Part shown: positions 1 through 64,000 of the stretch, piece after piece
Numbering within the stretch: position 1 is the first letter of the stretch
How the letters are laid out: each line of letters begins with the position of its first letter
Source of the DNA: a virus
Virus record (IMG/VR): IMGVR_UViG_3300021964_007043
Direction: 5' to 3' (one strand)
DNA length: 64,000 bases
Program-made: the position numbers and the translations under genes
Notes under the pieces: model-generated
Seen by the model: the letters and a program-made list of their open reading frames with translations, nothing else
Told to the model about the DNA's origin: nothing
Databases searched by the model: none

Positions 1-3000
1 GGAGTTACATACATTGTATCTTGATCAACAATGTTAGAAATAACATGTGTCATACCTTTGATGATGATCCTATCGCCGGCTTTTAGCTGATCTCTAAATC
101 TTGTATTTGTACCTCTTACTTGGCTATCGTCTACAGTCATAGCAATAGTACCTGCTACTTGTTTTGTACCAGTACGCTGTACTACGCTTAGTTGTGTTCC
201 GTCGTATTCCCAAAAAATTCCGTTTTGATCGTCAAAAATACCAGAACGTACTGTAGCACCATGCCAACTAACGACACTCATTTGTGCTGCAAATCCTAGT
301 ACTGCACTTGTTGCTCCTAGTCTACGCTGTGCTTCAACTTCAAAAGTTCTTTCGTCAACTACTCTAGTAACTGTATAATCAAACTTCGGTTCGTGATAGC
401 TTTCTGTACCGCTATTGTAACCTTCAGTTTCAACGCCAATCAATCTAATAACGCCGCCAGCTTGTACACCGTGGTCATTATCGTCTGTAACTATAGTAAT
501 AGTTGATCCTACTTCTACTCCGTCTGATGTTACACTACGCAAATCATAACTTGGTGCAAATAGCGCACCAGTTGTATACATAATACCTTTACCAGACTGG
601 TAACGAATATAGTTTTTACTTTGACGTATTGCTTGCGAACCGTGTTGTGGACCGCCTGTACCAAGCTGTACACCTCCATCATATGGTCTATGTGTAAAGA
701 ATGCATCTGGTCTTGGATATACTACTCCGTCTAATTTTATTGTAGCAGCATCTATATTTCCTGCTGCTCTTGCTTGGAATGTAAGAGAATCATCTGTTGG
801 AATATCCGTTGCAATGAATGAACCAGCTGCTAGGTTATGATTGTTAGCACCATCATCTGATGTAACTGTTGTAATAAATGTATCTCCAGGTACAAGTCCG
901 TGATTATTTGGAAAAGTTACATTTAATGTAGCTAATGCACTAAATGTTATTTCTTCTAATGGAAGTATATCACCTGTGGTAGCCTCTGACATTGTTACAG
1001 TAGCAATGAAGTTTGCTGATTCTCCTGTTACTGCTGCTTCGTAGTTTTCTGTTACTGTAAGTATTTCACCACCTGTGTCAACACTTGCTACTACGATTTC
1101 TAAATCATGTAATGGAGATTGTCCACCAAGGAGGTCTCCTGTAATAATCATTCTATTGCCGTTGGTATACAGTGTACCTTGGTCAATAACAGTTACAGAA
1201 TATGCACTTGCTGATCTAACAACATCAAATGTTGCACCGTCTCCTTCAGGTAACTCGTTAGTACCTCCAACTGAAGTTACACTACCTGTATCTGTTATAG
1301 CTGTACCAGCTATAGTTGCTCCTGTAATAGTTCCACTAGCATCTACTGTACTAACTGTAATAGTTGCATCGTTTGTAGGTGTAGTGCCTCCTAAAGATGT
1401 ACCTTCTATAACAAAAGTTTGGTTTGTTGCGTAATCAAAACCACCATCATCAATAGTTACAGAATATACTCCAGCTGCAATATCTATTGTAAATATAGCC
1501 CCTGTACCTGACAAGTTTGTGCCTGAAACAGCTAACTTTGTATCTGTGTTAGCTGCTGTACCTGAAACACTAACTGCAGATATTTCGCCAGATCCGCCGA
1601 CATTATCAACTGTAATAATACAATCGTTAGTTGTTGTTACACCACCTAAGTTTGCACCGTCAATAGTAAATGTTTCTGTAGGCAAATAGTTTGAACCTGC
1701 AACATCAATAGAAGCACTATACACAGTACCGTTTCTAGTTACAGTAAACTCTGCACCCGAACCAGTTGTTCCGCTATATACGTATGTAATATCAACGTTA
1801 TCAACACCATAGTTTACACTTGCATTCGGTGCTGTACCTGTTACTGTTGCAGCAGTAATACCTCCTGATCCGTCAACTGTTGTTACTTTAACTGTTGCAT
1901 CATTTGTTCCTGATGAGCCTCCAAGAAAGTTATTACCATCAATAACAATAACATCATTTGCAGTATATGATTCGCCCGATGTATCTATAGTAACACTACC
2001 ATATGTATTATCAGTATATGTAACATCAAATATTGAACCAAAACCTAATCCACCTTCAACAGGAGGTTGTTCTCCTGGTAAATTACCAGTTCCATCAAAT
2101 GCTGTACCTGTTGCTGTAAGTGCATTAATAGAACCTAAGCTAAATATTCCGTCAACTGTAATAATAATATCATTATCGGGACTAAACCCGCCTACATCGC
2201 TACCTAATATGCGTATTTTATCCCCAACCTCGTATGCTTCACCTGCGTCATTTATGCCTGCGCCAACTGCTACAGTATATGTACCTCCGGTCCATGATAC
2301 ATCAAACTTTGCATTAAAACCAACGCCAGTTTCTGGAGCTGCTGATACACCGCTATAGGTAACAGTAGTACCTGAAATATCTCTTGTGAAGTTATCACTT
2401 ATTGTAATATCTTCACCTATAATGTTTGTTATAAATGCTGCAACACCGTCACCTCTATCAATAGCTAAATCTGTGATAATACCTGTTGCATCTGTAACTG
2501 TAAATGTATTCGAACCATTAGAAATATCTTGTGCAATACCTGCTGTTAAATATGTACCGCCGCCTGACGATTGTGTAATAGATTGAGTAACCTGAGAACC
2601 TGTTGGGATATTTCCGCCAGCATGTACTAGTGGAGCACCTAGTTCTGGGGTGTTTCCATCATATGGTATTCTTGTTTCACCTGTTGGAACAGTTAGTTCT
2701 GCAACCATCGTTCCGCTAAAACCATTACTTTCAACAGTAAACACAGGGTTTGAACTTATATTTGAACCAGTATAAAATCCTGCTGCGCGAAGCTGAGTAT
2801 ATGTTGTACTAAGTACTTCGCCGCTTGTTGTGCCTACTTTTGCTTTTGCATAATATCTAAAGGATCGTGTACTAGGTGTTTCAACAATTACAAAACTACC
2901 TTCTGCTCTTGATGCTCCCGCTACACTATTTTCTAGTGCTTTGATTGTTATAGGCTTGCCTGGAGTAAATCCATGTGGTGAAACAGTGTTCACTGTTACT

Positions 3001-4061
3001 AAACTTTGACCTACTCCGCCTGTACCTGCTGATGCATCAGTAGTTACAGATGATACATTTAGTTCAGATCCTGGGACTTCATAAATACTAGGATAGCCGC
3101 GCATCATACCGATAGCAGACCATTTGGTAGGCTGTAGTCCGTACTCAAAGTCAGCGTCAAGCATTGATAGTGCAGGTGCAACACGCATACGTTCAATAGC
3201 ATCTGTACCAAAGTCGTACGGTCTAGTTACAGTTAAACTTTTTCCGTTTTCTGTGTATTCAACAAATATTTGTAAATCATCATCTGCAGATTGCGAAGCA
3301 GTGCTTGCATTTAGCTTTAGAGTTGTAACGCCGTCTGTTGTTTGTAGGTACTTTGGAAAGTCAACGTCTTGTGAGTTATCTACAGTCTGTGCGTCTTTGA
3401 CTTCAATAACTGCACCAGTGTCGTTGTTAGTAAAGTTGAATATAACGTCATTGGTTGTATTGTTAGTAATAAGAAGTATATCAGAAAGATTATACTTTCC
3501 TTGCATCTTAACATAACCAAATGTATTAGGATCAAGTGTTGGAAGCTGTCCTAATCCGTTTTCTATAACATCAACTAAAAATGTTGAAAGCGTAGTTATT
3601 GTAGTAGATGCACTTGCTTCTGCTGTTTTTGTTGTATCAATAACTTGGGTTTCGTCGCTTAAACTTGTAAATGCCGTATTTGTTAGAATATAGTTATTGA
3701 TAAGATTTTTAATGTAAGTATGAGTTACTACCTCGGGCTGTCTATCACCGTCTAACTGAGATACAGAACCTTCCCAATACTTTTGGGCATATAATCTTGT
3801 TTTTTCGTTGCCGCCATAGCGTAGATCATTCTTGTAACTACTTAGTATAAAACCAATATCTCTTTCGCACTTGGATTGGTTGTAAGTGTACCCTATAAAC
3901 GGTGCATTATCTGCATCTATTTCTTGCTGTATCCATGATATTGCTTCTGCAATAATATAGTTTGTATTACTGTCTATAAGTGAATACGCATTAGGAACAA
4001 GATTGTCTTTGTAGGACATTCCTGGACTAAAAACATAATTATCTATTTTTCTTTTTGCCAT
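1..4061 (-). CDS. Large virion structural / fibre-like protein (>1350 aa, runs off the left edge; absent from the ORF track)
   Basis: ATG at 4061 directly after TAATAA; translates MAKRKIDNYVFSPGMSYKDNL...; the frame read at the left edge gives ...GMTHVISNIVDQDTMYVT. Thr/Gly/Val-rich with internal repeats. Confidence 0.85.
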   Translation of the reverse strand, partial: MAKRKIDNYVFSPGMSYKDNLVPNAYSLIDSNTNYIIAEAISWIQQEIDADNAPFIGYTYNQSKCERDIGFILSSYKNDLRYGGNEKTRLYAQKYWEGSVSQLDGDRQPEVVTHTYIKNLINNYILTNTAFTSLSDETQVIDTTKTAEASASTTITTLSTFLVDVIENGLGQLPTLDPNTFGYVKMQGKYNLSDILLITNNTTNDVIFNFTNNDTGAVIEVKDAQTVDNSQDVDFPKYLQTTDGVTTLKLNASTASQSADDDLQIFVEYTENGKSLTVTRPYDFGTDAIERMRVAPALSMLDADFEYGLQPTKWSAIGMMRGYPSIYEVPGSELNVSSVTTDASAGTGGVGQSLVTVNTVSPHGFTPGKPITIKALENSVAGASRAEGSFVIVETPSTRSFRYYAKAKVGTTSGEVLSTTYTQLRAAGFYTGSNISSNPVFTVESNGFSGTMVAELTVPTGETRIPYDGNTPELGAPLVHAGGNIPTGSQVTQSITQSSGGGTYLTAGIAQDISNGSNTFTVTDATGIITDLAIDRGDGVAAFITNIIGEDITISDNFTRDISGTTVTYSGVSAAPETGVGFNAKFDVSWTGGTYTVAVGAGINDAGEAYEVGDKIRILGSDVGGFSPDNDIIITVDGIFSLGSINALTATGTAFDGTGNLPGEQPPVEGGLGFGSIFDVTYTDNTYGSVTIDTSGESYTANDVIVIDGNNFLGGSSGTNDATVKVTTVDGSGGITAATVTGTAPNASVNYGVDNVDITYVYSGTTGSGAEFTVTRNGTVYSASIDVAGSNYLPTETFTIDGANLGGVTTTNDCIITVDNVGGSGEISAVSVSGTAANTDTKLAVSGTNLSGTGAIFTIDIAAGVYSVTIDDGGFDYATNQTFVIEGTSLGGTTPTNDATITVSTVDASGTITGATIAGTAITDTGSVTSVGGTNELPEGDGATFDVVRSASAYSVTVIDQGTLYTNGNRMIITGDLLGGQSPLHDLEIVVASVDTGGEILTVTENYEAAVTGESANFIATVTMSEATTGDILPLEEITFSALATLNVTFPNNHGLVPGDTFITTVTSDDGANNHNLAAGSFIATDIPTDDSLTFQARAAGNIDAATIKLDGVVYPRPDAFFTHRPYDGGVQLGTGGPQHGSQAIRQSKNYIRYQSGKGIMYTTGALFAPSYDLRSVTSDGVEVGSTITIVTDDNDHGVQAGGVIRLIGVETEGYNSGTESYHEPKFDYTVTRVVDERTFEVEAQRRLGATSAVLGFAAQMSVVSWHGATVRSGIFDDQNGIFWEYDGTQLSVVQRTGTKQVAGTIAMTVDDSQVRGTNTRFRDQLKAGDRIIIKGMTHVISNIVDQDTMYVT
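1030..2340 (-). repeat. Five degenerate ~95-aa repeats in the fibre-like protein
   Basis: Recurrent pattern G-A/S-x-F-x-V...Y...G-x-x-Y...I-x-G-x-x-LGG-x-x-x-x-(N/H)D-x-x-I-x-V, e.g. GANLGGVTTTNDCIITV, GTSLGGTTPTNDATITV, GDLLGGQSPLHDLEIVV. Boundaries approximate. Confidence 0.7.
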
Positions 4062-4064
4062 TTA

Positions 4065-4958
4065 TTAACTTCCAAGTGCTATTGTTAATGCAATATCTTG
4101 CTGATCTACATATGCTTTGTTTGTTACATTATTTACCGTAGTTGGAACTTCTGTGACATCAGCATTGGTAAATGTTGCTGTTGTTGGTGTTGCAGATCCT
4201 ATCACAGTATTATCTATTGTTGTATTTGCTATCGGTGTTTCTATACCTTCGCTAGTTATCTCTCCTAGCTTATTGCCATTAATAACTATAATAACCTTGT
4301 TAACTGCTCCAAGTGTAAGATTAGAAGCACTATCAAACTTTACATCGCCAGTGCTATCTAAAATTAAACTTCCGCCTAGATATAAATCTTTGGCAATGCT
4401 TGCGCCGCCGGATACTTGTAGAGAACCTGTTCCAATACCTGTTGATTGCGTTGTATTTGTAACTGATAGACCACCAAACACGCCAGTAGGATTAACTACC
4501 TCAAACTGTCCTGTAACATCACCCGAATCGTCTTTATATATTAACGGATTTGTTGTGGAACTTGTAATAGTTATTTGTATTAGACCAGTTTTTTTACCTT
4601 GTGCTAATAACCCTGTGTTTCCTTGATCATCTAAAATATTTTGATAAGGTGTAGAACCATCCGATTCATATATAAATAGTTCTAGATCTTCAAGTTGTAA
4701 ATCAAAGGTATAAGTTGTTCCTCTTTGTAACTGTATTGTTGGATTTGGAGAATCATTACCAGTAAACAAAAACGCTGTGTTGCTTAAATTTTCTGTTACA
4801 ATAAAGTTTGAAATACCCGAACTTCCATCAGCTCCACTGCCAATGGGTTCTGTGGTACTAATGCTATTTGCAATAATATTACCAAGCGCATCTACACTGA
4901 AACTAGGACTTTTAAATCCATAATCTGACTCAAATGCTGTATTGGCGGCTTTCTTCAT
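4065..4958 (-). CDS. Virion structural protein with beta-strand repeats and a C-terminal hydrophobic helix (IALTIALGS)
   Basis: ORF track 4065..4970; start moved to ATG 4958 (GGAG 6 nt upstream, late promoter at 4976-4983). Confidence 0.75.
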   Translation of the reverse strand: MKKAANTAFESDYGFKSPSFSVDALGNIIANSISTTEPIGSGADGSSGISNFIVTENLSNTAFLFTGNDSPNPTIQLQRGTTYTFDLQLEDLELFIYESDGSTPYQNILDDQGNTGLLAQGKKTGLIQITITSSTTNPLIYKDDSGDVTGQFEVVNPTGVFGGLSVTNTTQSTGIGTGSLQVSGGASIAKDLYLGGSLILDSTGDVKFDSASNLTLGAVNKVIIVINGNKLGEITSEGIETPIANTTIDNTVIGSATPTTATFTNADVTEVPTTVNNVTNKAYVDQQDIALTIALGS

Positions 4959-5000
4959 CTCATACTCCAACTATTGTATTTATCAGAATCAAATACTTAC

Positions 5001-5396
5001 TTAGAGTTGATGAAGATTGTGAAAGTATTGTGCTGTGTGAATAAATCTCGATGCTTTAAATGCATCGTTTTTAGGGTTAATGTAAAGTTCTACATATTGA
5101 TTGTTTACTAAAGCATAAACTTCAGCAAGGCTATTGTTTGTATAGTTACGAGCAAACACTACTACTTTTGCTTCGTTTAAACTGCTCGTAACTAAACATT
5201 TAAAGATTTCTTTGTTATCAGAGTTTAAATCAATACTAATAGTATATTCTGCAGAACTTATATCTCCAATATAATATCTATCAACTAGAGTATCACTCTG
5301 CAAATTTTTCCAAGGACCGTTATGACTAAACCCTCCGTTGTTTTTTACAAGAAGTGTGTCATTTAATCCATTAGTTAAATAGTCATCAATATTCAT
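5001..5396 (-). CDS. Hypothetical late protein, 131 aa
   Basis: ORF with GGAG RBS and its own ATAAATAC promoter at 5417-5424. Confidence 0.75.
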   Translation of the reverse strand: MNIDDYLTNGLNDTLLVKNNGGFSHNGPWKNLQSDTLVDRYYIGDISSAEYTISIDLNSDNKEIFKCLVTSSLNEAKVVVFARNYTNNSLAEVYALVNNQYVELYINPKNDAFKASRFIHTAQYFHNLHQL

Positions 5397-5420
5397 CTCA
5401 ACTCCGAACTTACAGAGTAT

Positions 5421-7214
5421 TTATGCGTTTTTGATTGACAACAACTTACCATATTCTGGAAGATAACAGTATTCAATATCACTTTGCTGTAGTGTCCAAA
5501 ATGCATCTTCTAGTGTTTCTACTAATGGTTCACCGCCTAAGTTAAAGCTAGTATTAAAGATAATCGGACAGCCTGTCTTTTCTTTAAAGGCTTTAATCAA
5601 ATCATAATAGTTTGCATTTTGTTCTCTATTAACAGTTTGTATACGACAAGTACCGTCTACATGAATAATAGCAGGAATCTTTTCTTCAATGCCTGGCTGA
5701 CAGTTTACAGCATACATCATTGTAGGTGAGCTTTCCATACCACGTAAATCAAACCATTCGTGTACATCTTCTTCAAGGATACTACCAGCAAACGGACGGA
5801 AGTATTCTCTGCGTTTTACAGTATTAACAAAATCTTTTCCATCTGGATCTGTTGGATCATAAAGTATACTTCTGTTACCAAGTGCTCTAGGTCCTGATTC
5901 TGATCCTCCTTGGAATACACTTACAATGTTTTTACTAGTGATTAAATCAACTACATCTTCATTTGTAGCATCTGTTACTGTTGCTCCGTATTCTTGTGCT
6001 AATGATTCAATCTCGTCTATTTCATAAGTATAAGGAATACCTAAATATAAGTTATGGTTAATACCTTTATTTTCAGTGCTTTCAGACAAATGGTAATATG
6101 TCATTAGTGCACCACCTATAGCTGTGCCTGCATCATTACTAACAGGTTCTACATATATGTTAATATCTTCGTCTTTGAGTGCTTCTAAGTAATGATAGTT
6201 AGCAACACAGTTTAATCCATAGCCGCCTGAAATAACAACATTCTTTTTACCACTCATTGCAACAGCCTGACGAATATATTCTACAACCTGATCTTGTGAT
6301 TGTGTCTGGACAGCATATGCTAGATCTCTGCGATTTTGTAACTTAGTTAAGTCACTTGCTAAACCGTCTTTTAGTTCATCATATTGTTGAAAGTTTACTA
6401 GTGCAGAGTTAGGATACGTTGGTATAATAACATTTCTATTACTTAATCTAACACGACCGCCTTTTTCAAACAACGGTGGAATATTTTCGTTAGGTTCACC
6501 GTACGGAAATAGTCCCATAGTTTTACCTGCTTCAATAGCAGGAAATCCACAAAACTCAGTAACAGCTTCATACACTTTAACAATACCTGCTCTATCATGT
6601 ATAACGCTTTCGTATTCTTCTCCAAAAGTTTCTACATTATCTATTTGAGTACGAACTCCGCCATTTTTAAGTCCTATACTTTTAAATAAAGTAGCAAAGT
6701 TTGCAGGATAAGAACAGTCGAATAAACTTTCAACTTCAAATCCGTATGCATGTTCATTCTCATTTATTTGCATTGGAATAAAAGTACCGGCGCCATCAAC
6801 AATAACGGCTACTGCTTCGTCAAATCCAGATCTATAAAAAGCACAAGCAGCATGTAGTCTATGATGCATGTGGCTTAGATCCATTACTTGTGGGTGATTT
6901 CTTAAATCTACATTCTTTCTTTCTATAAGGCCTAACTTTCTTGCCCAACCAGTATACATGTCATCGCCTGAGAAATCAATAATACCTGCTGTATCTTTTA
7001 AACTTTGCGTGTGAGCAACAACTATATAATCAAGTTTATCTGTATATTCTTTAATTTTAAGCATACTAGCTAGTGGTCCGCCATCATACTTGTACCGAGA
7101 ATAACGTTCTTCTTCAGTAGCAAATATAACTTCGCCGTTTTTTAATAAACAGACACCTCCATTATGTCCTCTTGTAATACCTGCAATCCAAATGTCTTTA
7201 TTTTCTTCGCTCAT
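5421..7214 (-). CDS. O-carbamoyltransferase, NodU/CmcH/TobZ family
   Basis: Family motifs EEERYSRYK, HHRLHAACAF, DGAG, GKTMGLFPYG, GGYGLNCVAN, DAGTAIG, GPRALGNRSIL, KRREYFRPFA, HVDGTCRIQTV, NTSFNLGGEP. Confidence 0.95.
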   Translation of the reverse strand: MSEENKDIWIAGITRGHNGGVCLLKNGEVIFATEEERYSRYKYDGGPLASMLKIKEYTDKLDYIVVAHTQSLKDTAGIIDFSGDDMYTGWARKLGLIERKNVDLRNHPQVMDLSHMHHRLHAACAFYRSGFDEAVAVIVDGAGTFIPMQINENEHAYGFEVESLFDCSYPANFATLFKSIGLKNGGVRTQIDNVETFGEEYESVIHDRAGIVKVYEAVTEFCGFPAIEAGKTMGLFPYGEPNENIPPLFEKGGRVRLSNRNVIIPTYPNSALVNFQQYDELKDGLASDLTKLQNRRDLAYAVQTQSQDQVVEYIRQAVAMSGKKNVVISGGYGLNCVANYHYLEALKDEDINIYVEPVSNDAGTAIGGALMTYYHLSESTENKGINHNLYLGIPYTYEIDEIESLAQEYGATVTDATNEDVVDLITSKNIVSVFQGGSESGPRALGNRSILYDPTDPDGKDFVNTVKRREYFRPFAGSILEEDVHEWFDLRGMESSPTMMYAVNCQPGIEEKIPAIIHVDGTCRIQTVNREQNANYYDLIKAFKEKTGCPIIFNTSFNLGGEPLVETLEDAFWTLQQSDIEYCYLPEYGKLLSIKNA

Positions 7215-7216
7215 TT

Positions 7217-8260
7217 TTATTCCTTAATAGGTGATAAACCAGGCACCAGCTTAGGTGCTGTATTGTTTGTTTTGTTAGTAAGTTCAGAAACTTTCTTTTT
7301 TACTGTAGTTTCTTTTTTTACATATTTTTCAAAGTTTTTTATTAAGTTTTTAATAATCTCGTCTTCAATGGGACCATTCATAGCCATTATACCATCGTTG
7401 TTTTTTGCAACAACTTCGTCTGGTACTATTCTAATAGGATCATATTTTCTTTTACTTTCTCCCATGTCTTGAATATCAAACTTTTCATCATCTAAAAAAC
7501 TAACATTTTCAGCAAAAGTGCTACCAGTTACTACTGTAGCAGGTTTATTTAAACTGTGTGCAATATGTTGTCCCACACTATCGCAGCCTAAGAAATAGTC
7601 TGCTTCGGCAATAATAGCTGCCCACTGCTTTAAACCTATTCCACTTGGCTGTGCAACAGGTTTCGGCGTTCCTTCTTTTTGGAAGTCTAAGTTTAGTTCA
7701 CTCATTAAAATAACTGCAAACTCTTTTTCTTGTAACTTCTTCACAATGCTTATTATATTTGCATATTCAAAACTTCTTCCACTTGGATCTGTTAAAAACC
7801 CTGCGTGTTCTCCTATGCCTCTTCCAAATGGTTGGAATACGATAGTTTTATTAAAACCTACATTATCTAATACCTCTTTAATGCATGCTTTACCATTTAC
7901 TTTTTCTTCTTGTGTTAAATGTATAAAAGGTCTTGGAAGATCTCTTATACCTTTACCGTTTATTTCTATATCAAAACCTTGTTGTAGGTTACATTTTTGA
8001 TTGTAGTACTCCCACACTCTGTATGGTTCTGGAGTTACTACATCCATATTTTTAATTTTGTCTTGGAATATTCCTTTATGCCAAACATCATATGCACGTT
8101 CATGTAGTATTGGATGACCTTTATAGAGGTCCATTCCGCCTTCTGCTACAATAATAAAGTCTTGGCTAGTTTCTTCATAATACTTTTCTAATGCTGGAAT
8201 ACTAGCAAGCACCCTGCCTGCACCTCCATTAATAAAAAAGGCTTTTGCTCTATCTGTCAT
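7217..8260 (-). CDS. GT-B glycosyltransferase, GT9 (ADP-heptose heptosyltransferase)-like
   Basis: N-terminal GGAGR loop followed by SIPALE; C-terminal ADYFLGCDSVGQHIAHSLNKPATVVTGST matches the GT9 pattern DS-x-x-x-H-x-A...P...G-x-T. Confidence 0.75.
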   Translation of the reverse strand: MTDRAKAFFINGGAGRVLASIPALEKYYEETSQDFIIVAEGGMDLYKGHPILHERAYDVWHKGIFQDKIKNMDVVTPEPYRVWEYYNQKCNLQQGFDIEINGKGIRDLPRPFIHLTQEEKVNGKACIKEVLDNVGFNKTIVFQPFGRGIGEHAGFLTDPSGRSFEYANIISIVKKLQEKEFAVILMSELNLDFQKEGTPKPVAQPSGIGLKQWAAIIAEADYFLGCDSVGQHIAHSLNKPATVVTGSTFAENVSFLDDEKFDIQDMGESKRKYDPIRIVPDEVVAKNNDGIMAMNGPIEDEIIKNLIKNFEKYVKKETTVKKKVSELTNKTNNTAPKLVPGLSPIKE

Positions 8261-8262
8261 TT

Positions 8263-8850
8263 TTATGTTCCTGGTTGTAATACAAAGTTTAATACTATTC
8301 TTTTATCAGCTTTAAACGGGGGTGTGCTTGCATGAAATCTATTTGATTTAAACATTACAGCTCTTCCTTTCTTAGGACTAATGCCTGCTATAGTATATAA
8401 GTCTTTGTGTCCTTCGTCAAGTGTTTTGTGAAATATTTTAGTATCACCGTCTGCATTGTTTACATAATAAACCATGCTAATATAATCGTCGCTTGGAGAA
8501 TCAACATGAGGAATATTATAGTTATCTAAGTTTGATCTACCTGGCATTAAAAGATTTGCTTTTACACGTACAATATTTTTAATACTCATTTGCATTTCTT
8601 TTTCTAAAAACCAAACTACTGGTTGTATTAGAGAAGCATACGGAGATATTGGTTCATTTTCTTCAATAAAAACATGTTGCATTTGGGGAGAATCAAAAAT
8701 ATTTTTGTCATCGGGATCTACAGCAACATCTCCTGAAGCACTTGGATACCAATACCAATGTATTTTAGAAAGTTCAGCTTCTAAAAGATCTGCATAGGAT
8801 TTAGGTAAAAGATTTGGTAATATACGATATTCATCTCTTGGATCTTCCAT
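8263..8850 (-). CDS. 2OG-Fe(II) oxygenase superfamily protein
   Basis: HVD...FHAS facial triad, YYVNNADGDT and PKKGRAVMF strands, terminal RIVLNF Arg. Confidence 0.85.
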   Translation of the reverse strand: MEDPRDEYRILPNLLPKSYADLLEAELSKIHWYWYPSASGDVAVDPDDKNIFDSPQMQHVFIEENEPISPYASLIQPVVWFLEKEMQMSIKNIVRVKANLLMPGRSNLDNYNIPHVDSPSDDYISMVYYVNNADGDTKIFHKTLDEGHKDLYTIAGISPKKGRAVMFKSNRFHASTPPFKADKRIVLNFVLQPGT

Positions 8851-8884
8851 GCAAATATTTATATACGCACTTTAATCCAGCCAT

Positions 8885-8916
8885 AAAAAAAGGCTTCTAG
8901 AAATGAAGCCTTTTTT
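8885..8916. terminator. Intrinsic terminator (bidirectional)
   Basis: aaaaaaaggcttc-tagaaat-gaagcctttttt; inverted repeat flanked by A and T tracts, just after the 8924 stop. Confidence 0.85.
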
Positions 8917-8923
8917 ATCTATT

Positions 8924-9799
8924 TTATTCTGTTGGAGCGTCTTCGTCTGGTAGTTCACCTGCTTCAGTTTGCTGGCTATCTGTGTTAGGAAATGCTTCGC
9001 TTTCTGATGCTGGAGTAGGTTCGTTATTTTCTGGCTGATAGTTAGTTTCAGCACCCGCACCTTCTGAGCCATCAGCTGCTGAATCCCAACGTTCTGCTTC
9101 TGGTACATCAGTGTCTTCTTCCATATTAGGATCCCAATCTGGTGTAGGAGGACAAGGTGGCCACATCCAATAAGGAACATTTGCTCCGTCTGGACCATAT
9201 TTTGCTACAATACCTTCTGCTGTAGTTTTAGCTGCTGTCATTGTTGTTTTTTGATCAGCTGTTAAACCACTGTTAGAGTCAGCAATATGTTTTTCAATAT
9301 CTGCTATGTATGCAGCTATATATCCTTCAACATCGTCCTGTGTTTGTTTAGGTGTTTGCATAGGATAAGGTTGTTTCCAAGTGCTGCTATCAAACAAATA
9401 TACAAAAGAAGGATAATCATAAATCAGTTGTGGTGGTAAAGGATCAGGGTGTCTATAATAAGGCTCAGTTTCTCCGTCAAGTGTGAACGTTTTTTCTCCT
9501 AAAGAATCCCAATCAAGATCGCCATACATTGCCCAACAAATCAAAGGATTTTGATCGAAATGAACAAGTATTGGTTTATGATATTGTCCTGCATGAGTTA
9601 TTGCTATTTCTTGCATTCCTTCGTCAAAGTTAATAAGTGCATGCATACTCCAGTCCAGTTTTCCTGAAACTTTATCAACAAATACCCATATTTCATTAGG
9701 TCCTGTATAGGTAAGAGTGTTAGTTTTACCTTCTGTTGTTGCAGTACTTAGGTAACTATCTGGAACATTGTATGTAAAATCTTCTGTTATAATTTCCAT
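8924..9799 (-). CDS. Hypothetical protein, possible fibre/adhesin assembly chaperone (Pro-rich, acidic tail)
   Basis: 291-aa ORF, last gene of the late unit that holds the Cys-rich paralogs; function inferred from position only. Confidence 0.6.
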   Translation of the reverse strand: MEIITEDFTYNVPDSYLSTATTEGKTNTLTYTGPNEIWVFVDKVSGKLDWSMHALINFDEGMQEIAITHAGQYHKPILVHFDQNPLICWAMYGDLDWDSLGEKTFTLDGETEPYYRHPDPLPPQLIYDYPSFVYLFDSSTWKQPYPMQTPKQTQDDVEGYIAAYIADIEKHIADSNSGLTADQKTTMTAAKTTAEGIVAKYGPDGANVPYWMWPPCPPTPDWDPNMEEDTDVPEAERWDSAADGSEGAGAETNYQPENNEPTPASESEAFPNTDSQQTEAGELPDEDAPTE

Positions 9800-9811
9800 T
9801 TTATTTTTACC

Positions 9812-10645
9812 TTATCTATATGTTACTCTTACTAATCCTGGTGTACCTTGTAGTCCACAGCGACATACACCGTCTTCTGTTGGCATTGTTCCGCCGCCTA
9901 CTCCTGGCATATAACCGTTACAGCAATATTGGCTTCCTGCAGTACTACCAAGTATACCTATTGCATAGTTTTGTAGTGCTGAGCCGTGTGCATATTTACA
10001 GCATACTTGTGTCCAAACAACGCCGCCACATTTGTTGTTAAGTCCGCCTGGATAAGCAAAACCTATCTTGTCATAGCAGTGATCTTCTAAACATCTGTGC
10101 CAGAAACAACCTGGGTGTCCTTTTACGTTAATGTCTCCACCGTAAGCACATTTTTGCTCACATGTGCAGTATGCATTAGTTGTACAGCAATCTGCAAAAC
10201 AATACCAGCATCCACGTCCGCCGCCTTCTGAACAAACTCTTACAAAGTCGTTTTCAATACTACATACACAGCTATAGTTACCTGCGCATCCTGTCTGATC
10301 TTGTGAGCAGTAAGTAGCACGACCGACTGTAACTCTATAACAATCGCCTATGCCAAACTCTTCACTATTAATACATCTACGTGCCCAAGCACCGGATCCA
10401 CCTGGTCCACCTGCGCCACAGCATGCTGAACGGCCACCGCCGCCACCGCCGCCCCATACATCGAAAATAATCTCTGATGTACCTGATGGAACAATAAACA
10501 CGTTACAACACCAGTCACCGTAAGAGTCAAACTGACACTGCTGACATGTAGCCTGTGCTACCCATTGTTTTCCAGGTACAGCGCCGGCTTGTCCTGCTAG
10601 ATCTGCTGCTGTTTCTATGTTTAGTAAATCTCTTAAACTTGCCAT
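9812..10645 (-). CDS. Cys-rich, Gly-rich-motif protein (paralog 3), putative adhesin tip
   Basis: 30 Cys in 277 aa (hand count); VWGGGGGGG, PGGSGAW, C-terminal GLVRVTYR. Confidence 0.75.
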   Translation of the reverse strand: MASLRDLLNIETAADLAGQAGAVPGKQWVAQATCQQCQFDSYGDWCCNVFIVPSGTSEIIFDVWGGGGGGGRSACCGAGGPGGSGAWARRCINSEEFGIGDCYRVTVGRATYCSQDQTGCAGNYSCVCSIENDFVRVCSEGGGRGCWYCFADCCTTNAYCTCEQKCAYGGDINVKGHPGCFWHRCLEDHCYDKIGFAYPGGLNNKCGGVVWTQVCCKYAHGSALQNYAIGILGSTAGSQYCCNGYMPGVGGGTMPTEDGVCRCGLQGTPGLVRVTYR

Positions 10646-10654
10646 TTCCTGTCC

Positions 10655-11560
10655 TTATTTATATGTGATTCTTACTTGTCCAGAACCGCCTGGGTTACCA
10701 CAGCAAGTACCATCACCACATGTTGTCATACTTACACCGCCCATTGCTCTTGGGAAGTTATAGTGTCCGTGATCTGGTCCGTTTACTGAACATTGTGTGT
10801 ATTCATTATTACATGCCCAACCTTGTACACGAACACCGTTATGCATTCCGCCGGTTGAAACTATACCTGGTGAGTTTGGAACCCATTGTTTTACCCAACA
10901 CGGTGTACAATCTGATCCGCAACCACAATAGTTTGTATACCAACCTGGAACACCATATTCGCCGCAGTCTGCACCAAAGTATTCTGAACAGCATCCGCTA
11001 CGACCCATATAGTGCCAGCCATAGTCTACGCCACGTCCGTCACCGTTTGGTCCTGAAATACAACACTGTCTAATATAGCAGAAGCAGTTAACATATCCGC
11101 CAAATCCGCCATCTGCACAAAAGTTAGTTAATCCGTTACCTGTAACATATGATTTACATCCACGGCAACCAATACATTGACAACAGCACCAACGTCCGCC
11201 GTTTCCTGAACACAACAAGTAGCAGTCACCGTCTGAAAAATCTGTGCTAGTAATACTTTTTACAGCCCAAGAACCAGATCCACCTGGAATACCTCCATGA
11301 CAGCCACGCATACCTGCGCCGGCGCCGCCACCGCCCCAGATTTCAATCTTCATGCCAGTTGTGCCTGCTGGCACACACCAGTAACAAACTAAGTTTGCGT
11401 TGTAAGCATCACAACAAGTAGGACCATTCATCGATGGATGACAGAATGTGTCAACAGTAAACATTTTACCGTCATAGCCGGTAACTTCAATAGTTCCGCC
11501 ATCGATTTCGCTTTGTGTTACTTGTTCATATTTTCCAAATAAGTCTCTTAATCCTGCCAT
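10655..11560 (-). CDS. Cys-rich, Gly-rich-motif protein (paralog 2), putative adhesin tip
   Basis: 31 Cys in 301 aa; IWGGGGAG, PGGSGSW, NFCADGG, C-terminal GQVRITYK. Confidence 0.75.
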   Translation of the reverse strand: MAGLRDLFGKYEQVTQSEIDGGTIEVTGYDGKMFTVDTFCHPSMNGPTCCDAYNANLVCYWCVPAGTTGMKIEIWGGGGAGAGMRGCHGGIPGGSGSWAVKSITSTDFSDGDCYLLCSGNGGRWCCCQCIGCRGCKSYVTGNGLTNFCADGGFGGYVNCFCYIRQCCISGPNGDGRGVDYGWHYMGRSGCCSEYFGADCGEYGVPGWYTNYCGCGSDCTPCWVKQWVPNSPGIVSTGGMHNGVRVQGWACNNEYTQCSVNGPDHGHYNFPRAMGGVSMTTCGDGTCCGNPGGSGQVRITYK

Positions 11561-11561
11561 T

Positions 11562-12446
11562 TTACTTCCAATTTATCCTTACTAAACCAGGACCGCCACC
11601 CCAGCCGCAGCAACAACCGTCGCCGCATACTCTAGTACTGTTACCACCTACTCCGATTGGAATATTTTCGCTATCGCCTCTCATGCCTGCTGCCATAAAG
11701 CCGCCTGCTTTACATCTATCATGATACGCTTCTACGTTACCGCAGAATCTTACTAAATGATAAACAGTATCGTTGTTACCGTCAAACGGTGGTCCTGCAA
11801 ATATTTGTGAATAATAACACCAGTTACTGTCACAATGGAAGTTTGCGTATAAAAATCCATGTCTACCTGGAACACCAGTTACTGTTGGATCTGTGCAATC
11901 ATAATAACAAGCACATGTTCCATCATTTGGGTGTGGACACATACCTGTCCAGTTACCGCCACATCCTGTCATACAGAACAACGTACAACCCGGCTCTCCG
12001 CCATCTGCACAGAAGTTGCTTAGTCCTGAACCTATAATCCAGCTTTTGCAGCCTTTGTATCCACAAGTTTCGTTTGGCGAGCAACAACTTGCTGGAGAAA
12101 TACACATACAATAGCAAGTTCCTTTTGCTGTTGCAATTTCTGCTTGTGTAAATGTTTTCTTTACATATGCTCCAGACCCGCCTGGCCAACCAAAGTTACA
12201 ACCACACGTTCCACTACCAGCGCCGCCTCCGCCGCCGCCCCAGACTTCCATAGTAACTGTGCTTGTTACGTCGGAAGGTAGTTGCCACCAGTCAATACAG
12301 TTTTTTCCATATGATGTTTCATATTGCTGTGTACATCTTGTATGAAAGTACATTGACTCGTAGTCACCTTCCATATAGGCTGGCTGCGGTCCTGCATTTA
12401 ATGAGTCAACACTTCCTTTGTCTAGTAGTGATCGTAGTGATGCCAT
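11562..12446 (-). CDS. Cys-rich, Gly-rich-motif protein (paralog 1), putative adhesin tip
   Basis: 27 Cys in 294 aa; VWGGGGGGAG, PGGSGAY, NFCADGG, C-terminal GLVRINWK. Confidence 0.75.
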   Translation of the reverse strand: MASLRSLLDKGSVDSLNAGPQPAYMEGDYESMYFHTRCTQQYETSYGKNCIDWWQLPSDVTSTVTMEVWGGGGGGAGSGTCGCNFGWPGGSGAYVKKTFTQAEIATAKGTCYCMCISPASCCSPNETCGYKGCKSWIIGSGLSNFCADGGEPGCTLFCMTGCGGNWTGMCPHPNDGTCACYYDCTDPTVTGVPGRHGFLYANFHCDSNWCYYSQIFAGPPFDGNNDTVYHLVRFCGNVEAYHDRCKAGGFMAAGMRGDSENIPIGVGGNSTRVCGDGCCCGWGGGPGLVRINWK

Positions 12447-12449
12447 ATC

Positions 12450-12782
12450 TTATGTTCCTATAATAATCCAACCGTATGTTGATCCGCTATACATAAGTGT
12501 AATAGATGCACCATTTAGGTCTAAATCTAAATTATCACTTGCGCCTTGTATTAGTGAACCGTTTCTTGATAATGTTACTGCATTAGTTCCAAAACTAGAA
12601 GTAACATCAATTATTTGAATAGTGTCGTTTACTAACAAACTTGAGTTAACAGGTAAAGTGATTGTAAAAGCACTGACTGTTGTATCTGCAAGAATACGGT
12701 CATTAACTTCGGCTGTATAGGTTCCACTTACTTCACGAATTACTGTAGAAGCTGTTCCGGTCTCTGTAATAAATCTTCCCAT
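12450..12782 (-). CDS. Stand-alone tail-fibre beta-sandwich domain (connector-like), 110 aa
   Basis: ADTTVSAFTITLP...DTIQIID...FGTNAVTLSRNG...DLDL pattern typical of T4-like fibre proximal repeats; late promoter at 12805-12812. Confidence 0.65.
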   Translation of the reverse strand: MGRFITETGTASTVIREVSGTYTAEVNDRILADTTVSAFTITLPVNSSLLVNDTIQIIDVTSSFGTNAVTLSRNGSLIQGASDNLDLDLNGASITLMYSGSTYGWIIIGT

Positions 12783-12808
12783 TGTAGTAGTTTCCTTTGT
12801 TAATGTAT

Positions 12809-13129
12809 TTATGCCGTTGAGGTCTCAATTCCAAATGCAACTGCTGAAACATTTTCAGCACTTGAATAAGCTACTATTCTTTTGGTTGCATCTAGAACAA
12901 TACCTGTTCTTTCCAAGACACCTTTAGCTTGTATAGTGGTGTCATATTCTATATATTCGTCTGCTGTTGCGGTGTCTGCTACGCACACTGCAAGTCGTAC
13001 AGTGATTGCAGCATTACCTCTATTACAGAACGAAACACTTGTTACAGCAAATGTATCTGCAGGAACAGTATACAGAACTGTTTCTGTACCTGCTGCCATA
13101 TCTGCTGTTCCTAATATTCCTGTTGCCAT
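12809..13129 (-). CDS. Small adaptor-like virion protein (106 aa), paralog of 24259..24588 and 31147..31482
   Basis: Same size class and pattern (LYTVP...CN...L-x-L-x-x-x-x-R/K-I/L...E/I). Confidence 0.7.
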   Translation of the reverse strand: MATGILGTADMAAGTETVLYTVPADTFAVTSVSFCNRGNAAITVRLAVCVADTATADEYIEYDTTIQAKGVLERTGIVLDATKRIVAYSSAENVSAVAFGIETSTA

Positions 13130-13144
13130 TTTGTTTTGTCTCCG

Positions 13145-16100
13145 TTATGATAAGAAATAATTCATTGCTACTGGTACGCCCGTAACACCTTTTTCAAAGT
13201 TCATTACTGTTTGAACATCAATTTTGGTTTCAAGGTTAGTGGTTATTTCTTGACCACTAATAGTAATCTGACCAGCAGTTACACTATTTACGTTTAGTGT
13301 TGCTGCGCCGCCACCAATTTGTGAAGTAATATATGTTTTAATAGCTTTTTGCGTTGGAACAATATTATCACTATTAGCAGTAAACGTACCATCTGTACTA
13401 AACTCACTAATCACCGCACCTGTGCTTCCTAATCCAAGTTCGCCTAGTGACAGTTCTTGTAGACCACTGATATTAAATGCATCAGCATTTAGTGTAGCAA
13501 TACCAGTACTCTGTTCAACGGAGAACAAGTCGCCAACTCTAAAGTTACCATCTTGGTCCGTTGAGGTGAAGAACACTCGTCCTCCTCCTGATTCTGTAGT
13601 TTCTTTTTCTGGATCCGAATCATACAAAGGTTGATTTGGATAGTTTGTTTCTGAAAAGTTACCAGTACCAATGTCTAAGAAGTCATGACCTGTTAGACGT
13701 ACTTGAGAGTAACGTATTCTCATTTCTAAGGATTCGTTGTGTTCAGGTGCTTCTGTAATAGTAAGTTCTGGTGACACTTGTAACTGTGCTGAATAAGGAC
13801 CTGCACCTGAAAAATCTCTTACTGTAACAAGTTTAAACACTTTATCTGGTAAATGGTTAAACACAATATTTGAACCAGGCTGTGGTTCTTCTGTAAGATT
13901 TGATACTTCTACAAAATCTCCTGGTTGATACTGATCTGCATAACCGTCTCCGCTTACTTCTGCTGTAGCAGTAGTAAATGCTGTACCTCTGTCTGAGAAT
14001 GTAGGTTGTGCAAGTACACCGTCGCCTATTCTAACTTGAGTAGGTGCTTCGATAGTATTGTTAGGATCTGTAATAGTTAGTGTAGGAGCACTTGTGTATC
14101 CTGTGCCTGGATCCCAAATAACAATACGTGCAATTTGTTCGTCAGCTATAATAGCACGACCTTTTGCAGTATCTGCGTATAATCCACTTGGTGGAGCACT
14201 AAGTGTTAATCTCGGTTCGATTGAATATTCAGTTGTAGCATCAAGCGCACTTACAATAGCATTTCCGATCACATGATCCCAACCAGCTGTACCATCACTC
14301 ATTTTGTATACTTGAGCAACCTTTGTACCTTGGTTATAGCTGTTAATGTATCCATACTGTCCTGCACCTGTTCCTGCTGTAATATATATTGCCATACCAA
14401 TGTATTGCGCACTTAAAGCAGTATCAGTGTTTGAAATAGTAATACTAGTTGCATCACCTTCCTGCGCACTATTTGTTGAACCTTTATAATCGGCTCCGCC
14501 AGTGTCTGCTGTGCTGTCTCCGTCTACATCAGTATCTAACATTCTAACTTGAAAGACGCCACCATTTACAGTAGTAGGTGTTACAGTACCTAAGCCATAA
14601 CCTTCACCGCTAATGCTAATAGTTGTGCCGCCTGCTGTATAGTTCTGTCCTGCATTTAAGTAGTTGAGAACAAGTACATCATCACCATCTGTCATAACAC
14701 TATCAACAATAGCATCAAGTGTCCTGTTGTCTACATCAGCAGTTACAGGAACTTCTGTGTCATCAATACCTTCTGATACTGAACCAAAGTCACCGTATGA
14801 GTTGTTACCGTTTGTTGCACGGATCTTACCACCGTTCTCTGCTAGGTAACCAATATGGTTATAATATGTAAACACAGATACAAGTTCTGAACGTCCTAAG
14901 TTTGTAACCCAATAACCAATACCGTCACTTAAGATTTGTGTAAAGTCGTTAGCAACAATAGAGTCGTTACCACCGTTGTGTAGATCACCGTCTACTTTTA
15001 GACCTATACAACCTGTACCGAATGTTGAAACATTTTGTACATATGGGGATTTGTTTGTTACCCAAACTCTAGAATCATCTGGTCCCCAACCTGGATCTAA
15101 TGATACATATGCTCCAGCTGTAGGACGACTTGTTCCGTACTGATTAGCAGCACTTAATGTACCTGTTAAATCAGCTAGTGTACAATTTCTTAGCCCAGTA
15201 GCATTACGCATATAGAACATATCTTCTGTAGTTGATCCGTTTACAGCATTTACATATAGTCTTGCTGCACTAAGTGACTTATAGTTACCTTTAGTTTCTA
15301 CTGGTGTTGCTGAAGAATCTGGCTGATATATAAGATCATATTTGATAGCGTCAATATATCTGTTTGTATCTCTACGACACCTGTCTTCGTCGTATGTATA
15401 TGCAGGATAAGTAGCAGCAATGTATGCAATAACTTCCTCTACTAAGAATGTTCTGTTTGCTTCTAGTACTTCAACAGCATATGTGAAGTCTGTTGAAGTT
15501 TGAGGAGTATTTGTTCCATTAAATACAGGTTCTGTTGAGTCACCTGATGCACCGTTTACACCCCAGTTAATATAATCATAAATTTGTTGCCACAAATCAG
15601 CTGCATGAATAGCAGGATTAGCTCCGCCTGCTGGACGGGTTGTAACTTGTGATTCAGCATTACCTGCTGTCTTTGTAACTGCTGTATTTGTAACAATATC
15701 TTCTGTAAGTGATTGTAGTCTAGCAATACCCGCTAGTGTATAAGTTGTATCACCACTATCTACTAAGCTGCCTGCTGGCGTAATACGTGTTGAACGTAGT
15801 TCATCGCCTACAACTGCTGTTTGTACAGGAACAACCATCGGAAGTGTTTCTGAGTAAATTCCAGTTTTAACAAACAATGAATTGTTTGGAATAACTTGAG
15901 CAGGAACATCTGCCGAGCTTTCTGCATCTAGTGCATCTGTTACAATAGCCATCAGTGTATCAAGTCTAGTTTGTGCACCAGTCTCTTCAGGATATGTAGC
16001 TAAATCTTTTACTTGTGTTATCGGACTACCTACAGCATTTTCAGTTTGATAGTTTGTTGCAGGATCAATACTTTGTAGTATAGCACTATCAATAAGTTCT

Positions 16101-17986
16101 AGTGTATACTTTAGTGCTGCTGATGTTTCACCATCTTCGTCAGCAATTTCTGCGATTAAGTCGCCGCTGCTGTCAAAGTAAGTAAGTGTAGCATCACGCA
16201 TACGCTTATTACCGCCGTGTGTTAAATCCCAAATAAGTGCATCAATGATTTGACCTACGTCTCTACGGCATGTTTCTTTTGTGTATGTAAATGATCCAGT
16301 AAATGGAGCAATAACGTTTGCAATCTGATAGTCAACCCACTCAACTGTTTCTGCTTGTATAAATGCTCTATTTGCTTCGAGTATATATGCAGCGTTTGGA
16401 TATAGAGCACCTTTTTCAATCTGCTCTAGTGCATAGCGTATAGTTTTCCAAGGTTGATCAAGTGTAGTACCGTAGTTTGGTGCTGGACTGTCAACCCCAT
16501 TGTCTGTTGATGTATACCATACGTGATTAATCTTTCCAAAGAAGCTCCACTCGGGTGCATCACCTGTTGCGTTTACTCTTAGTGATTGCCCTGGATCACC
16601 GATTGGTAATCTTGTTGGACCTGCGCCGCCGTAGTAAACTATATCACCTTCAGTTGTAAGCGGAAGTGTTTCGCCTCCTCCTGATAGCAGGTTCCAGTAG
16701 TCTCCTGTTACATCTTGATCTGGTCTGTTTTGTGTACCAACTTCGTCTGAAGTATGTTTTTGCACTGCAATATAACTGCTGCTTCCGTAGCGCACTGCAT
16801 CGCCCAAATCATATTCGGTTGCATCTGTCCAGGCATCGTTCCATTCAATACCTTGGTTAAGTCTTTCCCAGTATGTTGTGTTCGGAGGCTCTTGTCCTGT
16901 ATGATCAAGAATACATAGATATGTATATCCACCTTGACGTACAACATCACCTACAAAATATTCATAACTACTTGAATCTTCGCCCCAATCTCCAACTAGT
17001 CTAAAACCAGTAGTAAATAGATCCCAATCTGTTGGATTATCCGATGGACGTTGTCCTACGTTATTTGTAATAGCAACATATGAGTAACCACCGTATGTTA
17101 CAAAATCGCCTGCTTGATATCTACGTGTGCCGCTCCAGCTATCTTCAAACTCTAAACCTTCAGTAAACTGAGCCCATTTTGCTTCATCATCTGATAGGTA
17201 GTTTTGACTTGTGTGGTATGTTGTACAAATCCAAATACCTCCGCCTGATTTTACTAAATCGTTTAGTTTATATCTTGTACCAGAGGCCCATTCTCCTTTG
17301 TATTCAATACCGTCATGGAAAATATCCCAACTTGCTTGGTTTGCTTCTAGTCCTAGTGCTGCTGTTAAAGCACTTACATGACCTGTGTTACAAAGATAAG
17401 TTCTACCACCGTAACGAATAATATCATTTACAAGATATCTTGTGTTAGTTTGCCAATCTCCCTGCCAACTTACACCTTGAGAAAACACATCCCACTTGTC
17501 TTGATCTACTTCAAGACCTGTTAGTGAGTCTGCTGCCGAAGTATGGCCTTCTGTACATAGATAGATAGTTGAGTTATACTTTACAATGTCGTTAATTTTG
17601 TAGCGATAGTTTGGCTGCCAATCTGCTTGATAATCAAAACCTTCAGCATACAAATCCCATTTAGCTTGATCGTTTTCTAATCCTGCTGTGGCTGTTACTG
17701 CTGAAGTGTGTGCAGTATTTGCAATATATAAATAACCGCCATATTTTACAATATCGTTTTCTTTATAATATGTGCTAACTGCCCAATCTGCTTTCCACTC
17801 TTGGCCATCTGTTATTTTATTCCAGTTTGACTGATCATCTGGAAAACTAATACTAGATGTATGTCCTGTTATACATACATATGTATTACCACCGTTCCTT
17901 ACGATGTCATCTTTGTAATATGTAGTTGAGGCACTCCAGTCCCCCTTCCATATAAATCTAATTCTACCAAGTTTAAAATCAGCCAT
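13145..17986 (-). CDS. 1613-aa fibre/spike protein with N-terminal CBM5/12-like W-Y repeats and a central beta-helix-like region
   Basis: About 9 repeats of W-x-G-x-W...Y...D-x-V-x-Y-G-G-x-x-Y-x-C...HTS; paralogous to 18029..23854 over several blocks. Confidence 0.75.
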   Translation of the reverse strand: MADFKLGRIRFIWKGDWSASTTYYKDDIVRNGGNTYVCITGHTSSISFPDDQSNWNKITDGQEWKADWAVSTYYKENDIVKYGGYLYIANTAHTSAVTATAGLENDQAKWDLYAEGFDYQADWQPNYRYKINDIVKYNSTIYLCTEGHTSAADSLTGLEVDQDKWDVFSQGVSWQGDWQTNTRYLVNDIIRYGGRTYLCNTGHVSALTAALGLEANQASWDIFHDGIEYKGEWASGTRYKLNDLVKSGGGIWICTTYHTSQNYLSDDEAKWAQFTEGLEFEDSWSGTRRYQAGDFVTYGGYSYVAITNNVGQRPSDNPTDWDLFTTGFRLVGDWGEDSSSYEYFVGDVVRQGGYTYLCILDHTGQEPPNTTYWERLNQGIEWNDAWTDATEYDLGDAVRYGSSSYIAVQKHTSDEVGTQNRPDQDVTGDYWNLLSGGGETLPLTTEGDIVYYGGAGPTRLPIGDPGQSLRVNATGDAPEWSFFGKINHVWYTSTDNGVDSPAPNYGTTLDQPWKTIRYALEQIEKGALYPNAAYILEANRAFIQAETVEWVDYQIANVIAPFTGSFTYTKETCRRDVGQIIDALIWDLTHGGNKRMRDATLTYFDSSGDLIAEIADEDGETSAALKYTLELIDSAILQSIDPATNYQTENAVGSPITQVKDLATYPEETGAQTRLDTLMAIVTDALDAESSADVPAQVIPNNSLFVKTGIYSETLPMVVPVQTAVVGDELRSTRITPAGSLVDSGDTTYTLAGIARLQSLTEDIVTNTAVTKTAGNAESQVTTRPAGGANPAIHAADLWQQIYDYINWGVNGASGDSTEPVFNGTNTPQTSTDFTYAVEVLEANRTFLVEEVIAYIAATYPAYTYDEDRCRRDTNRYIDAIKYDLIYQPDSSATPVETKGNYKSLSAARLYVNAVNGSTTEDMFYMRNATGLRNCTLADLTGTLSAANQYGTSRPTAGAYVSLDPGWGPDDSRVWVTNKSPYVQNVSTFGTGCIGLKVDGDLHNGGNDSIVANDFTQILSDGIGYWVTNLGRSELVSVFTYYNHIGYLAENGGKIRATNGNNSYGDFGSVSEGIDDTEVPVTADVDNRTLDAIVDSVMTDGDDVLVLNYLNAGQNYTAGGTTISISGEGYGLGTVTPTTVNGGVFQVRMLDTDVDGDSTADTGGADYKGSTNSAQEGDATSITISNTDTALSAQYIGMAIYITAGTGAGQYGYINSYNQGTKVAQVYKMSDGTAGWDHVIGNAIVSALDATTEYSIEPRLTLSAPPSGLYADTAKGRAIIADEQIARIVIWDPGTGYTSAPTLTITDPNNTIEAPTQVRIGDGVLAQPTFSDRGTAFTTATAEVSGDGYADQYQPGDFVEVSNLTEEPQPGSNIVFNHLPDKVFKLVTVRDFSGAGPYSAQLQVSPELTITEAPEHNESLEMRIRYSQVRLTGHDFLDIGTGNFSETNYPNQPLYDSDPEKETTESGGGRVFFTSTDQDGNFRVGDLFSVEQSTGIATLNADAFNISGLQELSLGELGLGSTGAVISEFSTDGTFTANSDNIVPTQKAIKTYITSQIGGGAATLNVNSVTAGQITISGQEITTNLETKIDVQTVMNFEKGVTGVPVAMNYFLS

Positions 17987-18028
17987 TTATTGCTCCGAAA
18001 TCATTGTTGTAAGTATTTATCGTATTCA

Positions 18029-21000
18029 TTACTCATGTTGTCCCATAGTGTAGAACATACTGGCGAAATAATGTCCATCTACGCCGCCATTGACGTTCAT
18101 TACAGGTGGTACTATTATTGGGTTACCACTTGTTGTATCTATATTATTTTGTTGCAGCCTGACTTGTCCTGCTACTAGTGCGTTAGTTTGTACATTAGAT
18201 CCACCGCCACTTATTCTACTTTCAATATAGGTTTTAATAGCACGTTGGGTAGGAACAATGTTATTTGAGTTTGCAATAAAGCTAGGCTCTTTCGAAAACT
18301 CTCTAATAACAACTGCACTACCACCAACTTGAATGCCGCCTAGTGAAAGTTCTGTAAGTCCTGATAAATCAAACTGTGATGCGTTAATAGTAACAATACC
18401 TGTTGCCTGTTCAACTTCAAATAGTTCACCTACTCTAAAGTTACCATCTTGGTCAGAACTTGTATAGAATACACGCCCGCCGCCGTTTGCTACAGTTTCA
18501 TTAAATGGTTGTAACTCGTTAATATCTGTTACACCTTCTACATATCTTAAAGGATATTGTGTATCTCCAAAGTTACCAGAACCTATATCTAAGAAATCAT
18601 GACCTGTTAAACGTATCTGACTATAGCGTTCACGAATAATCATTCCTGTTCCATGATCAGGTGATTCTTCAACATCTATAGTAGGTGTTATTTCAAAAGT
18701 TGCAGTAAAGTTTGGTGCTGTACCACTAAAAGAAACTACTTTTGAAATACTAAATCTCACTTCGTCGATACCGTTTATTTCTAAGTTAGCACCCGGTCCG
18801 GGTATTGTAGTTAACCCTTCTACTTTAAAGTTTTTACCTATTTGATAAATTTCAGCAAACCCGTTTCCTGATATAGTTGCACCAAACTGTACATAACCTT
18901 GACCTCTATACAATAGTTTTGGTTGAGGTAAAACGCCATCTCTAAGATTTATTTGAGGTATTGTAGATATTGTAGCAACATTGTCGTAAATGTTTACTGT
19001 AGGAGCACTTGTGTAGTTGCTTCCAGAATCATAAAGATTTATACCTGTAAGTCTACTTGCTTCAACTTTTGCTCTACCTATAGGTCTTGCACCTGTTTCA
19101 ATCTTATTCCAAGTATCTGAATCGTTTTGTACAACTACCCACTGTCCTGCTCTGTATGCGCTTCCTTCCCAGAAACCTAGTTCTGTTGTAGAATAGTTTG
19201 AACTGTCGTCACCGTAAGTACGCCATGTTGCGCCGCTTTGAGATTTACCAACAAATGTACTTGTACCTGTAGCAATAAACACACCTGCGCCATAGCTTAT
19301 TCTATGTAAATCGCCAAACTCAATAAATCCTGTACCCCATTCTTCTCCGTCAAATGTGTATGGAGTTGGAATATATCCGCCTGCACTATCATCTGCTTCT
19401 CTTCCTATAAACACTAGTCTATTATTACCATAAGCATTATCTGTCATTTCATATGCAGGAGCAAGTCTTGGATTTGAAACTGCTGGAGTAATGTTAGTTC
19501 CGTCAATAGTTCTCCAGTAGTGGCCGTCTGCACTCCAAGCTACATATCCGTAGTCAGCATCAACTGCTAGGAATATACCTTTACTAAACCATTCGTCTGG
19601 TAAATCACCTGTTCTTATTTGACGTTCAATAGCTCTAGTTTCTATGCTTTCGAGTCTTGCAGCTTGTGCTGTTGTAATCGTTGCATCTGATTTGCCCCAG
19701 CCTGTTGCTAGTGCTACATCAGTAGCATTAAAGCTACTGTCATGGTTAATATCACCTATTTCGTAAACTTGATTTGTAGGAATATCTAACCAGAACTGAT
19801 GTCTTTCACCTGTGTTTGTTCCTGCAGATGCTGCTGTCATATCAGTAACCATGTTTTCCCAGTTTACCCAATATTTGCTTTCTAGTGCGCCTACAGATGT
19901 CCATTTAACTTGTGCTGGGCCTCTACCACCGTTTATTTGGCTATTAACCCATGCTGTGCCGTTCCATGACACAACTGTACCATCAGTTGCTAGTATAGCA
20001 ATATTTCCATTTAGTGTAGAAATACTATTCCAATTTTTTGCAGGTGCTGACGAAGAAGCTGACGGCCAAGTTGAACCTCCGTCAGTACTTTCTGCTATCA
20101 GTGCTGTAGGAGCGTTACCTACAGTTCTTAGTGCTGCAACATATTTAGAGCCATTCCAAACAACCCCGGCAACGTCTATTCCTGTACCAACTATACCTCC
20201 GGCTGTACTCCAGTTAGTTCCGTCTGCACTAGTAGCAGCTTGACCGTCTTCAGTCATTGCAAGAAACTCATTGTCACCCCAAATCACATGTTTCCATGCT
20301 GCTGAACTCGGAGCACTTACAGCAGTTGCTACAAAATCTGGTTCTTCAAAAGTTACTTTAGGTTCAATAGCGTATTGTGTTGTTTCGTCTAGAATAGGTT
20401 CTATTAACCATCCCGGTTGATAGTGATCCCAACCTAAACTTCCATCACTTTCTTTTGATACAGTTATTATCTTAGTTGTTTCATTAAACGCTGTAATCTC
20501 AGCATATTGACCTACACCTAGACCTGATATAATACTAATACGTTGTCCAATATACAACTCAGGAGTACCAATATCAGCTGCTGACAGTCTAATACTTCCC
20601 GGTCCGCCTTCCTGTGCATTGTTAACTATATATGTATAGTTTAAACCTCCAGGTATTGTACTGTCGCCTCTTGCTTGTATTCTAACATTTGCAACAGCAC
20701 CATCTCTTATTTCGTCAGGATCATATTCACCAAATCCTAGTTCACCTGATCCGCCAAACTCAATACTTGCAGTACTATAGTCTTGACCAGCATGACTATA
20801 TCCTAGTGCAAATATTTCTTGACGTATTGTTCCATACGTGAAGGCTTCGTCAACCTGTGCTTCATTGTGTTGGTTATCAACAGTTGCTTCTATAGGCACT
20901 TCGTTTTCGTCAAAGCCTTCTGCAACTGAACCATATAATCCGTAAGAGTTGTTACCGTTTGTTGCACGAACAATACCGCCATTTGTACACAAATACCCAA

Positions 21001-23854
21001 TATGACAGTAGTACGTAAACACAGACACAAGTTCTGAACGCCCAACATTATCAGCCCAGTAGCCAATACCATCACTTAAGATTTGTGTAAAGTCGTTAGC
21101 AACTATTGATTTGTTGCCGCCTGTGTGTAATGCTCCGTCAACTTTCATGCCTATACAACCAGTACCAAAAGTAGTAACATTTTGTACATATGGTGACTTA
21201 TTAGTAATCCAAACTGAGCTATCTCCTGGACCTGTACCAGGATCAAGACTTACAAATGCACCGGCTGTTGGTCTTCTAGTAAGATATTCATTTGGAGCGC
21301 CTAGTGTTCCATATAATCCTTGTAGTGTACAGTTTCTTAGTCCTGAACCATTATGCATGTAAAACATATCACTAGATTCATAACCTTCTGCAGGTTGAAT
21401 ATTTGTGCTTCTTAACTCATCTCCAACAAGTGCTGTATCTTTAGGAATAACAATAGGTAGAACTTCTTCGTAAACACCAGTTCCAACAAAAACTGTTGCA
21501 GGTGTTCTATTAACTGTATCTGCAGAAATCCAATCCATTGCATACTTAATAGTTCTAAATGCACTTGTAGCTTGTGTACCTGCTGTAGGTATATCTTGTC
21601 CTTCTACACTTACATAGAAAACGTTTTTAATAACACCGTAATCTGACCAAGTAGGTAATGCATTTACTTGCTGTAGAGGTTGTCCTGGTGTTCCAATAGC
21701 AAGACGTTCTTTGCCTACAGGTGCATCATAAATCTGCATATCTCCTCGGTATACAAGAACGTTTGTAGGTGTACCTTGGATAAACACTTCCCAGAAAGTT
21801 AAATCTGGTTGTAGTGTTTCTAAATCTGGTCTACTTTCACTGTTTGCACTATAATGTCTTTCGGTACAACGATATAGTGTACCTGCATATAATGCGATAT
21901 CACCTAAGAAATATTCTGTATTATCTTGCCACTCTGCTCTGTAAAATGTTTCATCAACAAGTAGCTGCCAAGTACTTGATCCTTCTTCGGCTGCTAGTGC
22001 ATCTGCAGGATATGTTGTAATAGTGCCTGCGCGGTACGCTTCTTGAGCTGCTTGTATAGCATAAGCTAATGGTTCGTTATATATTGTAGATCCGTCGCCT
22101 TCAGCTAGTGCTACATCAGCGTCATCTATTACTCCGTCTTTATTTAAATCTCCGTATTTAAATCCGGTGTCTGGGTCAACGCTATCCCAAAATAATACTA
22201 AGTCTGTTGATGTGCCGCTGTCTATGATTTCTTGTATTACTTCACCGTATGTACTAGCACCATCAATATGATCTTTTAGTGTAAACAACTGATCAGGATA
22301 AACTGCTTGACTATCTTTGACTGCTTGATAAAGATAGCCGTTAGTTCTTATTACATCACCTGTTCTGTAAGCCGTTGTAATATCCCAATCACCTTTGTGA
22401 GTAAATCCTGTTGTTAAAACTTCCCAATCACCTGTATTTTGTGCTAACAAGTTTATGCTAGGAATACTACCGATATTATTTGTTAGTGCTGTATATGAAT
22501 ATCCGCCATATTTGACTACATCGCCTTTGTTGTATTCAGTTAGCGTATCCCATTCAGCTTCATATTGTAATCCTGGAGCCCATTCAGTCCAGTTTGATTC
22601 GTCAGATCTTAAACTTTCATTTCCTGATGTATGATAAGTGCTACATATCCATAACCCAGCACCGTATTTTACAACGTCATTAATTTTATACCTTGTACCT
22701 GTTGTCCAAAATCCTTTGTAATCTATTCCTATATGTACTTCATTCCATAGAGATTGATTTGCTTCTAACCCTAATAATGCATCATCTGCAGATGTATGGT
22801 GTGTATTTGCTCTATAAACTTTACCACCGTATCTAACTACATCGTCAAATCTATATACAGTTACAGGTTGCCAATCACCTCTCCAGTTATCTGAGCGTGT
22901 TACAATGCTCCATTTACTTAAATCGTCTGCAAGTCCGTCGTTTGCTGATACAGCTGATAGATGTTTTTCTATACATATGTAAACTACACCATTTTCTCTA
23001 ACAACATCACCTAAATCGTAGTATGTAGATACTTGCCATTCGCTTGTCCAGTTATAAGTAGTTGCATACAAAACCCAGCTAGTAATATCTCCTGGCAATC
23101 CAACAGCGGTTGATGATGAAGAAATATGACTAGTTATACACTGGTATACATAACCTTTGTACTTAACAATATCACCTTCTGAATAGAATGTTCCAATATT
23201 CCAATCACCCTTCCAAGTGTAACCGTCAAACATTAGTTCCCACATACTAGAATAACGTGTATCTAGTTTGTTACCCATGCCTGTGTGATTTTCACAGTAG
23301 TAATATAGTTTTGCTGGTCCTGTTGCAGGAAGTGTTACTTCAATAGTTCTTTCTTCAGCTGCTGCAAATCCATCGATATATGCTTGTCTGTCAGCAACTT
23401 CTACAGCGTCTAACTTGTAGACAACACCAGTTGTCCAGATGTCGCCGCCTTCATGTAATCCATCTAGTGTACCACTAAACTGCAAATAGTGAGGATTATC
23501 TTCCTGTTCTTCAGTTTCAGCATCTATTGCTCCGCCAAACTTTAAGTTAGAAATATCTGATTGATCAAAAATGTATTTTCGAGTTTTGTTCATAACTTGA
23601 ACTGGCTTTTCTACACCGTTAAACTTAAATACATTTTGTCCTGTTTTTATAGAGCTTTCTGCAACTGTAACTGTAATAGTTACACTGTCTGCAGTGTCTC
23701 TTGAGTCGTAAAAGTTATCAGTAGCTGTATGATTTTCAAGAGCAACATATGCTTTACCCATGTAGCGAACTACATCATCTTTTCTATAAGATCTTTCAGC
23801 TTGCCAGTCACCTGCCCATCTAAACTTTAATCTATCTAACTTAAAATCTGCCAT
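18029..23854 (-). CDS. 1941-aa fibre/spike protein, paralog of 13145..17986, with extra inserted domains
   Basis: Shared MADFKL start, KSPYVQNV(T/S)TFGTGCIG, VANDFTQILSDGIGYW, RLTGHDFLDIG and SDQDGNFRVG blocks. Confidence 0.75.
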   Translation of the reverse strand: MADFKLDRLKFRWAGDWQAERSYRKDDVVRYMGKAYVALENHTATDNFYDSRDTADSVTITVTVAESSIKTGQNVFKFNGVEKPVQVMNKTRKYIFDQSDISNLKFGGAIDAETEEQEDNPHYLQFSGTLDGLHEGGDIWTTGVVYKLDAVEVADRQAYIDGFAAAEERTIEVTLPATGPAKLYYYCENHTGMGNKLDTRYSSMWELMFDGYTWKGDWNIGTFYSEGDIVKYKGYVYQCITSHISSSSTAVGLPGDITSWVLYATTYNWTSEWQVSTYYDLGDVVRENGVVYICIEKHLSAVSANDGLADDLSKWSIVTRSDNWRGDWQPVTVYRFDDVVRYGGKVYRANTHHTSADDALLGLEANQSLWNEVHIGIDYKGFWTTGTRYKINDVVKYGAGLWICSTYHTSGNESLRSDESNWTEWAPGLQYEAEWDTLTEYNKGDVVKYGGYSYTALTNNIGSIPSINLLAQNTGDWEVLTTGFTHKGDWDITTAYRTGDVIRTNGYLYQAVKDSQAVYPDQLFTLKDHIDGASTYGEVIQEIIDSGTSTDLVLFWDSVDPDTGFKYGDLNKDGVIDDADVALAEGDGSTIYNEPLAYAIQAAQEAYRAGTITTYPADALAAEEGSSTWQLLVDETFYRAEWQDNTEYFLGDIALYAGTLYRCTERHYSANSESRPDLETLQPDLTFWEVFIQGTPTNVLVYRGDMQIYDAPVGKERLAIGTPGQPLQQVNALPTWSDYGVIKNVFYVSVEGQDIPTAGTQATSAFRTIKYAMDWISADTVNRTPATVFVGTGVYEEVLPIVIPKDTALVGDELRSTNIQPAEGYESSDMFYMHNGSGLRNCTLQGLYGTLGAPNEYLTRRPTAGAFVSLDPGTGPGDSSVWITNKSPYVQNVTTFGTGCIGMKVDGALHTGGNKSIVANDFTQILSDGIGYWADNVGRSELVSVFTYYCHIGYLCTNGGIVRATNGNNSYGLYGSVAEGFDENEVPIEATVDNQHNEAQVDEAFTYGTIRQEIFALGYSHAGQDYSTASIEFGGSGELGFGEYDPDEIRDGAVANVRIQARGDSTIPGGLNYTYIVNNAQEGGPGSIRLSAADIGTPELYIGQRISIISGLGVGQYAEITAFNETTKIITVSKESDGSLGWDHYQPGWLIEPILDETTQYAIEPKVTFEEPDFVATAVSAPSSAAWKHVIWGDNEFLAMTEDGQAATSADGTNWSTAGGIVGTGIDVAGVVWNGSKYVAALRTVGNAPTALIAESTDGGSTWPSASSSAPAKNWNSISTLNGNIAILATDGTVVSWNGTAWVNSQINGGRGPAQVKWTSVGALESKYWVNWENMVTDMTAASAGTNTGERHQFWLDIPTNQVYEIGDINHDSSFNATDVALATGWGKSDATITTAQAARLESIETRAIERQIRTGDLPDEWFSKGIFLAVDADYGYVAWSADGHYWRTIDGTNITPAVSNPRLAPAYEMTDNAYGNNRLVFIGREADDSAGGYIPTPYTFDGEEWGTGFIEFGDLHRISYGAGVFIATGTSTFVGKSQSGATWRTYGDDSSNYSTTELGFWEGSAYRAGQWVVVQNDSDTWNKIETGARPIGRAKVEASRLTGINLYDSGSNYTSAPTVNIYDNVATISTIPQINLRDGVLPQPKLLYRGQGYVQFGATISGNGFAEIYQIGKNFKVEGLTTIPGPGANLEINGIDEVRFSISKVVSFSGTAPNFTATFEITPTIDVEESPDHGTGMIIRERYSQIRLTGHDFLDIGSGNFGDTQYPLRYVEGVTDINELQPFNETVANGGGRVFYTSSDQDGNFRVGELFEVEQATGIVTINASQFDLSGLTELSLGGIQVGGSAVVIREFSKEPSFIANSNNIVPTQRAIKTYIESRISGGGSNVQTNALVAGQVRLQQNNIDTTSGNPIIVPPVMNVNGGVDGHYFASMFYTMGQHE

Positions 23855-23865
23855 TTGCGCTCTCT

Positions 23866-24249
23866 TTAATAATCTTCTTCACTGTCTGATGCTGATAACG
23901 GATCATATGTGTAGTTACGGTTAACTCTTGCAACTAACTGTCCGTCTGCATCAACATAGTACATTATATTTCTATTATCCCATTTAAACTGTTCGTAGTT
24001 TAAGTTTTCAAAAACTTTTTTGTGAGTATTATCTCTACCTTCAAAAAAGTTTTGTCCTTCTTCAAGGTTGTCAAAGTTGTCTTCAGGATCTCCTGGCATA
24101 TTAATAGCTAAACTAGAATCAGGTTGCATTTGATCAAGTTTGCCAAACCATAGTTCACCTTGGTCGGTTCTTTTGAGACCATACAAGTAACGCTTTCCGA
24201 AACTTTGTACTATCTCTCCTGGTGTTTGTCCTGTATAGTTTGTAGACAT
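23866..24249 (-). CDS. Hypothetical virion protein, 127 aa
   Basis: ORF with AGGA RBS, tightly packed in the operon. Confidence 0.75.
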   Translation of the reverse strand: MSTNYTGQTPGEIVQSFGKRYLYGLKRTDQGELWFGKLDQMQPDSSLAINMPGDPEDNFDNLEEGQNFFEGRDNTHKKVFENLNYEQFKWDNRNIMYYVDADGQLVARVNRNYTYDPLSASDSEEDY

Positions 24250-24258
24250 CTTTATTCC

Positions 24259-24588
24259 TTAAACAATATTCACATAACTTATTACTGCATCAAATCCCTC
24301 AGTTGTATCGCTTAATAGATACAGCTGATTTTCTGGTGCTAATATTAACTTTTCTCCCGCACTTAGAGCACGTAAACTCGTATTAGGGGGTATTTGTACA
24401 TCTTTGAGCCAGTAGCCTTCAACACTAGTGTCGTCGTGGACTAAAACACTAGCAAAAACAGTATTGTCTGTAAGATTTGCTAAACTTAGTCCAATAATAG
24501 TAGAGCGTGTACCTGCATCTGTTTCGATTGCAAGTATTGGTGTTGTTCCTACTTCTTTAATAACTTTGTTTAAAAATACTGTTGCCAT
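24259..24588 (-). CDS. Small adaptor-like virion protein (109 aa)
   Basis: Paralog of the 106-aa and 111-aa ORFs; begins 3 nt after the stop of the 1107-aa protein. Confidence 0.7.
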   Translation of the reverse strand: MATVFLNKVIKEVGTTPILAIETDAGTRSTIIGLSLANLTDNTVFASVLVHDDTSVEGYWLKDVQIPPNTSLRALSAGEKLILAPENQLYLLSDTTEGFDAVISYVNIV

Positions 24589-24591
24589 TTC

Positions 24592-27500
24592 TTATCCTAG
24601 TGTTAATACGTACTCTACAGCCAAATCTTCAGCTTGGTTAAATGTAATCGAACCAGTTGCACCTGCGACTGACACCCAACTAAGCCCGTCCCATATTTCC
24701 AAATATCCTTGTTCGCTATTAAAGCGAGTCATTCCAGTTTCTCTATAAGCTGGTACAGGACGTTCACTGTTATCACCTACTGGTACAACAAATCCACCTG
24801 TTCCTTCAAACTTAAAATATCCTGATCCGGACTGTTGGAAGTATAAGACTCCGTTGCTAGTAGTATTTATTATACTACTGTCTTTGAAGGCTAATTCATC
24901 TATAGCAACCTGTCCTGTTCCGTTTGCACTTAATAAAAGATCAGTATTAGTTGTTATAGTTTCAATAACGTTACCATCTATTCTAATATCGTCAACTTCG
25001 ATAATAGGTGTTTCTAGCTTTACACTATCCATAGTTGCTATTAAATCACCATTTACATAGTATCTAATAACTCCGTCGTTATCACCTGGATTTAGTTCTG
25101 CTGTAATCTTTGAATCTAAATCTAAATCATAAACACCATTAAGTGCAATCCAGTTACCGTCATAACCTTCAAACAAGTTTGTTTCTGTGTTATAACGAAT
25201 CATACCGGTTGCAGGTGTAGGACGTTCTGCTGTAGTTCCTTTAGGTAACTGTAAAGATCCTGTTGAAGTAATCTTTACAACACCGCTATCTGATTCTAAG
25301 TTAATATCACCGCTTAAACTCTCAATAGTGTTGCCGCTTATTCTCAAGTTTCCAGTATCAATCTTTTCACCAGTAATAACAGTAGTGCTTGAACCAGTTG
25401 TAATACTAATACCGTCTGTTGTGTCAATAGCAAGTTCTGTACTTGTAAAATCTACGGTTCCGTCTTCTTGATTTACGTAGAATAGATCACCTACTCTAAA
25501 ATCACCTCTGTGGTCAACTGAACTATATCTTACTTTTGCATTGTTTAGCGCAACTGCTTCGTTTGCTTGAATAACATCTGTTTGGTCGTTATCATCGCCT
25601 TTGCCTGTACCAATGTATGCAAAGTTTTGTGCAATAAGATACATTAGTACGCCGTTGCCGTCACCGTATGCTCCATAGTTACCATACACGTTTGCACTTG
25701 CAATACTGCGTATTTCGCCGCCAAAGTCTGTAGTATCTTTTAAATCAACAAAGTCTGCTGACGCTGATGGACCTGTAAATCTTAAATCTTGTGATACTGT
25801 TGTATCATCTGTTATTGTAACAGAACTATCTACTGCATTGTTAAAGTGTAAAAGTAGCACTGTATTTGCGTCACTAACAAGTTCTCCGCTTGGTGGAGCA
25901 AATGCAACGGTATACTTTGCTTCGCCTTTAACAACTCTTACTTCATCAATGTTACCATCTAAATATTCTGATAATCCACTCCACTTAGAACCAATAATAA
26001 GTGGTTTGGCAGTTCCCATGTTTGTTGAATCTGTTGCTGTATCTTTTACAATACCATCTACAAACAGTTTAAGTGCTGTACCTTCTCTTGAAACTGCAAT
26101 GTGATACCATGTACCTGTGCTTAAAGCTGTTGCGCTTGTTAGCACACTGCTTCCGTTAAGGTAAACATCTGGCTGTCCAGCGTTTAGATTTAAGTAAAGA
26201 CCTACATCTGTATCTGCGCCTGCTCTAAAGTCTAATAAACCTTTTGTACCTGTAACATCATCAAAGTAAAACCAACCTTCTACAGTATAATCATCTGTAC
26301 CAAATCCAAAGTCGTCATTTGATGCTATACCTAAATAATCTTCTGTGCCGTCAAGTTGTAAACTACTAGATCCGTATTTTTTAATACCCGTATCTGTAAC
26401 AGGATTCTGATATCTTGTAACTTCTTTACCGCCGCGGGCTTGTGCTTCCTCTAAACCTGTCAAGTTTCCAGTAATGTAAAACTTACCGTCAGCGTCAACA
26501 CTGTCAATAACACCTGTTGCTAATACAGTAACGTTATCAGTGTCATAATATGTAAATGTTTGTCCTGCTTGTATAGTTCCAGTAACACCACTTACTCTTA
26601 TAGCAGTTTTGCCGGTGCCTTTTAGACCGTTTGCGCTGTCAACAGCATATAACCCTTTGTCCGCATAATATGTAAAACAGTTAAGCCATTCTACTCTAGC
26701 ACCGTTTGTAACTTTAAGTGCTTCTACTCCAGGTGTAATAAATGTTACACTATGGAATAATGCACCTGCTTCAATACTAGAAACACTTGCTTGTTCACCG
26801 TCAATAAGTGCGCCGCCGCCGGCGTCTCCTTCGTCAAACCCTCTCGGATCACTTGCACTTGTTACACTGCCTTTTGTAAGAACTGTAATGTTTCTAATGT
26901 AAGGCGAACGACTAGATACTGTAAATCCGCTATCAAACTCAAATGCGTAACCTGGCGCATAAAAGTCTGCAATAGTTAAATCTTCTACAGTAGATTCACC
27001 GTTTAGTAAGAAGCAACTATTTGTATTTGTAAGAGCAGTAGGAACAATCTTAACACTACGTATGCTATGTCCTTTAACTGTAACACCTGCTGGTATTGTT
27101 AAAGGAAATGTTTCTTCGTAAGTTCCTGGAAAAATATGTATAGTGTCGCCATTTACTGCTGCACTTAGAGCTTGTCCTACACTTGCAAACGGATCGTTTG
27201 GATGATCTCCTGAATAAGTATCGTCGCCGTTTTCAGCAACATAGTAAATGTTACCTTGGCGAAGTGCTAGGTCAACACCTGCAACAATAAGTTCTGTAGC
27301 CCTAACTGTTCCCGCATAAAGGTCTCTAACTTGTACGTCAGCCCATTGTTTTGTTGCGCTACCTAATGAATAAGTGTCTGTTGCATCTGGAATAATATCT
27401 GACGCAACTTCTGCGTTAAAAATAACATCGTCGGTGTCTGCATCACCAATAGTAATATCGCCTTCTGCTGTGATACTTCCTGTAGCTACAATGTTACCAT

Positions 27501-27915
27501 AAACATTTGTGTTTGCAAATATTTCTACACTACCTGTTCCGTTAGGAGCAAACTCAATATTTGAGTTTGATACTGTAGTTTCAATTTGATTATTTCTTAA
27601 TCTTAAATCATCAATAAGTAGAGTACTTTGATATACAACATTGTCTGCTGTTCCTAAGTTTAAAGGACTTGCATAAGTTGTAATAAGATTGTTTGATATT
27701 CTAATGTCACCAATTTCAGCAAAGTCTGCTATCTCTGCTCCTGGTGCTCTAAGTGTTCCGTTAACGTCTAAATCATATTGAGGTGTGCTAGTCTTGATAC
27801 CAACACGGCTGTTTACAACATCTAAGTATAGAAGGTCTGTCTCAAAAGCAAGGTTTACACCTTCACGAAGAAGGTTTTGCTTTAAGAGCGGACCCGATAT
27901 GCGACCTATAGCCAT
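24592..27915 (-). CDS. 1107-aa fibre protein with a LamG/concanavalin-like insert
   Basis: LQLDGTEDYL...TVEGWFY...WYHIAVSREG...LFVDG...GNIDEVRVVKG...LLLHF LamG signature at ~25840-26390; paralog of 28052..30550. Confidence 0.75.
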   Translation of the reverse strand: MAIGRISGPLLKQNLLREGVNLAFETDLLYLDVVNSRVGIKTSTPQYDLDVNGTLRAPGAEIADFAEIGDIRISNNLITTYASPLNLGTADNVVYQSTLLIDDLRLRNNQIETTVSNSNIEFAPNGTGSVEIFANTNVYGNIVATGSITAEGDITIGDADTDDVIFNAEVASDIIPDATDTYSLGSATKQWADVQVRDLYAGTVRATELIVAGVDLALRQGNIYYVAENGDDTYSGDHPNDPFASVGQALSAAVNGDTIHIFPGTYEETFPLTIPAGVTVKGHSIRSVKIVPTALTNTNSCFLLNGESTVEDLTIADFYAPGYAFEFDSGFTVSSRSPYIRNITVLTKGSVTSASDPRGFDEGDAGGGALIDGEQASVSSIEAGALFHSVTFITPGVEALKVTNGARVEWLNCFTYYADKGLYAVDSANGLKGTGKTAIRVSGVTGTIQAGQTFTYYDTDNVTVLATGVIDSVDADGKFYITGNLTGLEEAQARGGKEVTRYQNPVTDTGIKKYGSSSLQLDGTEDYLGIASNDDFGFGTDDYTVEGWFYFDDVTGTKGLLDFRAGADTDVGLYLNLNAGQPDVYLNGSSVLTSATALSTGTWYHIAVSREGTALKLFVDGIVKDTATDSTNMGTAKPLIIGSKWSGLSEYLDGNIDEVRVVKGEAKYTVAFAPPSGELVSDANTVLLLHFNNAVDSSVTITDDTTVSQDLRFTGPSASADFVDLKDTTDFGGEIRSIASANVYGNYGAYGDGNGVLMYLIAQNFAYIGTGKGDDNDQTDVIQANEAVALNNAKVRYSSVDHRGDFRVGDLFYVNQEDGTVDFTSTELAIDTTDGISITTGSSTTVITGEKIDTGNLRISGNTIESLSGDINLESDSGVVKITSTGSLQLPKGTTAERPTPATGMIRYNTETNLFEGYDGNWIALNGVYDLDLDSKITAELNPGDNDGVIRYYVNGDLIATMDSVKLETPIIEVDDIRIDGNVIETITTNTDLLLSANGTGQVAIDELAFKDSSIINTTSNGVLYFQQSGSGYFKFEGTGGFVVPVGDNSERPVPAYRETGMTRFNSEQGYLEIWDGLSWVSVAGATGSITFNQAEDLAVEYVLTLG

Positions 27916-28028
27916 CTCTTCTCCTCAATACGGGGATCCTGTCCCTCTAGCCAAATTCTCATCCCTTAGGCTCTTTGCTGGCTAACCACAGTTTGGACCT
28001 GCAGGACAATGGTCGCTGTACTGCATTA
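27916..28028 (-). promoter_or_regulatory. ~110-nt structured 5' leader (candidate cis-regulatory RNA)
   Basis: Lies between the late promoter (28032-39) and the GAGGAG RBS; helices TGCAG/CTGCA, TAGCCA/TGGCTA, GGGA/TCCC. Confidence 0.45.
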
Positions 28029-28051
28029 ATAGTATTTATCGTTTTTGGAGA

Positions 28052-30550
28052 TTATCCTAGTACAAGGGTGTAAATATCAACCAGTTCTTTTAGAACAATA
28101 TCAGTAACTTCTTCACCTTCACCAGCAGCTCTTTGCCAGCTAGTTCCGTTCCATGTTTCTAGTATTTCAAGGTCTGTATTCCAACGTGTATCACCAACAT
28201 CCGGTGTTGGTGTTCTTTCGGCTATTGTCCCAAATGGTATAACTATACCTGTTGTAGCATCAAACTTTACATACCCGTCATCTGTTCCTACAAAAGATAA
28301 GTTTGTATCGTCAGATGTTAAGTTGGTTATAGTATTTTTATAAAGTTGTATATCATCAATCCTTACAACTCCACTATCTCTACGTAGTTCTAAATCTGAG
28401 TTTGAAAGTGTTGTAGTAATAAGATTATCATTTATTAAAATATCTTCGTCGCTTAAACCGTGTAGTTCTAGTCCATAATCGTTTACTTGACCTACTTGGA
28501 CGCCATCAAAACCAAATGTAATAGCACCCGTTGTTTGATTTGGTCTAATAAATGTTTGTCTATCATCTGAAAATACGCCGCCAAATGCTATGTTTCCTGT
28601 GTCAGCATAACCTTCAAACAAGTTTGTTTCCGTATTATATCTCAGGTCAGCAGTTTGCTCTGGACGATTTAAATCAGTATCATTAGGAAGTACAAGTCCA
28701 GGGTTGTTGTCTAAGTTTAAAACTTCTGTTACTGGAGTAAGATTAAGTTGTCCGTCAATAGTAGATATAGTGTTACCACTTATTCTAATATTTCCTGTAT
28801 CAACACGTTCTCCGTCAATGTAAGTAAAGTTAGTATCGTCTCCAACTCGTATGCTACTTACACCGCTAAAAGTTAAATCGCCTGCATCAAAACTTGTTTG
28901 TCCTGTTTCAAAGTCAACGTAAAAGTTTTTACCTACTCTAAACGTTCCAGTATGGTCTTGGCTTGTATAATATATTTTACCACTGTTAAGTTCTACTGCT
29001 TCATTTGTTTGATTAACAAGTGTTTTATCGTTTTCTGAATCTTTACCTGTACCTATATAAGCCATGTTATGGTTAATAAGATACATCAATGTATTAGCAC
29101 CGTCTGCAACAGCACCGTAGTTTCCGTATATACTTGCTGAACCTATTGAACGTATTTCTGCACCATAGCGTAGTGTACTATCAGGTAGTTCAAAACCTAC
29201 ACTACCTTGTGTAGCATACAAACTTCTATTTGCATAATATGTAAAACTATTAAGCCATTCTACTCTAACACCATTAGTCATTGTAATACAATCAACACCA
29301 GGTGTAATAAATGTTACACTATGGAAAAGCATACTTGCTTCGTTACTTGCTTGTGGGTCTAGTTCGCTACCGTCAATCCAAGCACCCTTACCTGCATCGC
29401 CTGTTAAAAATCCTCTTGGATCGCTTGCACTTGTTACACTGCCTTTTGTAATAATAGTACAGTTTCTAATATATGGTGAACGTGTGTTTACAGTTCCGTT
29501 AGGTGTAAATCGGAAAGCATATCCTGTGTTTAAAAAACTATCATAATAAAAGTCTTTGATAGTAATATCTTCAATAGTACAATCTTCTTGTATATGGAAT
29601 ACATCTTCACTTTGACTTGAAGTATCTGGTTTAACTATAGTGTTTCTTAAATCTTCACCACGTATAGTTACATGTGGAGGTACAACTAAAGGACATGCTT
29701 CTTCATAAGTTCCTGGAAATACATGAATAACACAAGGACCACCTAAACTACTGTCTGCTGCATCTAATGCTCTAGCAATAGTAGCAAATGGATCTTGTGG
29801 GTGATCTCCGGAATGTAGATCGTCACCTTCTACACTTACATAAAATATATTTCCTTGACGTAGTGCTAAACTTGTGTCACTAACTGCTACTGCACCGACA
29901 TCGACTATTCTACCATTTATAAGATTTGTATATAGTTCTAACCAACGTTTTCCTGGTCTACCTAAATCTCTTGTACTGTCTGAATCTGGTATAATATCAC
30001 TAGCAAGTTCAGCATCAAAGTATACGCTATCTCTATCGTCATCACCGATAGTTAAACTTCCGCCAAATGTAATATCGCCTGTTGCATGTATGTTACCAGT
30101 GTTATTCCAGTTTGCTCTAATATCAACTTCGCCTGTTCCGTCTGGTCTTATTTCTATATTTGTATTAGGTGTAGTTGTGCTGATTGTATTAAAGTCAAAC
30201 TTCAAATCATCTGTTGCAATAGCAGTTGCGTTAATAACATCAAACTGTGCCCAAAGTCTTAAGTCGCCTGCATTACTTCTTATTTCACTGTTTTCTATAG
30301 AAATATCGCTAATGTTTGCGTAGTCGTTATTTAAACCTAAACTACCTATAGTACCAGGAATATAAAGTTCGTCACTAGGTGCTTCATTATTCACACCAAT
30401 CTTATTGTTTACAGCATCTATATGTAATAATGCAGTATCAGTGCTTGTATTTTTGAAGTTGAGATAATCTTTACCAAGGCCTCCTTGATAAAGTTCTAAA
30501 TTATCTTTTAAGACGCCGCCCCCAATGCGGCCATTTTGTGGTTCTGGCAT
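28052..30550 (-). CDS. 832-aa fibre protein, paralog of 24592..27915
   Basis: Shared blocks LALRQGNI(F/Y)YV, TKGSVTSASDPRGF, LFHSVTFITPGV, YNTETNLFEGY. Confidence 0.75.
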   Translation of the reverse strand: MPEPQNGRIGGGVLKDNLELYQGGLGKDYLNFKNTSTDTALLHIDAVNNKIGVNNEAPSDELYIPGTIGSLGLNNDYANISDISIENSEIRSNAGDLRLWAQFDVINATAIATDDLKFDFNTISTTTPNTNIEIRPDGTGEVDIRANWNNTGNIHATGDITFGGSLTIGDDDRDSVYFDAELASDIIPDSDSTRDLGRPGKRWLELYTNLINGRIVDVGAVAVSDTSLALRQGNIFYVSVEGDDLHSGDHPQDPFATIARALDAADSSLGGPCVIHVFPGTYEEACPLVVPPHVTIRGEDLRNTIVKPDTSSQSEDVFHIQEDCTIEDITIKDFYYDSFLNTGYAFRFTPNGTVNTRSPYIRNCTIITKGSVTSASDPRGFLTGDAGKGAWIDGSELDPQASNEASMLFHSVTFITPGVDCITMTNGVRVEWLNSFTYYANRSLYATQGSVGFELPDSTLRYGAEIRSIGSASIYGNYGAVADGANTLMYLINHNMAYIGTGKDSENDKTLVNQTNEAVELNSGKIYYTSQDHTGTFRVGKNFYVDFETGQTSFDAGDLTFSGVSSIRVGDDTNFTYIDGERVDTGNIRISGNTISTIDGQLNLTPVTEVLNLDNNPGLVLPNDTDLNRPEQTADLRYNTETNLFEGYADTGNIAFGGVFSDDRQTFIRPNQTTGAITFGFDGVQVGQVNDYGLELHGLSDEDILINDNLITTTLSNSDLELRRDSGVVRIDDIQLYKNTITNLTSDDTNLSFVGTDDGYVKFDATTGIVIPFGTIAERTPTPDVGDTRWNTDLEILETWNGTSWQRAAGEGEEVTDIVLKELVDIYTLVLG

Positions 30551-30572
30551 TCAGTATCTCCTGATACTGTAT

Positions 30573-31145
30573 TTATTTGTCTAGGTTATGAATTATTGTA
30601 ACAGGTTTACCTAGTGGAACTGCACTTGTAAACTCAATCCACCAACCAGTGTCTGATTCAGTATAAGGTGCATTAGGCCCTGTTGCATCAACTTGTGCTG
30701 TTTGACGTATTTCGTAGTTTGTTGTTGGTATTTGAATAACGTTTTCAATAAGAACTAAAACGTTTTCTGCTGCATCTGGAACAGGAAAATTTGAATCTCC
30801 ACTGTTAAGTTCACCAAATACAGTTTCTGTTGCATCACCTACGCCTAAGTTTTGCCATACTATTCCTGGATCTTGATTTGGTTCTTTAAATCGTATTTCT
30901 CTCCAGGCACCATTTTGATATACTTCAAACTGATTGTCTGTAGTATTATATCTCATCATACCATTAATATTAGTTGTAGGTCTTTGATTTTGGGGAGTTC
31001 CAGCACCAAATGCTTCGTCTCCTGTACCTTTAGGCACAATCATACTATTAGTACTCTCAACAGTTACTAAGTCGTCAATAGCATACTTAACGCCTTTCCC
31101 TGCAATGTTTCTTAAATTTGTATTTTGTGCCTTGAGTAATCTCAT
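30573..31145 (-). CDS. Virion structural protein, 190 aa
   Basis: Contains the PKGT...RP...GMMRYNTTDNQFEVY motif, which also occurs in the neighbouring fibre proteins. Confidence 0.7.
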   Translation of the reverse strand: MRLLKAQNTNLRNIAGKGVKYAIDDLVTVESTNSMIVPKGTGDEAFGAGTPQNQRPTTNINGMMRYNTTDNQFEVYQNGAWREIRFKEPNQDPGIVWQNLGVGDATETVFGELNSGDSNFPVPDAAENVLVLIENVIQIPTTNYEIRQTAQVDATGPNAPYTESDTGWWIEFTSAVPLGKPVTIIHNLDK

Positions 31146-31146
31146 A

Positions 31147-31482
31147 TTATACTTCCAAATAACTTACCGTTGCTGATAAATCTGTAAGTCCTGCTCCGAT
31201 ATTAGGTTCTGCAACAAAACTAATTTTATCACCTTCTTCTAGTATTATTCTTTCACTATCAAAAGTAAATGTTTCTTCTGCAGGCAATGTTAAGTTGTTT
31301 ACAACTCTAGTTATTGCATTATCTAACGGATCTCCACTAGGAATAAAATGCAAATCAAAACTTGCATCATCAGTTCCGTCATTATTACAAACTAATATGT
31401 TTGTAATCGCATAAGTTTTTCCTGCAGGAACAGTTAGTATATCTAGTTGTGTTGATGTAAGTTGTGCGTTAACTATTGCCAT
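31147..31482 (-). CDS. Small adaptor-like virion protein (111 aa)
   Basis: Paralog of the 106-aa and 109-aa ORFs. Confidence 0.7.
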   Translation of the reverse strand: MAIVNAQLTSTQLDILTVPAGKTYAITNILVCNNDGTDDASFDLHFIPSGDPLDNAITRVVNNLTLPAEETFTFDSERIILEEGDKISFVAEPNIGAGLTDLSATVSYLEV

Positions 31483-31491
31483 TTCTGTTCC

Positions 31492-32475
31492 TTAAAATAA
31501 CATTCCAAAAAGGAGTGCTCTATTCTTACTTACTAGTTCGTCTCTAGTTTCATTCTCATTTACGAAATATATACCAGTTTTTCCAGTATATTCATCTGAC
31601 ACATATATTTTTGCGCCGTCTGTTGGTGCTAAAGGCTCAACTAAAAAGTCGCCTGCACCCGGAGTACTGTTTATATGTAGTGTATCATCTATTCTAACTG
31701 ACCCTGTTCCCCAAGCTCTAAGTAGCAAGTCGTCTGAATCAGTTGTTATAGTTTCTAATGTAGTACCAGTGATTCTTAAATCTTTAAAGTTCCACTCGTC
31801 TTCATAAACTGTAGATATTACATTACCGTCAATACTAAATGTAATATTACTTAATGCAGCACCACTACCGTCTGGAGATGGTTCGCTATCTGCAACAACA
31901 ATACTTGAAGGACTAGTAACACCGTCACCGATCTGTTTCAAGAAAACTGTAGCAAATGCTGTACTAATAGCATCGTCTACATATTTTTTGTTAGTAATAT
32001 CGTCGTCATCAGTAACTTGGGTTTCATAGTTAACTGTACCACTTACTGTAATAACTCCAGTACCACTGTTTATTAAATGTAAATCACTACCAGCAGTGTT
32101 AATATGGTTTGTTCTAATGCCACTTACTGCACCGCTATCTAATCTAAATGCAAACAGACCTCCTGTATTAACAGGATCTGTAAGATTATCGTCATAGACC
32201 ATAAATGCATTTAGTAAAGTGCCACGGTCAATTTCAATACCAGAACTGTTTGACGGATCTGTAATACCGGCGCCAACTTCTCCTTTATTAAGTACAATAA
32301 TATTGTCCTCAATAGTCATATTAGTTGTATTAACTGTAGTAGTTTCTCCTAATACAGTTAAATCGCCGGTTATTACAACTGTTCCTTCTTCTGTGCCGGT
32401 GTCGAGAGTTATTTGACCACCATTTTGTACTGTGATCTTATAATCTCCGCCATCAACTCTAAAGAACTTTGACAT
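31492..32475 (-). CDS. Fibre-like structural protein, 327 aa
   Basis: VITGDLTVLGETTTVNTTNMTIEDNIIVLN fibre motif; hydrophobic C-terminus ALLFGMLF. Confidence 0.7.
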   Translation of the reverse strand: MSKFFRVDGGDYKITVQNGGQITLDTGTEEGTVVITGDLTVLGETTTVNTTNMTIEDNIIVLNKGEVGAGITDPSNSSGIEIDRGTLLNAFMVYDDNLTDPVNTGGLFAFRLDSGAVSGIRTNHINTAGSDLHLINSGTGVITVSGTVNYETQVTDDDDITNKKYVDDAISTAFATVFLKQIGDGVTSPSSIVVADSEPSPDGSGAALSNITFSIDGNVISTVYEDEWNFKDLRITGTTLETITTDSDDLLLRAWGTGSVRIDDTLHINSTPGAGDFLVEPLAPTDGAKIYVSDEYTGKTGIYFVNENETRDELVSKNRALLFGMLF

Positions 32476-32484
32476 GTGTTATCC

Positions 32485-32847
32485 TTAGATTGCTGTTAGA
32501 CGTAATACTGTGTCAGTTGAATCGTCTTCTAGTTCCCATGTATAACGAGTGTTATCAAAGTCGACTGCTGTTCTATTGAATAGTTTTTGTACTACTTTGC
32601 GTCCGCCGCCTGTATCCATTGCTTCAATAACCATTTCGCCTGCTGCGATAGATGCTGTTGCTTTGTTAACTAAACGACATACTGCTGTTGCAGTACCTGC
32701 ATTGTTAGATACTGTGAACTTGTTAGTTCCTCTTTGGTCTACAATGTATGCTTTTTCATCGATACCACCATCTACATATGCACGAACTGTAATGTTAGTG
32801 CCGTCTGCTGGATCTCCGAAGTTTCTTTTATTTACTGGACGTCCCAT
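32485..32847 (-). CDS. Hypothetical late protein, 120 aa
   Basis: ORF with AGGAGA RBS downstream of a structured leader. Confidence 0.8.
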   Translation of the reverse strand: MGRPVNKRNFGDPADGTNITVRAYVDGGIDEKAYIVDQRGTNKFTVSNNAGTATAVCRLVNKATASIAAGEMVIEAMDTGGGRKVVQKLFNRTAVDFDNTRYTWELEDDSTDTVLRLTAI

Positions 32848-32930
32848 TTGTTTCTCCTATTTTGACGTTCTAAGTCTACGCGGTTGAACGATCTTCCGCA
32901 TAAGTCCTCTTCATCGAGGCTCTTTCTCGA
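32848..32930 (-). promoter_or_regulatory. Structured 5' leader with possible pseudoknot
   Basis: Hairpins TCGAG/CTCGA (32914-30) and TATGCGG/CCGCGTA (32877-902); loop CGTTC is complementary to downstream GAACG (32866-70). Confidence 0.45.
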
Positions 32931-32954
32931 CAATAGTATTTATCAAATAAAGAA

Positions 32955-32984
32955 AAAGCCCGACACAGTTAAGCATCGGGCTTT
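32955..32984 (-). terminator. Intrinsic terminator
   Basis: AAAGCCCGA...TCGGGCTTT followed by TTCTTT on the minus strand. Confidence 0.8.
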
Positions 32985-32989
32985 ATAAA

Positions 32990-33200
32990 ATAAGGGTGGG
33001 TGAAGGACTTGGGTTTACCTCCAACTAAGCGTCCAGATACCGTTTCATCTATCGCCTAGAACCTCAGTTCTGCTTAGTATCGCAGTTTGCGTACTGCTTG
33101 TCTCCAAACTCTACGCCGGGCACTACCCCTAACCAAGTGCGCTTATCTCCTCTAGAGTGGAAATTATTAGCGCCAACCCATATAACAACGTCTTGTTATA
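32990..33200 (-). ncRNA. Candidate stand-alone structured ncRNA (~200 nt), family unassigned
   Basis: No ORF in the track; bounded by a sigma70-like promoter and a terminator; several helices (ACTAAGC/GCTTAGT, GCAGT/ACTGC, GCACT/AGTGC, AGAAC/GTTCT, TGGGT/ACCCA). Confidence 0.6.
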
Positions 33201-33205
33201 TTATT

Positions 33206-33233
33206 AATATAACATCATACAAATAAAAGTCAA
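33206..33233 (-). promoter_or_regulatory. Sigma70-like promoter for the candidate ncRNA
   Basis: TTGACT-N16-TATATT with a TGn extended -10. Confidence 0.55.
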
Positions 33234-33316
33234 CCTTTTTTTAATAAAAAGTTAATCTTTTTTTCACGATATTGTTTGATTAGTCTTTTGAAGTACCAAA
33301 ACGTTAATCGATCCAT
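33230..33316 (-). CDS. 28-aa basic micropeptide MDRLTFWYFKRLIKQYREKKINFLLKKG (below the ORF-track cutoff)
   Basis: AGGAGAAG RBS 4 nt before the ATG; lies directly downstream of the riboswitch-like element. Confidence 0.6.
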   Translation of the reverse strand: MDRLTFWYFKRLIKQYREKKINFLLKKG

Positions 33317-33345
33317 TACACTTCTCCTAGTTAAAGGTTAAAGTG

Positions 33346-33387
33346 CGTTCCTTCGCAGTATGCTACTTCCGTCCCGTAGGATGAACG
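33346..33387 (-). ncRNA. Glutamine-I (glnA motif) riboswitch aptamer
   Basis: CGTTC-A-[TCC TACG GGA]-CGGAAGTA-[GCA TAC TGC]-GAAG-GAACG reproduces the P1/P2/E-loop/P3 architecture and conserved core (CGUU..A..CGGAAGUA..GAAG..AACG) of the glnA aptamer. Confidence 0.8.
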
Positions 33388-33404
33388 TAAAAATATTTAG
33401 TCAT

Positions 33405-33431
33405 AAAAAAAGGCCCCGTAGGGCCTTTTTT
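33405..33431 (-). terminator. Intrinsic terminator after the major capsid gene
   Basis: AAAAAAGGCCC-TACG-GGGCCTTTTTTT. Confidence 0.9.
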
Positions 33432-33451
33432 CGTTTTAGTTAAGTTATAAC

Positions 33452-34624
33452 TTAGCTGAAGCTTAGGTTACCACTGTTAACTTCTACCTTTTCTAGGTAG
33501 TCAGCTGCGTTACCTAGAGATGAAGCAGTATTTGATAGCTCAACATATCCATAACGTGTCATGAATGAAACTGTTGGCTCAAATGTGCCTGGATCTAGGA
33601 CAACACCTGAAGACATTAGTGGGATATATGGGCAGTAGAACGCTGCTGCGTCTGACTCGCTTGAACCCTTATAACCAACTAGTACGTCATCATCTGCTGC
33701 ATATGTGTTAACGTAAACTTTCATTGCGTTGTTCAATGTACCAACCATTTTAGTGTTTGTTGGTGCTTCGAATGTACCTTCAGTTGTACGTGCAAATGCT
33801 GATGTTGTTGCTGACTGTAGAACAGTTAGGATAGCTGGAGATACAACTGCCCAGTTACCTGCACCGCGTCTTGTACGCTGTGCAATACGGTTTGCTGCTC
33901 TGTTGACTAGAACTGCAAGTGCTGCATGCTCGTCACCAACAAAAGTAGCTGTACCGCTAACTGCTGCTTGGTTGAATGTATCTGTACCAGTACCAGCAAG
34001 AGTACTTAGAGATGCTAGGACCTCTTGGTCGATTTCAGCAGTAATCTCTTGAGCAAGTGCTGCCATGATTTCTGCTTCAACATCGATACCGTGCTGTGAC
34101 TGTGCATCCTGTGCTGATTCAAATGTCCAGCGAGCTGATAGCTTTCTGGATTTTGCTTCTACAGTTTGCTTCAAGATTTGAATGCTTAGTCTGTTTCCAG
34201 CTTCGCCTTCTAGTGCTGCTGTTGCATCAGCTTTTGCAGTTGTTGCATTACCTGAATATGCTTCAGCAATCTTGAATGGTGAAAGTGCTTCTTCACCAGC
34301 TACTGCACCAGCTGCACCTGTACCTGCTGTGTCGCTGTAGCGAACACGTAGAGTATGGATTTGACCAACTGGACCAGTCATTGGTTGTACACCAACAAGT
34401 TCATTTGCAATGACTGTTGGCATAACACGTCTGATCACTGGAAGGATCACACGATTTAGTGTTGCGACGTTACCGGCGGATGTAGCACCAGCTGTAGCAG
34501 TCTCTGACAAATACTGTCTTGTATTTTCTAGAGTAGCAGCCATAACTGACTTCTTGTTGCCTTGAAGGCCTTCAAGTAGTGCGCTCTTTGTATCCTGCCA
34601 GCGACTTTCTAGTAGTTCTGACAT
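33452..34624 (-). CDS. gp23: Major capsid protein (T4 gp23-like)
   Basis: GVQPMTGPVGQIHTLR, KSRKLSARWTFESAQD, EITAEIDQE, FYCPYIPL and FMTRYG gp23 motifs. Confidence 0.95.
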   Translation of the reverse strand: MSELLESRWQDTKSALLEGLQGNKKSVMAATLENTRQYLSETATAGATSAGNVATLNRVILPVIRRVMPTVIANELVGVQPMTGPVGQIHTLRVRYSDTAGTGAAGAVAGEEALSPFKIAEAYSGNATTAKADATAALEGEAGNRLSIQILKQTVEAKSRKLSARWTFESAQDAQSQHGIDVEAEIMAALAQEITAEIDQEVLASLSTLAGTGTDTFNQAAVSGTATFVGDEHAALAVLVNRAANRIAQRTRRGAGNWAVVSPAILTVLQSATTSAFARTTEGTFEAPTNTKMVGTLNNAMKVYVNTYAADDDVLVGYKGSSESDAAAFYCPYIPLMSSGVVLDPGTFEPTVSFMTRYGYVELSNTASSLGNAADYLEKVEVNSGNLSFS

Positions 34625-34634
34625 TATTATCTCC

Positions 34635-35729
34635 TTAATTTAATCCAGCTAAACGACGAATGTCAACTACGACACCATCATCTGCTGTTGAACTAACGTT
34701 AGTTGTGTTTTCTCTATTGCCTGTTATTTCTTTTGCCTCTGATAGGACCTTCTTCTTGGCTGGAGTGTTACCGTCGATAACCGCTGGTAGGTACTTGTCA
34801 AACTGTGTACGTAAACGTGCAGTTTGAACTGATTCCAGTAAGTCTGTCATAATCTCTCGTTGGTCTTTGCCTAGTGGCGCAACCAACTCGTTCATAATCT
34901 TTTCACGTTGTGCTGATTCAACTAAACGCTGCTTTTCTTTGTTTGTTGATTCTGCTAGTGTCTTTGCTTTCGCAGCAAATGCTTTTGCTTCTGCAAGTTG
35001 CTTGTCTTTAGCAGTAAGTACTTGCATTAGTTTTGCAGTTTCTGAATTTTCATTTAAATATGAACTTCCATATTCTGCTGCAAATGCTTCGAAGATTTTA
35101 CGACCAAAGTCGTTTCTACGTGCTGTGTCAATATCTTCTTTAAGTGAGGTAATCTCTGCTTTAAGAGTTTTACCAACCATTTCTGATACTGCTGTAGCAC
35201 TTCTTTCGATAAAGTTAGCTTTAACTTTAGCGAAGTGATTCTTAGCTTCACGTACTAAACGTACTTTTGTTTCTGCTAAGTCTTTCTTGTCTTCGTAGAA
35301 CTCTGCAATTTCGTTCGATAGGGCGTCTACTACAAACTCTTCTAGCTTTGCATAATTCTTATGCATTGCTACTTTGTCTGTACGTAGTTCTTGGATTTCT
35401 TTTTGTAGTTGCTCTACAACAAAACCCTTTAACAGATCTGAATTTTCACGCATTGCAATAGCATATTTGGCTTTCGCCTCAGCTAGTTGCGCACGATCTT
35501 CTGCAAATTCAGTAATTTCTGCTTCTAGACGCTCAGAAAGCATCGAGTCGATAGCTTCAACCATAGTTGACTTATCATGCTCATACTTTGCTGCAAATTC
35601 TTCGCGGAGTTCGGCTGTTACGGCCTGCTTATTTTCACGAACTTTTGCTTCCCAAGCTTCTTCGATTTGTGCCCTGACTTCTTCGTTAACTACATCGTTT
35701 TCAAAGAGTGTCTTCAGTGCATCTATCAT
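34635..35729 (-). CDS. gp22: Prohead core scaffolding protein (gp22-like)
   Basis: Helical E/K/A-rich coiled coil between protease and capsid genes. Confidence 0.8.
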   Translation of the reverse strand: MIDALKTLFENDVVNEEVRAQIEEAWEAKVRENKQAVTAELREEFAAKYEHDKSTMVEAIDSMLSERLEAEITEFAEDRAQLAEAKAKYAIAMRENSDLLKGFVVEQLQKEIQELRTDKVAMHKNYAKLEEFVVDALSNEIAEFYEDKKDLAETKVRLVREAKNHFAKVKANFIERSATAVSEMVGKTLKAEITSLKEDIDTARRNDFGRKIFEAFAAEYGSSYLNENSETAKLMQVLTAKDKQLAEAKAFAAKAKTLAESTNKEKQRLVESAQREKIMNELVAPLGKDQREIMTDLLESVQTARLRTQFDKYLPAVIDGNTPAKKKVLSEAKEITGNRENTTNVSSTADDGVVVDIRRLAGLN

Positions 35730-35743
35730 TACATTCTCCTAGT

Positions 35744-36367
35744 TTATTGGAGTTTGTTGATTATGTTAATCAACGACTCTTTTAGATACTTTTGTGCCTT
35801 GTTATCATGTTTTGTTGCCTGAGCTAGTTCGTATGCCTGATATCCTCCGCGAGCGTTCATTAGGTGCTCGTAAATTGGTGTTGGATATGCACCAGGGGCG
35901 CTAGGCTGTGCCACAACGTCCACGGTGATTATTTCAAAGTCAGAGACGGTATTGCTACCGTCTTCTGAAACATTTCCGCTACCTCTTGATGAAACGCCTA
36001 GTTTGACGCCGCTTTCTAGCATTGTTTTAACTAGTTGTCCCATTGGAGTAGGTAAAATTTTAAGTTTACCGTAACCGTTTGCATCATCCATCCAGCATTC
36101 GCTGATCATATGACTTACACGGTCTAGGTTAATGTTAAGGCCTTCCGGATGATCAACTTCTCCGAGAACACTATATCCTCCTTGTATTTGATCATTGAGA
36201 GTTTTGACAGCCCTGCCAATTTCATTTACAGGATACACACGCTGATTAGCATTGCGTACTCCTCCTTGTATCATGATACCTTTCATGTACAAGTCTTTCC
36301 CTTCATTAGCAGACTCAACAACCAATTTAGCTTGGTCGAATGTCAAATGCTCTCGTAAGTTTCTCAT
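35744..36367 (-). CDS. gp21: Prohead protease (gp21-like, family U9)
   Basis: NANQRVYP, LGEVDHP, VSH, GKLKILPTPMG, GVSSRGSG and DVVAQPSAPGA motifs. Confidence 0.92.
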   Translation of the reverse strand: MRNLREHLTFDQAKLVVESANEGKDLYMKGIMIQGGVRNANQRVYPVNEIGRAVKTLNDQIQGGYSVLGEVDHPEGLNINLDRVSHMISECWMDDANGYGKLKILPTPMGQLVKTMLESGVKLGVSSRGSGNVSEDGSNTVSDFEIITVDVVAQPSAPGAYPTPIYEHLMNARGGYQAYELAQATKHDNKAQKYLKESLINIINKLQ

Positions 36368-36391
36368 TCAAACTTCCTTATATTATACTGC

Positions 36392-37369
36392 TTACTTGCC
36401 TACAATAGACTTTTTATTGTCAGCAGTCTCTGGCTTGCCCTTTTTCTCAGCGCCGTGGCCAGGTTCGGTTTTGCCAGCTTTCGCTGCTTTACCACCAGGA
36501 ACGTTAATGTTCTTGGTATTCATATCCTTAGCGTTCTGATCACTTAGTGCAGAACCTTTAAGGTTACCTTTGTTAGCTTCTACGCCTGCTTCTGTACCCG
36601 CTTTTGCGATGTTAGCAGTTGTTCCGCCCATGTCATTTTTACCAGCTACTATTGACTTAGCGTTTGCGCCGTTGTCGCCCATTGTTGCTGATACTTTATC
36701 TACATACTCACGCATTTGATCACGTGCGCTTTTTGGTTCGTTTGATGCTTCTTCAACTTCGTCATCTGACTCGTCAACTTCTTCATCTGCTGCTTCGTCA
36801 ACTTCTTCGTCGTCTGATTCAAATGCATATGCTTCTTCTTCTGGTGCTACGTCTGTTTCTAGATCATCAGCAGCATCGCCACCCATGTCATCATCGCCTT
36901 CGTCGTCACCTTCGTCGCCAGCCATCATTTTTTCAAATTCTGCTTTTAGATCTTCTAGCGCATCTTCTAGGTCTTCAACACGATCTTCAACATCGCCTTC
37001 GTCGCCTTCTTCGTCGCCTTCTTCACCTTCGTCTTCGTCATCGCCGCCCATGTCCATGTCCATGTCCATTGGGTCTGCTTCAACTTCAAACTCATCTAGA
37101 TCAAAGCCTTCGTCAACTTCTTCGTCTTCGTCGTCGTCTTCGTCTGCTGTTTCGTCTAGGTCTTCGTCTGACTCATCTACTTCTTCGTCAGCTGCTTCTT
37201 CTACATCTTCATCAGATGCTTCTTCAACGTCTGTTTCGTCTTCTAGTAGTGATTCGTAAATATCTCTTGATTTTTCTACCACAATCTCGTGGAATAGCTC
37301 TTCTGCGCCATCCTTATCTTCATTGATAAGACGCTCAAGCATTTCTTCAAATTTGTTGCGATCTGCCAT
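36392..37369 (-). CDS. Highly acidic prohead core protein (gp67/68-like role)
   Basis: D/E-rich, with a duplicated EAADEEVDESD motif; positioned between portal and protease. Confidence 0.65.
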   Translation of the reverse strand: MADRNKFEEMLERLINEDKDGAEELFHEIVVEKSRDIYESLLEDETDVEEASDEDVEEAADEEVDESDEDLDETADEDDDEDEEVDEGFDLDEFEVEADPMDMDMDMGGDDEDEGEEGDEEGDEGDVEDRVEDLEDALEDLKAEFEKMMAGDEGDDEGDDDMGGDAADDLETDVAPEEEAYAFESDDEEVDEAADEEVDESDDEVEEASNEPKSARDQMREYVDKVSATMGDNGANAKSIVAGKNDMGGTTANIAKAGTEAGVEANKGNLKGSALSDQNAKDMNTKNINVPGGKAAKAGKTEPGHGAEKKGKPETADNKKSIVGK

Positions 37370-37489
37370 TTTTCAACTCCTATAAATGTTTGTACGCCTA
37401 CAAGGCGTGGGCTGTCATATATTATTTAACAAAAACTACGTATATATAGAGGAAATAGGCTCAAAACGAGCCGTTTTATATGCAGATTA

Positions 37490-38245
37490 TTAAATATTAA
37501 AGATTTTCTTAAAATCTTCAATACTTATATGCTCTAAGTTAGGTATTTTTTCAAACTCTTTAGGGATATAGTTTGGCTCCCCCAACACTCTTATATATCT
37601 CTTTTTACTAAATTTCTGGCAAGTTATACAAGTTTGTTTGAGCCAGTTACCGTGATAAGTTGCGCCATCATGTGGTTTTTTATAGTTAAAGGTTCCTGCA
37701 TATAAGTTATTAACTTTTGTATTGTTTTCTAAGCCTACATAATCAAAACCTAAAATATAGATTTCATTATTTTTATGTTCACTTGCTAAGTGTAAAGCTG
37801 TCGGGCCACTACTCCATCCTTTACTTGGACTAAAATAACTAAACCCTGTAAACTTAGTAAATGCTTTGTTAGGATTTGTCCATACTTCGTGATTTTTTTG
37901 ATAACCAGCTTTGTTTATTTCGATTATCATTTTAGTATCCACAGCAACTAGATAATCAGGTTCAAACTCCCTGTACATAGCATTGCAACCATATATTGTT
38001 CCGTAACTTTGTAAATGTTCTAAAGGAATACTAGCCCTACTATATCCATTTCCTATAACAAATGCAACTCCATTCTTTGGTCTAGGTTTACTAGTTGTAG
38101 GTATGGATTTTTTTGAAGATATGTGTTGAGCAGACTTTTCTTGAAGATCTTTTATTCTACGATCATTTGCTTTTTTCGCACGGCGCTCTTCGCGTATTTG
38201 CCGCCATTCTTCTTTTGTGTATTGAGACTTATCTACTTTTGCCAA
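37490..38245 (-). CDS. Maf/GT42-like (DUF115-type) nucleotide-sugar transferase fold protein
   Basis: AFVIGNGYS...YGCNAMY...YLVAVD...SSGPTAL...IYILGFDY resembles the GNGPS/CN/GFD signature of Maf and CstII-type enzymes; TTG start. Confidence 0.55.
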   Translation of the reverse strand: MAKVDKSQYTKEEWRQIREERRAKKANDRRIKDLQEKSAQHISSKKSIPTTSKPRPKNGVAFVIGNGYSRASIPLEHLQSYGTIYGCNAMYREFEPDYLVAVDTKMIIEINKAGYQKNHEVWTNPNKAFTKFTGFSYFSPSKGWSSGPTALHLASEHKNNEIYILGFDYVGLENNTKVNNLYAGTFNYKKPHDGATYHGNWLKQTCITCQKFSKKRYIRVLGEPNYIPKEFEKIPNLEHISIEDFKKIFNI

Positions 38246-38248
38246 CTA

Positions 38249-38497
38249 TTACACTCCGCCAGCCTCTGCATTCGCAGCAATGCCGTACATCTGCTTAACG
38301 AACTCAAGATCTCTCTTGCTTTCTTCGTTATGTAGTTCACTTGCTTTACGTATGCGATTAATCTGACGTAGTGTTAGTTTTGTTTTACGAGTATCACTTT
38401 TCTTTACAATAGAGTCATCTGAATCAGCCTCGTAGCGTTTATCGTCTACAGGATCAATAGTTTCTCTATCAAAGTAAAAAAGTTCTCTTAGTATCAT
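38249..38497 (-). CDS. Hypothetical head-module protein, 82 aa
   Basis: ORF preceded by TATAAATA with a 5-nt gap to the ATG. Confidence 0.75.
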   Translation of the reverse strand: MILRELFYFDRETIDPVDDKRYEADSDDSIVKKSDTRKTKLTLRQINRIRKASELHNEESKRDLEFVKQMYGIAANAEAGGV

Positions 38498-38505
38498 GTT
38501 AGTAT

Positions 38506-40263
38506 TTATACAGTTTGGTCCGTTGCAGGTGCTGCTGCTGCGCCACCTACTGGTTGATCAGTTGCACTTTCAGGTCCTGCGCCTGCGCCTGCATCTACAG
38601 GTGCTTCGCCTCCTTCAGCTTCGTCTTCGATTCCTCCTAGGTCAGTTCCTAGTGCAGCACTAGATACGCCTCCGCCTCTTAGTTCTGCTGCGGCATCTCC
38701 AGGGATTGGATCTAAGTTCTCGTCATTTTCTTCACGCCACATACGTTCGTTTTCTGCAAGTTCCTCTTCTGTTAGTCCTAAGAAACGCTTTAGTGCAAAG
38801 CGATTTGAAATATAAGGTATTGCTGCCATTTGTGTATAAGTTGGTACACGAGCATTATCAATCTCTGATTGACGGTATGCAGCAAAGTTTTGTGGTGGTT
38901 GAAACTTAAGATCAAACATTGCTGTATCAATGTTGATTCCTTTTTCTAGTAAGTAGCGTTTAAACTCTTGGCTAAACTCTTCTACAACTAGATTTTGTAG
39001 TCTCTCACAATAAGTGTTAAATCTTAACTCTTGGATGTAAGCAGTTCCGACTCTTCCGTCATTGTACTGGCTAGCACTGTCGTCAGCGCCGGTAGGTAGG
39101 TAACTGCTAGGAATTCGTAAACCACGTACGAGCTTATTAGTAAAATATCTAAGATCATCAATCTCTCCAAGATTAGTTCCTCCTGGTAATGTTTCAACCT
39201 TTGATCCGCGACCTTCTGCAGTCTGCGGGAAGAAGTAATCTTCGTTGATTGACAGCGGATTGTATGAACTGTCTATGACATTAGTGCCTCCGCCTGTTGA
39301 CGATGGGATCCTTCTTTGATGGATTTCTGTCTTAACACGTTCTACAAACTGCATCGCTAAGTGCGATGGCATGTTACCCACATCAACGTAGAATACTCTG
39401 CGCTCTGGCGCACGTTGGACACGATAAATGATTATCGCATCTTCAAGCAGTTCTTTCTGCTTATAAACTTTAAAGATAGTTTCTAATAGACTGTTGCCAA
39501 ATGGATAGTTGTTGTCTAATCCTTCTGATAAACTTAGATGAACTACGTGTTGTGCATCAATAGTTACTTCGTTATCATCTGTGCTAAATCTTGTACCACT
39601 TGAACTTGCTTGTGGCTGTCCTACCATTCCTCTAGCATTACCTTGAGGCATATAATCTGTGCCATAACCTCTACCACCTGGGCCACTACCTGTAGTGTAC
39701 GGTGTAGTTGCTACCATTTCTTTGAAGTTAAGATTTATATTCTTAACAACATATTGTTCTGGTGTTTTGCCTTCTGATTCGTTTACAATAATACGTGTTA
39801 CGTTTGCAGGATCAATATGAAACCATTTCTTAGTTTCAGGATCTCTTACAAAAAACTGATCGCCATATTTAAATGAATTTCTTAGTATACGGAATATTCT
39901 TGTTTCAAACTTTTGTAACTTACACCATTGTTGTAAGTACTGTTGAATAATTTGTACTTCTGAGTTTGTTGCTTGCTGTTTAAAATCAATAAGAAATGGT
40001 GTTTCGTTTCTTTTATTTTTTTGTGTGCAAAACTCTGCAAGAATATCTAGTGCAGCATTTACTTCTGAATCCATATCCATAGTATTATACTGGCCGTAGC
40101 GTTCAATACGATTTGGTGTTCCTGTATATACATCTGGTAAGAAAGATGAATAGTTGCTTTTAGCAGGACCAGCTAAACCTCCACGATTACTTCCAAGAGG
40201 ACTATATGATCCGTCTATGTTATCTCCTGTTGGCACAGGTGTAAAATATTTTTTCCAACTCAT
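38506..40263 (-). CDS. gp20: Portal vertex protein (gp20-like)
   Basis: LEDAIIIYRVQRAPERRVFYVDVGNMP, EDYFFP, GRGSKVETLPGG and LRIPSSYL gp20 motifs. Confidence 0.95.
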   Translation of the reverse strand: MSWKKYFTPVPTGDNIDGSYSPLGSNRGGLAGPAKSNYSSFLPDVYTGTPNRIERYGQYNTMDMDSEVNAALDILAEFCTQKNKRNETPFLIDFKQQATNSEVQIIQQYLQQWCKLQKFETRIFRILRNSFKYGDQFFVRDPETKKWFHIDPANVTRIIVNESEGKTPEQYVVKNINLNFKEMVATTPYTTGSGPGGRGYGTDYMPQGNARGMVGQPQASSSGTRFSTDDNEVTIDAQHVVHLSLSEGLDNNYPFGNSLLETIFKVYKQKELLEDAIIIYRVQRAPERRVFYVDVGNMPSHLAMQFVERVKTEIHQRRIPSSTGGGTNVIDSSYNPLSINEDYFFPQTAEGRGSKVETLPGGTNLGEIDDLRYFTNKLVRGLRIPSSYLPTGADDSASQYNDGRVGTAYIQELRFNTYCERLQNLVVEEFSQEFKRYLLEKGINIDTAMFDLKFQPPQNFAAYRQSEIDNARVPTYTQMAAIPYISNRFALKRFLGLTEEELAENERMWREENDENLDPIPGDAAAELRGGGVSSAALGTDLGGIEDEAEGGEAPVDAGAGAGPESATDQPVGGAAAAPATDQTV

Positions 40264-40273
40264 GTTCTTTCCA

Positions 40274-43207
40274 TCATGTTCTACTTACATAGCCGCCCGC
40301 TAAGTTGCCACTTGTGATTGCTTGTGTATTCTTTTCTACTTTTGTATTGATGTCCTTTACTTCGCCTAGTATTTGTAACATTGCTTGCATAGTACTATTT
40401 AACGATTCTATGCCAGCTGCACTACCACTACTGGACGTACTGATGCCATTTAATAGTTCACCTGCATCTGCTCTACTAGTCATTAGCGTATCGTTGTCTT
40501 GTTTTAATTCGTCATTTAATCTATCAAGAGCTTCTGTTAATCCTTCAATAGCTTCAGTATACTCAATAATGGGAGTTTTGTCAAGATCTACTTCTGTAAA
40601 TCCAGACAATGCTCCTGCCATTGTGCGTATAGCATTAGCATTTGTAGTTATTTGTTCAGTGTTAAGTTGCATTTCACCAAACTCTTTAACCTGTTCAAGA
40701 GGAGTATCAGCGCCAAAGAAACTTGCAATAGCATTACCTATTGCACCTATAGCATTTCCTGCGCCGCTTGCGGCTGCTCCGCCTCCTGCTACAGCCATTG
40801 CAGAACTAAATGCTGCCATTGCTTCTGCGTTTTGTTTTACTTTTGCTGTGTCAATATCATAACTTGCAAACTTAACCATATCTTCAAAGATATCGTCTGT
40901 AGTGTCGCCACCAAATAGTGCTCCAATACCGCCTGCGATGCCACTTACTAAACTACCTAATCCTTCAGCAGCACTTGCTCCTCCTGCTGCTGCCATTGCT
41001 GTACTAAATGCAACCATTGCTTCAGCATTTGTTTTTACTTTATCTGCATCAATATCTGCATCTGCAAAACGTTTTACTTTGTCTAAAGGATCTTCAGCAC
41101 CAAATAGTTTTCCTATTCCTTCAGTAATGCCACCTACTAGTGCGCCTAGTCCTGCAACTGCTGAACCTGCGCCAAATGCTACCATAGCACCACTTACTGC
41201 TAACATACCTACGGCTGCTGATTTTAGTTTGTCTCCGTCTATAGTTTCAAAACTTTTAATACCTTCAACAAGTGTTGGAAGTGCTTTACCTAGCAACCAA
41301 CTTGCGCCTGCAATAGCACCACCAATAACAAGTATTACACCTGCTACTACTGCTGCACCAATAGCAACTTGTGGATTAGCAAATGCTTTTAGTCCGCCTG
41401 CGATGCCTTTTAGTATGCCGCCACCTAGGTTTCCTAGTCCTTTACCAATGCCGCCGCCTGCTGCTGCTGCATTTTTTCCAAGAGCTGCGCCTGCTCTAGG
41501 AGCAGCTCTTCTAGTATTACCTCCTGCAACAGGTGCTTCACCACCTCCGAATATACTTGCAAGTTTATTTTCAATACCACGACTTGCTGCACCTGCTACA
41601 CTGCTTACAACTGCTTTTGCAGCTAACAATCCACCAATTCCTGCAACTAGTGCAGCAATAACACCTTTGTTTTCCCAAAGTCCGCCTAGTCCGTTTGTTA
41701 TAGCTGTAGTGATTGCATCAAACCATTTACCTTCTTTAAACAAGTTGACAACTTCAGTTAATCCTTCTCCAAAGCCTTGCAGTAGATCAGCAAATGCCGT
41801 TAATCCTATCTGTATAGCATCTAGCACACCACTTTCTAGTAGTGCCTTGGCTAGTGCTCCTCTGATCTCTTTCATTCTATCATCAAAGGTTGTCATTGTT
41901 TGTGTTAGTTCGTCAGTTTGTTTTTGTTGCGCTTGCATTTCTGTTAGATTTCTGCTTCCAACATCTAATAGTTTTGTTGCATCATCTAAGAAATCAGCCA
42001 TAGGATCGCCTGCTGCTCTCATCTGTTGGATTATTCTTGCTCTGGCAGTTGCATCTGCTCCTGCAAAGTTTTCAAGTGCTCCACCTGCGTTTTTAAATGC
42101 ATCTAACATAACCTGTGGATCAGCACCCTGTCCTATTTGTTTCATTGCATCTAAAACAGCAGGTCCTGACTGTCCTAGAATACCTAAAAGTTTACCTGCT
42201 TCTTCTGTTGGATTGCCAGTTAACATACCTTTAAGTGCTTCAGCAGTTGACCCGCCTATTTCATCTAGTAATCCCATACTTAATTGCAAGTTATTAAACT
42301 GTTCTGATCCTTCTTCAAACTGATTTAAAAGTGTACGTACAACACTGTCTTGTGCTTGTGCTGCAAGTGCCTTTTCAGCTTCTTCTCTTGTTTTTCCTGT
42401 AACTTTTGCTAGTCTGTCAATCTGCATCATATAGTTTGCACTACTTACTGCAAGATCTTTTGTGCTTCTGCCTTGTAATCTACCCATTCTAGCTTGTAAA
42501 CTAATATAGTCACCCATACCTTCGTTTACTTCTTCAATAGTAAATCCCATATTTTTTAACTGTGAAAAGTCGCCAGTAGCTTTAAGATTCTTGTTCATTG
42601 CAGCAAATCTGTTTACACCTTGCTGCACTGTTCCGCCTAATGATGCAAGTGCTTGTGAATTACTAGAAACAAAACTAGCCATTTCACCTAGATTAAGTTC
42701 TAAGTCTGCTGCTGTTCCTAGCATTTGTTCAATGCTGTTGCCAAAACTTGCACCAGTAGAACTTAAACTTCTAAATGTTCCTACTGAGTCATCTAAAAAT
42801 CCTGTAAGTGATCCTAAGTATCCACCAACTAGCGGAATATGTTTTGCAAAGTCGCTTATATTATCGCCGCCGCGTAAAAACTCGTTTGATAATCCTACGA
42901 TACTTCCGACTGTTTGACCTAATGCAGTTTTAAATGCACCAAGTGCTATAGTTCCAAGTTTGATATTTGCAGTGTTGTCGCTAACCGCTGCGGTGTTAAT
43001 TTTTGTACCATCAGTGTTTGCTTTAGTAGCATTAGTACCTTTAGTAAGTGTTTGATTGTATAGAGCTTGTACTTTTGAACCTTGGCCGCCGCCTTTGCCT
43101 TGCTCTCTTGCTAGTTTTTCAACAGCCGCAACGAGTTTCGCAAGCGTTTCTTCACTTGCAACGGTTCCGCCATTGCCAACGTTACTGATTTCGACTTCTT
43201 CTGCCAC
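40274..43207 (-). CDS. Probable tape measure protein
   Basis: 977-aa Ala/Gly-rich helical protein with hydrophobic segments and three ~60-aa internal repeats (NAEAMxAFSxAM); next to the chaperone pair. Confidence 0.7.
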   Translation of the reverse strand: MAEEVEISNVGNGGTVASEETLAKLVAAVEKLAREQGKGGGQGSKVQALYNQTLTKGTNATKANTDGTKINTAAVSDNTANIKLGTIALGAFKTALGQTVGSIVGLSNEFLRGGDNISDFAKHIPLVGGYLGSLTGFLDDSVGTFRSLSSTGASFGNSIEQMLGTAADLELNLGEMASFVSSNSQALASLGGTVQQGVNRFAAMNKNLKATGDFSQLKNMGFTIEEVNEGMGDYISLQARMGRLQGRSTKDLAVSSANYMMQIDRLAKVTGKTREEAEKALAAQAQDSVVRTLLNQFEEGSEQFNNLQLSMGLLDEIGGSTAEALKGMLTGNPTEEAGKLLGILGQSGPAVLDAMKQIGQGADPQVMLDAFKNAGGALENFAGADATARARIIQQMRAAGDPMADFLDDATKLLDVGSRNLTEMQAQQKQTDELTQTMTTFDDRMKEIRGALAKALLESGVLDAIQIGLTAFADLLQGFGEGLTEVVNLFKEGKWFDAITTAITNGLGGLWENKGVIAALVAGIGGLLAAKAVVSSVAGAASRGIENKLASIFGGGEAPVAGGNTRRAAPRAGAALGKNAAAAGGGIGKGLGNLGGGILKGIAGGLKAFANPQVAIGAAVVAGVILVIGGAIAGASWLLGKALPTLVEGIKSFETIDGDKLKSAAVGMLAVSGAMVAFGAGSAVAGLGALVGGITEGIGKLFGAEDPLDKVKRFADADIDADKVKTNAEAMVAFSTAMAAAGGASAAEGLGSLVSGIAGGIGALFGGDTTDDIFEDMVKFASYDIDTAKVKQNAEAMAAFSSAMAVAGGGAAASGAGNAIGAIGNAIASFFGADTPLEQVKEFGEMQLNTEQITTNANAIRTMAGALSGFTEVDLDKTPIIEYTEAIEGLTEALDRLNDELKQDNDTLMTSRADAGELLNGISTSSSGSAAGIESLNSTMQAMLQILGEVKDINTKVEKNTQAITSGNLAGGYVSRT

Positions 43208-43283
43208 TTATAAAAATCCAAGTTAAGTACGTACATAAATAATATGATACATACTATTATAATGTATTTATACGGAGACAAAG

Positions 43284-44165
43284 ATGGCAGAATTTAACCC
43301 AGAACAGTTTTCAGGAAACTTTGAGCAAAACCCTCTAAGAAAGTACTTTAGACAGCCAAAGATACATATTCCTTTGCCAAGCAAAGGACAATATTACCCT
43401 GAAGGTTCTATTGAAATGCCAGAAACAGGTGAAGTTCCAGTTTTTGCAATGACTGCAAAAGATGAACTTACTATGAAAACACCAGATGCACTATTAAATG
43501 GAGCAGCAACAGTTGACGTTATTAAAAGTTGTGTTCCTGCAATCAAAGATCCATGGAAGATGCCTACACTTGATCTTGATGCTCTTTTGATTGCAATAAG
43601 GATTGCTACCTATGGCGAAACAATGGAGATTTCAACTCCTATACCTGGTACAACTGAAAGTAGAAAGTTTGATGTTGATCTTAGAAAGATTTTAAACAAA
43701 CTTGTTTCGGCAACTTATATTGACACTGTAACAATGAATGAGTTAACAGTGTATACTAAACCTTTAACATATAGAGAGTTTACACAAACTAGTTTAAAAA
43801 CTTTTGAAGAGCAAAGAGTATTTGCTATCATTAACAATGACAACATGTCAGACGAAGAAAAAATTGACAAGTTTGGAGAAAGTTTTAAAAAACTTACAGA
43901 TCTTACTGTAAAAGTTCTTAACAAAAGTATTGCAAAGATTATTGTAGGCGACACCGAAGTAACTAATCAAAAACACATTGATGAGTTTATGGAAAACAGT
44001 GACAAAGAATTTTATAAGTTTATAATGGATCACCTTGAAGAACAAAGAAAAATGTTTGAGATAGAACCGTTAAAAGTTACTAGTACAGAAGAAGATCAAG
44101 CAAAAGGTGCTCCTGAAGAATGGGAAGTTCCCATTACATTTGATTCATCAAATTTTTTCGGATAA
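43284..44165 (+). CDS. Baseplate hub / tail assembly chaperone (T4 gp26-like)
   Basis: LPSKGQYY...MTAKDELTMK...DLDALLIAIRIATYGE...C-terminal FDSSNFF pattern of gp26-like proteins. Confidence 0.7.
   Translation: MAEFNPEQFSGNFEQNPLRKYFRQPKIHIPLPSKGQYYPEGSIEMPETGEVPVFAMTAKDELTMKTPDALLNGAATVDVIKSCVPAIKDPWKMPTLDLDALLIAIRIATYGETMEISTPIPGTTESRKFDVDLRKILNKLVSATYIDTVTMNELTVYTKPLTYREFTQTSLKTFEEQRVFAIINNDNMSDEEKIDKFGESFKKLTDLTVKVLNKSIAKIIVGDTEVTNQKHIDEFMENSDKEFYKFIMDHLEEQRKMFEIEPLKVTSTEEDQAKGAPEEWEVPITFDSSNFFG
44150..44159 (+). other. Putative programmed -1 ribosomal frameshift site
   Basis: Overlapping slippery heptamers A_AAT_TTT (44150-56) and T_TTT_TTC (44153-59) in frame 0, then hairpin GATAAG/CTTATC (44161-75); the -1 frame is open from 44144 into the next ORF. 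Confidence 0.65.
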
Positions 44166-44182
44166 GGATCTTATCTCTGAGC

Positions 44183-44389
44183 GTGGATGAGATCCTAGCA
44201 ATAGTTAAAGAATACGAAGGCGAACAGAAAGAGCTCAAAAATGAATGCTTTAAACTTACGTGGTTTATGCGAGGTGGAGTATCTGTTGACGAAGTGTTTA
44301 CTTTAAGCTATGAAGATAGAAGTATTATTTCCGAAATAATCAAAGAAAATCTAGATACAACTAAAAAAACTGGACAGCCTTTCTTTTAG
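44183..44389 (+). CDS. Small baseplate/tail assembly protein (gp51-like); probably also the -1 frame extension of 43284..44165
   Basis: LTWFMRGG...EDRSIISEIIKEN pattern; only a GTG start with a poorly spaced RBS. Confidence 0.6.
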   Translation: MDEILAIVKEYEGEQKELKNECFKLTWFMRGGVSVDEVFTLSYEDRSIISEIIKENLDTTKKTGQPFF

Positions 44390-46614
44390 GCTGTCGTTTT
44401 TGGCTTAGGTGCTACTGTTCCTGGCTTGGCAATACCTGCTTTAGGTTTATTTTGTGCTGCTGGTAATGCTTGAGTACCTTTTGCTCCTGCTTGTTTAGCA
44501 ACTTGAGCATCCTTAGTACCTGCTTTTACACCTTTACTGCTGATTTGATCTAGCACCATTGCCATTACATCTGGTCCTGCTGCTTTGACTGCATCACGTA
44601 CAGGGTCAATCTTAGGATGCGGTAGCCCCATATCTACAGTAGCTTGTACACCAACTGTGCGTCCTGTATCAAGATCAGTGTATAATGCACCTTCCCATCT
44701 GTACTGCTTTCCGTCTTTGCCTTTTACAACATCACCTTTTGCAACTGTTTTAGTTGCTTCAGGTTTGGCTGCGCCGCCACCTTGTGCTGCTGCGGCTTTT
44801 TTGATTGCAGCAATACCTTTTTTGTCATTAGGCTTAACGTTAGTTGGTTTGCCGTCTACACCTGCAATAACATCTTGACCGCTTGCACTTTTTACAACAC
44901 TTCCTGGTTCTGCTGGTGGTGCAGAGTCATCAGCGCCTGCTGCGTTTCCACCTTGTGCTGCTGAATCATCTGCGGGAGTATCTGTAGCAGTTGAAGCTGC
45001 TGGCTCGGCAGCTGGTGTTTCCGGATCACCTACGTTTTTCGCTACAAGTTCTACACCCTGCTCTTGGCCGACAGAGGAAATTTGTTCCGGAGTCATTCCC
45101 ATGCCTTGCAGAATATTTATTATCGAACCTGTGTCAGTTGGTTCGCCTGCTTTCTTCCAAGCACTCATCATTTTATTATAAGTTGCTTTGTTACCTAGTT
45201 CTTTACCTGCTGCTTTAGCACCTTTGGCAATAGCACCCCCGGCTGCTTTAGCACCTTGTGCAACTTTTCCTGCTGCACCTTTGATCATGTCACCAAAGCC
45301 TGCTTCTGCTAGATAGCGATCAAACTCTGATTGCATGTCAACAGATTCTCCTGCTGCTCTCATTATACCAGCTCGACCTTTTAGATCGCTCGGATCAACT
45401 GCTGTTGCTTTGCTGTCTACACCTGCAATCTTTTTATTGCCTGCTGCACTGTCTACAACATCTCCAGGCTTAACTTCGTCGCCGCCGACTTTAAATGCAC
45501 CCTTTTCGCCTTGCGACTGAATACTACCTTGTGCAACTGCTGCAATAGCCTGATTTGCCATTGTTAGGTTTTGTAAGAATGCATCATTCTGTGCTGCAAC
45601 GTTTTGTGCGATTTCATTTGCAAGATTCATATCTGCAATAAACTCTTTTGTATCAAATGATTTTGCAAAGGTCCACAGATCGTTAAATGCATCAATCGCA
45701 CCAGGGTCTGTTGTGCTTCCTGTTGCTGCTGTTGCATCTTTCATAGCATCTAGAAGTGATGTAAACTCTGCAACACGATCTTCAGGAACCACCATTGAAC
45801 CTAATTCTTTAACAGATTCAAATCCAGGCGATGTAAGTTCTTTTGTAAATCCTACTTCAAGTGTAGAAAGTCCTGGTGCTTTATCATATGGAACTGCGTC
45901 AAAGCGCAATCCTTCTAACCAATCACCAATACCTTGTAATGCCCAACCAGCAATAGCACCATAGGCAGCTGTCTTAACTGATTTACCAATAGCACTAGAA
46001 AGATCTTCACCTTTGAGTAACTCATTTGTTGAACGAAGTATTAAACCTGCTGCTGCACCGCCTGCTGGTCCGCCTGCAAAGGCTGCAATAGCTGTTAAGA
46101 TACCAACTGCAATACTTGCCTTGCCAGGATTTGCTTTTGCCCAGTCACTAACTTTAACAATACCTTGTACAATCTTATTGTCTGGTTTGTTTGCCATAAT
46201 ATCTGCTTTAAGATCATTAAACTTTTTGTCCATGTCCTTAACTGGTCCAGCTTCTTTAGCAGCTCTACCAAGTTCTTTAATTTTAGCATCAACTTTTTTA
46301 GCTAGTTCCGCAGTCATCTTAACGCCTGCAACAGCAGCGCCGCCTGCTTTAGCTGCTGCTGAACCTGCTTTACCTAGTGCATTTTGATTAGTGCCACTTG
46401 CCATTGCATTTGCTTCTGCACTTTTAAATATTGCTTGAATTTGATCTGCTGTTAGTTCTGCTTCTGCTAGTTTAACATATTGCTCTAGCAATGGAAATAG
46501 TTCACGTTCCCATCTTAACTGATACTTTTGTTGTGCTTCAGTAAGATCGTGCCAACCTTCTTTTAGTATTCTATGTGAACGATTTTCGTATAGTGTTACT
46601 TCTTGTAGTTTCAT
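44386..46614 (-). CDS. Ala/Gly-rich 742-aa protein, possible internal head/ejection protein
   Basis: Low-complexity flexible C-terminus; MKLQE N-terminus and LxE sites. Confidence 0.55.
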   Translation of the reverse strand: MKLQEVTLYENRSHRILKEGWHDLTEAQQKYQLRWERELFPLLEQYVKLAEAELTADQIQAIFKSAEANAMASGTNQNALGKAGSAAAKAGGAAVAGVKMTAELAKKVDAKIKELGRAAKEAGPVKDMDKKFNDLKADIMANKPDNKIVQGIVKVSDWAKANPGKASIAVGILTAIAAFAGGPAGGAAAGLILRSTNELLKGEDLSSAIGKSVKTAAYGAIAGWALQGIGDWLEGLRFDAVPYDKAPGLSTLEVGFTKELTSPGFESVKELGSMVVPEDRVAEFTSLLDAMKDATAATGSTTDPGAIDAFNDLWTFAKSFDTKEFIADMNLANEIAQNVAAQNDAFLQNLTMANQAIAAVAQGSIQSQGEKGAFKVGGDEVKPGDVVDSAAGNKKIAGVDSKATAVDPSDLKGRAGIMRAAGESVDMQSEFDRYLAEAGFGDMIKGAAGKVAQGAKAAGGAIAKGAKAAGKELGNKATYNKMMSAWKKAGEPTDTGSIINILQGMGMTPEQISSVGQEQGVELVAKNVGDPETPAAEPAASTATDTPADDSAAQGGNAAGADDSAPPAEPGSVVKSASGQDVIAGVDGKPTNVKPNDKKGIAAIKKAAAAQGGGAAKPEATKTVAKGDVVKGKDGKQYRWEGALYTDLDTGRTVGVQATVDMGLPHPKIDPVRDAVKAAGPDVMAMVLDQISSKGVKAGTKDAQVAKQAGAKGTQALPAAQNKPKAGIAKPGTVAPKPKTTA

Positions 46615-56400: not shown

Positions 56401-56850
56401 ATTAGACGTAGAGGACAAGATGATCCACCTACAGATAATAACAGAGGTCCTGTACAAGAAAATCCAGAAACAGATATTACAGGTGCACAAGGTTCGGGAG
56501 AATCAGTAACAGGTAATACCACTCCAAATGCAGGAGTAGGAAGCGGCACAGCACCAACTACACCAAATCCACATGCTACTGGAGGAACAACTGTAAATAC
56601 TGCACCAACAACAGCAACTAGCCCTGAAGGTGTAAGATATGCTAGTATGGATCAAGCATTAAGTTCAGCAAGAGCTTATCAACAAGCTAATCCGGGTTAC
56701 ACATATGCAGTAAGTCAAGGTTCGAACGGAGGATGGACAATAGGTCCTAGACCTGCTGCACAGCAACCGAGTACTGTTACTGCACCTGATTTATCAAATC
56801 AAGTTGGTAGCGTTCCGCAAGCAACACAACCAACTAGCCCAGCGTGTTAA
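53440..56850 (+). CDS. Large baseplate hub-like protein, 1136 aa
   Basis: Sits between the wedge protein and the gp5-like spike; conserved-looking core (IFGDPFF, GLFSVWAVTNKFSGGKFTQTL) with long low-complexity termini. Confidence 0.6.
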   Translation: MAFRFNNPLRQVANTQTAINRGLGQFGQVSQGLAQFNDIQKNIGRISSSIGQITGNTGSLQGTISNISSAGDLVNTLSGNSSIQNTFRSVSALTRDAQSLMPGNSRVVGQAATLSKKAEDFFANTQRNAQGIRGITGGISDVLNGTLDVGNLSGRSLGPLTGGLNLNQLTNGLPGITGASGLTRNIASGLQSSVSSLGSGQSISSSVSRAVDNIVSSAPELQSIKNNPISVVPRSVAELTSAIGERYDGLRELYNEALQQSEFADYATRLSAPIPQASLGQFEDLPQQAWAGVRTGAGTSFSKIANPLRNYSSFNYIITLGILSAEEYNNPDVYRNGGGFRNYIIKGGGGNYNKRYRVDSEFNNDNPGHAEYFIDNLEMDAVIAPNQNTNVSLGTSLTFSVQEPYSMGNFIEAIIGASAESGFSNYLDAPFCIRIDFVGWDEYGNRPQERVMNPIFIPIKFTKMDFNVDGKGSIYEVKAIPMSETGLGDDINEIKTPINANGDVVSTVLETGARSVTNIMNARISALEESGTIAPYDRYVVIFPKSRQELKDYLARDVISEDALRIDIDERISDAIGGNPELAGSPPPALARAEQTLRRRYEDTNNNIVSATISSVGRAYAKLKTFAEDVNAMNEIGTSVLVEDVAEGGNQAHGSQAGTYDDAILRTTRNSPELAPAERSRDYQFAQGMKITEVVERLVVSSKYCRDRATEPAENGIRQWFKIDTYTFIEENPATEAQLGRPPRVYVYSIIPYEADEAKFNAPNERPANTEQLKAASAKEYNYIYTGKNEDILNFDISFNNAFMQTAFANFGQNAGGVAGGTSTSSVARDVSSGSSLSQNSGTGGVSSGGQVAEVTNPQSGGFGDMTGSGDIKRRIAETFHDRIINQTIDMVTAEMEIFGDPFFMPQEMGNFVARNGDSPNATQEGTMRYQENEVFCVVNFKTPFDYQVEGATMEFPKVVPQFSGLFSVWAVTNKFSGGKFTQTLKMIRRRGQDDPPTDNNRGPVQENPETDITGAQGSGESVTGNTTPNAGVGSGTAPTTPNPHATGGTTVNTAPTTATSPEGVRYASMDQALSSARAYQQANPGYTYAVSQGSNGGWTIGPRPAAQQPSTVTAPDLSNQVGSVPQATQPTSPAC

Positions 56851-56859
56851 GGAAGAAAA

Positions 56860-57939
56860 ATGTCAAGAAATTTACCTTTAGATGCAAATGATGAAGATTT
56901 AATCCAAAGAGGACTTAGACGTCCAAGTTTAGACGATGTTTTATTACCAGTACAAAATACTTTTACAGCGGTAAGAGCACAATATGATAATGCTGCTGCT
57001 GGTTTAGTGAGTGTGGATAATATTTGGCCTATTAGACATGCTGAAGAACTTGCTAATCTCGATGCTGCGCAAAGAAGAGAATATCTAGAACAAAGAGGTT
57101 TAGTTCCTCCTATAGACAGTATTCCTTACGATCAAGTTTTATCTAATGTAGATGAAGTAGTATCAACTTTAGGTAATCCTACAGAAGCAATAGAAAGTTT
57201 AAACACAAGACTTGATGCAGCACTTAATCCTCCTAGAGATAGTTACGGACAGCCATTAACAGGACCAACAGTACAACCTACTCCTATAACTGCTCCTCCT
57301 CCAGGAGGATCTTATACTCCCCCGGGAACACAACCTACTACTGGAGGCACCGGTAGCGTTTATAACTATACTCCGATTGACTTATACGATGATAGATATG
57401 ATTTTAACACAGGACAAGTAGTACGTAAAGGGGTCGCTACAGGTGCAAAAGGCGGCGTAGGTCAAGAAGACAGACCTGGAAATACAGTATCTCCTCAAGG
57501 ACAAGCAGGAACTCAACAAGAACCTGTTAGTTTACCTCCTAATGTTACTCAAAATGATACAACACCAGGACAATATGATGATGCAATCTTAAGACAAGCA
57601 AGAGCTCAAGAATACAGTAGTCCTACGGTTAATAATGAAACTACAGCAAGAGTAGCTCAACAAGAAGATCAAACAGTAGACTATACAGATAATACAGAAG
57701 CAGATACAGGGAATTGGACACCACCTGCTAGAACAACAGAAACAGCACCTCCAGTACAGCGAGCTTCAAGAGCTGAAATACAAAACAGTAGAACACAGAC
57801 TAGCCAAGATATTAAAGAAGCAAGACGTAACGGAGTTGTACTATCTAGACAACGTAGACCAGACGGTACTTATTATGCAGCCCCGGCAAGCGATATTTCT
57901 AATAATAAAAACTTGCCGCAACGAATAAGAGATTTTTAA
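56860..57939 (+). CDS. Pro/Thr/Gln-rich hypothetical protein, 359 aa
   Basis: ORF with AAGGAAG RBS; mostly low complexity. Confidence 0.65.
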   Translation: MSRNLPLDANDEDLIQRGLRRPSLDDVLLPVQNTFTAVRAQYDNAAAGLVSVDNIWPIRHAEELANLDAAQRREYLEQRGLVPPIDSIPYDQVLSNVDEVVSTLGNPTEAIESLNTRLDAALNPPRDSYGQPLTGPTVQPTPITAPPPGGSYTPPGTQPTTGGTGSVYNYTPIDLYDDRYDFNTGQVVRKGVATGAKGGVGQEDRPGNTVSPQGQAGTQQEPVSLPPNVTQNDTTPGQYDDAILRQARAQEYSSPTVNNETTARVAQQEDQTVDYTDNTEADTGNWTPPARTTETAPPVQRASRAEIQNSRTQTSQDIKEARRNGVVLSRQRRPDGTYYAAPASDISNNKNLPQRIRDF

Positions 57940-57971
57940 TATATCTATAACTATTATAAACAGGATAAACA

Positions 57972-60458
57972 ATGGCAACAACAGGAAACTATACTAGATC
58001 ACCGTCCAGAGGAAATACTCTAAAAGATCCAGGCCCCTACGAAGCCATTGTGGTTAACCATCTTGATAGAAAATATATGGGTGGCTTAGAAGTAGAAATA
58101 CTTAGATATACCGGATCTGGTAGTACGCCTGAAAGAACAGGTCAGTTAGCAAACGTTCGTTACCTAATGCCTTTTTATGGTGTTACACCTAACAAAGGCC
58201 TAACAGATAATGACGGATACCAGTTTACACAAAAATCTTATGGCATGTGGATGGTACCACCGGATATCGGAACTAAGGTTCTTTGTATATTTGCTGAAGG
58301 TGATCTAAACATGGGTTACTGGATTGGATGTATTCCTGAAGATTATATGAACTTTATGGTTCCAGACGGTCGTGCAAGCACAGAGCGTACAACGGAACAA
58401 ACTCCTCCAAACTTAAAAGGAGCAAAACTACCTGTAGGTGAATACAATAAAAAAGTGGAAAAGGGAGAACTTATAGATCCTACACTTTTTAACAAACCTT
58501 TTAACAAAGATTTTACAAATGTACTAGAAACACAAGGTTTAATTTTTGACGAGGTAAGAGGAACAACTACTTCTAGTGCCAGACGAGAAGTTCCTAGTGC
58601 AGTTTTTGGCATCAACACGCCGGGAACAAAAGATAGAAGACAAGGTTCACCAAAGTTTGAAGTTGGTGCAGCACCAGAAAAAACAAATGCCCCGTACAAC
58701 CGACTAGGCGGACATAGTTTTGTTATGGATGATGGTGATGACAAGTTTATAAGAAAAACACACGCAGAAGATGGACCTCCTATCTATGTAAACAAAGAAA
58801 TAGGTGATCTCGGTGGCGACGAGACTATTCCTCAAAATGAAGTTATGCGTTTCAGAACACGCACCGGACACCAAATACTTTTACATAACTCAGAAGATTT
58901 AATTTATATTGGTAACAGCAGAGGAACAGCATGGATTGAACTTACAAGTGACGGTAAAATAGACATTCATGCAGATGATAGTATTAGTATTATGACTGAT
59001 AATGATTTAAACATTACTGCCGAAAGAGATATTAACTTTGAAGCTGGTCGTAATATTAACATGAAAGCCACAGCAAGATACAGCAAAGGTGCAGAAACTG
59101 ATGCTAGAAGTTTGGAAAGTGGTAGAATACAGTTTGAAGCACAACATAACTACAACTTAATGGTAGGCAAAGATTCTAAAATTACAGTAGGTAGAGACCA
59201 ACATAACGGCGTTGGTAGAGATAGTTATCATACAAACGGTAGATTTTATCATCTAAACAGTACTCAAGATAATAGATTTAGCACACAAGGATCGACACAT
59301 ATAAGCAGTTCTAGAGAACATAGAGAAACTGCTACATATATTCATATGAATGGTCCAGGAGCAGCACCTGCTAGCCAAGCAAAAACTGTAGATCCGTTAA
59401 GTACTACTACATTACCTTATGTTATACCTGGCGGACAAAAGCCAGTTGCTTACCAAAGTATTTTAACAAGAGCTCCGCAACACGAACCATGGCCTCATCA
59501 TGAGAATATGGATCCTTTATCTTACAAAAAACCTGAAACAGATAGAGAATCACCAGGAGGCCTTGCTACAGCAGATAGAGTTATTACTCCTGATACATTT
59601 GCTAAAAACAAAGGTAACAGAGCATGTTCAGCATATGTAGCAGGCAGCGGAGGAAATATTAGTTCTGGAAACTACGATAGTAGAGCAGGCGGCTCGGGCT
59701 CAGGTACAGGTACAGTGCCACAAGGCGACTATACAAGTAGTGTACAACTTCCTGACACTGGAGATTATAGATTAGGTACATTATCAGCTTCTTACGAGTC
59801 AGGAAGAGAAGGCCCTATTGCTATTGGGTGGGATAGTACCGGCGGCTGGAGTTATGGACAGTACCAGCTTGCTGCTAAAACAGGTGCAGTCGGCGAATAT
59901 GTAAGTTGGTGTCAGACTAATGCTACATCAGTATACGAATCATTGTCGAGAGCTGGCGGTGATGGTGCAGCAAGAGATGGAAATGAAACCTTTAAACAAA
60001 CATGGCGCACATTAATGTCAGATGCACATGCTGCTGAAACACAGCATGAATACATTGCAAACAAATACTATGGAGGAGGATTAAGAGCTATACAACGTAG
60101 AACAGGTGTTGATTTAAGTTCTCGTTCTCCTATTGTCGGTGATGTTATCTGGAGTACAAGTGTTCAACATGGCGCAGGAGGTTGTGCAAGAATATTTGAA
60201 AGAGCATTTCAAGCATTAGGTACTACAAACCCGAGCGATAGTGCTATTATTGAAGCAGTGTACAATGAAAGAGGTAGGAATAACGGACAAGCATACTTTG
60301 GTAGAAGCACTGCTGCTGTTAGATCAAGTGTAGTAAGGCGTTTCCAAAATGAAAAAGCAGATGCATTACGTTATCTAGCACAGTGGACTGAATCACAAGG
60401 CCGACCTACACTTAATAGTGGTGATACAGTAGATGGAACCACTCCAACAGTAGGTTAA
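57972..60458 (+). CDS. gp5: Central spike / baseplate hub protein (gp5/VgrG-like) with a C-terminal muramidase
   Basis: N-terminal OB-like region (GMWMVPPDIGTKVLCIF...GYWIGC), beta-helix repeats, HEPW motif, and C-terminal LSASYESG...DSTGGWSYGQYQL. Confidence 0.75.
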   Translation: MATTGNYTRSPSRGNTLKDPGPYEAIVVNHLDRKYMGGLEVEILRYTGSGSTPERTGQLANVRYLMPFYGVTPNKGLTDNDGYQFTQKSYGMWMVPPDIGTKVLCIFAEGDLNMGYWIGCIPEDYMNFMVPDGRASTERTTEQTPPNLKGAKLPVGEYNKKVEKGELIDPTLFNKPFNKDFTNVLETQGLIFDEVRGTTTSSARREVPSAVFGINTPGTKDRRQGSPKFEVGAAPEKTNAPYNRLGGHSFVMDDGDDKFIRKTHAEDGPPIYVNKEIGDLGGDETIPQNEVMRFRTRTGHQILLHNSEDLIYIGNSRGTAWIELTSDGKIDIHADDSISIMTDNDLNITAERDINFEAGRNINMKATARYSKGAETDARSLESGRIQFEAQHNYNLMVGKDSKITVGRDQHNGVGRDSYHTNGRFYHLNSTQDNRFSTQGSTHISSSREHRETATYIHMNGPGAAPASQAKTVDPLSTTTLPYVIPGGQKPVAYQSILTRAPQHEPWPHHENMDPLSYKKPETDRESPGGLATADRVITPDTFAKNKGNRACSAYVAGSGGNISSGNYDSRAGGSGSGTGTVPQGDYTSSVQLPDTGDYRLGTLSASYESGREGPIAIGWDSTGGWSYGQYQLAAKTGAVGEYVSWCQTNATSVYESLSRAGGDGAARDGNETFKQTWRTLMSDAHAAETQHEYIANKYYGGGLRAIQRRTGVDLSSRSPIVGDVIWSTSVQHGAGGCARIFERAFQALGTTNPSDSAIIEAVYNERGRNNGQAYFGRSTAAVRSSVVRRFQNEKADALRYLAQWTESQGRPTLNSGDTVDGTTPTVG

Positions 60459-60465
60459 ATACAGT

Positions 60466-60903
60466 ATGAGCGATTTAGAAAAAAACTTATATAAACGAGT
60501 AACTGTTCCTGCAAAAAGCAAAACAGCAACTTCAGGACGAGCATACAGGGGATTCAGCACAGTTGCATCTGAAACTAACGACTGGACACTGTATGATTTT
60601 GAACTTGTTAAACAAGATTTAATAAATCATTTTCATATTCGTCAAGGCGAAAAACTAAGCGATCCTCAGTTTGGATGTATTATTTGGGATCTTCTTTTTG
60701 AACCTTTTACACAAGAAACACGAACTGCTATTATTGAAAATGTTACAGAAATTATTAACTATGATCCTAGATTACAAGCTAGAGATGTAATAGTAGATAC
60801 TTATGAGAATGGCATACAAGTAGAAGCAAGCGTTACTTTTATAAACTACAATATTTCGGATACACTAAAGTTTAAGTTTGATCAAACTATTGGCCTAAGT
60901 TAA
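60466..60903 (+). CDS. gp25: Baseplate wedge subunit (gp25-like)
   Basis: LVKQDLINHFHIRQGEKLSDPQFGCIIWDLLFEP...YDPR motif. Confidence 0.9.
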   Translation: MSDLEKNLYKRVTVPAKSKTATSGRAYRGFSTVASETNDWTLYDFELVKQDLINHFHIRQGEKLSDPQFGCIIWDLLFEPFTQETRTAIIENVTEIINYDPRLQARDVIVDTYENGIQVEASVTFINYNISDTLKFKFDQTIGLS

Positions 60904-60952
60904 ACGCTCGGTTAATAGATCAGATAAATATCATAGTATAGAAGGAAATGCC

Positions 60953-63900
60953 ATGTCATCAACAGATAGACAATCTAGATTATTAGTTGCAGAGGATTGG
61001 AAACGCATTTATCAGTCATTTAGAAATGCTGATTTCCAAAGCTATGACTTTGATAACTTAAGACGCACTATGATTCAATATTTGCGTCAAAACTACCCTG
61101 AAGATTTTAATGATTATATTGAGTCAAGCGAGTTCCTTGCTTTAATAGATATGATAGCATATCTAGGACAAAACCTTTCCTTCAGAATAGATTTAAATGC
61201 AAGAGAAAACTTTTTAGAAACAGCTGAACGCAGAGAAAGCATCTTGCGTCTTGCAAGAATGTTAGCATATAATCCAAGAAGAAATCAATGTGCAAATGGT
61301 TTACTTAAAATATCAACAGTAAAAACTACTGAAAGCATTTTCGATTCAAACGGGTTAAATCTTGCAAATACAGTTATTAAATGGAATGACCAATCTAACT
61401 CAAGTTATTTTGAACAGTTTATTAAAGTTTTAAATGCAGCACTACCTGTACAAAACACTATCGGTAATCCTTTAAAAACGGCAACAATCAATGACATTGT
61501 AACACAAAAGTATCGTATAAATGCTACTAATACAAAACAAGCAATATATCCTTTTAGTAAAAGAATAGAAGGTAGTACAACTAGATTTGAAGTTGTTAGT
61601 GTTGATATACAAGATCAGTCTTTAGTTGAAGAGCCACCTCTACCAGGCAATAGTTTAGCATATGTTTTTAGAGATGACGGGCAAGGCGCAGCAAGTATTA
61701 ATACAGGATTCTTTTGCCAGTTCCGTCAAGGTAAACTAGATGAAGGGTCATTTGGTATAACTAATCCAACACCTAATCAAGCAGTTGCTATTGATGCACA
61801 AAATATTAATGATACAGATATTTGGCTTTATGGTGTAGATACTGTTGGTGTAGAAGTTGCGCCCTGGACAAAGATTGACAGCGTAGAAGGTAACAACATT
61901 ATATACAATAATCTTTTCCAAGGTATTAAAGATGTATTTGCTGTTAATACAAGAGTTGGCGATAGAATCAGTTTAATCTTTAGCGATGGAGTGTTTGGCA
62001 ATCTTCCTAGCGGAAACTTTAAGACATATTATAGAACAAGTGCAAATAGAAGCATGGTAGTTACTCCTAGTGCAATAGGTAGAATAGATATTGAAATACC
62101 TTATCAAGGAAGAAACGGAAATCTAGAAACATTGTTTTTTGGATTAGAACTTAAAACTACAGTATCTAATAGTTCTCCTAGTGAAACTAATGATGAAATA
62201 AGAACAAATGCACCTGCAACTTATTATACACAAAATAGGCTAATAACCGGCGAAGATTATAATATTGGACCGCTGGCAATAAGTCAAGATATTATTAAAA
62301 CAAAAAGTACAAATAGAATAAGTGCAGGAATAAGTAGATATCTTGATTTAAAAGACGTAAGCGGAAAATATAGCAATACTGATTTGTTCTCTACAGATGG
62401 TATTGTCTATAAAGAAGAGTTTGAAGAAAAAACAAAGTTTAGTTTTAATACACAAAGTGATATTGAAGGTATTGTTAATAATGCAGTCGAAGGTATTATT
62501 TCAGGCACTTATTTAAGAAACTATTATTTAGATAAGTTTCCAAGAAATATTGTAAGTGATCTTTCTGTTTCTTGGAACGCAGCTACAGAAGCAACTAACT
62601 TTTACACAGGTACAGTAAAAGATATCGACGATGCTATTGTCCAAGTAGGATCGTTTACAGCTAATGCTCTTAGATATCTTGAAAGCGGAGCACTTGTTAA
62701 GTTTGTTCCACCTGAAGGATATTACTTTGATAAAAATAACGATCTTGTGTTAGGAACAGCTACAACTAAAAACTCTAAAACTTACATTTGGACAAAAGTT
62801 GTTAGTGTAGTTGACGATGGTACAGCAATAGATAATAACGGTTTTGGAGCAATCACAGTAAATGACGATATTCCACAGGATGCATTATTATCAGAGATTA
62901 TTCCAAAGTTTAACCGCTCTTTAAATAACGATGTGAAGGCACAAATTATTGATCAAACTTTTAACTATAATGATTATGCACTTAGATACGATACTGAATC
63001 TAGAGAATGGAAGTTAATTCTTGGAGAAAATATAAACACTGCAAGCGATTTTGCAGTAGGTAAATCAGGCGATGACAGCGGACAAAATCTTGATGCAAGC
63101 TGGTTATTACGTTTTAAAACAGACGGACAAACATACGAAGTATTTTATAGAAATCTTCGTTTTGTATTTGAAAGTGATACTGAGATTAAGTTTTTCTTTG
63201 ACAGTTCGGATAAAGTTTATGATGTAAAAACCGGAAAAACCTATAGAGATAAAATTGATATTTTAAGTATTAATACAGTACAAGGATCAACTGATGCATA
63301 TACAAGAGATTTTACTTGGACTATCCAGGATGCATATAGAGATATAGAAGGTTATGTTGATAACAAAAAAATAGTTATTACATATTTAGATTCAGACGAT
63401 GACGGAGTAGTTGATGATCCTGAACTTTTTGACATTTTAGTTGACTATGATAACACACTTGTTGCTAATGAAGATAAAATAGTTTTCCAAGAAAGATATT
63501 ATACATCAGACGGCGTAGAAAACTACAAATATTTTCCTAATACTGATAACACTATTTTGATTGTAGAAAACGAAGCAGCAGTTGCTCCTTATAGTTCTAG
63601 AACTGAAGGACAAATATTTTATTTGCTTGAAGAAAAAGTATTTAAAAAACTTAATAAAGCAGCAAATAATTTAAGTCTTGTAGTTGAATATAAAGCATAT
63701 GAAGGAAGATCTAATCTAAAGTTCCACTATTCGCATGTTGCAGATAGCAACTATAGAATAGATCCTGCTGTAAGTAATATTATAGATACATATGTGTTAA
63801 CAAAAAGTTATGATACTCGACTTAGAACCTGGCTTAAAGAAGAGAATACAACAAAGCCATTGCCACCAAGTAACGACGAACTATATAGACAGTTTGGATC

Positions 63901-64000
63901 TAAAATCAATGCAATAAAGTCAATAAGTGACGAAGTCATTTATCATCCAACGAGGTATAAAATATTGTTTGGAACAAAAGCAAAGGAAGATTTGCAAGTT
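60953..64000 (+). CDS. gp6: Baseplate wedge subunit (gp6-like), truncated at the right edge (absent from the ORF track)
   Basis: ATG 60953: MSSTDRQSRLLVAEDWKRIY...SYDFDNLR...FNDYIESSE...ENFLETAERRESILRLARMLAYNP; the frame is still in register at the window end (ILFGTKAKEDLQV). Confidence 0.88.
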   Translation, partial: MSSTDRQSRLLVAEDWKRIYQSFRNADFQSYDFDNLRRTMIQYLRQNYPEDFNDYIESSEFLALIDMIAYLGQNLSFRIDLNARENFLETAERRESILRLARMLAYNPRRNQCANGLLKISTVKTTESIFDSNGLNLANTVIKWNDQSNSSYFEQFIKVLNAALPVQNTIGNPLKTATINDIVTQKYRINATNTKQAIYPFSKRIEGSTTRFEVVSVDIQDQSLVEEPPLPGNSLAYVFRDDGQGAASINTGFFCQFRQGKLDEGSFGITNPTPNQAVAIDAQNINDTDIWLYGVDTVGVEVAPWTKIDSVEGNNIIYNNLFQGIKDVFAVNTRVGDRISLIFSDGVFGNLPSGNFKTYYRTSANRSMVVTPSAIGRIDIEIPYQGRNGNLETLFFGLELKTTVSNSSPSETNDEIRTNAPATYYTQNRLITGEDYNIGPLAISQDIIKTKSTNRISAGISRYLDLKDVSGKYSNTDLFSTDGIVYKEEFEEKTKFSFNTQSDIEGIVNNAVEGIISGTYLRNYYLDKFPRNIVSDLSVSWNAATEATNFYTGTVKDIDDAIVQVGSFTANALRYLESGALVKFVPPEGYYFDKNNDLVLGTATTKNSKTYIWTKVVSVVDDGTAIDNNGFGAITVNDDIPQDALLSEIIPKFNRSLNNDVKAQIIDQTFNYNDYALRYDTESREWKLILGENINTASDFAVGKSGDDSGQNLDASWLLRFKTDGQTYEVFYRNLRFVFESDTEIKFFFDSSDKVYDVKTGKTYRDKIDILSINTVQGSTDAYTRDFTWTIQDAYRDIEGYVDNKKIVITYLDSDDDGVVDDPELFDILVDYDNTLVANEDKIVFQERYYTSDGVENYKYFPNTDNTILIVENEAAVAPYSSRTEGQIFYLLEEKVFKKLNKAANNLSLVVEYKAYEGRSNLKFHYSHVADSNYRIDPAVSNIIDTYVLTKSYDTRLRTWLKEENTTKPLPPSNDELYRQFGSKINAIKSISDEVIYHPTRYKILFGTKAKEDLQV

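Follow-up and report, generated by a model that had tools for sequence, protein, structure and literature searches.

The window, that is, the whole 64,000-nucleotide stretch of DNA that was analysed, belongs to IMG/VR virus record IMGVR_UViG_3300021964_007043, and its sequence indicates that the source genome is that of an uncultured estuarine jumbo myovirus. Its capsid protein shares 65-70% identity with the capsid proteins of four jumbo phages, Vibrio 2.275.O, Pseudomonas PA5oct, Serratia BF, and Sinorhizobium Phosso. The genome is not that of a cyanophage. IMG/VR contigs of relatives, 114-186 kb long, have completeness ratings of 32-53%, from which a genome size of approximately 350 kb is estimated. 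Near-identical DNA was found mainly in estuary metagenome runs, and estuary and marine runs carry the DNA; its sequence words make up small shares of the RNA runs, which were not used for naming a habitat. All genes of the region are located on one strand and run in the same direction. The features of the locus, in the order of transcription, are as follows.

34624-33452, minus strand: major capsid gene (Pfam Gp23, E 2.4e-100; PHROG major head protein)
33431-33406, minus strand: terminator of the capsid gene
33389-33342, minus strand: glutamine riboswitch (RF01739, 49.7 bits against a gathering score of 35)
33316-33230, minus strand: 28-aa basic ORF (MDRLTFWYFKRL...), after the glutamine riboswitch and with a Shine-Dalgarno sequence upstream
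33206..33233, minus strand: sigma-70-type promoter, TTGACT, a 16-nt spacer ending in TGt (TG extension), and TATATT
32992..33198, minus strand: manA RNA core, 207 nt, with a 5' hairpin P0, a closing helix P1 (UGGGU/ACCCA), and arms P2-P8 inside P1
33121..33126, minus strand: loop L4 (GUAGUG), complementary to loop L6
33101..33104, minus strand: GNRA tetraloop GAGA, capping arm P5
33075..33080, minus strand: loop L6 (AUACUA), the partner of L4 in a candidate kissing-loop pair
33007..33017, minus strand: loop L8 (UAAACCCAAGU), of which ACC can pair with GGU of the P7 terminal loop (33039-33046)
32955..32984, minus strand: intrinsic terminator, a 12-pair hairpin with 6 G-C pairs followed by a T run, starting 7 nt past the RNA core
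32936..32944, minus strand: GATAAATAC box, similar to the T4 late promoter TATAAATA and probably the promoter that serves the next gene
32845..32920, minus strand: freshwater-2-related leader (RF02980) of the downstream gene, 76 nt (41.2 bits, below the gathering score of 49.9)
32485..32847, minus strand: ORF120, 120 aa, a conserved post-capsid gene with no Pfam or PHROG match

The glutamine riboswitch is situated directly downstream of the capsid terminator and is followed by the Shine-Dalgarno sequence and the 28-aa ORF, the TGA stop of which overlaps the -35 box of the manA promoter. This riboswitch and ORF module is also present in loci L013, L018, L021, L040, L004, L047, and L145, with or without manA (L-numbered loci are IMG/VR contigs, except L208, which is Methylophilales phage Melnitz-1). 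When positions 32400-33500 were compared by blastn with 50,697 phage records, no manA relative was found, and the sole match to the region among cultured phages was with the Methylophilales Melnitz phages, over 75 nt of the glutamine-riboswitch module. In Melnitz-1 (L208, 701-773; MZ577095.1) the identity over these 75 nt is 84%, and the matching segment overlaps an annotated 453-nt tmRNA (SsrA) on the opposite strand. No terminator was found between the glutamine-riboswitch and small-ORF unit and the manA promoter, so that read-through from this unit into the manA RNA is possible.

The RNA at this locus was first flagged in a sequence-only reading, which could not assign it to any known family. 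The Rfam scan provides the assignment. The manA model (RF01745) matches window positions 32992-33198 on the minus strand with 89.3 bits against a gathering score of 55.2 (E 1.7e-21), running end to end over model positions 1-192 of 192, and membership of the manA family is practically certain. Standard pairs are formed in the window sequence at 51 of the 55 Rfam manA pairs. In the comparison with dinucleotide shuffles suggested when the RNA was flagged, the window folds clearly better than its controls, the minimum free energy of 32955-33200 being -89.1 kcal/mol compared with -66.3 ± 4.4 kcal/mol for 200 shuffles (z = -5.2). On the minus strand, no ORF of 30 aa or more is present between promoter and terminator, which bears out the original description of about 200 nt without an ORF. 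A coding reading was rejected on this ground and because the 42-aa ORF with a TTG start on the plus strand (33098-33226) spans covarying helices.

Weinberg et al. 2010 (PMC2864571) introduced the manA motif as a probable cis-regulatory element, possibly a riboswitch, distributed among marine metagenomes, T4-like cyanophages, and two gamma-proteobacteria. Its role was still termed unverified in a 2023 cyanophage paper (PMC9964418), and no manA ligand or function was found in the literature since 2010. The window RNA has in common with the motif a full-length match, a multi-arm fold, conserved boxes, and a sigma-70 promoter whose end, like that in cyanophage P-SSM2, immediately precedes the 5' hairpin. 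The genome that carries it, in contrast, belongs to a jumbo myovirus resembling PA5oct and Vibrio 2.275.O and to neither a T4-like cyanophage nor a gamma-proteobacterium. The family is known; the host group is new, and the arrangement is free-standing.

For the search for homologs, IMG/VR offers at least 80 loci in which the capsid is 81-95% identical to that of the window. Rfam itself calls manA in the post-capsid slot of L040, L014, L026 (identical to L033), L072, and L047. A covariance model, R1, was built from the Rfam-called relatives using the Rfam structure, and when applied to 84 sources it identified 26 copies in the post-capsid slot, of which 24 are distinct, with exactly one in the window. 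Approximately 15 of the 26 copies are of a diverged manA-like form that scores below the Rfam gathering threshold, and Rfam therefore under-counts the family. The diverged post-capsid subfamily (L004, L013, L016, L055, L003, L012, L008, L035, L025, L002, L006, L023, and L027) has common boxes such as GAUAGUGCAAGGAA and GUAGUGGCA and aligns over its full length to the manA-based model. In the 24 distinct homologs, 87.3% of cells pair, compared with 58.1% for shuffled partners and 36-49% for partners slid by 1-3 columns, where the alignment is fitted to the model and so favors the structure, and the slid controls share that same alignment. Compensatory change on both sides was observed at 45 of 50 pairs, and the covariation score was 0.650, compared with 0.19 for shuffled partners and no more than 0.13 for slid ones. 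The family fold, for which covariation among relatives had been proposed as a check, covaries strongly. No match was given by the Rfam manA model on S-PM2, Syn9, S-RSM4, and Vibrio phage 2.275.O. Model R1 gave none on capsid regions of 7 kb from 2.275.O, PA5oct, and Phosso, or on five long contigs of relatives (32-53% complete), and its absence from these says little.

The helices drawn from the single sequence were retained in part. TGGGT/ACCCA (P1), GCGCT/AGCGC (P2), TAGATG/TATCTG (inner P7), and TGGAGG/CCTTCA (P8) are all in the conserved fold. GCACT/AGTGC, GCAGT/ACTGC, and the three-way junction closed by ACTAAGC/GCTTAGT with its AGAAC/GTTCT helix compete with the family fold and were discarded. 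Among the 24 distinct homologs, 58.0% of the cells of these four helices pair compared with 55.8% shuffled, and their covariation of 0.183 against 0.167 shuffled is chance-like. A role of the 3' single-stranded tail as antisense to other phage messages was also rejected, its reverse complement occurring nowhere else in the window.

The RNA is flanked by conserved signals for its own transcription. The promoter proposed at the outset, TTGACT-16-TATATT, is present at 33233-33206 (minus strand) with a TG extension, and its -10 box ends 7 nt upstream of the 5' hairpin of the RNA. It is located at the same place in 24 of the 24 copies examined, with 9-11 of 12 consensus positions matched and its end 0-19 nt upstream of the model match; among random 63-nt windows drawn from these loci, no more than about 1% reach a 10/12 match. 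Promoter-like hexamers in this AT-rich region are in no excess (55 found, 53.4 expected), and the match in the window alone would not show a promoter; it is credible because the position is conserved in every homolog. The intrinsic terminator was likewise recovered where it had been predicted, at 32984-32955 (minus strand). Downstream sequence is available for 22 copies, of which 19 have a terminator that begins 4-11 nt past the RNA core, the stems being non-homologous, with about eight or more unrelated sequences across copies.

Several relatives show how this cassette varies. The order in L027 is promoter, RNA, 5 nt, tRNA-Gly(UCC), and terminator, and L023 is alike; in these loci (L027 4148-4482, L023 4280-4573) the manA-like RNA and the tRNA-Gly(UCC) are 5-7 nt apart in one promoter-to-terminator unit. 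In L002, a late-type box directly follows the RNA instead of a terminator. The cassette is regarded as an insertion because the shortest form of the slot, approximately 175-190 nt, holds only an ATAAATA box and the leader. The earlier view of a stand-alone promoter-RNA-terminator unit within the structural-gene region, not the leader of the next gene, is supported by the conserved flanks, and we consider with good confidence that the locus is a free-standing RNA gene.

The gene downstream carries signals of its own. The T4 late promoter consensus is TATAAATA. The similar GATAAATAC occurs four times in the window compared with 0.77 expected (4976-4984, 18013-18021, 28032-28040, and 32936-32944, all on the minus strand), each time on the coding strand, within a gap that precedes an ORF. 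GATAAATAC is a candidate late promoter, with the distribution in this sequence that a late promoter would show. In nearly all relatives, the box is approximately 95-105 nt upstream of the ORF120 start. The freshwater-2-type leader begins just past this late-promoter-like box. The same leader scores above the freshwater-2 gathering score in approximately 35 relatives (51-77 bits), for example L013 4702-4784 and L007 4273-4357, and a literature search on freshwater-2 returned unrelated papers only. This metagenome-only motif apparently serves, in the jumbo-phage clade, as the 5' leader of a post-capsid gene that is conserved; here it belongs to ORF120 and is outside the manA unit. ORF120 has 33-37% identity with hypothetical proteins from the jumbo phages Atu_ph07 and Phosso. 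The gene past the cassette has a signal of its own in every case, usually the GATAAATAC box with the freshwater-2-type leader; L072 has a TATAAATA box there, followed by a different gene, and L080 a second sigma-70 promoter. A manA RNA in the 5' UTR directly upstream of a coding gene, the cis-regulatory position given when the motif was first described, is not the situation here, where a terminator, a promoter-like box, and another leader intervene. Such 5'-UTR placement is a contextual trait and does not define the manA RNA structure.

When IMG/VR was scanned for a signature and the model was then applied, 44 matches were obtained, of which 26 are on new contigs, and three arrangements can be distinguished. 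The first is post-capsid with promoter and terminator, as in the window. The second, on six contigs, has a perfect 12/12 promoter without a terminator and resembles that of P-SSM2, in which manA (181.6 bits) starts 8 nt past a 12/12 promoter, in the same position as the window promoter, and ends 16 nt upstream of the start codon of a purine-synthesis gene. Some manA members (P-SSM2 and the six IMG/VR contigs) do sit as leaders, whereas the window RNA ends in its own terminator and does not abut a start codon. In L100 (9321-9583, minus strand) and L159 (4516-4781, plus strand), a permuted alpha-type tmRNA gene is found approximately 2.3 kb from a terminator-less manA with a perfect promoter. 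The third arrangement, without a promoter, is inside tRNA arrays (L127, L128, L133, L143, and L165), and the Rfam model itself calls manA at its gathering score in L127, L128, L133, and L143. In L133, one tRNA ends 20 nt before manA and the next starts 8 nt after. With such a placement, like that of a tRNA gene, manA is most simply explained as a stable processed product. The link between manA and tRNA is positional: in relatives, the RNA shares a transcript with a tRNA gene or lies among several.

Within the large tRNA array of L165 (8620-9447, minus strand), a GOLLD RNA (RF02032, 197 bits), a manA-like RNA (8697-8908), and a tRNA (8620-8691) adjoin one another. GOLLD and ROOL form RNA-only multimers. 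They are, like manA, phage-encoded, ornate, and located beside or within tRNA arrays; in contrast, they are much larger (about 400-800 nt), unrelated in sequence, and placed in separate Rfam families.

Metatranscriptome data give a hint that the manA RNA is expressed. Contigs of three salt-marsh runs cover approximately 32990-33200 at a summed k-mer depth of 150-800, a depth derived from contigs only, which cannot show ends, strand, or level and may include DNA carry-over. A 119-nt contig (33004-33122) is identical to the window. The adjoining covered bins reach at most 17 downstream and at most 41 upstream, and the capsid gene is heavily covered. Stretches that no RNA contig covers, namely ORF120 at 32400-32784 and, in run X20, the RNA itself, were left out as evidence.

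The structures now solved for other members of the family suggest what the RNA may do. By cryo-EM, several manA RNAs were observed to form decamers, a mixture of octamers and decamers, or a T=1 cage with 60 subunits and a size of approximately 430 Å (Ren et al. 2026, bioRxiv 10.64898/2026.07.01.735769). These oligomers are built from pentamers through the intermolecular kissing loops L5-L7', L8-L9' or L3-L8', and an L6-P6' GNRA-receptor contact also holds the pentamers. They were obtained in vitro from other members, refolded in 10 mM MgCl2, and the preprint gives no in-vivo or genomic data on manA (bioRxiv 10.64898/2026.07.01.735769).

Comparable elements can be observed in the window RNA. 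Loops L4 and L6 are complementary over 4-5 bp (UAGU(G)/(U)ACUA), and at the same site the L026 group has GGUA/UACC, while UGGU/ACCA is found in L006 as well as in P-SSM2 and the Rfam consensus. Arm P5 is capped by GAGA, GAAA, or GCGA in every copy, and its stem covaries. The L7-L8 contact is only 3 bp (GGU/ACC) in the subgroup of the window. In the manA-like subgroup, the L7-L8 pairing extends over 4-7 bp, and 11 of 13 copies show a full 4-bp match, in which six different 4-mers are represented, compared with 15% for swapped partners. For either loop pair, the complementarity in sequence would be the same for intramolecular and intermolecular contacts. From the order of helices, L4-L6 of the window may be equated with L5-L7' of the preprint. 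The cage- and decamer-forming RNAs of Ren et al. 2026 thus have the family, the GNRA-capped arm, and the complementary, covarying loop pairs in common with the window RNA, whereas one of the two loop contacts is only 3 bp in the subgroup of the window. Judged by this analogy, self-assembly of the manA RNA in vivo is a serious possibility that falls somewhat short of an even chance.

The best explanation of the locus, and a likely one, is that it is a manA-family RNA gene of an estuarine jumbo myovirus of which the RNA itself is the product. Host RNA polymerase with sigma-70 would start at approximately 33199, and the sigma-70 type of the promoter suggests expression early in infection. The core of approximately 207 nt would fold into the manA architecture, a 5' hairpin followed by P1 closing the multi-arm core, and the intrinsic terminator at 32984-32955 would release a transcript of approximately 250 nt. 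The RNA would be the product, presumably acting in trans, and the neighbouring gene, with its own late-type promoter box and leader, would not be controlled by it. By analogy with the solved manA structures, copies of the RNA would probably bind one another to form pentamer-based closed oligomers, a decamer or cage, with the loop pairs L4-L6 and L7-L8 and the GNRA-capped arm as contacts.

The strongest alternative is that of a riboswitch or cis-regulatory leader, in which the manA core is the aptamer, the terminator at 32984-32955 is the expression platform, and a ligand gates read-through from the early promoter into ORF120 and the structural genes. This is the class assigned by Rfam and PMC2864571 (cis-regulatory, probable riboswitch), and it fits the terminator that closely follows the RNA in 19 of 22 copies, the common direction of all genes in the region, and the P-SSM2-type copies that abut a start codon. 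The terminator stems, however, are unrelated between copies and have no overlap with P1. There is no conserved antiterminator, since pairing between the terminator arms and the 3' part of the RNA is hardly stronger than for shuffled arms (mean z -0.6 and -0.9; in the window itself, z = -0.6 and -1.2). Moreover, the RNA and the terminator are both intact in the minimum free energy structure of the full transcript in 18 of 19 cassettes, a tRNA is situated between them in L023 and L027, and some copies in tRNA arrays have no downstream ORF to control. Together with the promoter box and leader of the downstream gene and the outcome of the literature search, in which no ligand published since 2010 was found, these observations make a switch improbable.

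A processive antitermination RNA would be one that, while nascent, binds its own polymerase and carries it past the terminator into the late region. A promoter, a structured RNA at +1, and a strong terminator are the layout of HK022 put sites, and the epsC motif of the same 2010 survey is an antiterminator (EAR). The likeness to HK022 put RNA and EAR is in the order of promoter, 5' folded RNA, and terminator; there is no similarity of sequence or fold, and manA also occurs without a terminator and inside tRNA arrays, copies that do not fit such a role. The downstream gene with its own promoter box argues in the same direction, as does, as a weak hint, the cover of the RNA by RNA-library contigs with low adjacent downstream bins. 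Antitermination is accordingly rated as still less probable than a switch.

The tRNA mimic or decoy of the sequence-only reading, in which the last hairpin stacked on P1 imitates the T-arm and acceptor for tRNA enzymes or host anticodon nucleases, agrees with the slot and transcript common with tRNA-Gly in L023 and L027, the tRNA arrays of other phages, and the cuts that RNase P and RNase Z probably make beside manA there, but is very improbable, since ARAGORN finds no tRNA or tmRNA in the window, a permissive Rfam scan (E up to 1) of 32800-33500 gives no tRNA-clan match, the last hairpin is a 5-bp stem with an 11-nt loop that is engaged in a covarying loop-loop contact in relatives, and a 3' CCA or discriminator-like end is lacking.

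A free-standing RNA gene, the preferred reading, can be extended to a broader proposal. During infection, a giant phage would make an RNA of approximately 210 nt from a host-type promoter, which would self-assemble into protein-free decamers or 60-mer cages through loop-loop contacts, and the whole manA family would consist of free-standing structural RNAs, processed in the manner of tRNA and swapped among the small-RNA slots of phages. In this full form, the proposal is tentative and rather unlikely.

manA has been an orphan riboswitch candidate since 2010, and the present locus and its relatives supply the genomic context that is absent from the cage preprint. In a clade of estuarine and freshwater jumbo phages, manA is a portable promoter-RNA-terminator cassette, sometimes co-transcribed with a tRNA. 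The cassette form, the co-transcription with tRNA, and the embedding in tRNA arrays argue for a stable, trans-acting RNA over a switch. The Rfam manA model misses a sizeable diverged subfamily. Furthermore, the relatives offer natural compensatory loop variants with which it may be tested whether assembly matters.

Follow-up and report, generated by a model that had tools for sequence, protein, structure and literature searches.

The DNA analysed here, hereafter the window, is a 64,000-nucleotide stretch of a viral genome (IMG/VR record IMGVR_UViG_3300021964_007043). On its minus strand the gene for the major capsid protein is closed by an intrinsic terminator, which is followed by a late-type promoter box, a match to the glutamine riboswitch aptamer and an open reading frame (ORF) for a small basic peptide (Table 1). 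The terminator hairpin of the capsid gene is found in the same place in relatives. The capsid gene adjoins the cassette upstream, and downstream of the ORF lie a sigma-70-type promoter, a manA RNA and a second intrinsic terminator that ends the unit.

Table 1. Features of the cassette and its flanks in the window, with the corresponding locus of phage Melnitz.
Feature	Position	Strand	Basis
Major capsid protein gene, adjoining the cassette upstream	33452..34624	-	PHROG 138 major head protein, E 2.7e-102
Intrinsic terminator of the capsid gene	33406..33431	-	GC-rich stem of 11 bp with a T run after it
Late-type promoter box CTAAATAT, core TAAATA 33399-33394	33393..33400	-	likeness to the T4 late consensus TATAAATA
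Predicted type-1 glutamine riboswitch aptamer (P1, P2, E-loop junction, P3)	33342..33389	-	RF01739; P3 covariation
P1	CGUUC 33387-33383 with GAACG 33350-33346	-	read from sequence
P2	UCC 33381-33379 with GGA 33374-33372, loop UACG	-	read from sequence
Junction strand CGGAAGUA	between P2 and P3	-	read from sequence
P3	GCA 33363-33361 with UGC 33357-33355, loop UAC; then GAAG	-	read from sequence
Putative expression platform: CACUU 33345-33341 with AAGUG 33323-33319; inner CCU 33337-33335 with AGG 33328-33326	33319..33345	-	pair counts, centroid fold
Shine-Dalgarno site AGGAG, 7 nt upstream of the ATG	33324..33328	-	read from sequence
28-codon basic micropeptide ORF (span includes the stop; ATG at 33316, TGA 33232-33230)	33230..33316	-	conserved frame
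Sigma-70-type promoter TTGACT-N16-TATATT	33206..33233	-	-35 box overlaps the ORF stop codon
manA RNA, full-length	32992-33198	-	RF01745, 89.3 bits against 55.2
Intrinsic terminator ending the unit after the manA RNA (unit 32955..33198)	32955-32984	-	
Melnitz-1 (L001, MZ577095.1) switch and 32-aa ORF	3000-3169		Rfam, family membership

The sigma-70-type promoter serves the manA RNA and is conserved at, or just after, the end of the ORF in relatives; it is context and not part of the switch. In the closest relatives a terminator lies approximately 245 nt after the stop codon of the micropeptide ORF, and some relatives carry a different RNA in place of manA. Further downstream in the window a freshwater-2 RNA (RF02980) was detected at 32845-32920 on the minus strand with a sub-threshold score (41.2 bits against 49.9), running into the start codon of a gene for a 120-aa product. 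Since 11 relatives have an above-threshold freshwater-2 RNA in the same place, the window's copy is probably real, a divergent copy heading the block of fibre-like genes.

When the whole window was scanned against 4227 Rfam families, RF01739, the type-1 glutamine riboswitch known from glnA leaders, was matched at 33389-33342 on the minus strand with an E value of 6.7e-8. The score of 49.7 bits against a gathering score of 35, over model positions 1-53 of 53, makes this a full-length match far beyond chance. The initial annotation had proposed a glnA-type glutamine aptamer from the sequence alone, and both the class and every part that it listed were confirmed in place on the minus strand. The type-2 model (RF01704, Downstream-peptide, a pseudoknot) gave no match at its gathering threshold in the window and none at E ≤ 1 on 32400-33500. 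Scores of 49 to 60 bits were obtained with RF01739 for 14 relatives and the locus of phage Melnitz.

All consensus upper-case positions in the conserved strands of the three-way junction, ACGGAAGUA and the GAAG of the E-loop, were matched in the cmscan alignment. The nucleotides of the binding pocket are likewise present, namely the first P1 pair (C 33387-G 33346) and, directly 3' of P1, C 33345; the roles of this pair and of the capping C in the pocket have been set out in PMC6698751 and PMC6212724, which also describe the type-1 structure solved by Ren et al. (2015). P2, at 3 bp, is unusually short in the window. Among the relatives listed a pair of P3 covaries, being C-G in 56, G-C in 24 and A-U in 5. 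P1, P2 and the junction were fixed by the pattern used to search IMG/VR, which leaves P3 as the only free covariation evidence for the aptamer. By homology, the predicted aptamer would bind L-glutamine.

From the 3' end of the aptamer it is 13 nt to the Shine-Dalgarno site and 25 nt to the ATG. At least 120 loci with the aptamer core were obtained by pattern matching across IMG/VR, and nearly all of them have a short ORF that opens 21-28 nt downstream of the aptamer and is preceded by a Shine-Dalgarno-like site; among the matches listed, such sites stand at the same spacing in 85 of 85 distinct aligned leaders. The product encoded in the window belongs to a family of 27-38 residues with at least 31 distinct members, marked by a W-C-[FY] motif whose Trp never varies and whose Cys hardly does. 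The ratio pN/pS was 0.33 among the nine 28-codon members and 0.50 over 30 distinct family sequences, where synonymous sites are near saturation. Across these 30 sequences no stop codon falls in the reading frame, against 67 and 71 in the other two frames, for which pN/pS-type ratios of 0.9-1.3 were obtained. The open frame, the pN/pS of 0.33-0.50 and the abundance of stops in the other frames establish the micropeptide ORF as a real gene whose amino-acid sequence is under purifying selection. The basic 28-aa ORF that the initial annotation placed directly after the aptamer was thereby upheld, together with its conservation among the related loci listed.

The peptide of the window has a net charge of +7, a pI of 10.5 and a mass of 3.7 kDa. 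AlphaFold2, run on the family alignment for a 32-aa relative, predicted one continuous helix with a pLDDT of 90.9. A search of the family profile against 1.84 billion cluster representatives yielded nine further tiny members of the family and no link to larger or IF-type proteins. In Pfam the window peptide had no match at E ≤ 10, the 30 relatives were without any match, and DUF4278 was absent at E ≤ 1 from all 31 family members. PHROGs returned weak matches to families of unknown function alone (best E 0.005) and the ESM Atlas no usable match. No match was found by tblastn with the 28-aa peptide and a 64-aa peptide that occupies the same slot in other phages against 50,697 phage records, the queries being too short and the relatives uncultured. 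The initial annotation had also suggested that the peptide could tune lysis or assembly to nitrogen status. A holin or membrane role was considered and rejected: no stretch of 15 residues reaches a mean hydropathy of 1, and a holin-like role is disfavoured because the peptide has no membrane-spanning stretch.

T4-type late promoters consist of a TATAAATA box approximately 6-8 nt before the transcript start and lack a -35 element. The box ahead of the aptamer agrees with this consensus at 6 of 8 positions, and an exact TATAAATA box stands upstream of the cassette in several relatives. In 62 of the 95 distinct upstream sequences of related loci listed, TAAATA is found at -12 (± 1) from the first base of P1; the late promoter box that the initial annotation had seen before the element thus holds good as a position-conserved TAAATA. 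Boxes of the NATAAATAC type lie 5-120 nt ahead of many long same-strand ORF starts in the window, examples being those at 52261, 43271, 32943, 28039, 18020, 12812, 5424 and 4983 on the minus strand and at 43235 and 52291 on the plus strand. TAAATA itself is under-represented, with 61 occurrences in the window against approximately 108 expected from composition. The boxes before many ORFs and the depletion of TAAATA are together consistent with a set of T4-type late promoters. A T4-type late promoter ahead of the aptamer is plausible on these grounds, and the short transcript that it would initiate is presumed to be made late in infection.

In most of the at least 120 IMG/VR loci the gene immediately before the cassette is a homolog of the capsid gene (68-91% amino-acid identity), and in most of the related loci listed the cassette is followed by homologs of the window's genes for 120-, 327-, 111-, 190- and 832-aa products. 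A large clade of uncultured marine phages shares this placement behind the capsid gene as conserved synteny; the capsid type of the clade (PHROG 138) is nearest to the capsids of jumbo phages. The suggestion in the initial annotation that the pairing of aptamer and peptide within a head-to-fibre region might be new did not stand. The pairing is not unique to the window but common to the large clade listed, and it extends beyond the head-to-fibre region, being found behind the tmRNA gene in Melnitz and behind tRNA genes in other contigs. In six related loci (L018, L020, L035, L061, L108 and L113) the box and cassette follow an apparent tRNA 3' end (GGTTCGA.TCC...CCA) and not a capsid gene; such positions after tRNA-like 3' ends indicate that the cassette has moved between genomic settings.

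The cargo of the slot differs from phage to phage and includes the family of 27-38 aa, a family of 64 aa, a family of 50 aa and others, all strongly basic. Comparison of the three main families by hhalign revealed no significant similarity (probabilities of approximately 1%), and homology among them is accordingly not claimed. In at least 11 related loci (L010, L015, L023, L026, L038, L052, L055, L065, L077, L115 and L117) the cassette adjoins pqqA, the gene for the PQQ precursor peptide (PF08042, E 1.3e-10 for one member), which in L065 and L117 is fused in frame to the micropeptide ORF. No pqqA motif was found in the window. These neighbours hint at PQQ-using, perhaps methylotrophic, hosts, and the hosts of the window's clade are probably not cyanobacteria.

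The same aptamer subtype was also encountered in marine gammaproteobacterial MAGs and SAGs (L122-L142), where the helix that follows P1 is extended to 9 bp, CACCAAACU pairing with AGUUUGGUG. These aptamers are often arranged in tandem, approximately 100 nt apart, behind TATAAT boxes and with a competing hairpin downstream; in none of them does a micropeptide ORF stand directly behind the aptamer. A phage-like form of the cassette, in which a TATAAATA box is combined with a GTG-initiated ORF of 77 aa, was seen on three contigs of the 'Rickettsiales' MAG MED657.

The one isolate found to carry the family is the Methylophilales phage Melnitz, for whose glutamine riboswitch Buchholz et al. (2022, PMC9004378) gave the two-piece tmRNA gene ssrA as the controlled gene. 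Four Melnitz records were the only matches to the window's leader in blastn. The aptamer and linker of Melnitz are 84% identical to those of the window and are followed at the same spacing by a homologous 32-aa ORF with the W-C-[FY] motif; the cassette stands after the tmRNA gene in Melnitz and after the capsid gene in the window. The initial annotation had called the ORF of the window unannotated; the window carries no annotation of its own, and the description holds for the homologous ORF of Melnitz. This ORF is unannotated in the GenBank records and in the paper, where an ORF on the opposite strand (gene 88) is annotated instead, which is not conserved in relatives. The Rfam tmRNA model ends 8 nt before the Melnitz aptamer, and the ssrA feature of the record runs into the aptamer. 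With ssrA upstream of the switch and the peptide ORF downstream of it, the published control of ssrA is probably mistaken, and the peptide ORF is more likely than ssrA to be the regulated gene.

Directly 3' of P1 the leader can form a further helix of 5 bp, the tail helix, in which CACUU pairs with AAGUG, the latter lying between the Shine-Dalgarno site and the ATG. An inner CCU/AGG pairing in the window includes the AGG of the Shine-Dalgarno site itself. Over the 85 distinct leaders among the matches listed, pairing in the tail helix reaches 96.5%, and the fourth pair of the helix is U-A in 59, C-G in 22 and U-G in 4 of these, and broken in none. The 9-bp version of the helix in the gammaproteobacterial genomes adds support from an independent lineage. 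Both the U-A and the C-G states occur inside single peptide families, and the change therefore happened more than once; the aligned leaders share kinship, so that the pair counts overstate the number of independent events. The first three bases of the 5' side (CAC) were fixed by the search pattern, and the free evidence for the helix is its 3' strand and pairs 4-5. In the centroid fold of the window's leader nothing but the masking hairpin survives, and this hairpin dominates the predicted ensemble. RNAalifold on the leader alignment recovered the aptamer and not the tail helix, which rests on explicit pair counting. No U-rich terminator was found between the aptamer and the ATG, and in the lack of a U run there regulation by the switch is most likely translational.

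In reporter tests expression rose with glutamine under both the type-1 switch of gifB in Synechocystis and a type-2 switch of Prochlorococcus, which makes both of them ON switches (Klahn et al. 2018, PMC6212724; PMC6698751). These authors proposed that the capping C and its 3' neighbours mask the ribosome site until ligand binds (PMC6212724; also PMC6698751). In the window the capping C, C 33345, begins the 5' strand of the tail helix; the logic of gifB therefore applies and the ON direction is favoured. In the unbound leader CACUU would pair with AAGUG, and in the phage of the window the inner CCU/AGG pairing would also bury the Shine-Dalgarno site. Binding of glutamine would lock P1 and the E-loop junction and draw C 33345 into the long-range pair that caps the pocket; weakened by the loss of this base, the masking hairpin would give way and ribosomes could initiate. 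On such a scheme synthesis of the peptide would be confined to late infection of cells with abundant glutamine.

The opposite direction was also weighed. Glutamine could stabilise P1 and, through it, a stacked tail helix that keeps the site masked, so that the peptide would be made under glutamine scarcity. The tail helix does adjoin P1 without an intervening base, which would allow the two to stack coaxially, and the energy model is a second point in favour of this direction: in a constrained partition function with P1 and P2 enforced and the capping C unpaired, accessibility of the Shine-Dalgarno site in the window was 0.22 in both states, and over the 85 listed leaders the same model gave medians of 0.40 and 0.40. 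Enforcing the aptamer thus produced no opening of the site, and the opening proposed for the ON direction is not reproduced by the energetics of secondary structure. Against an OFF switch stand the ON behaviour of both glutamine riboswitch types in the published tests (PMC6212724; PMC6698751) and the need of the bound state for the capping C, for which, as the first base of the tail helix, the two structures compete. An OFF switch is accordingly considered improbable, and the comparison with gifB suggests that the window's switch is a translational ON switch. On balance, the locus probably represents a genuine type-1 glutamine riboswitch that stands at the head of a short late transcript beyond the capsid-gene terminator and controls whether a conserved, basic, all-helical peptide of 28 residues is translated.

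As to what the peptide does, action in trans on a component of host or phage is the most likely reading. The initial annotation had suggested a role like that of IF7/IF17, in which, at high glutamine, a small basic protein would bind and shut down the glutamine synthetase of the host. The window peptide is small and strongly basic, as is IF7, and a 45-aa cargo with YRG repeats behind the same aptamer in viral contigs resembles DUF4278 (E 0.0017, below the Pfam cut-off), a weak likeness that is no surprise in contigs resembling those of cyanophages. YRG-repeat ORFs also occur in two cyanobacterial genomes that carry this aptamer, and by likeness they are of the kind classed as DUF4278 in PMC6212724. 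For the window peptide and its 30 relatives the searches gave no match to DUF4278 or any other Pfam family, and the profile search led to tiny members of the same family without a link of the IF type; the suggestion accordingly has no support from sequence similarity and comes down to charge and small size. The family is moreover predicted, from one relative, to form a single rigid helix, whereas IF7 is described as disordered. OM43, the host of Melnitz and thus of the only isolate with the family, has been reported to lack glnA (PMC9004378). With these points set against it, an inactivating factor of the IF7/IF17 type appears unlikely.

Less probable again is that the peptide has no function of its own and that the ORF is a cis-acting leader, the act of translation modulating how the manA RNA folds or how far transcription reads through the terminator (32984-32955) towards the fibre-like genes. 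The ORF, the manA RNA and the terminator share one terminator-bounded unit, in the closest relatives as well, and the stop codon of the ORF overlaps the -35 box of the manA promoter; a regulatory role has also been hinted at for peptides behind the related Downstream-peptide motif (Weinberg et al., PMC2864571). Yet the RNA downstream has a conserved promoter of its own, the next terminator lies at very different distances from the ORF stop in different loci, and the peptide is kept in settings as different as those behind tmRNA, behind tRNA genes and next to pqqA. Selection acts on the amino-acid sequence, and this together with the varied settings makes a cis-acting role unlikely and leaves a micropeptide acting in trans as the preferred reading.

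A broader reading can be offered tentatively, as a possibility less likely than not. In marine phages of heterotrophic bacteria the late promoter box, aptamer, masking helix and a basic peptide of 27-65 aa may form a portable, glutamine-gated micropeptide cassette, in which the peptide is swapped among unrelated families behind the capsid gene. The peptides might then be a new class of phage effectors that act, only in nitrogen-rich infected cells, on the nitrogen metabolism of the host or on the machinery of translation or nucleic acids, and every 'orphan' glutamine riboswitch of a phage, that of Melnitz included, might in truth have such a peptide gene as its target.

The closest known counterpart is the gifB (IF17) leader of Synechocystis sp. 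PCC 6803 (PMC6212724), which shares with the window the Rfam family, the three-way junction and the E-loop, the position directly before the ribosome site, a small basic product and the proposed masking from the capping C onward. It differs in that the window's element is phage-borne, with a late-type TAAATA box in place of an NtcA-controlled promoter, a P2 reduced to 3 bp, and a product of 28 aa predicted as a single helix without DUF4278, whereas IF17 has 149 aa. In Prochlorococcus and marine Synechococcus the Downstream-peptide or type-2 switch also places a glutamine aptamer before a very short conserved ORF (17-100 aa), as in the window (PMC2864571; PMC6212724), but there the aptamer is the pseudoknot RF01704, the peptides are of the DUF4278 type and the setting is cellular, in contrast to the type-1, non-DUF4278 and phage-borne arrangement of the window. 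T4-like cyanophages, S-CREM1 among them, carry RF01739 together with a manA RNA in the genome, as does the window (PMC2864571; PMC9964418). The clade of the window differs from these phages in capsid type (PHROG 138) and in its peptides, which are not of the DUF4278 type, and the cyanophage papers list the RNA and name no controlled gene. The statement in the initial annotation that the aptamer class is not new was correct, as the phage cases in PMC2864571, PMC9964418 and PMC9004378 attest. The type-1 aptamer class and its presence in phages are thus known; full-text literature searches found no published account of the peptide family or of the masking helix in phages, and in the literature searched the family is undescribed.

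Glutamine riboswitches of phages have been listed for fifteen years without a named regulated gene, and Melnitz, the one case treated in detail, was assigned the gene upstream. The consistent presence of a tiny, conserved gene for a strongly basic peptide, a covarying helix between the aptamer and the ribosome site of that gene, and a fixed slot in the late structural module turns this orphan RNA into a testable regulatory unit, and Melnitz on OM43 is an existing isolate open to detection, deletion or expression of the peptide. If the peptide acts on the nitrogen metabolism of the host, phages of nutrient-starved ocean bacteria would be reading the nitrogen status of the cell during the production of virions.
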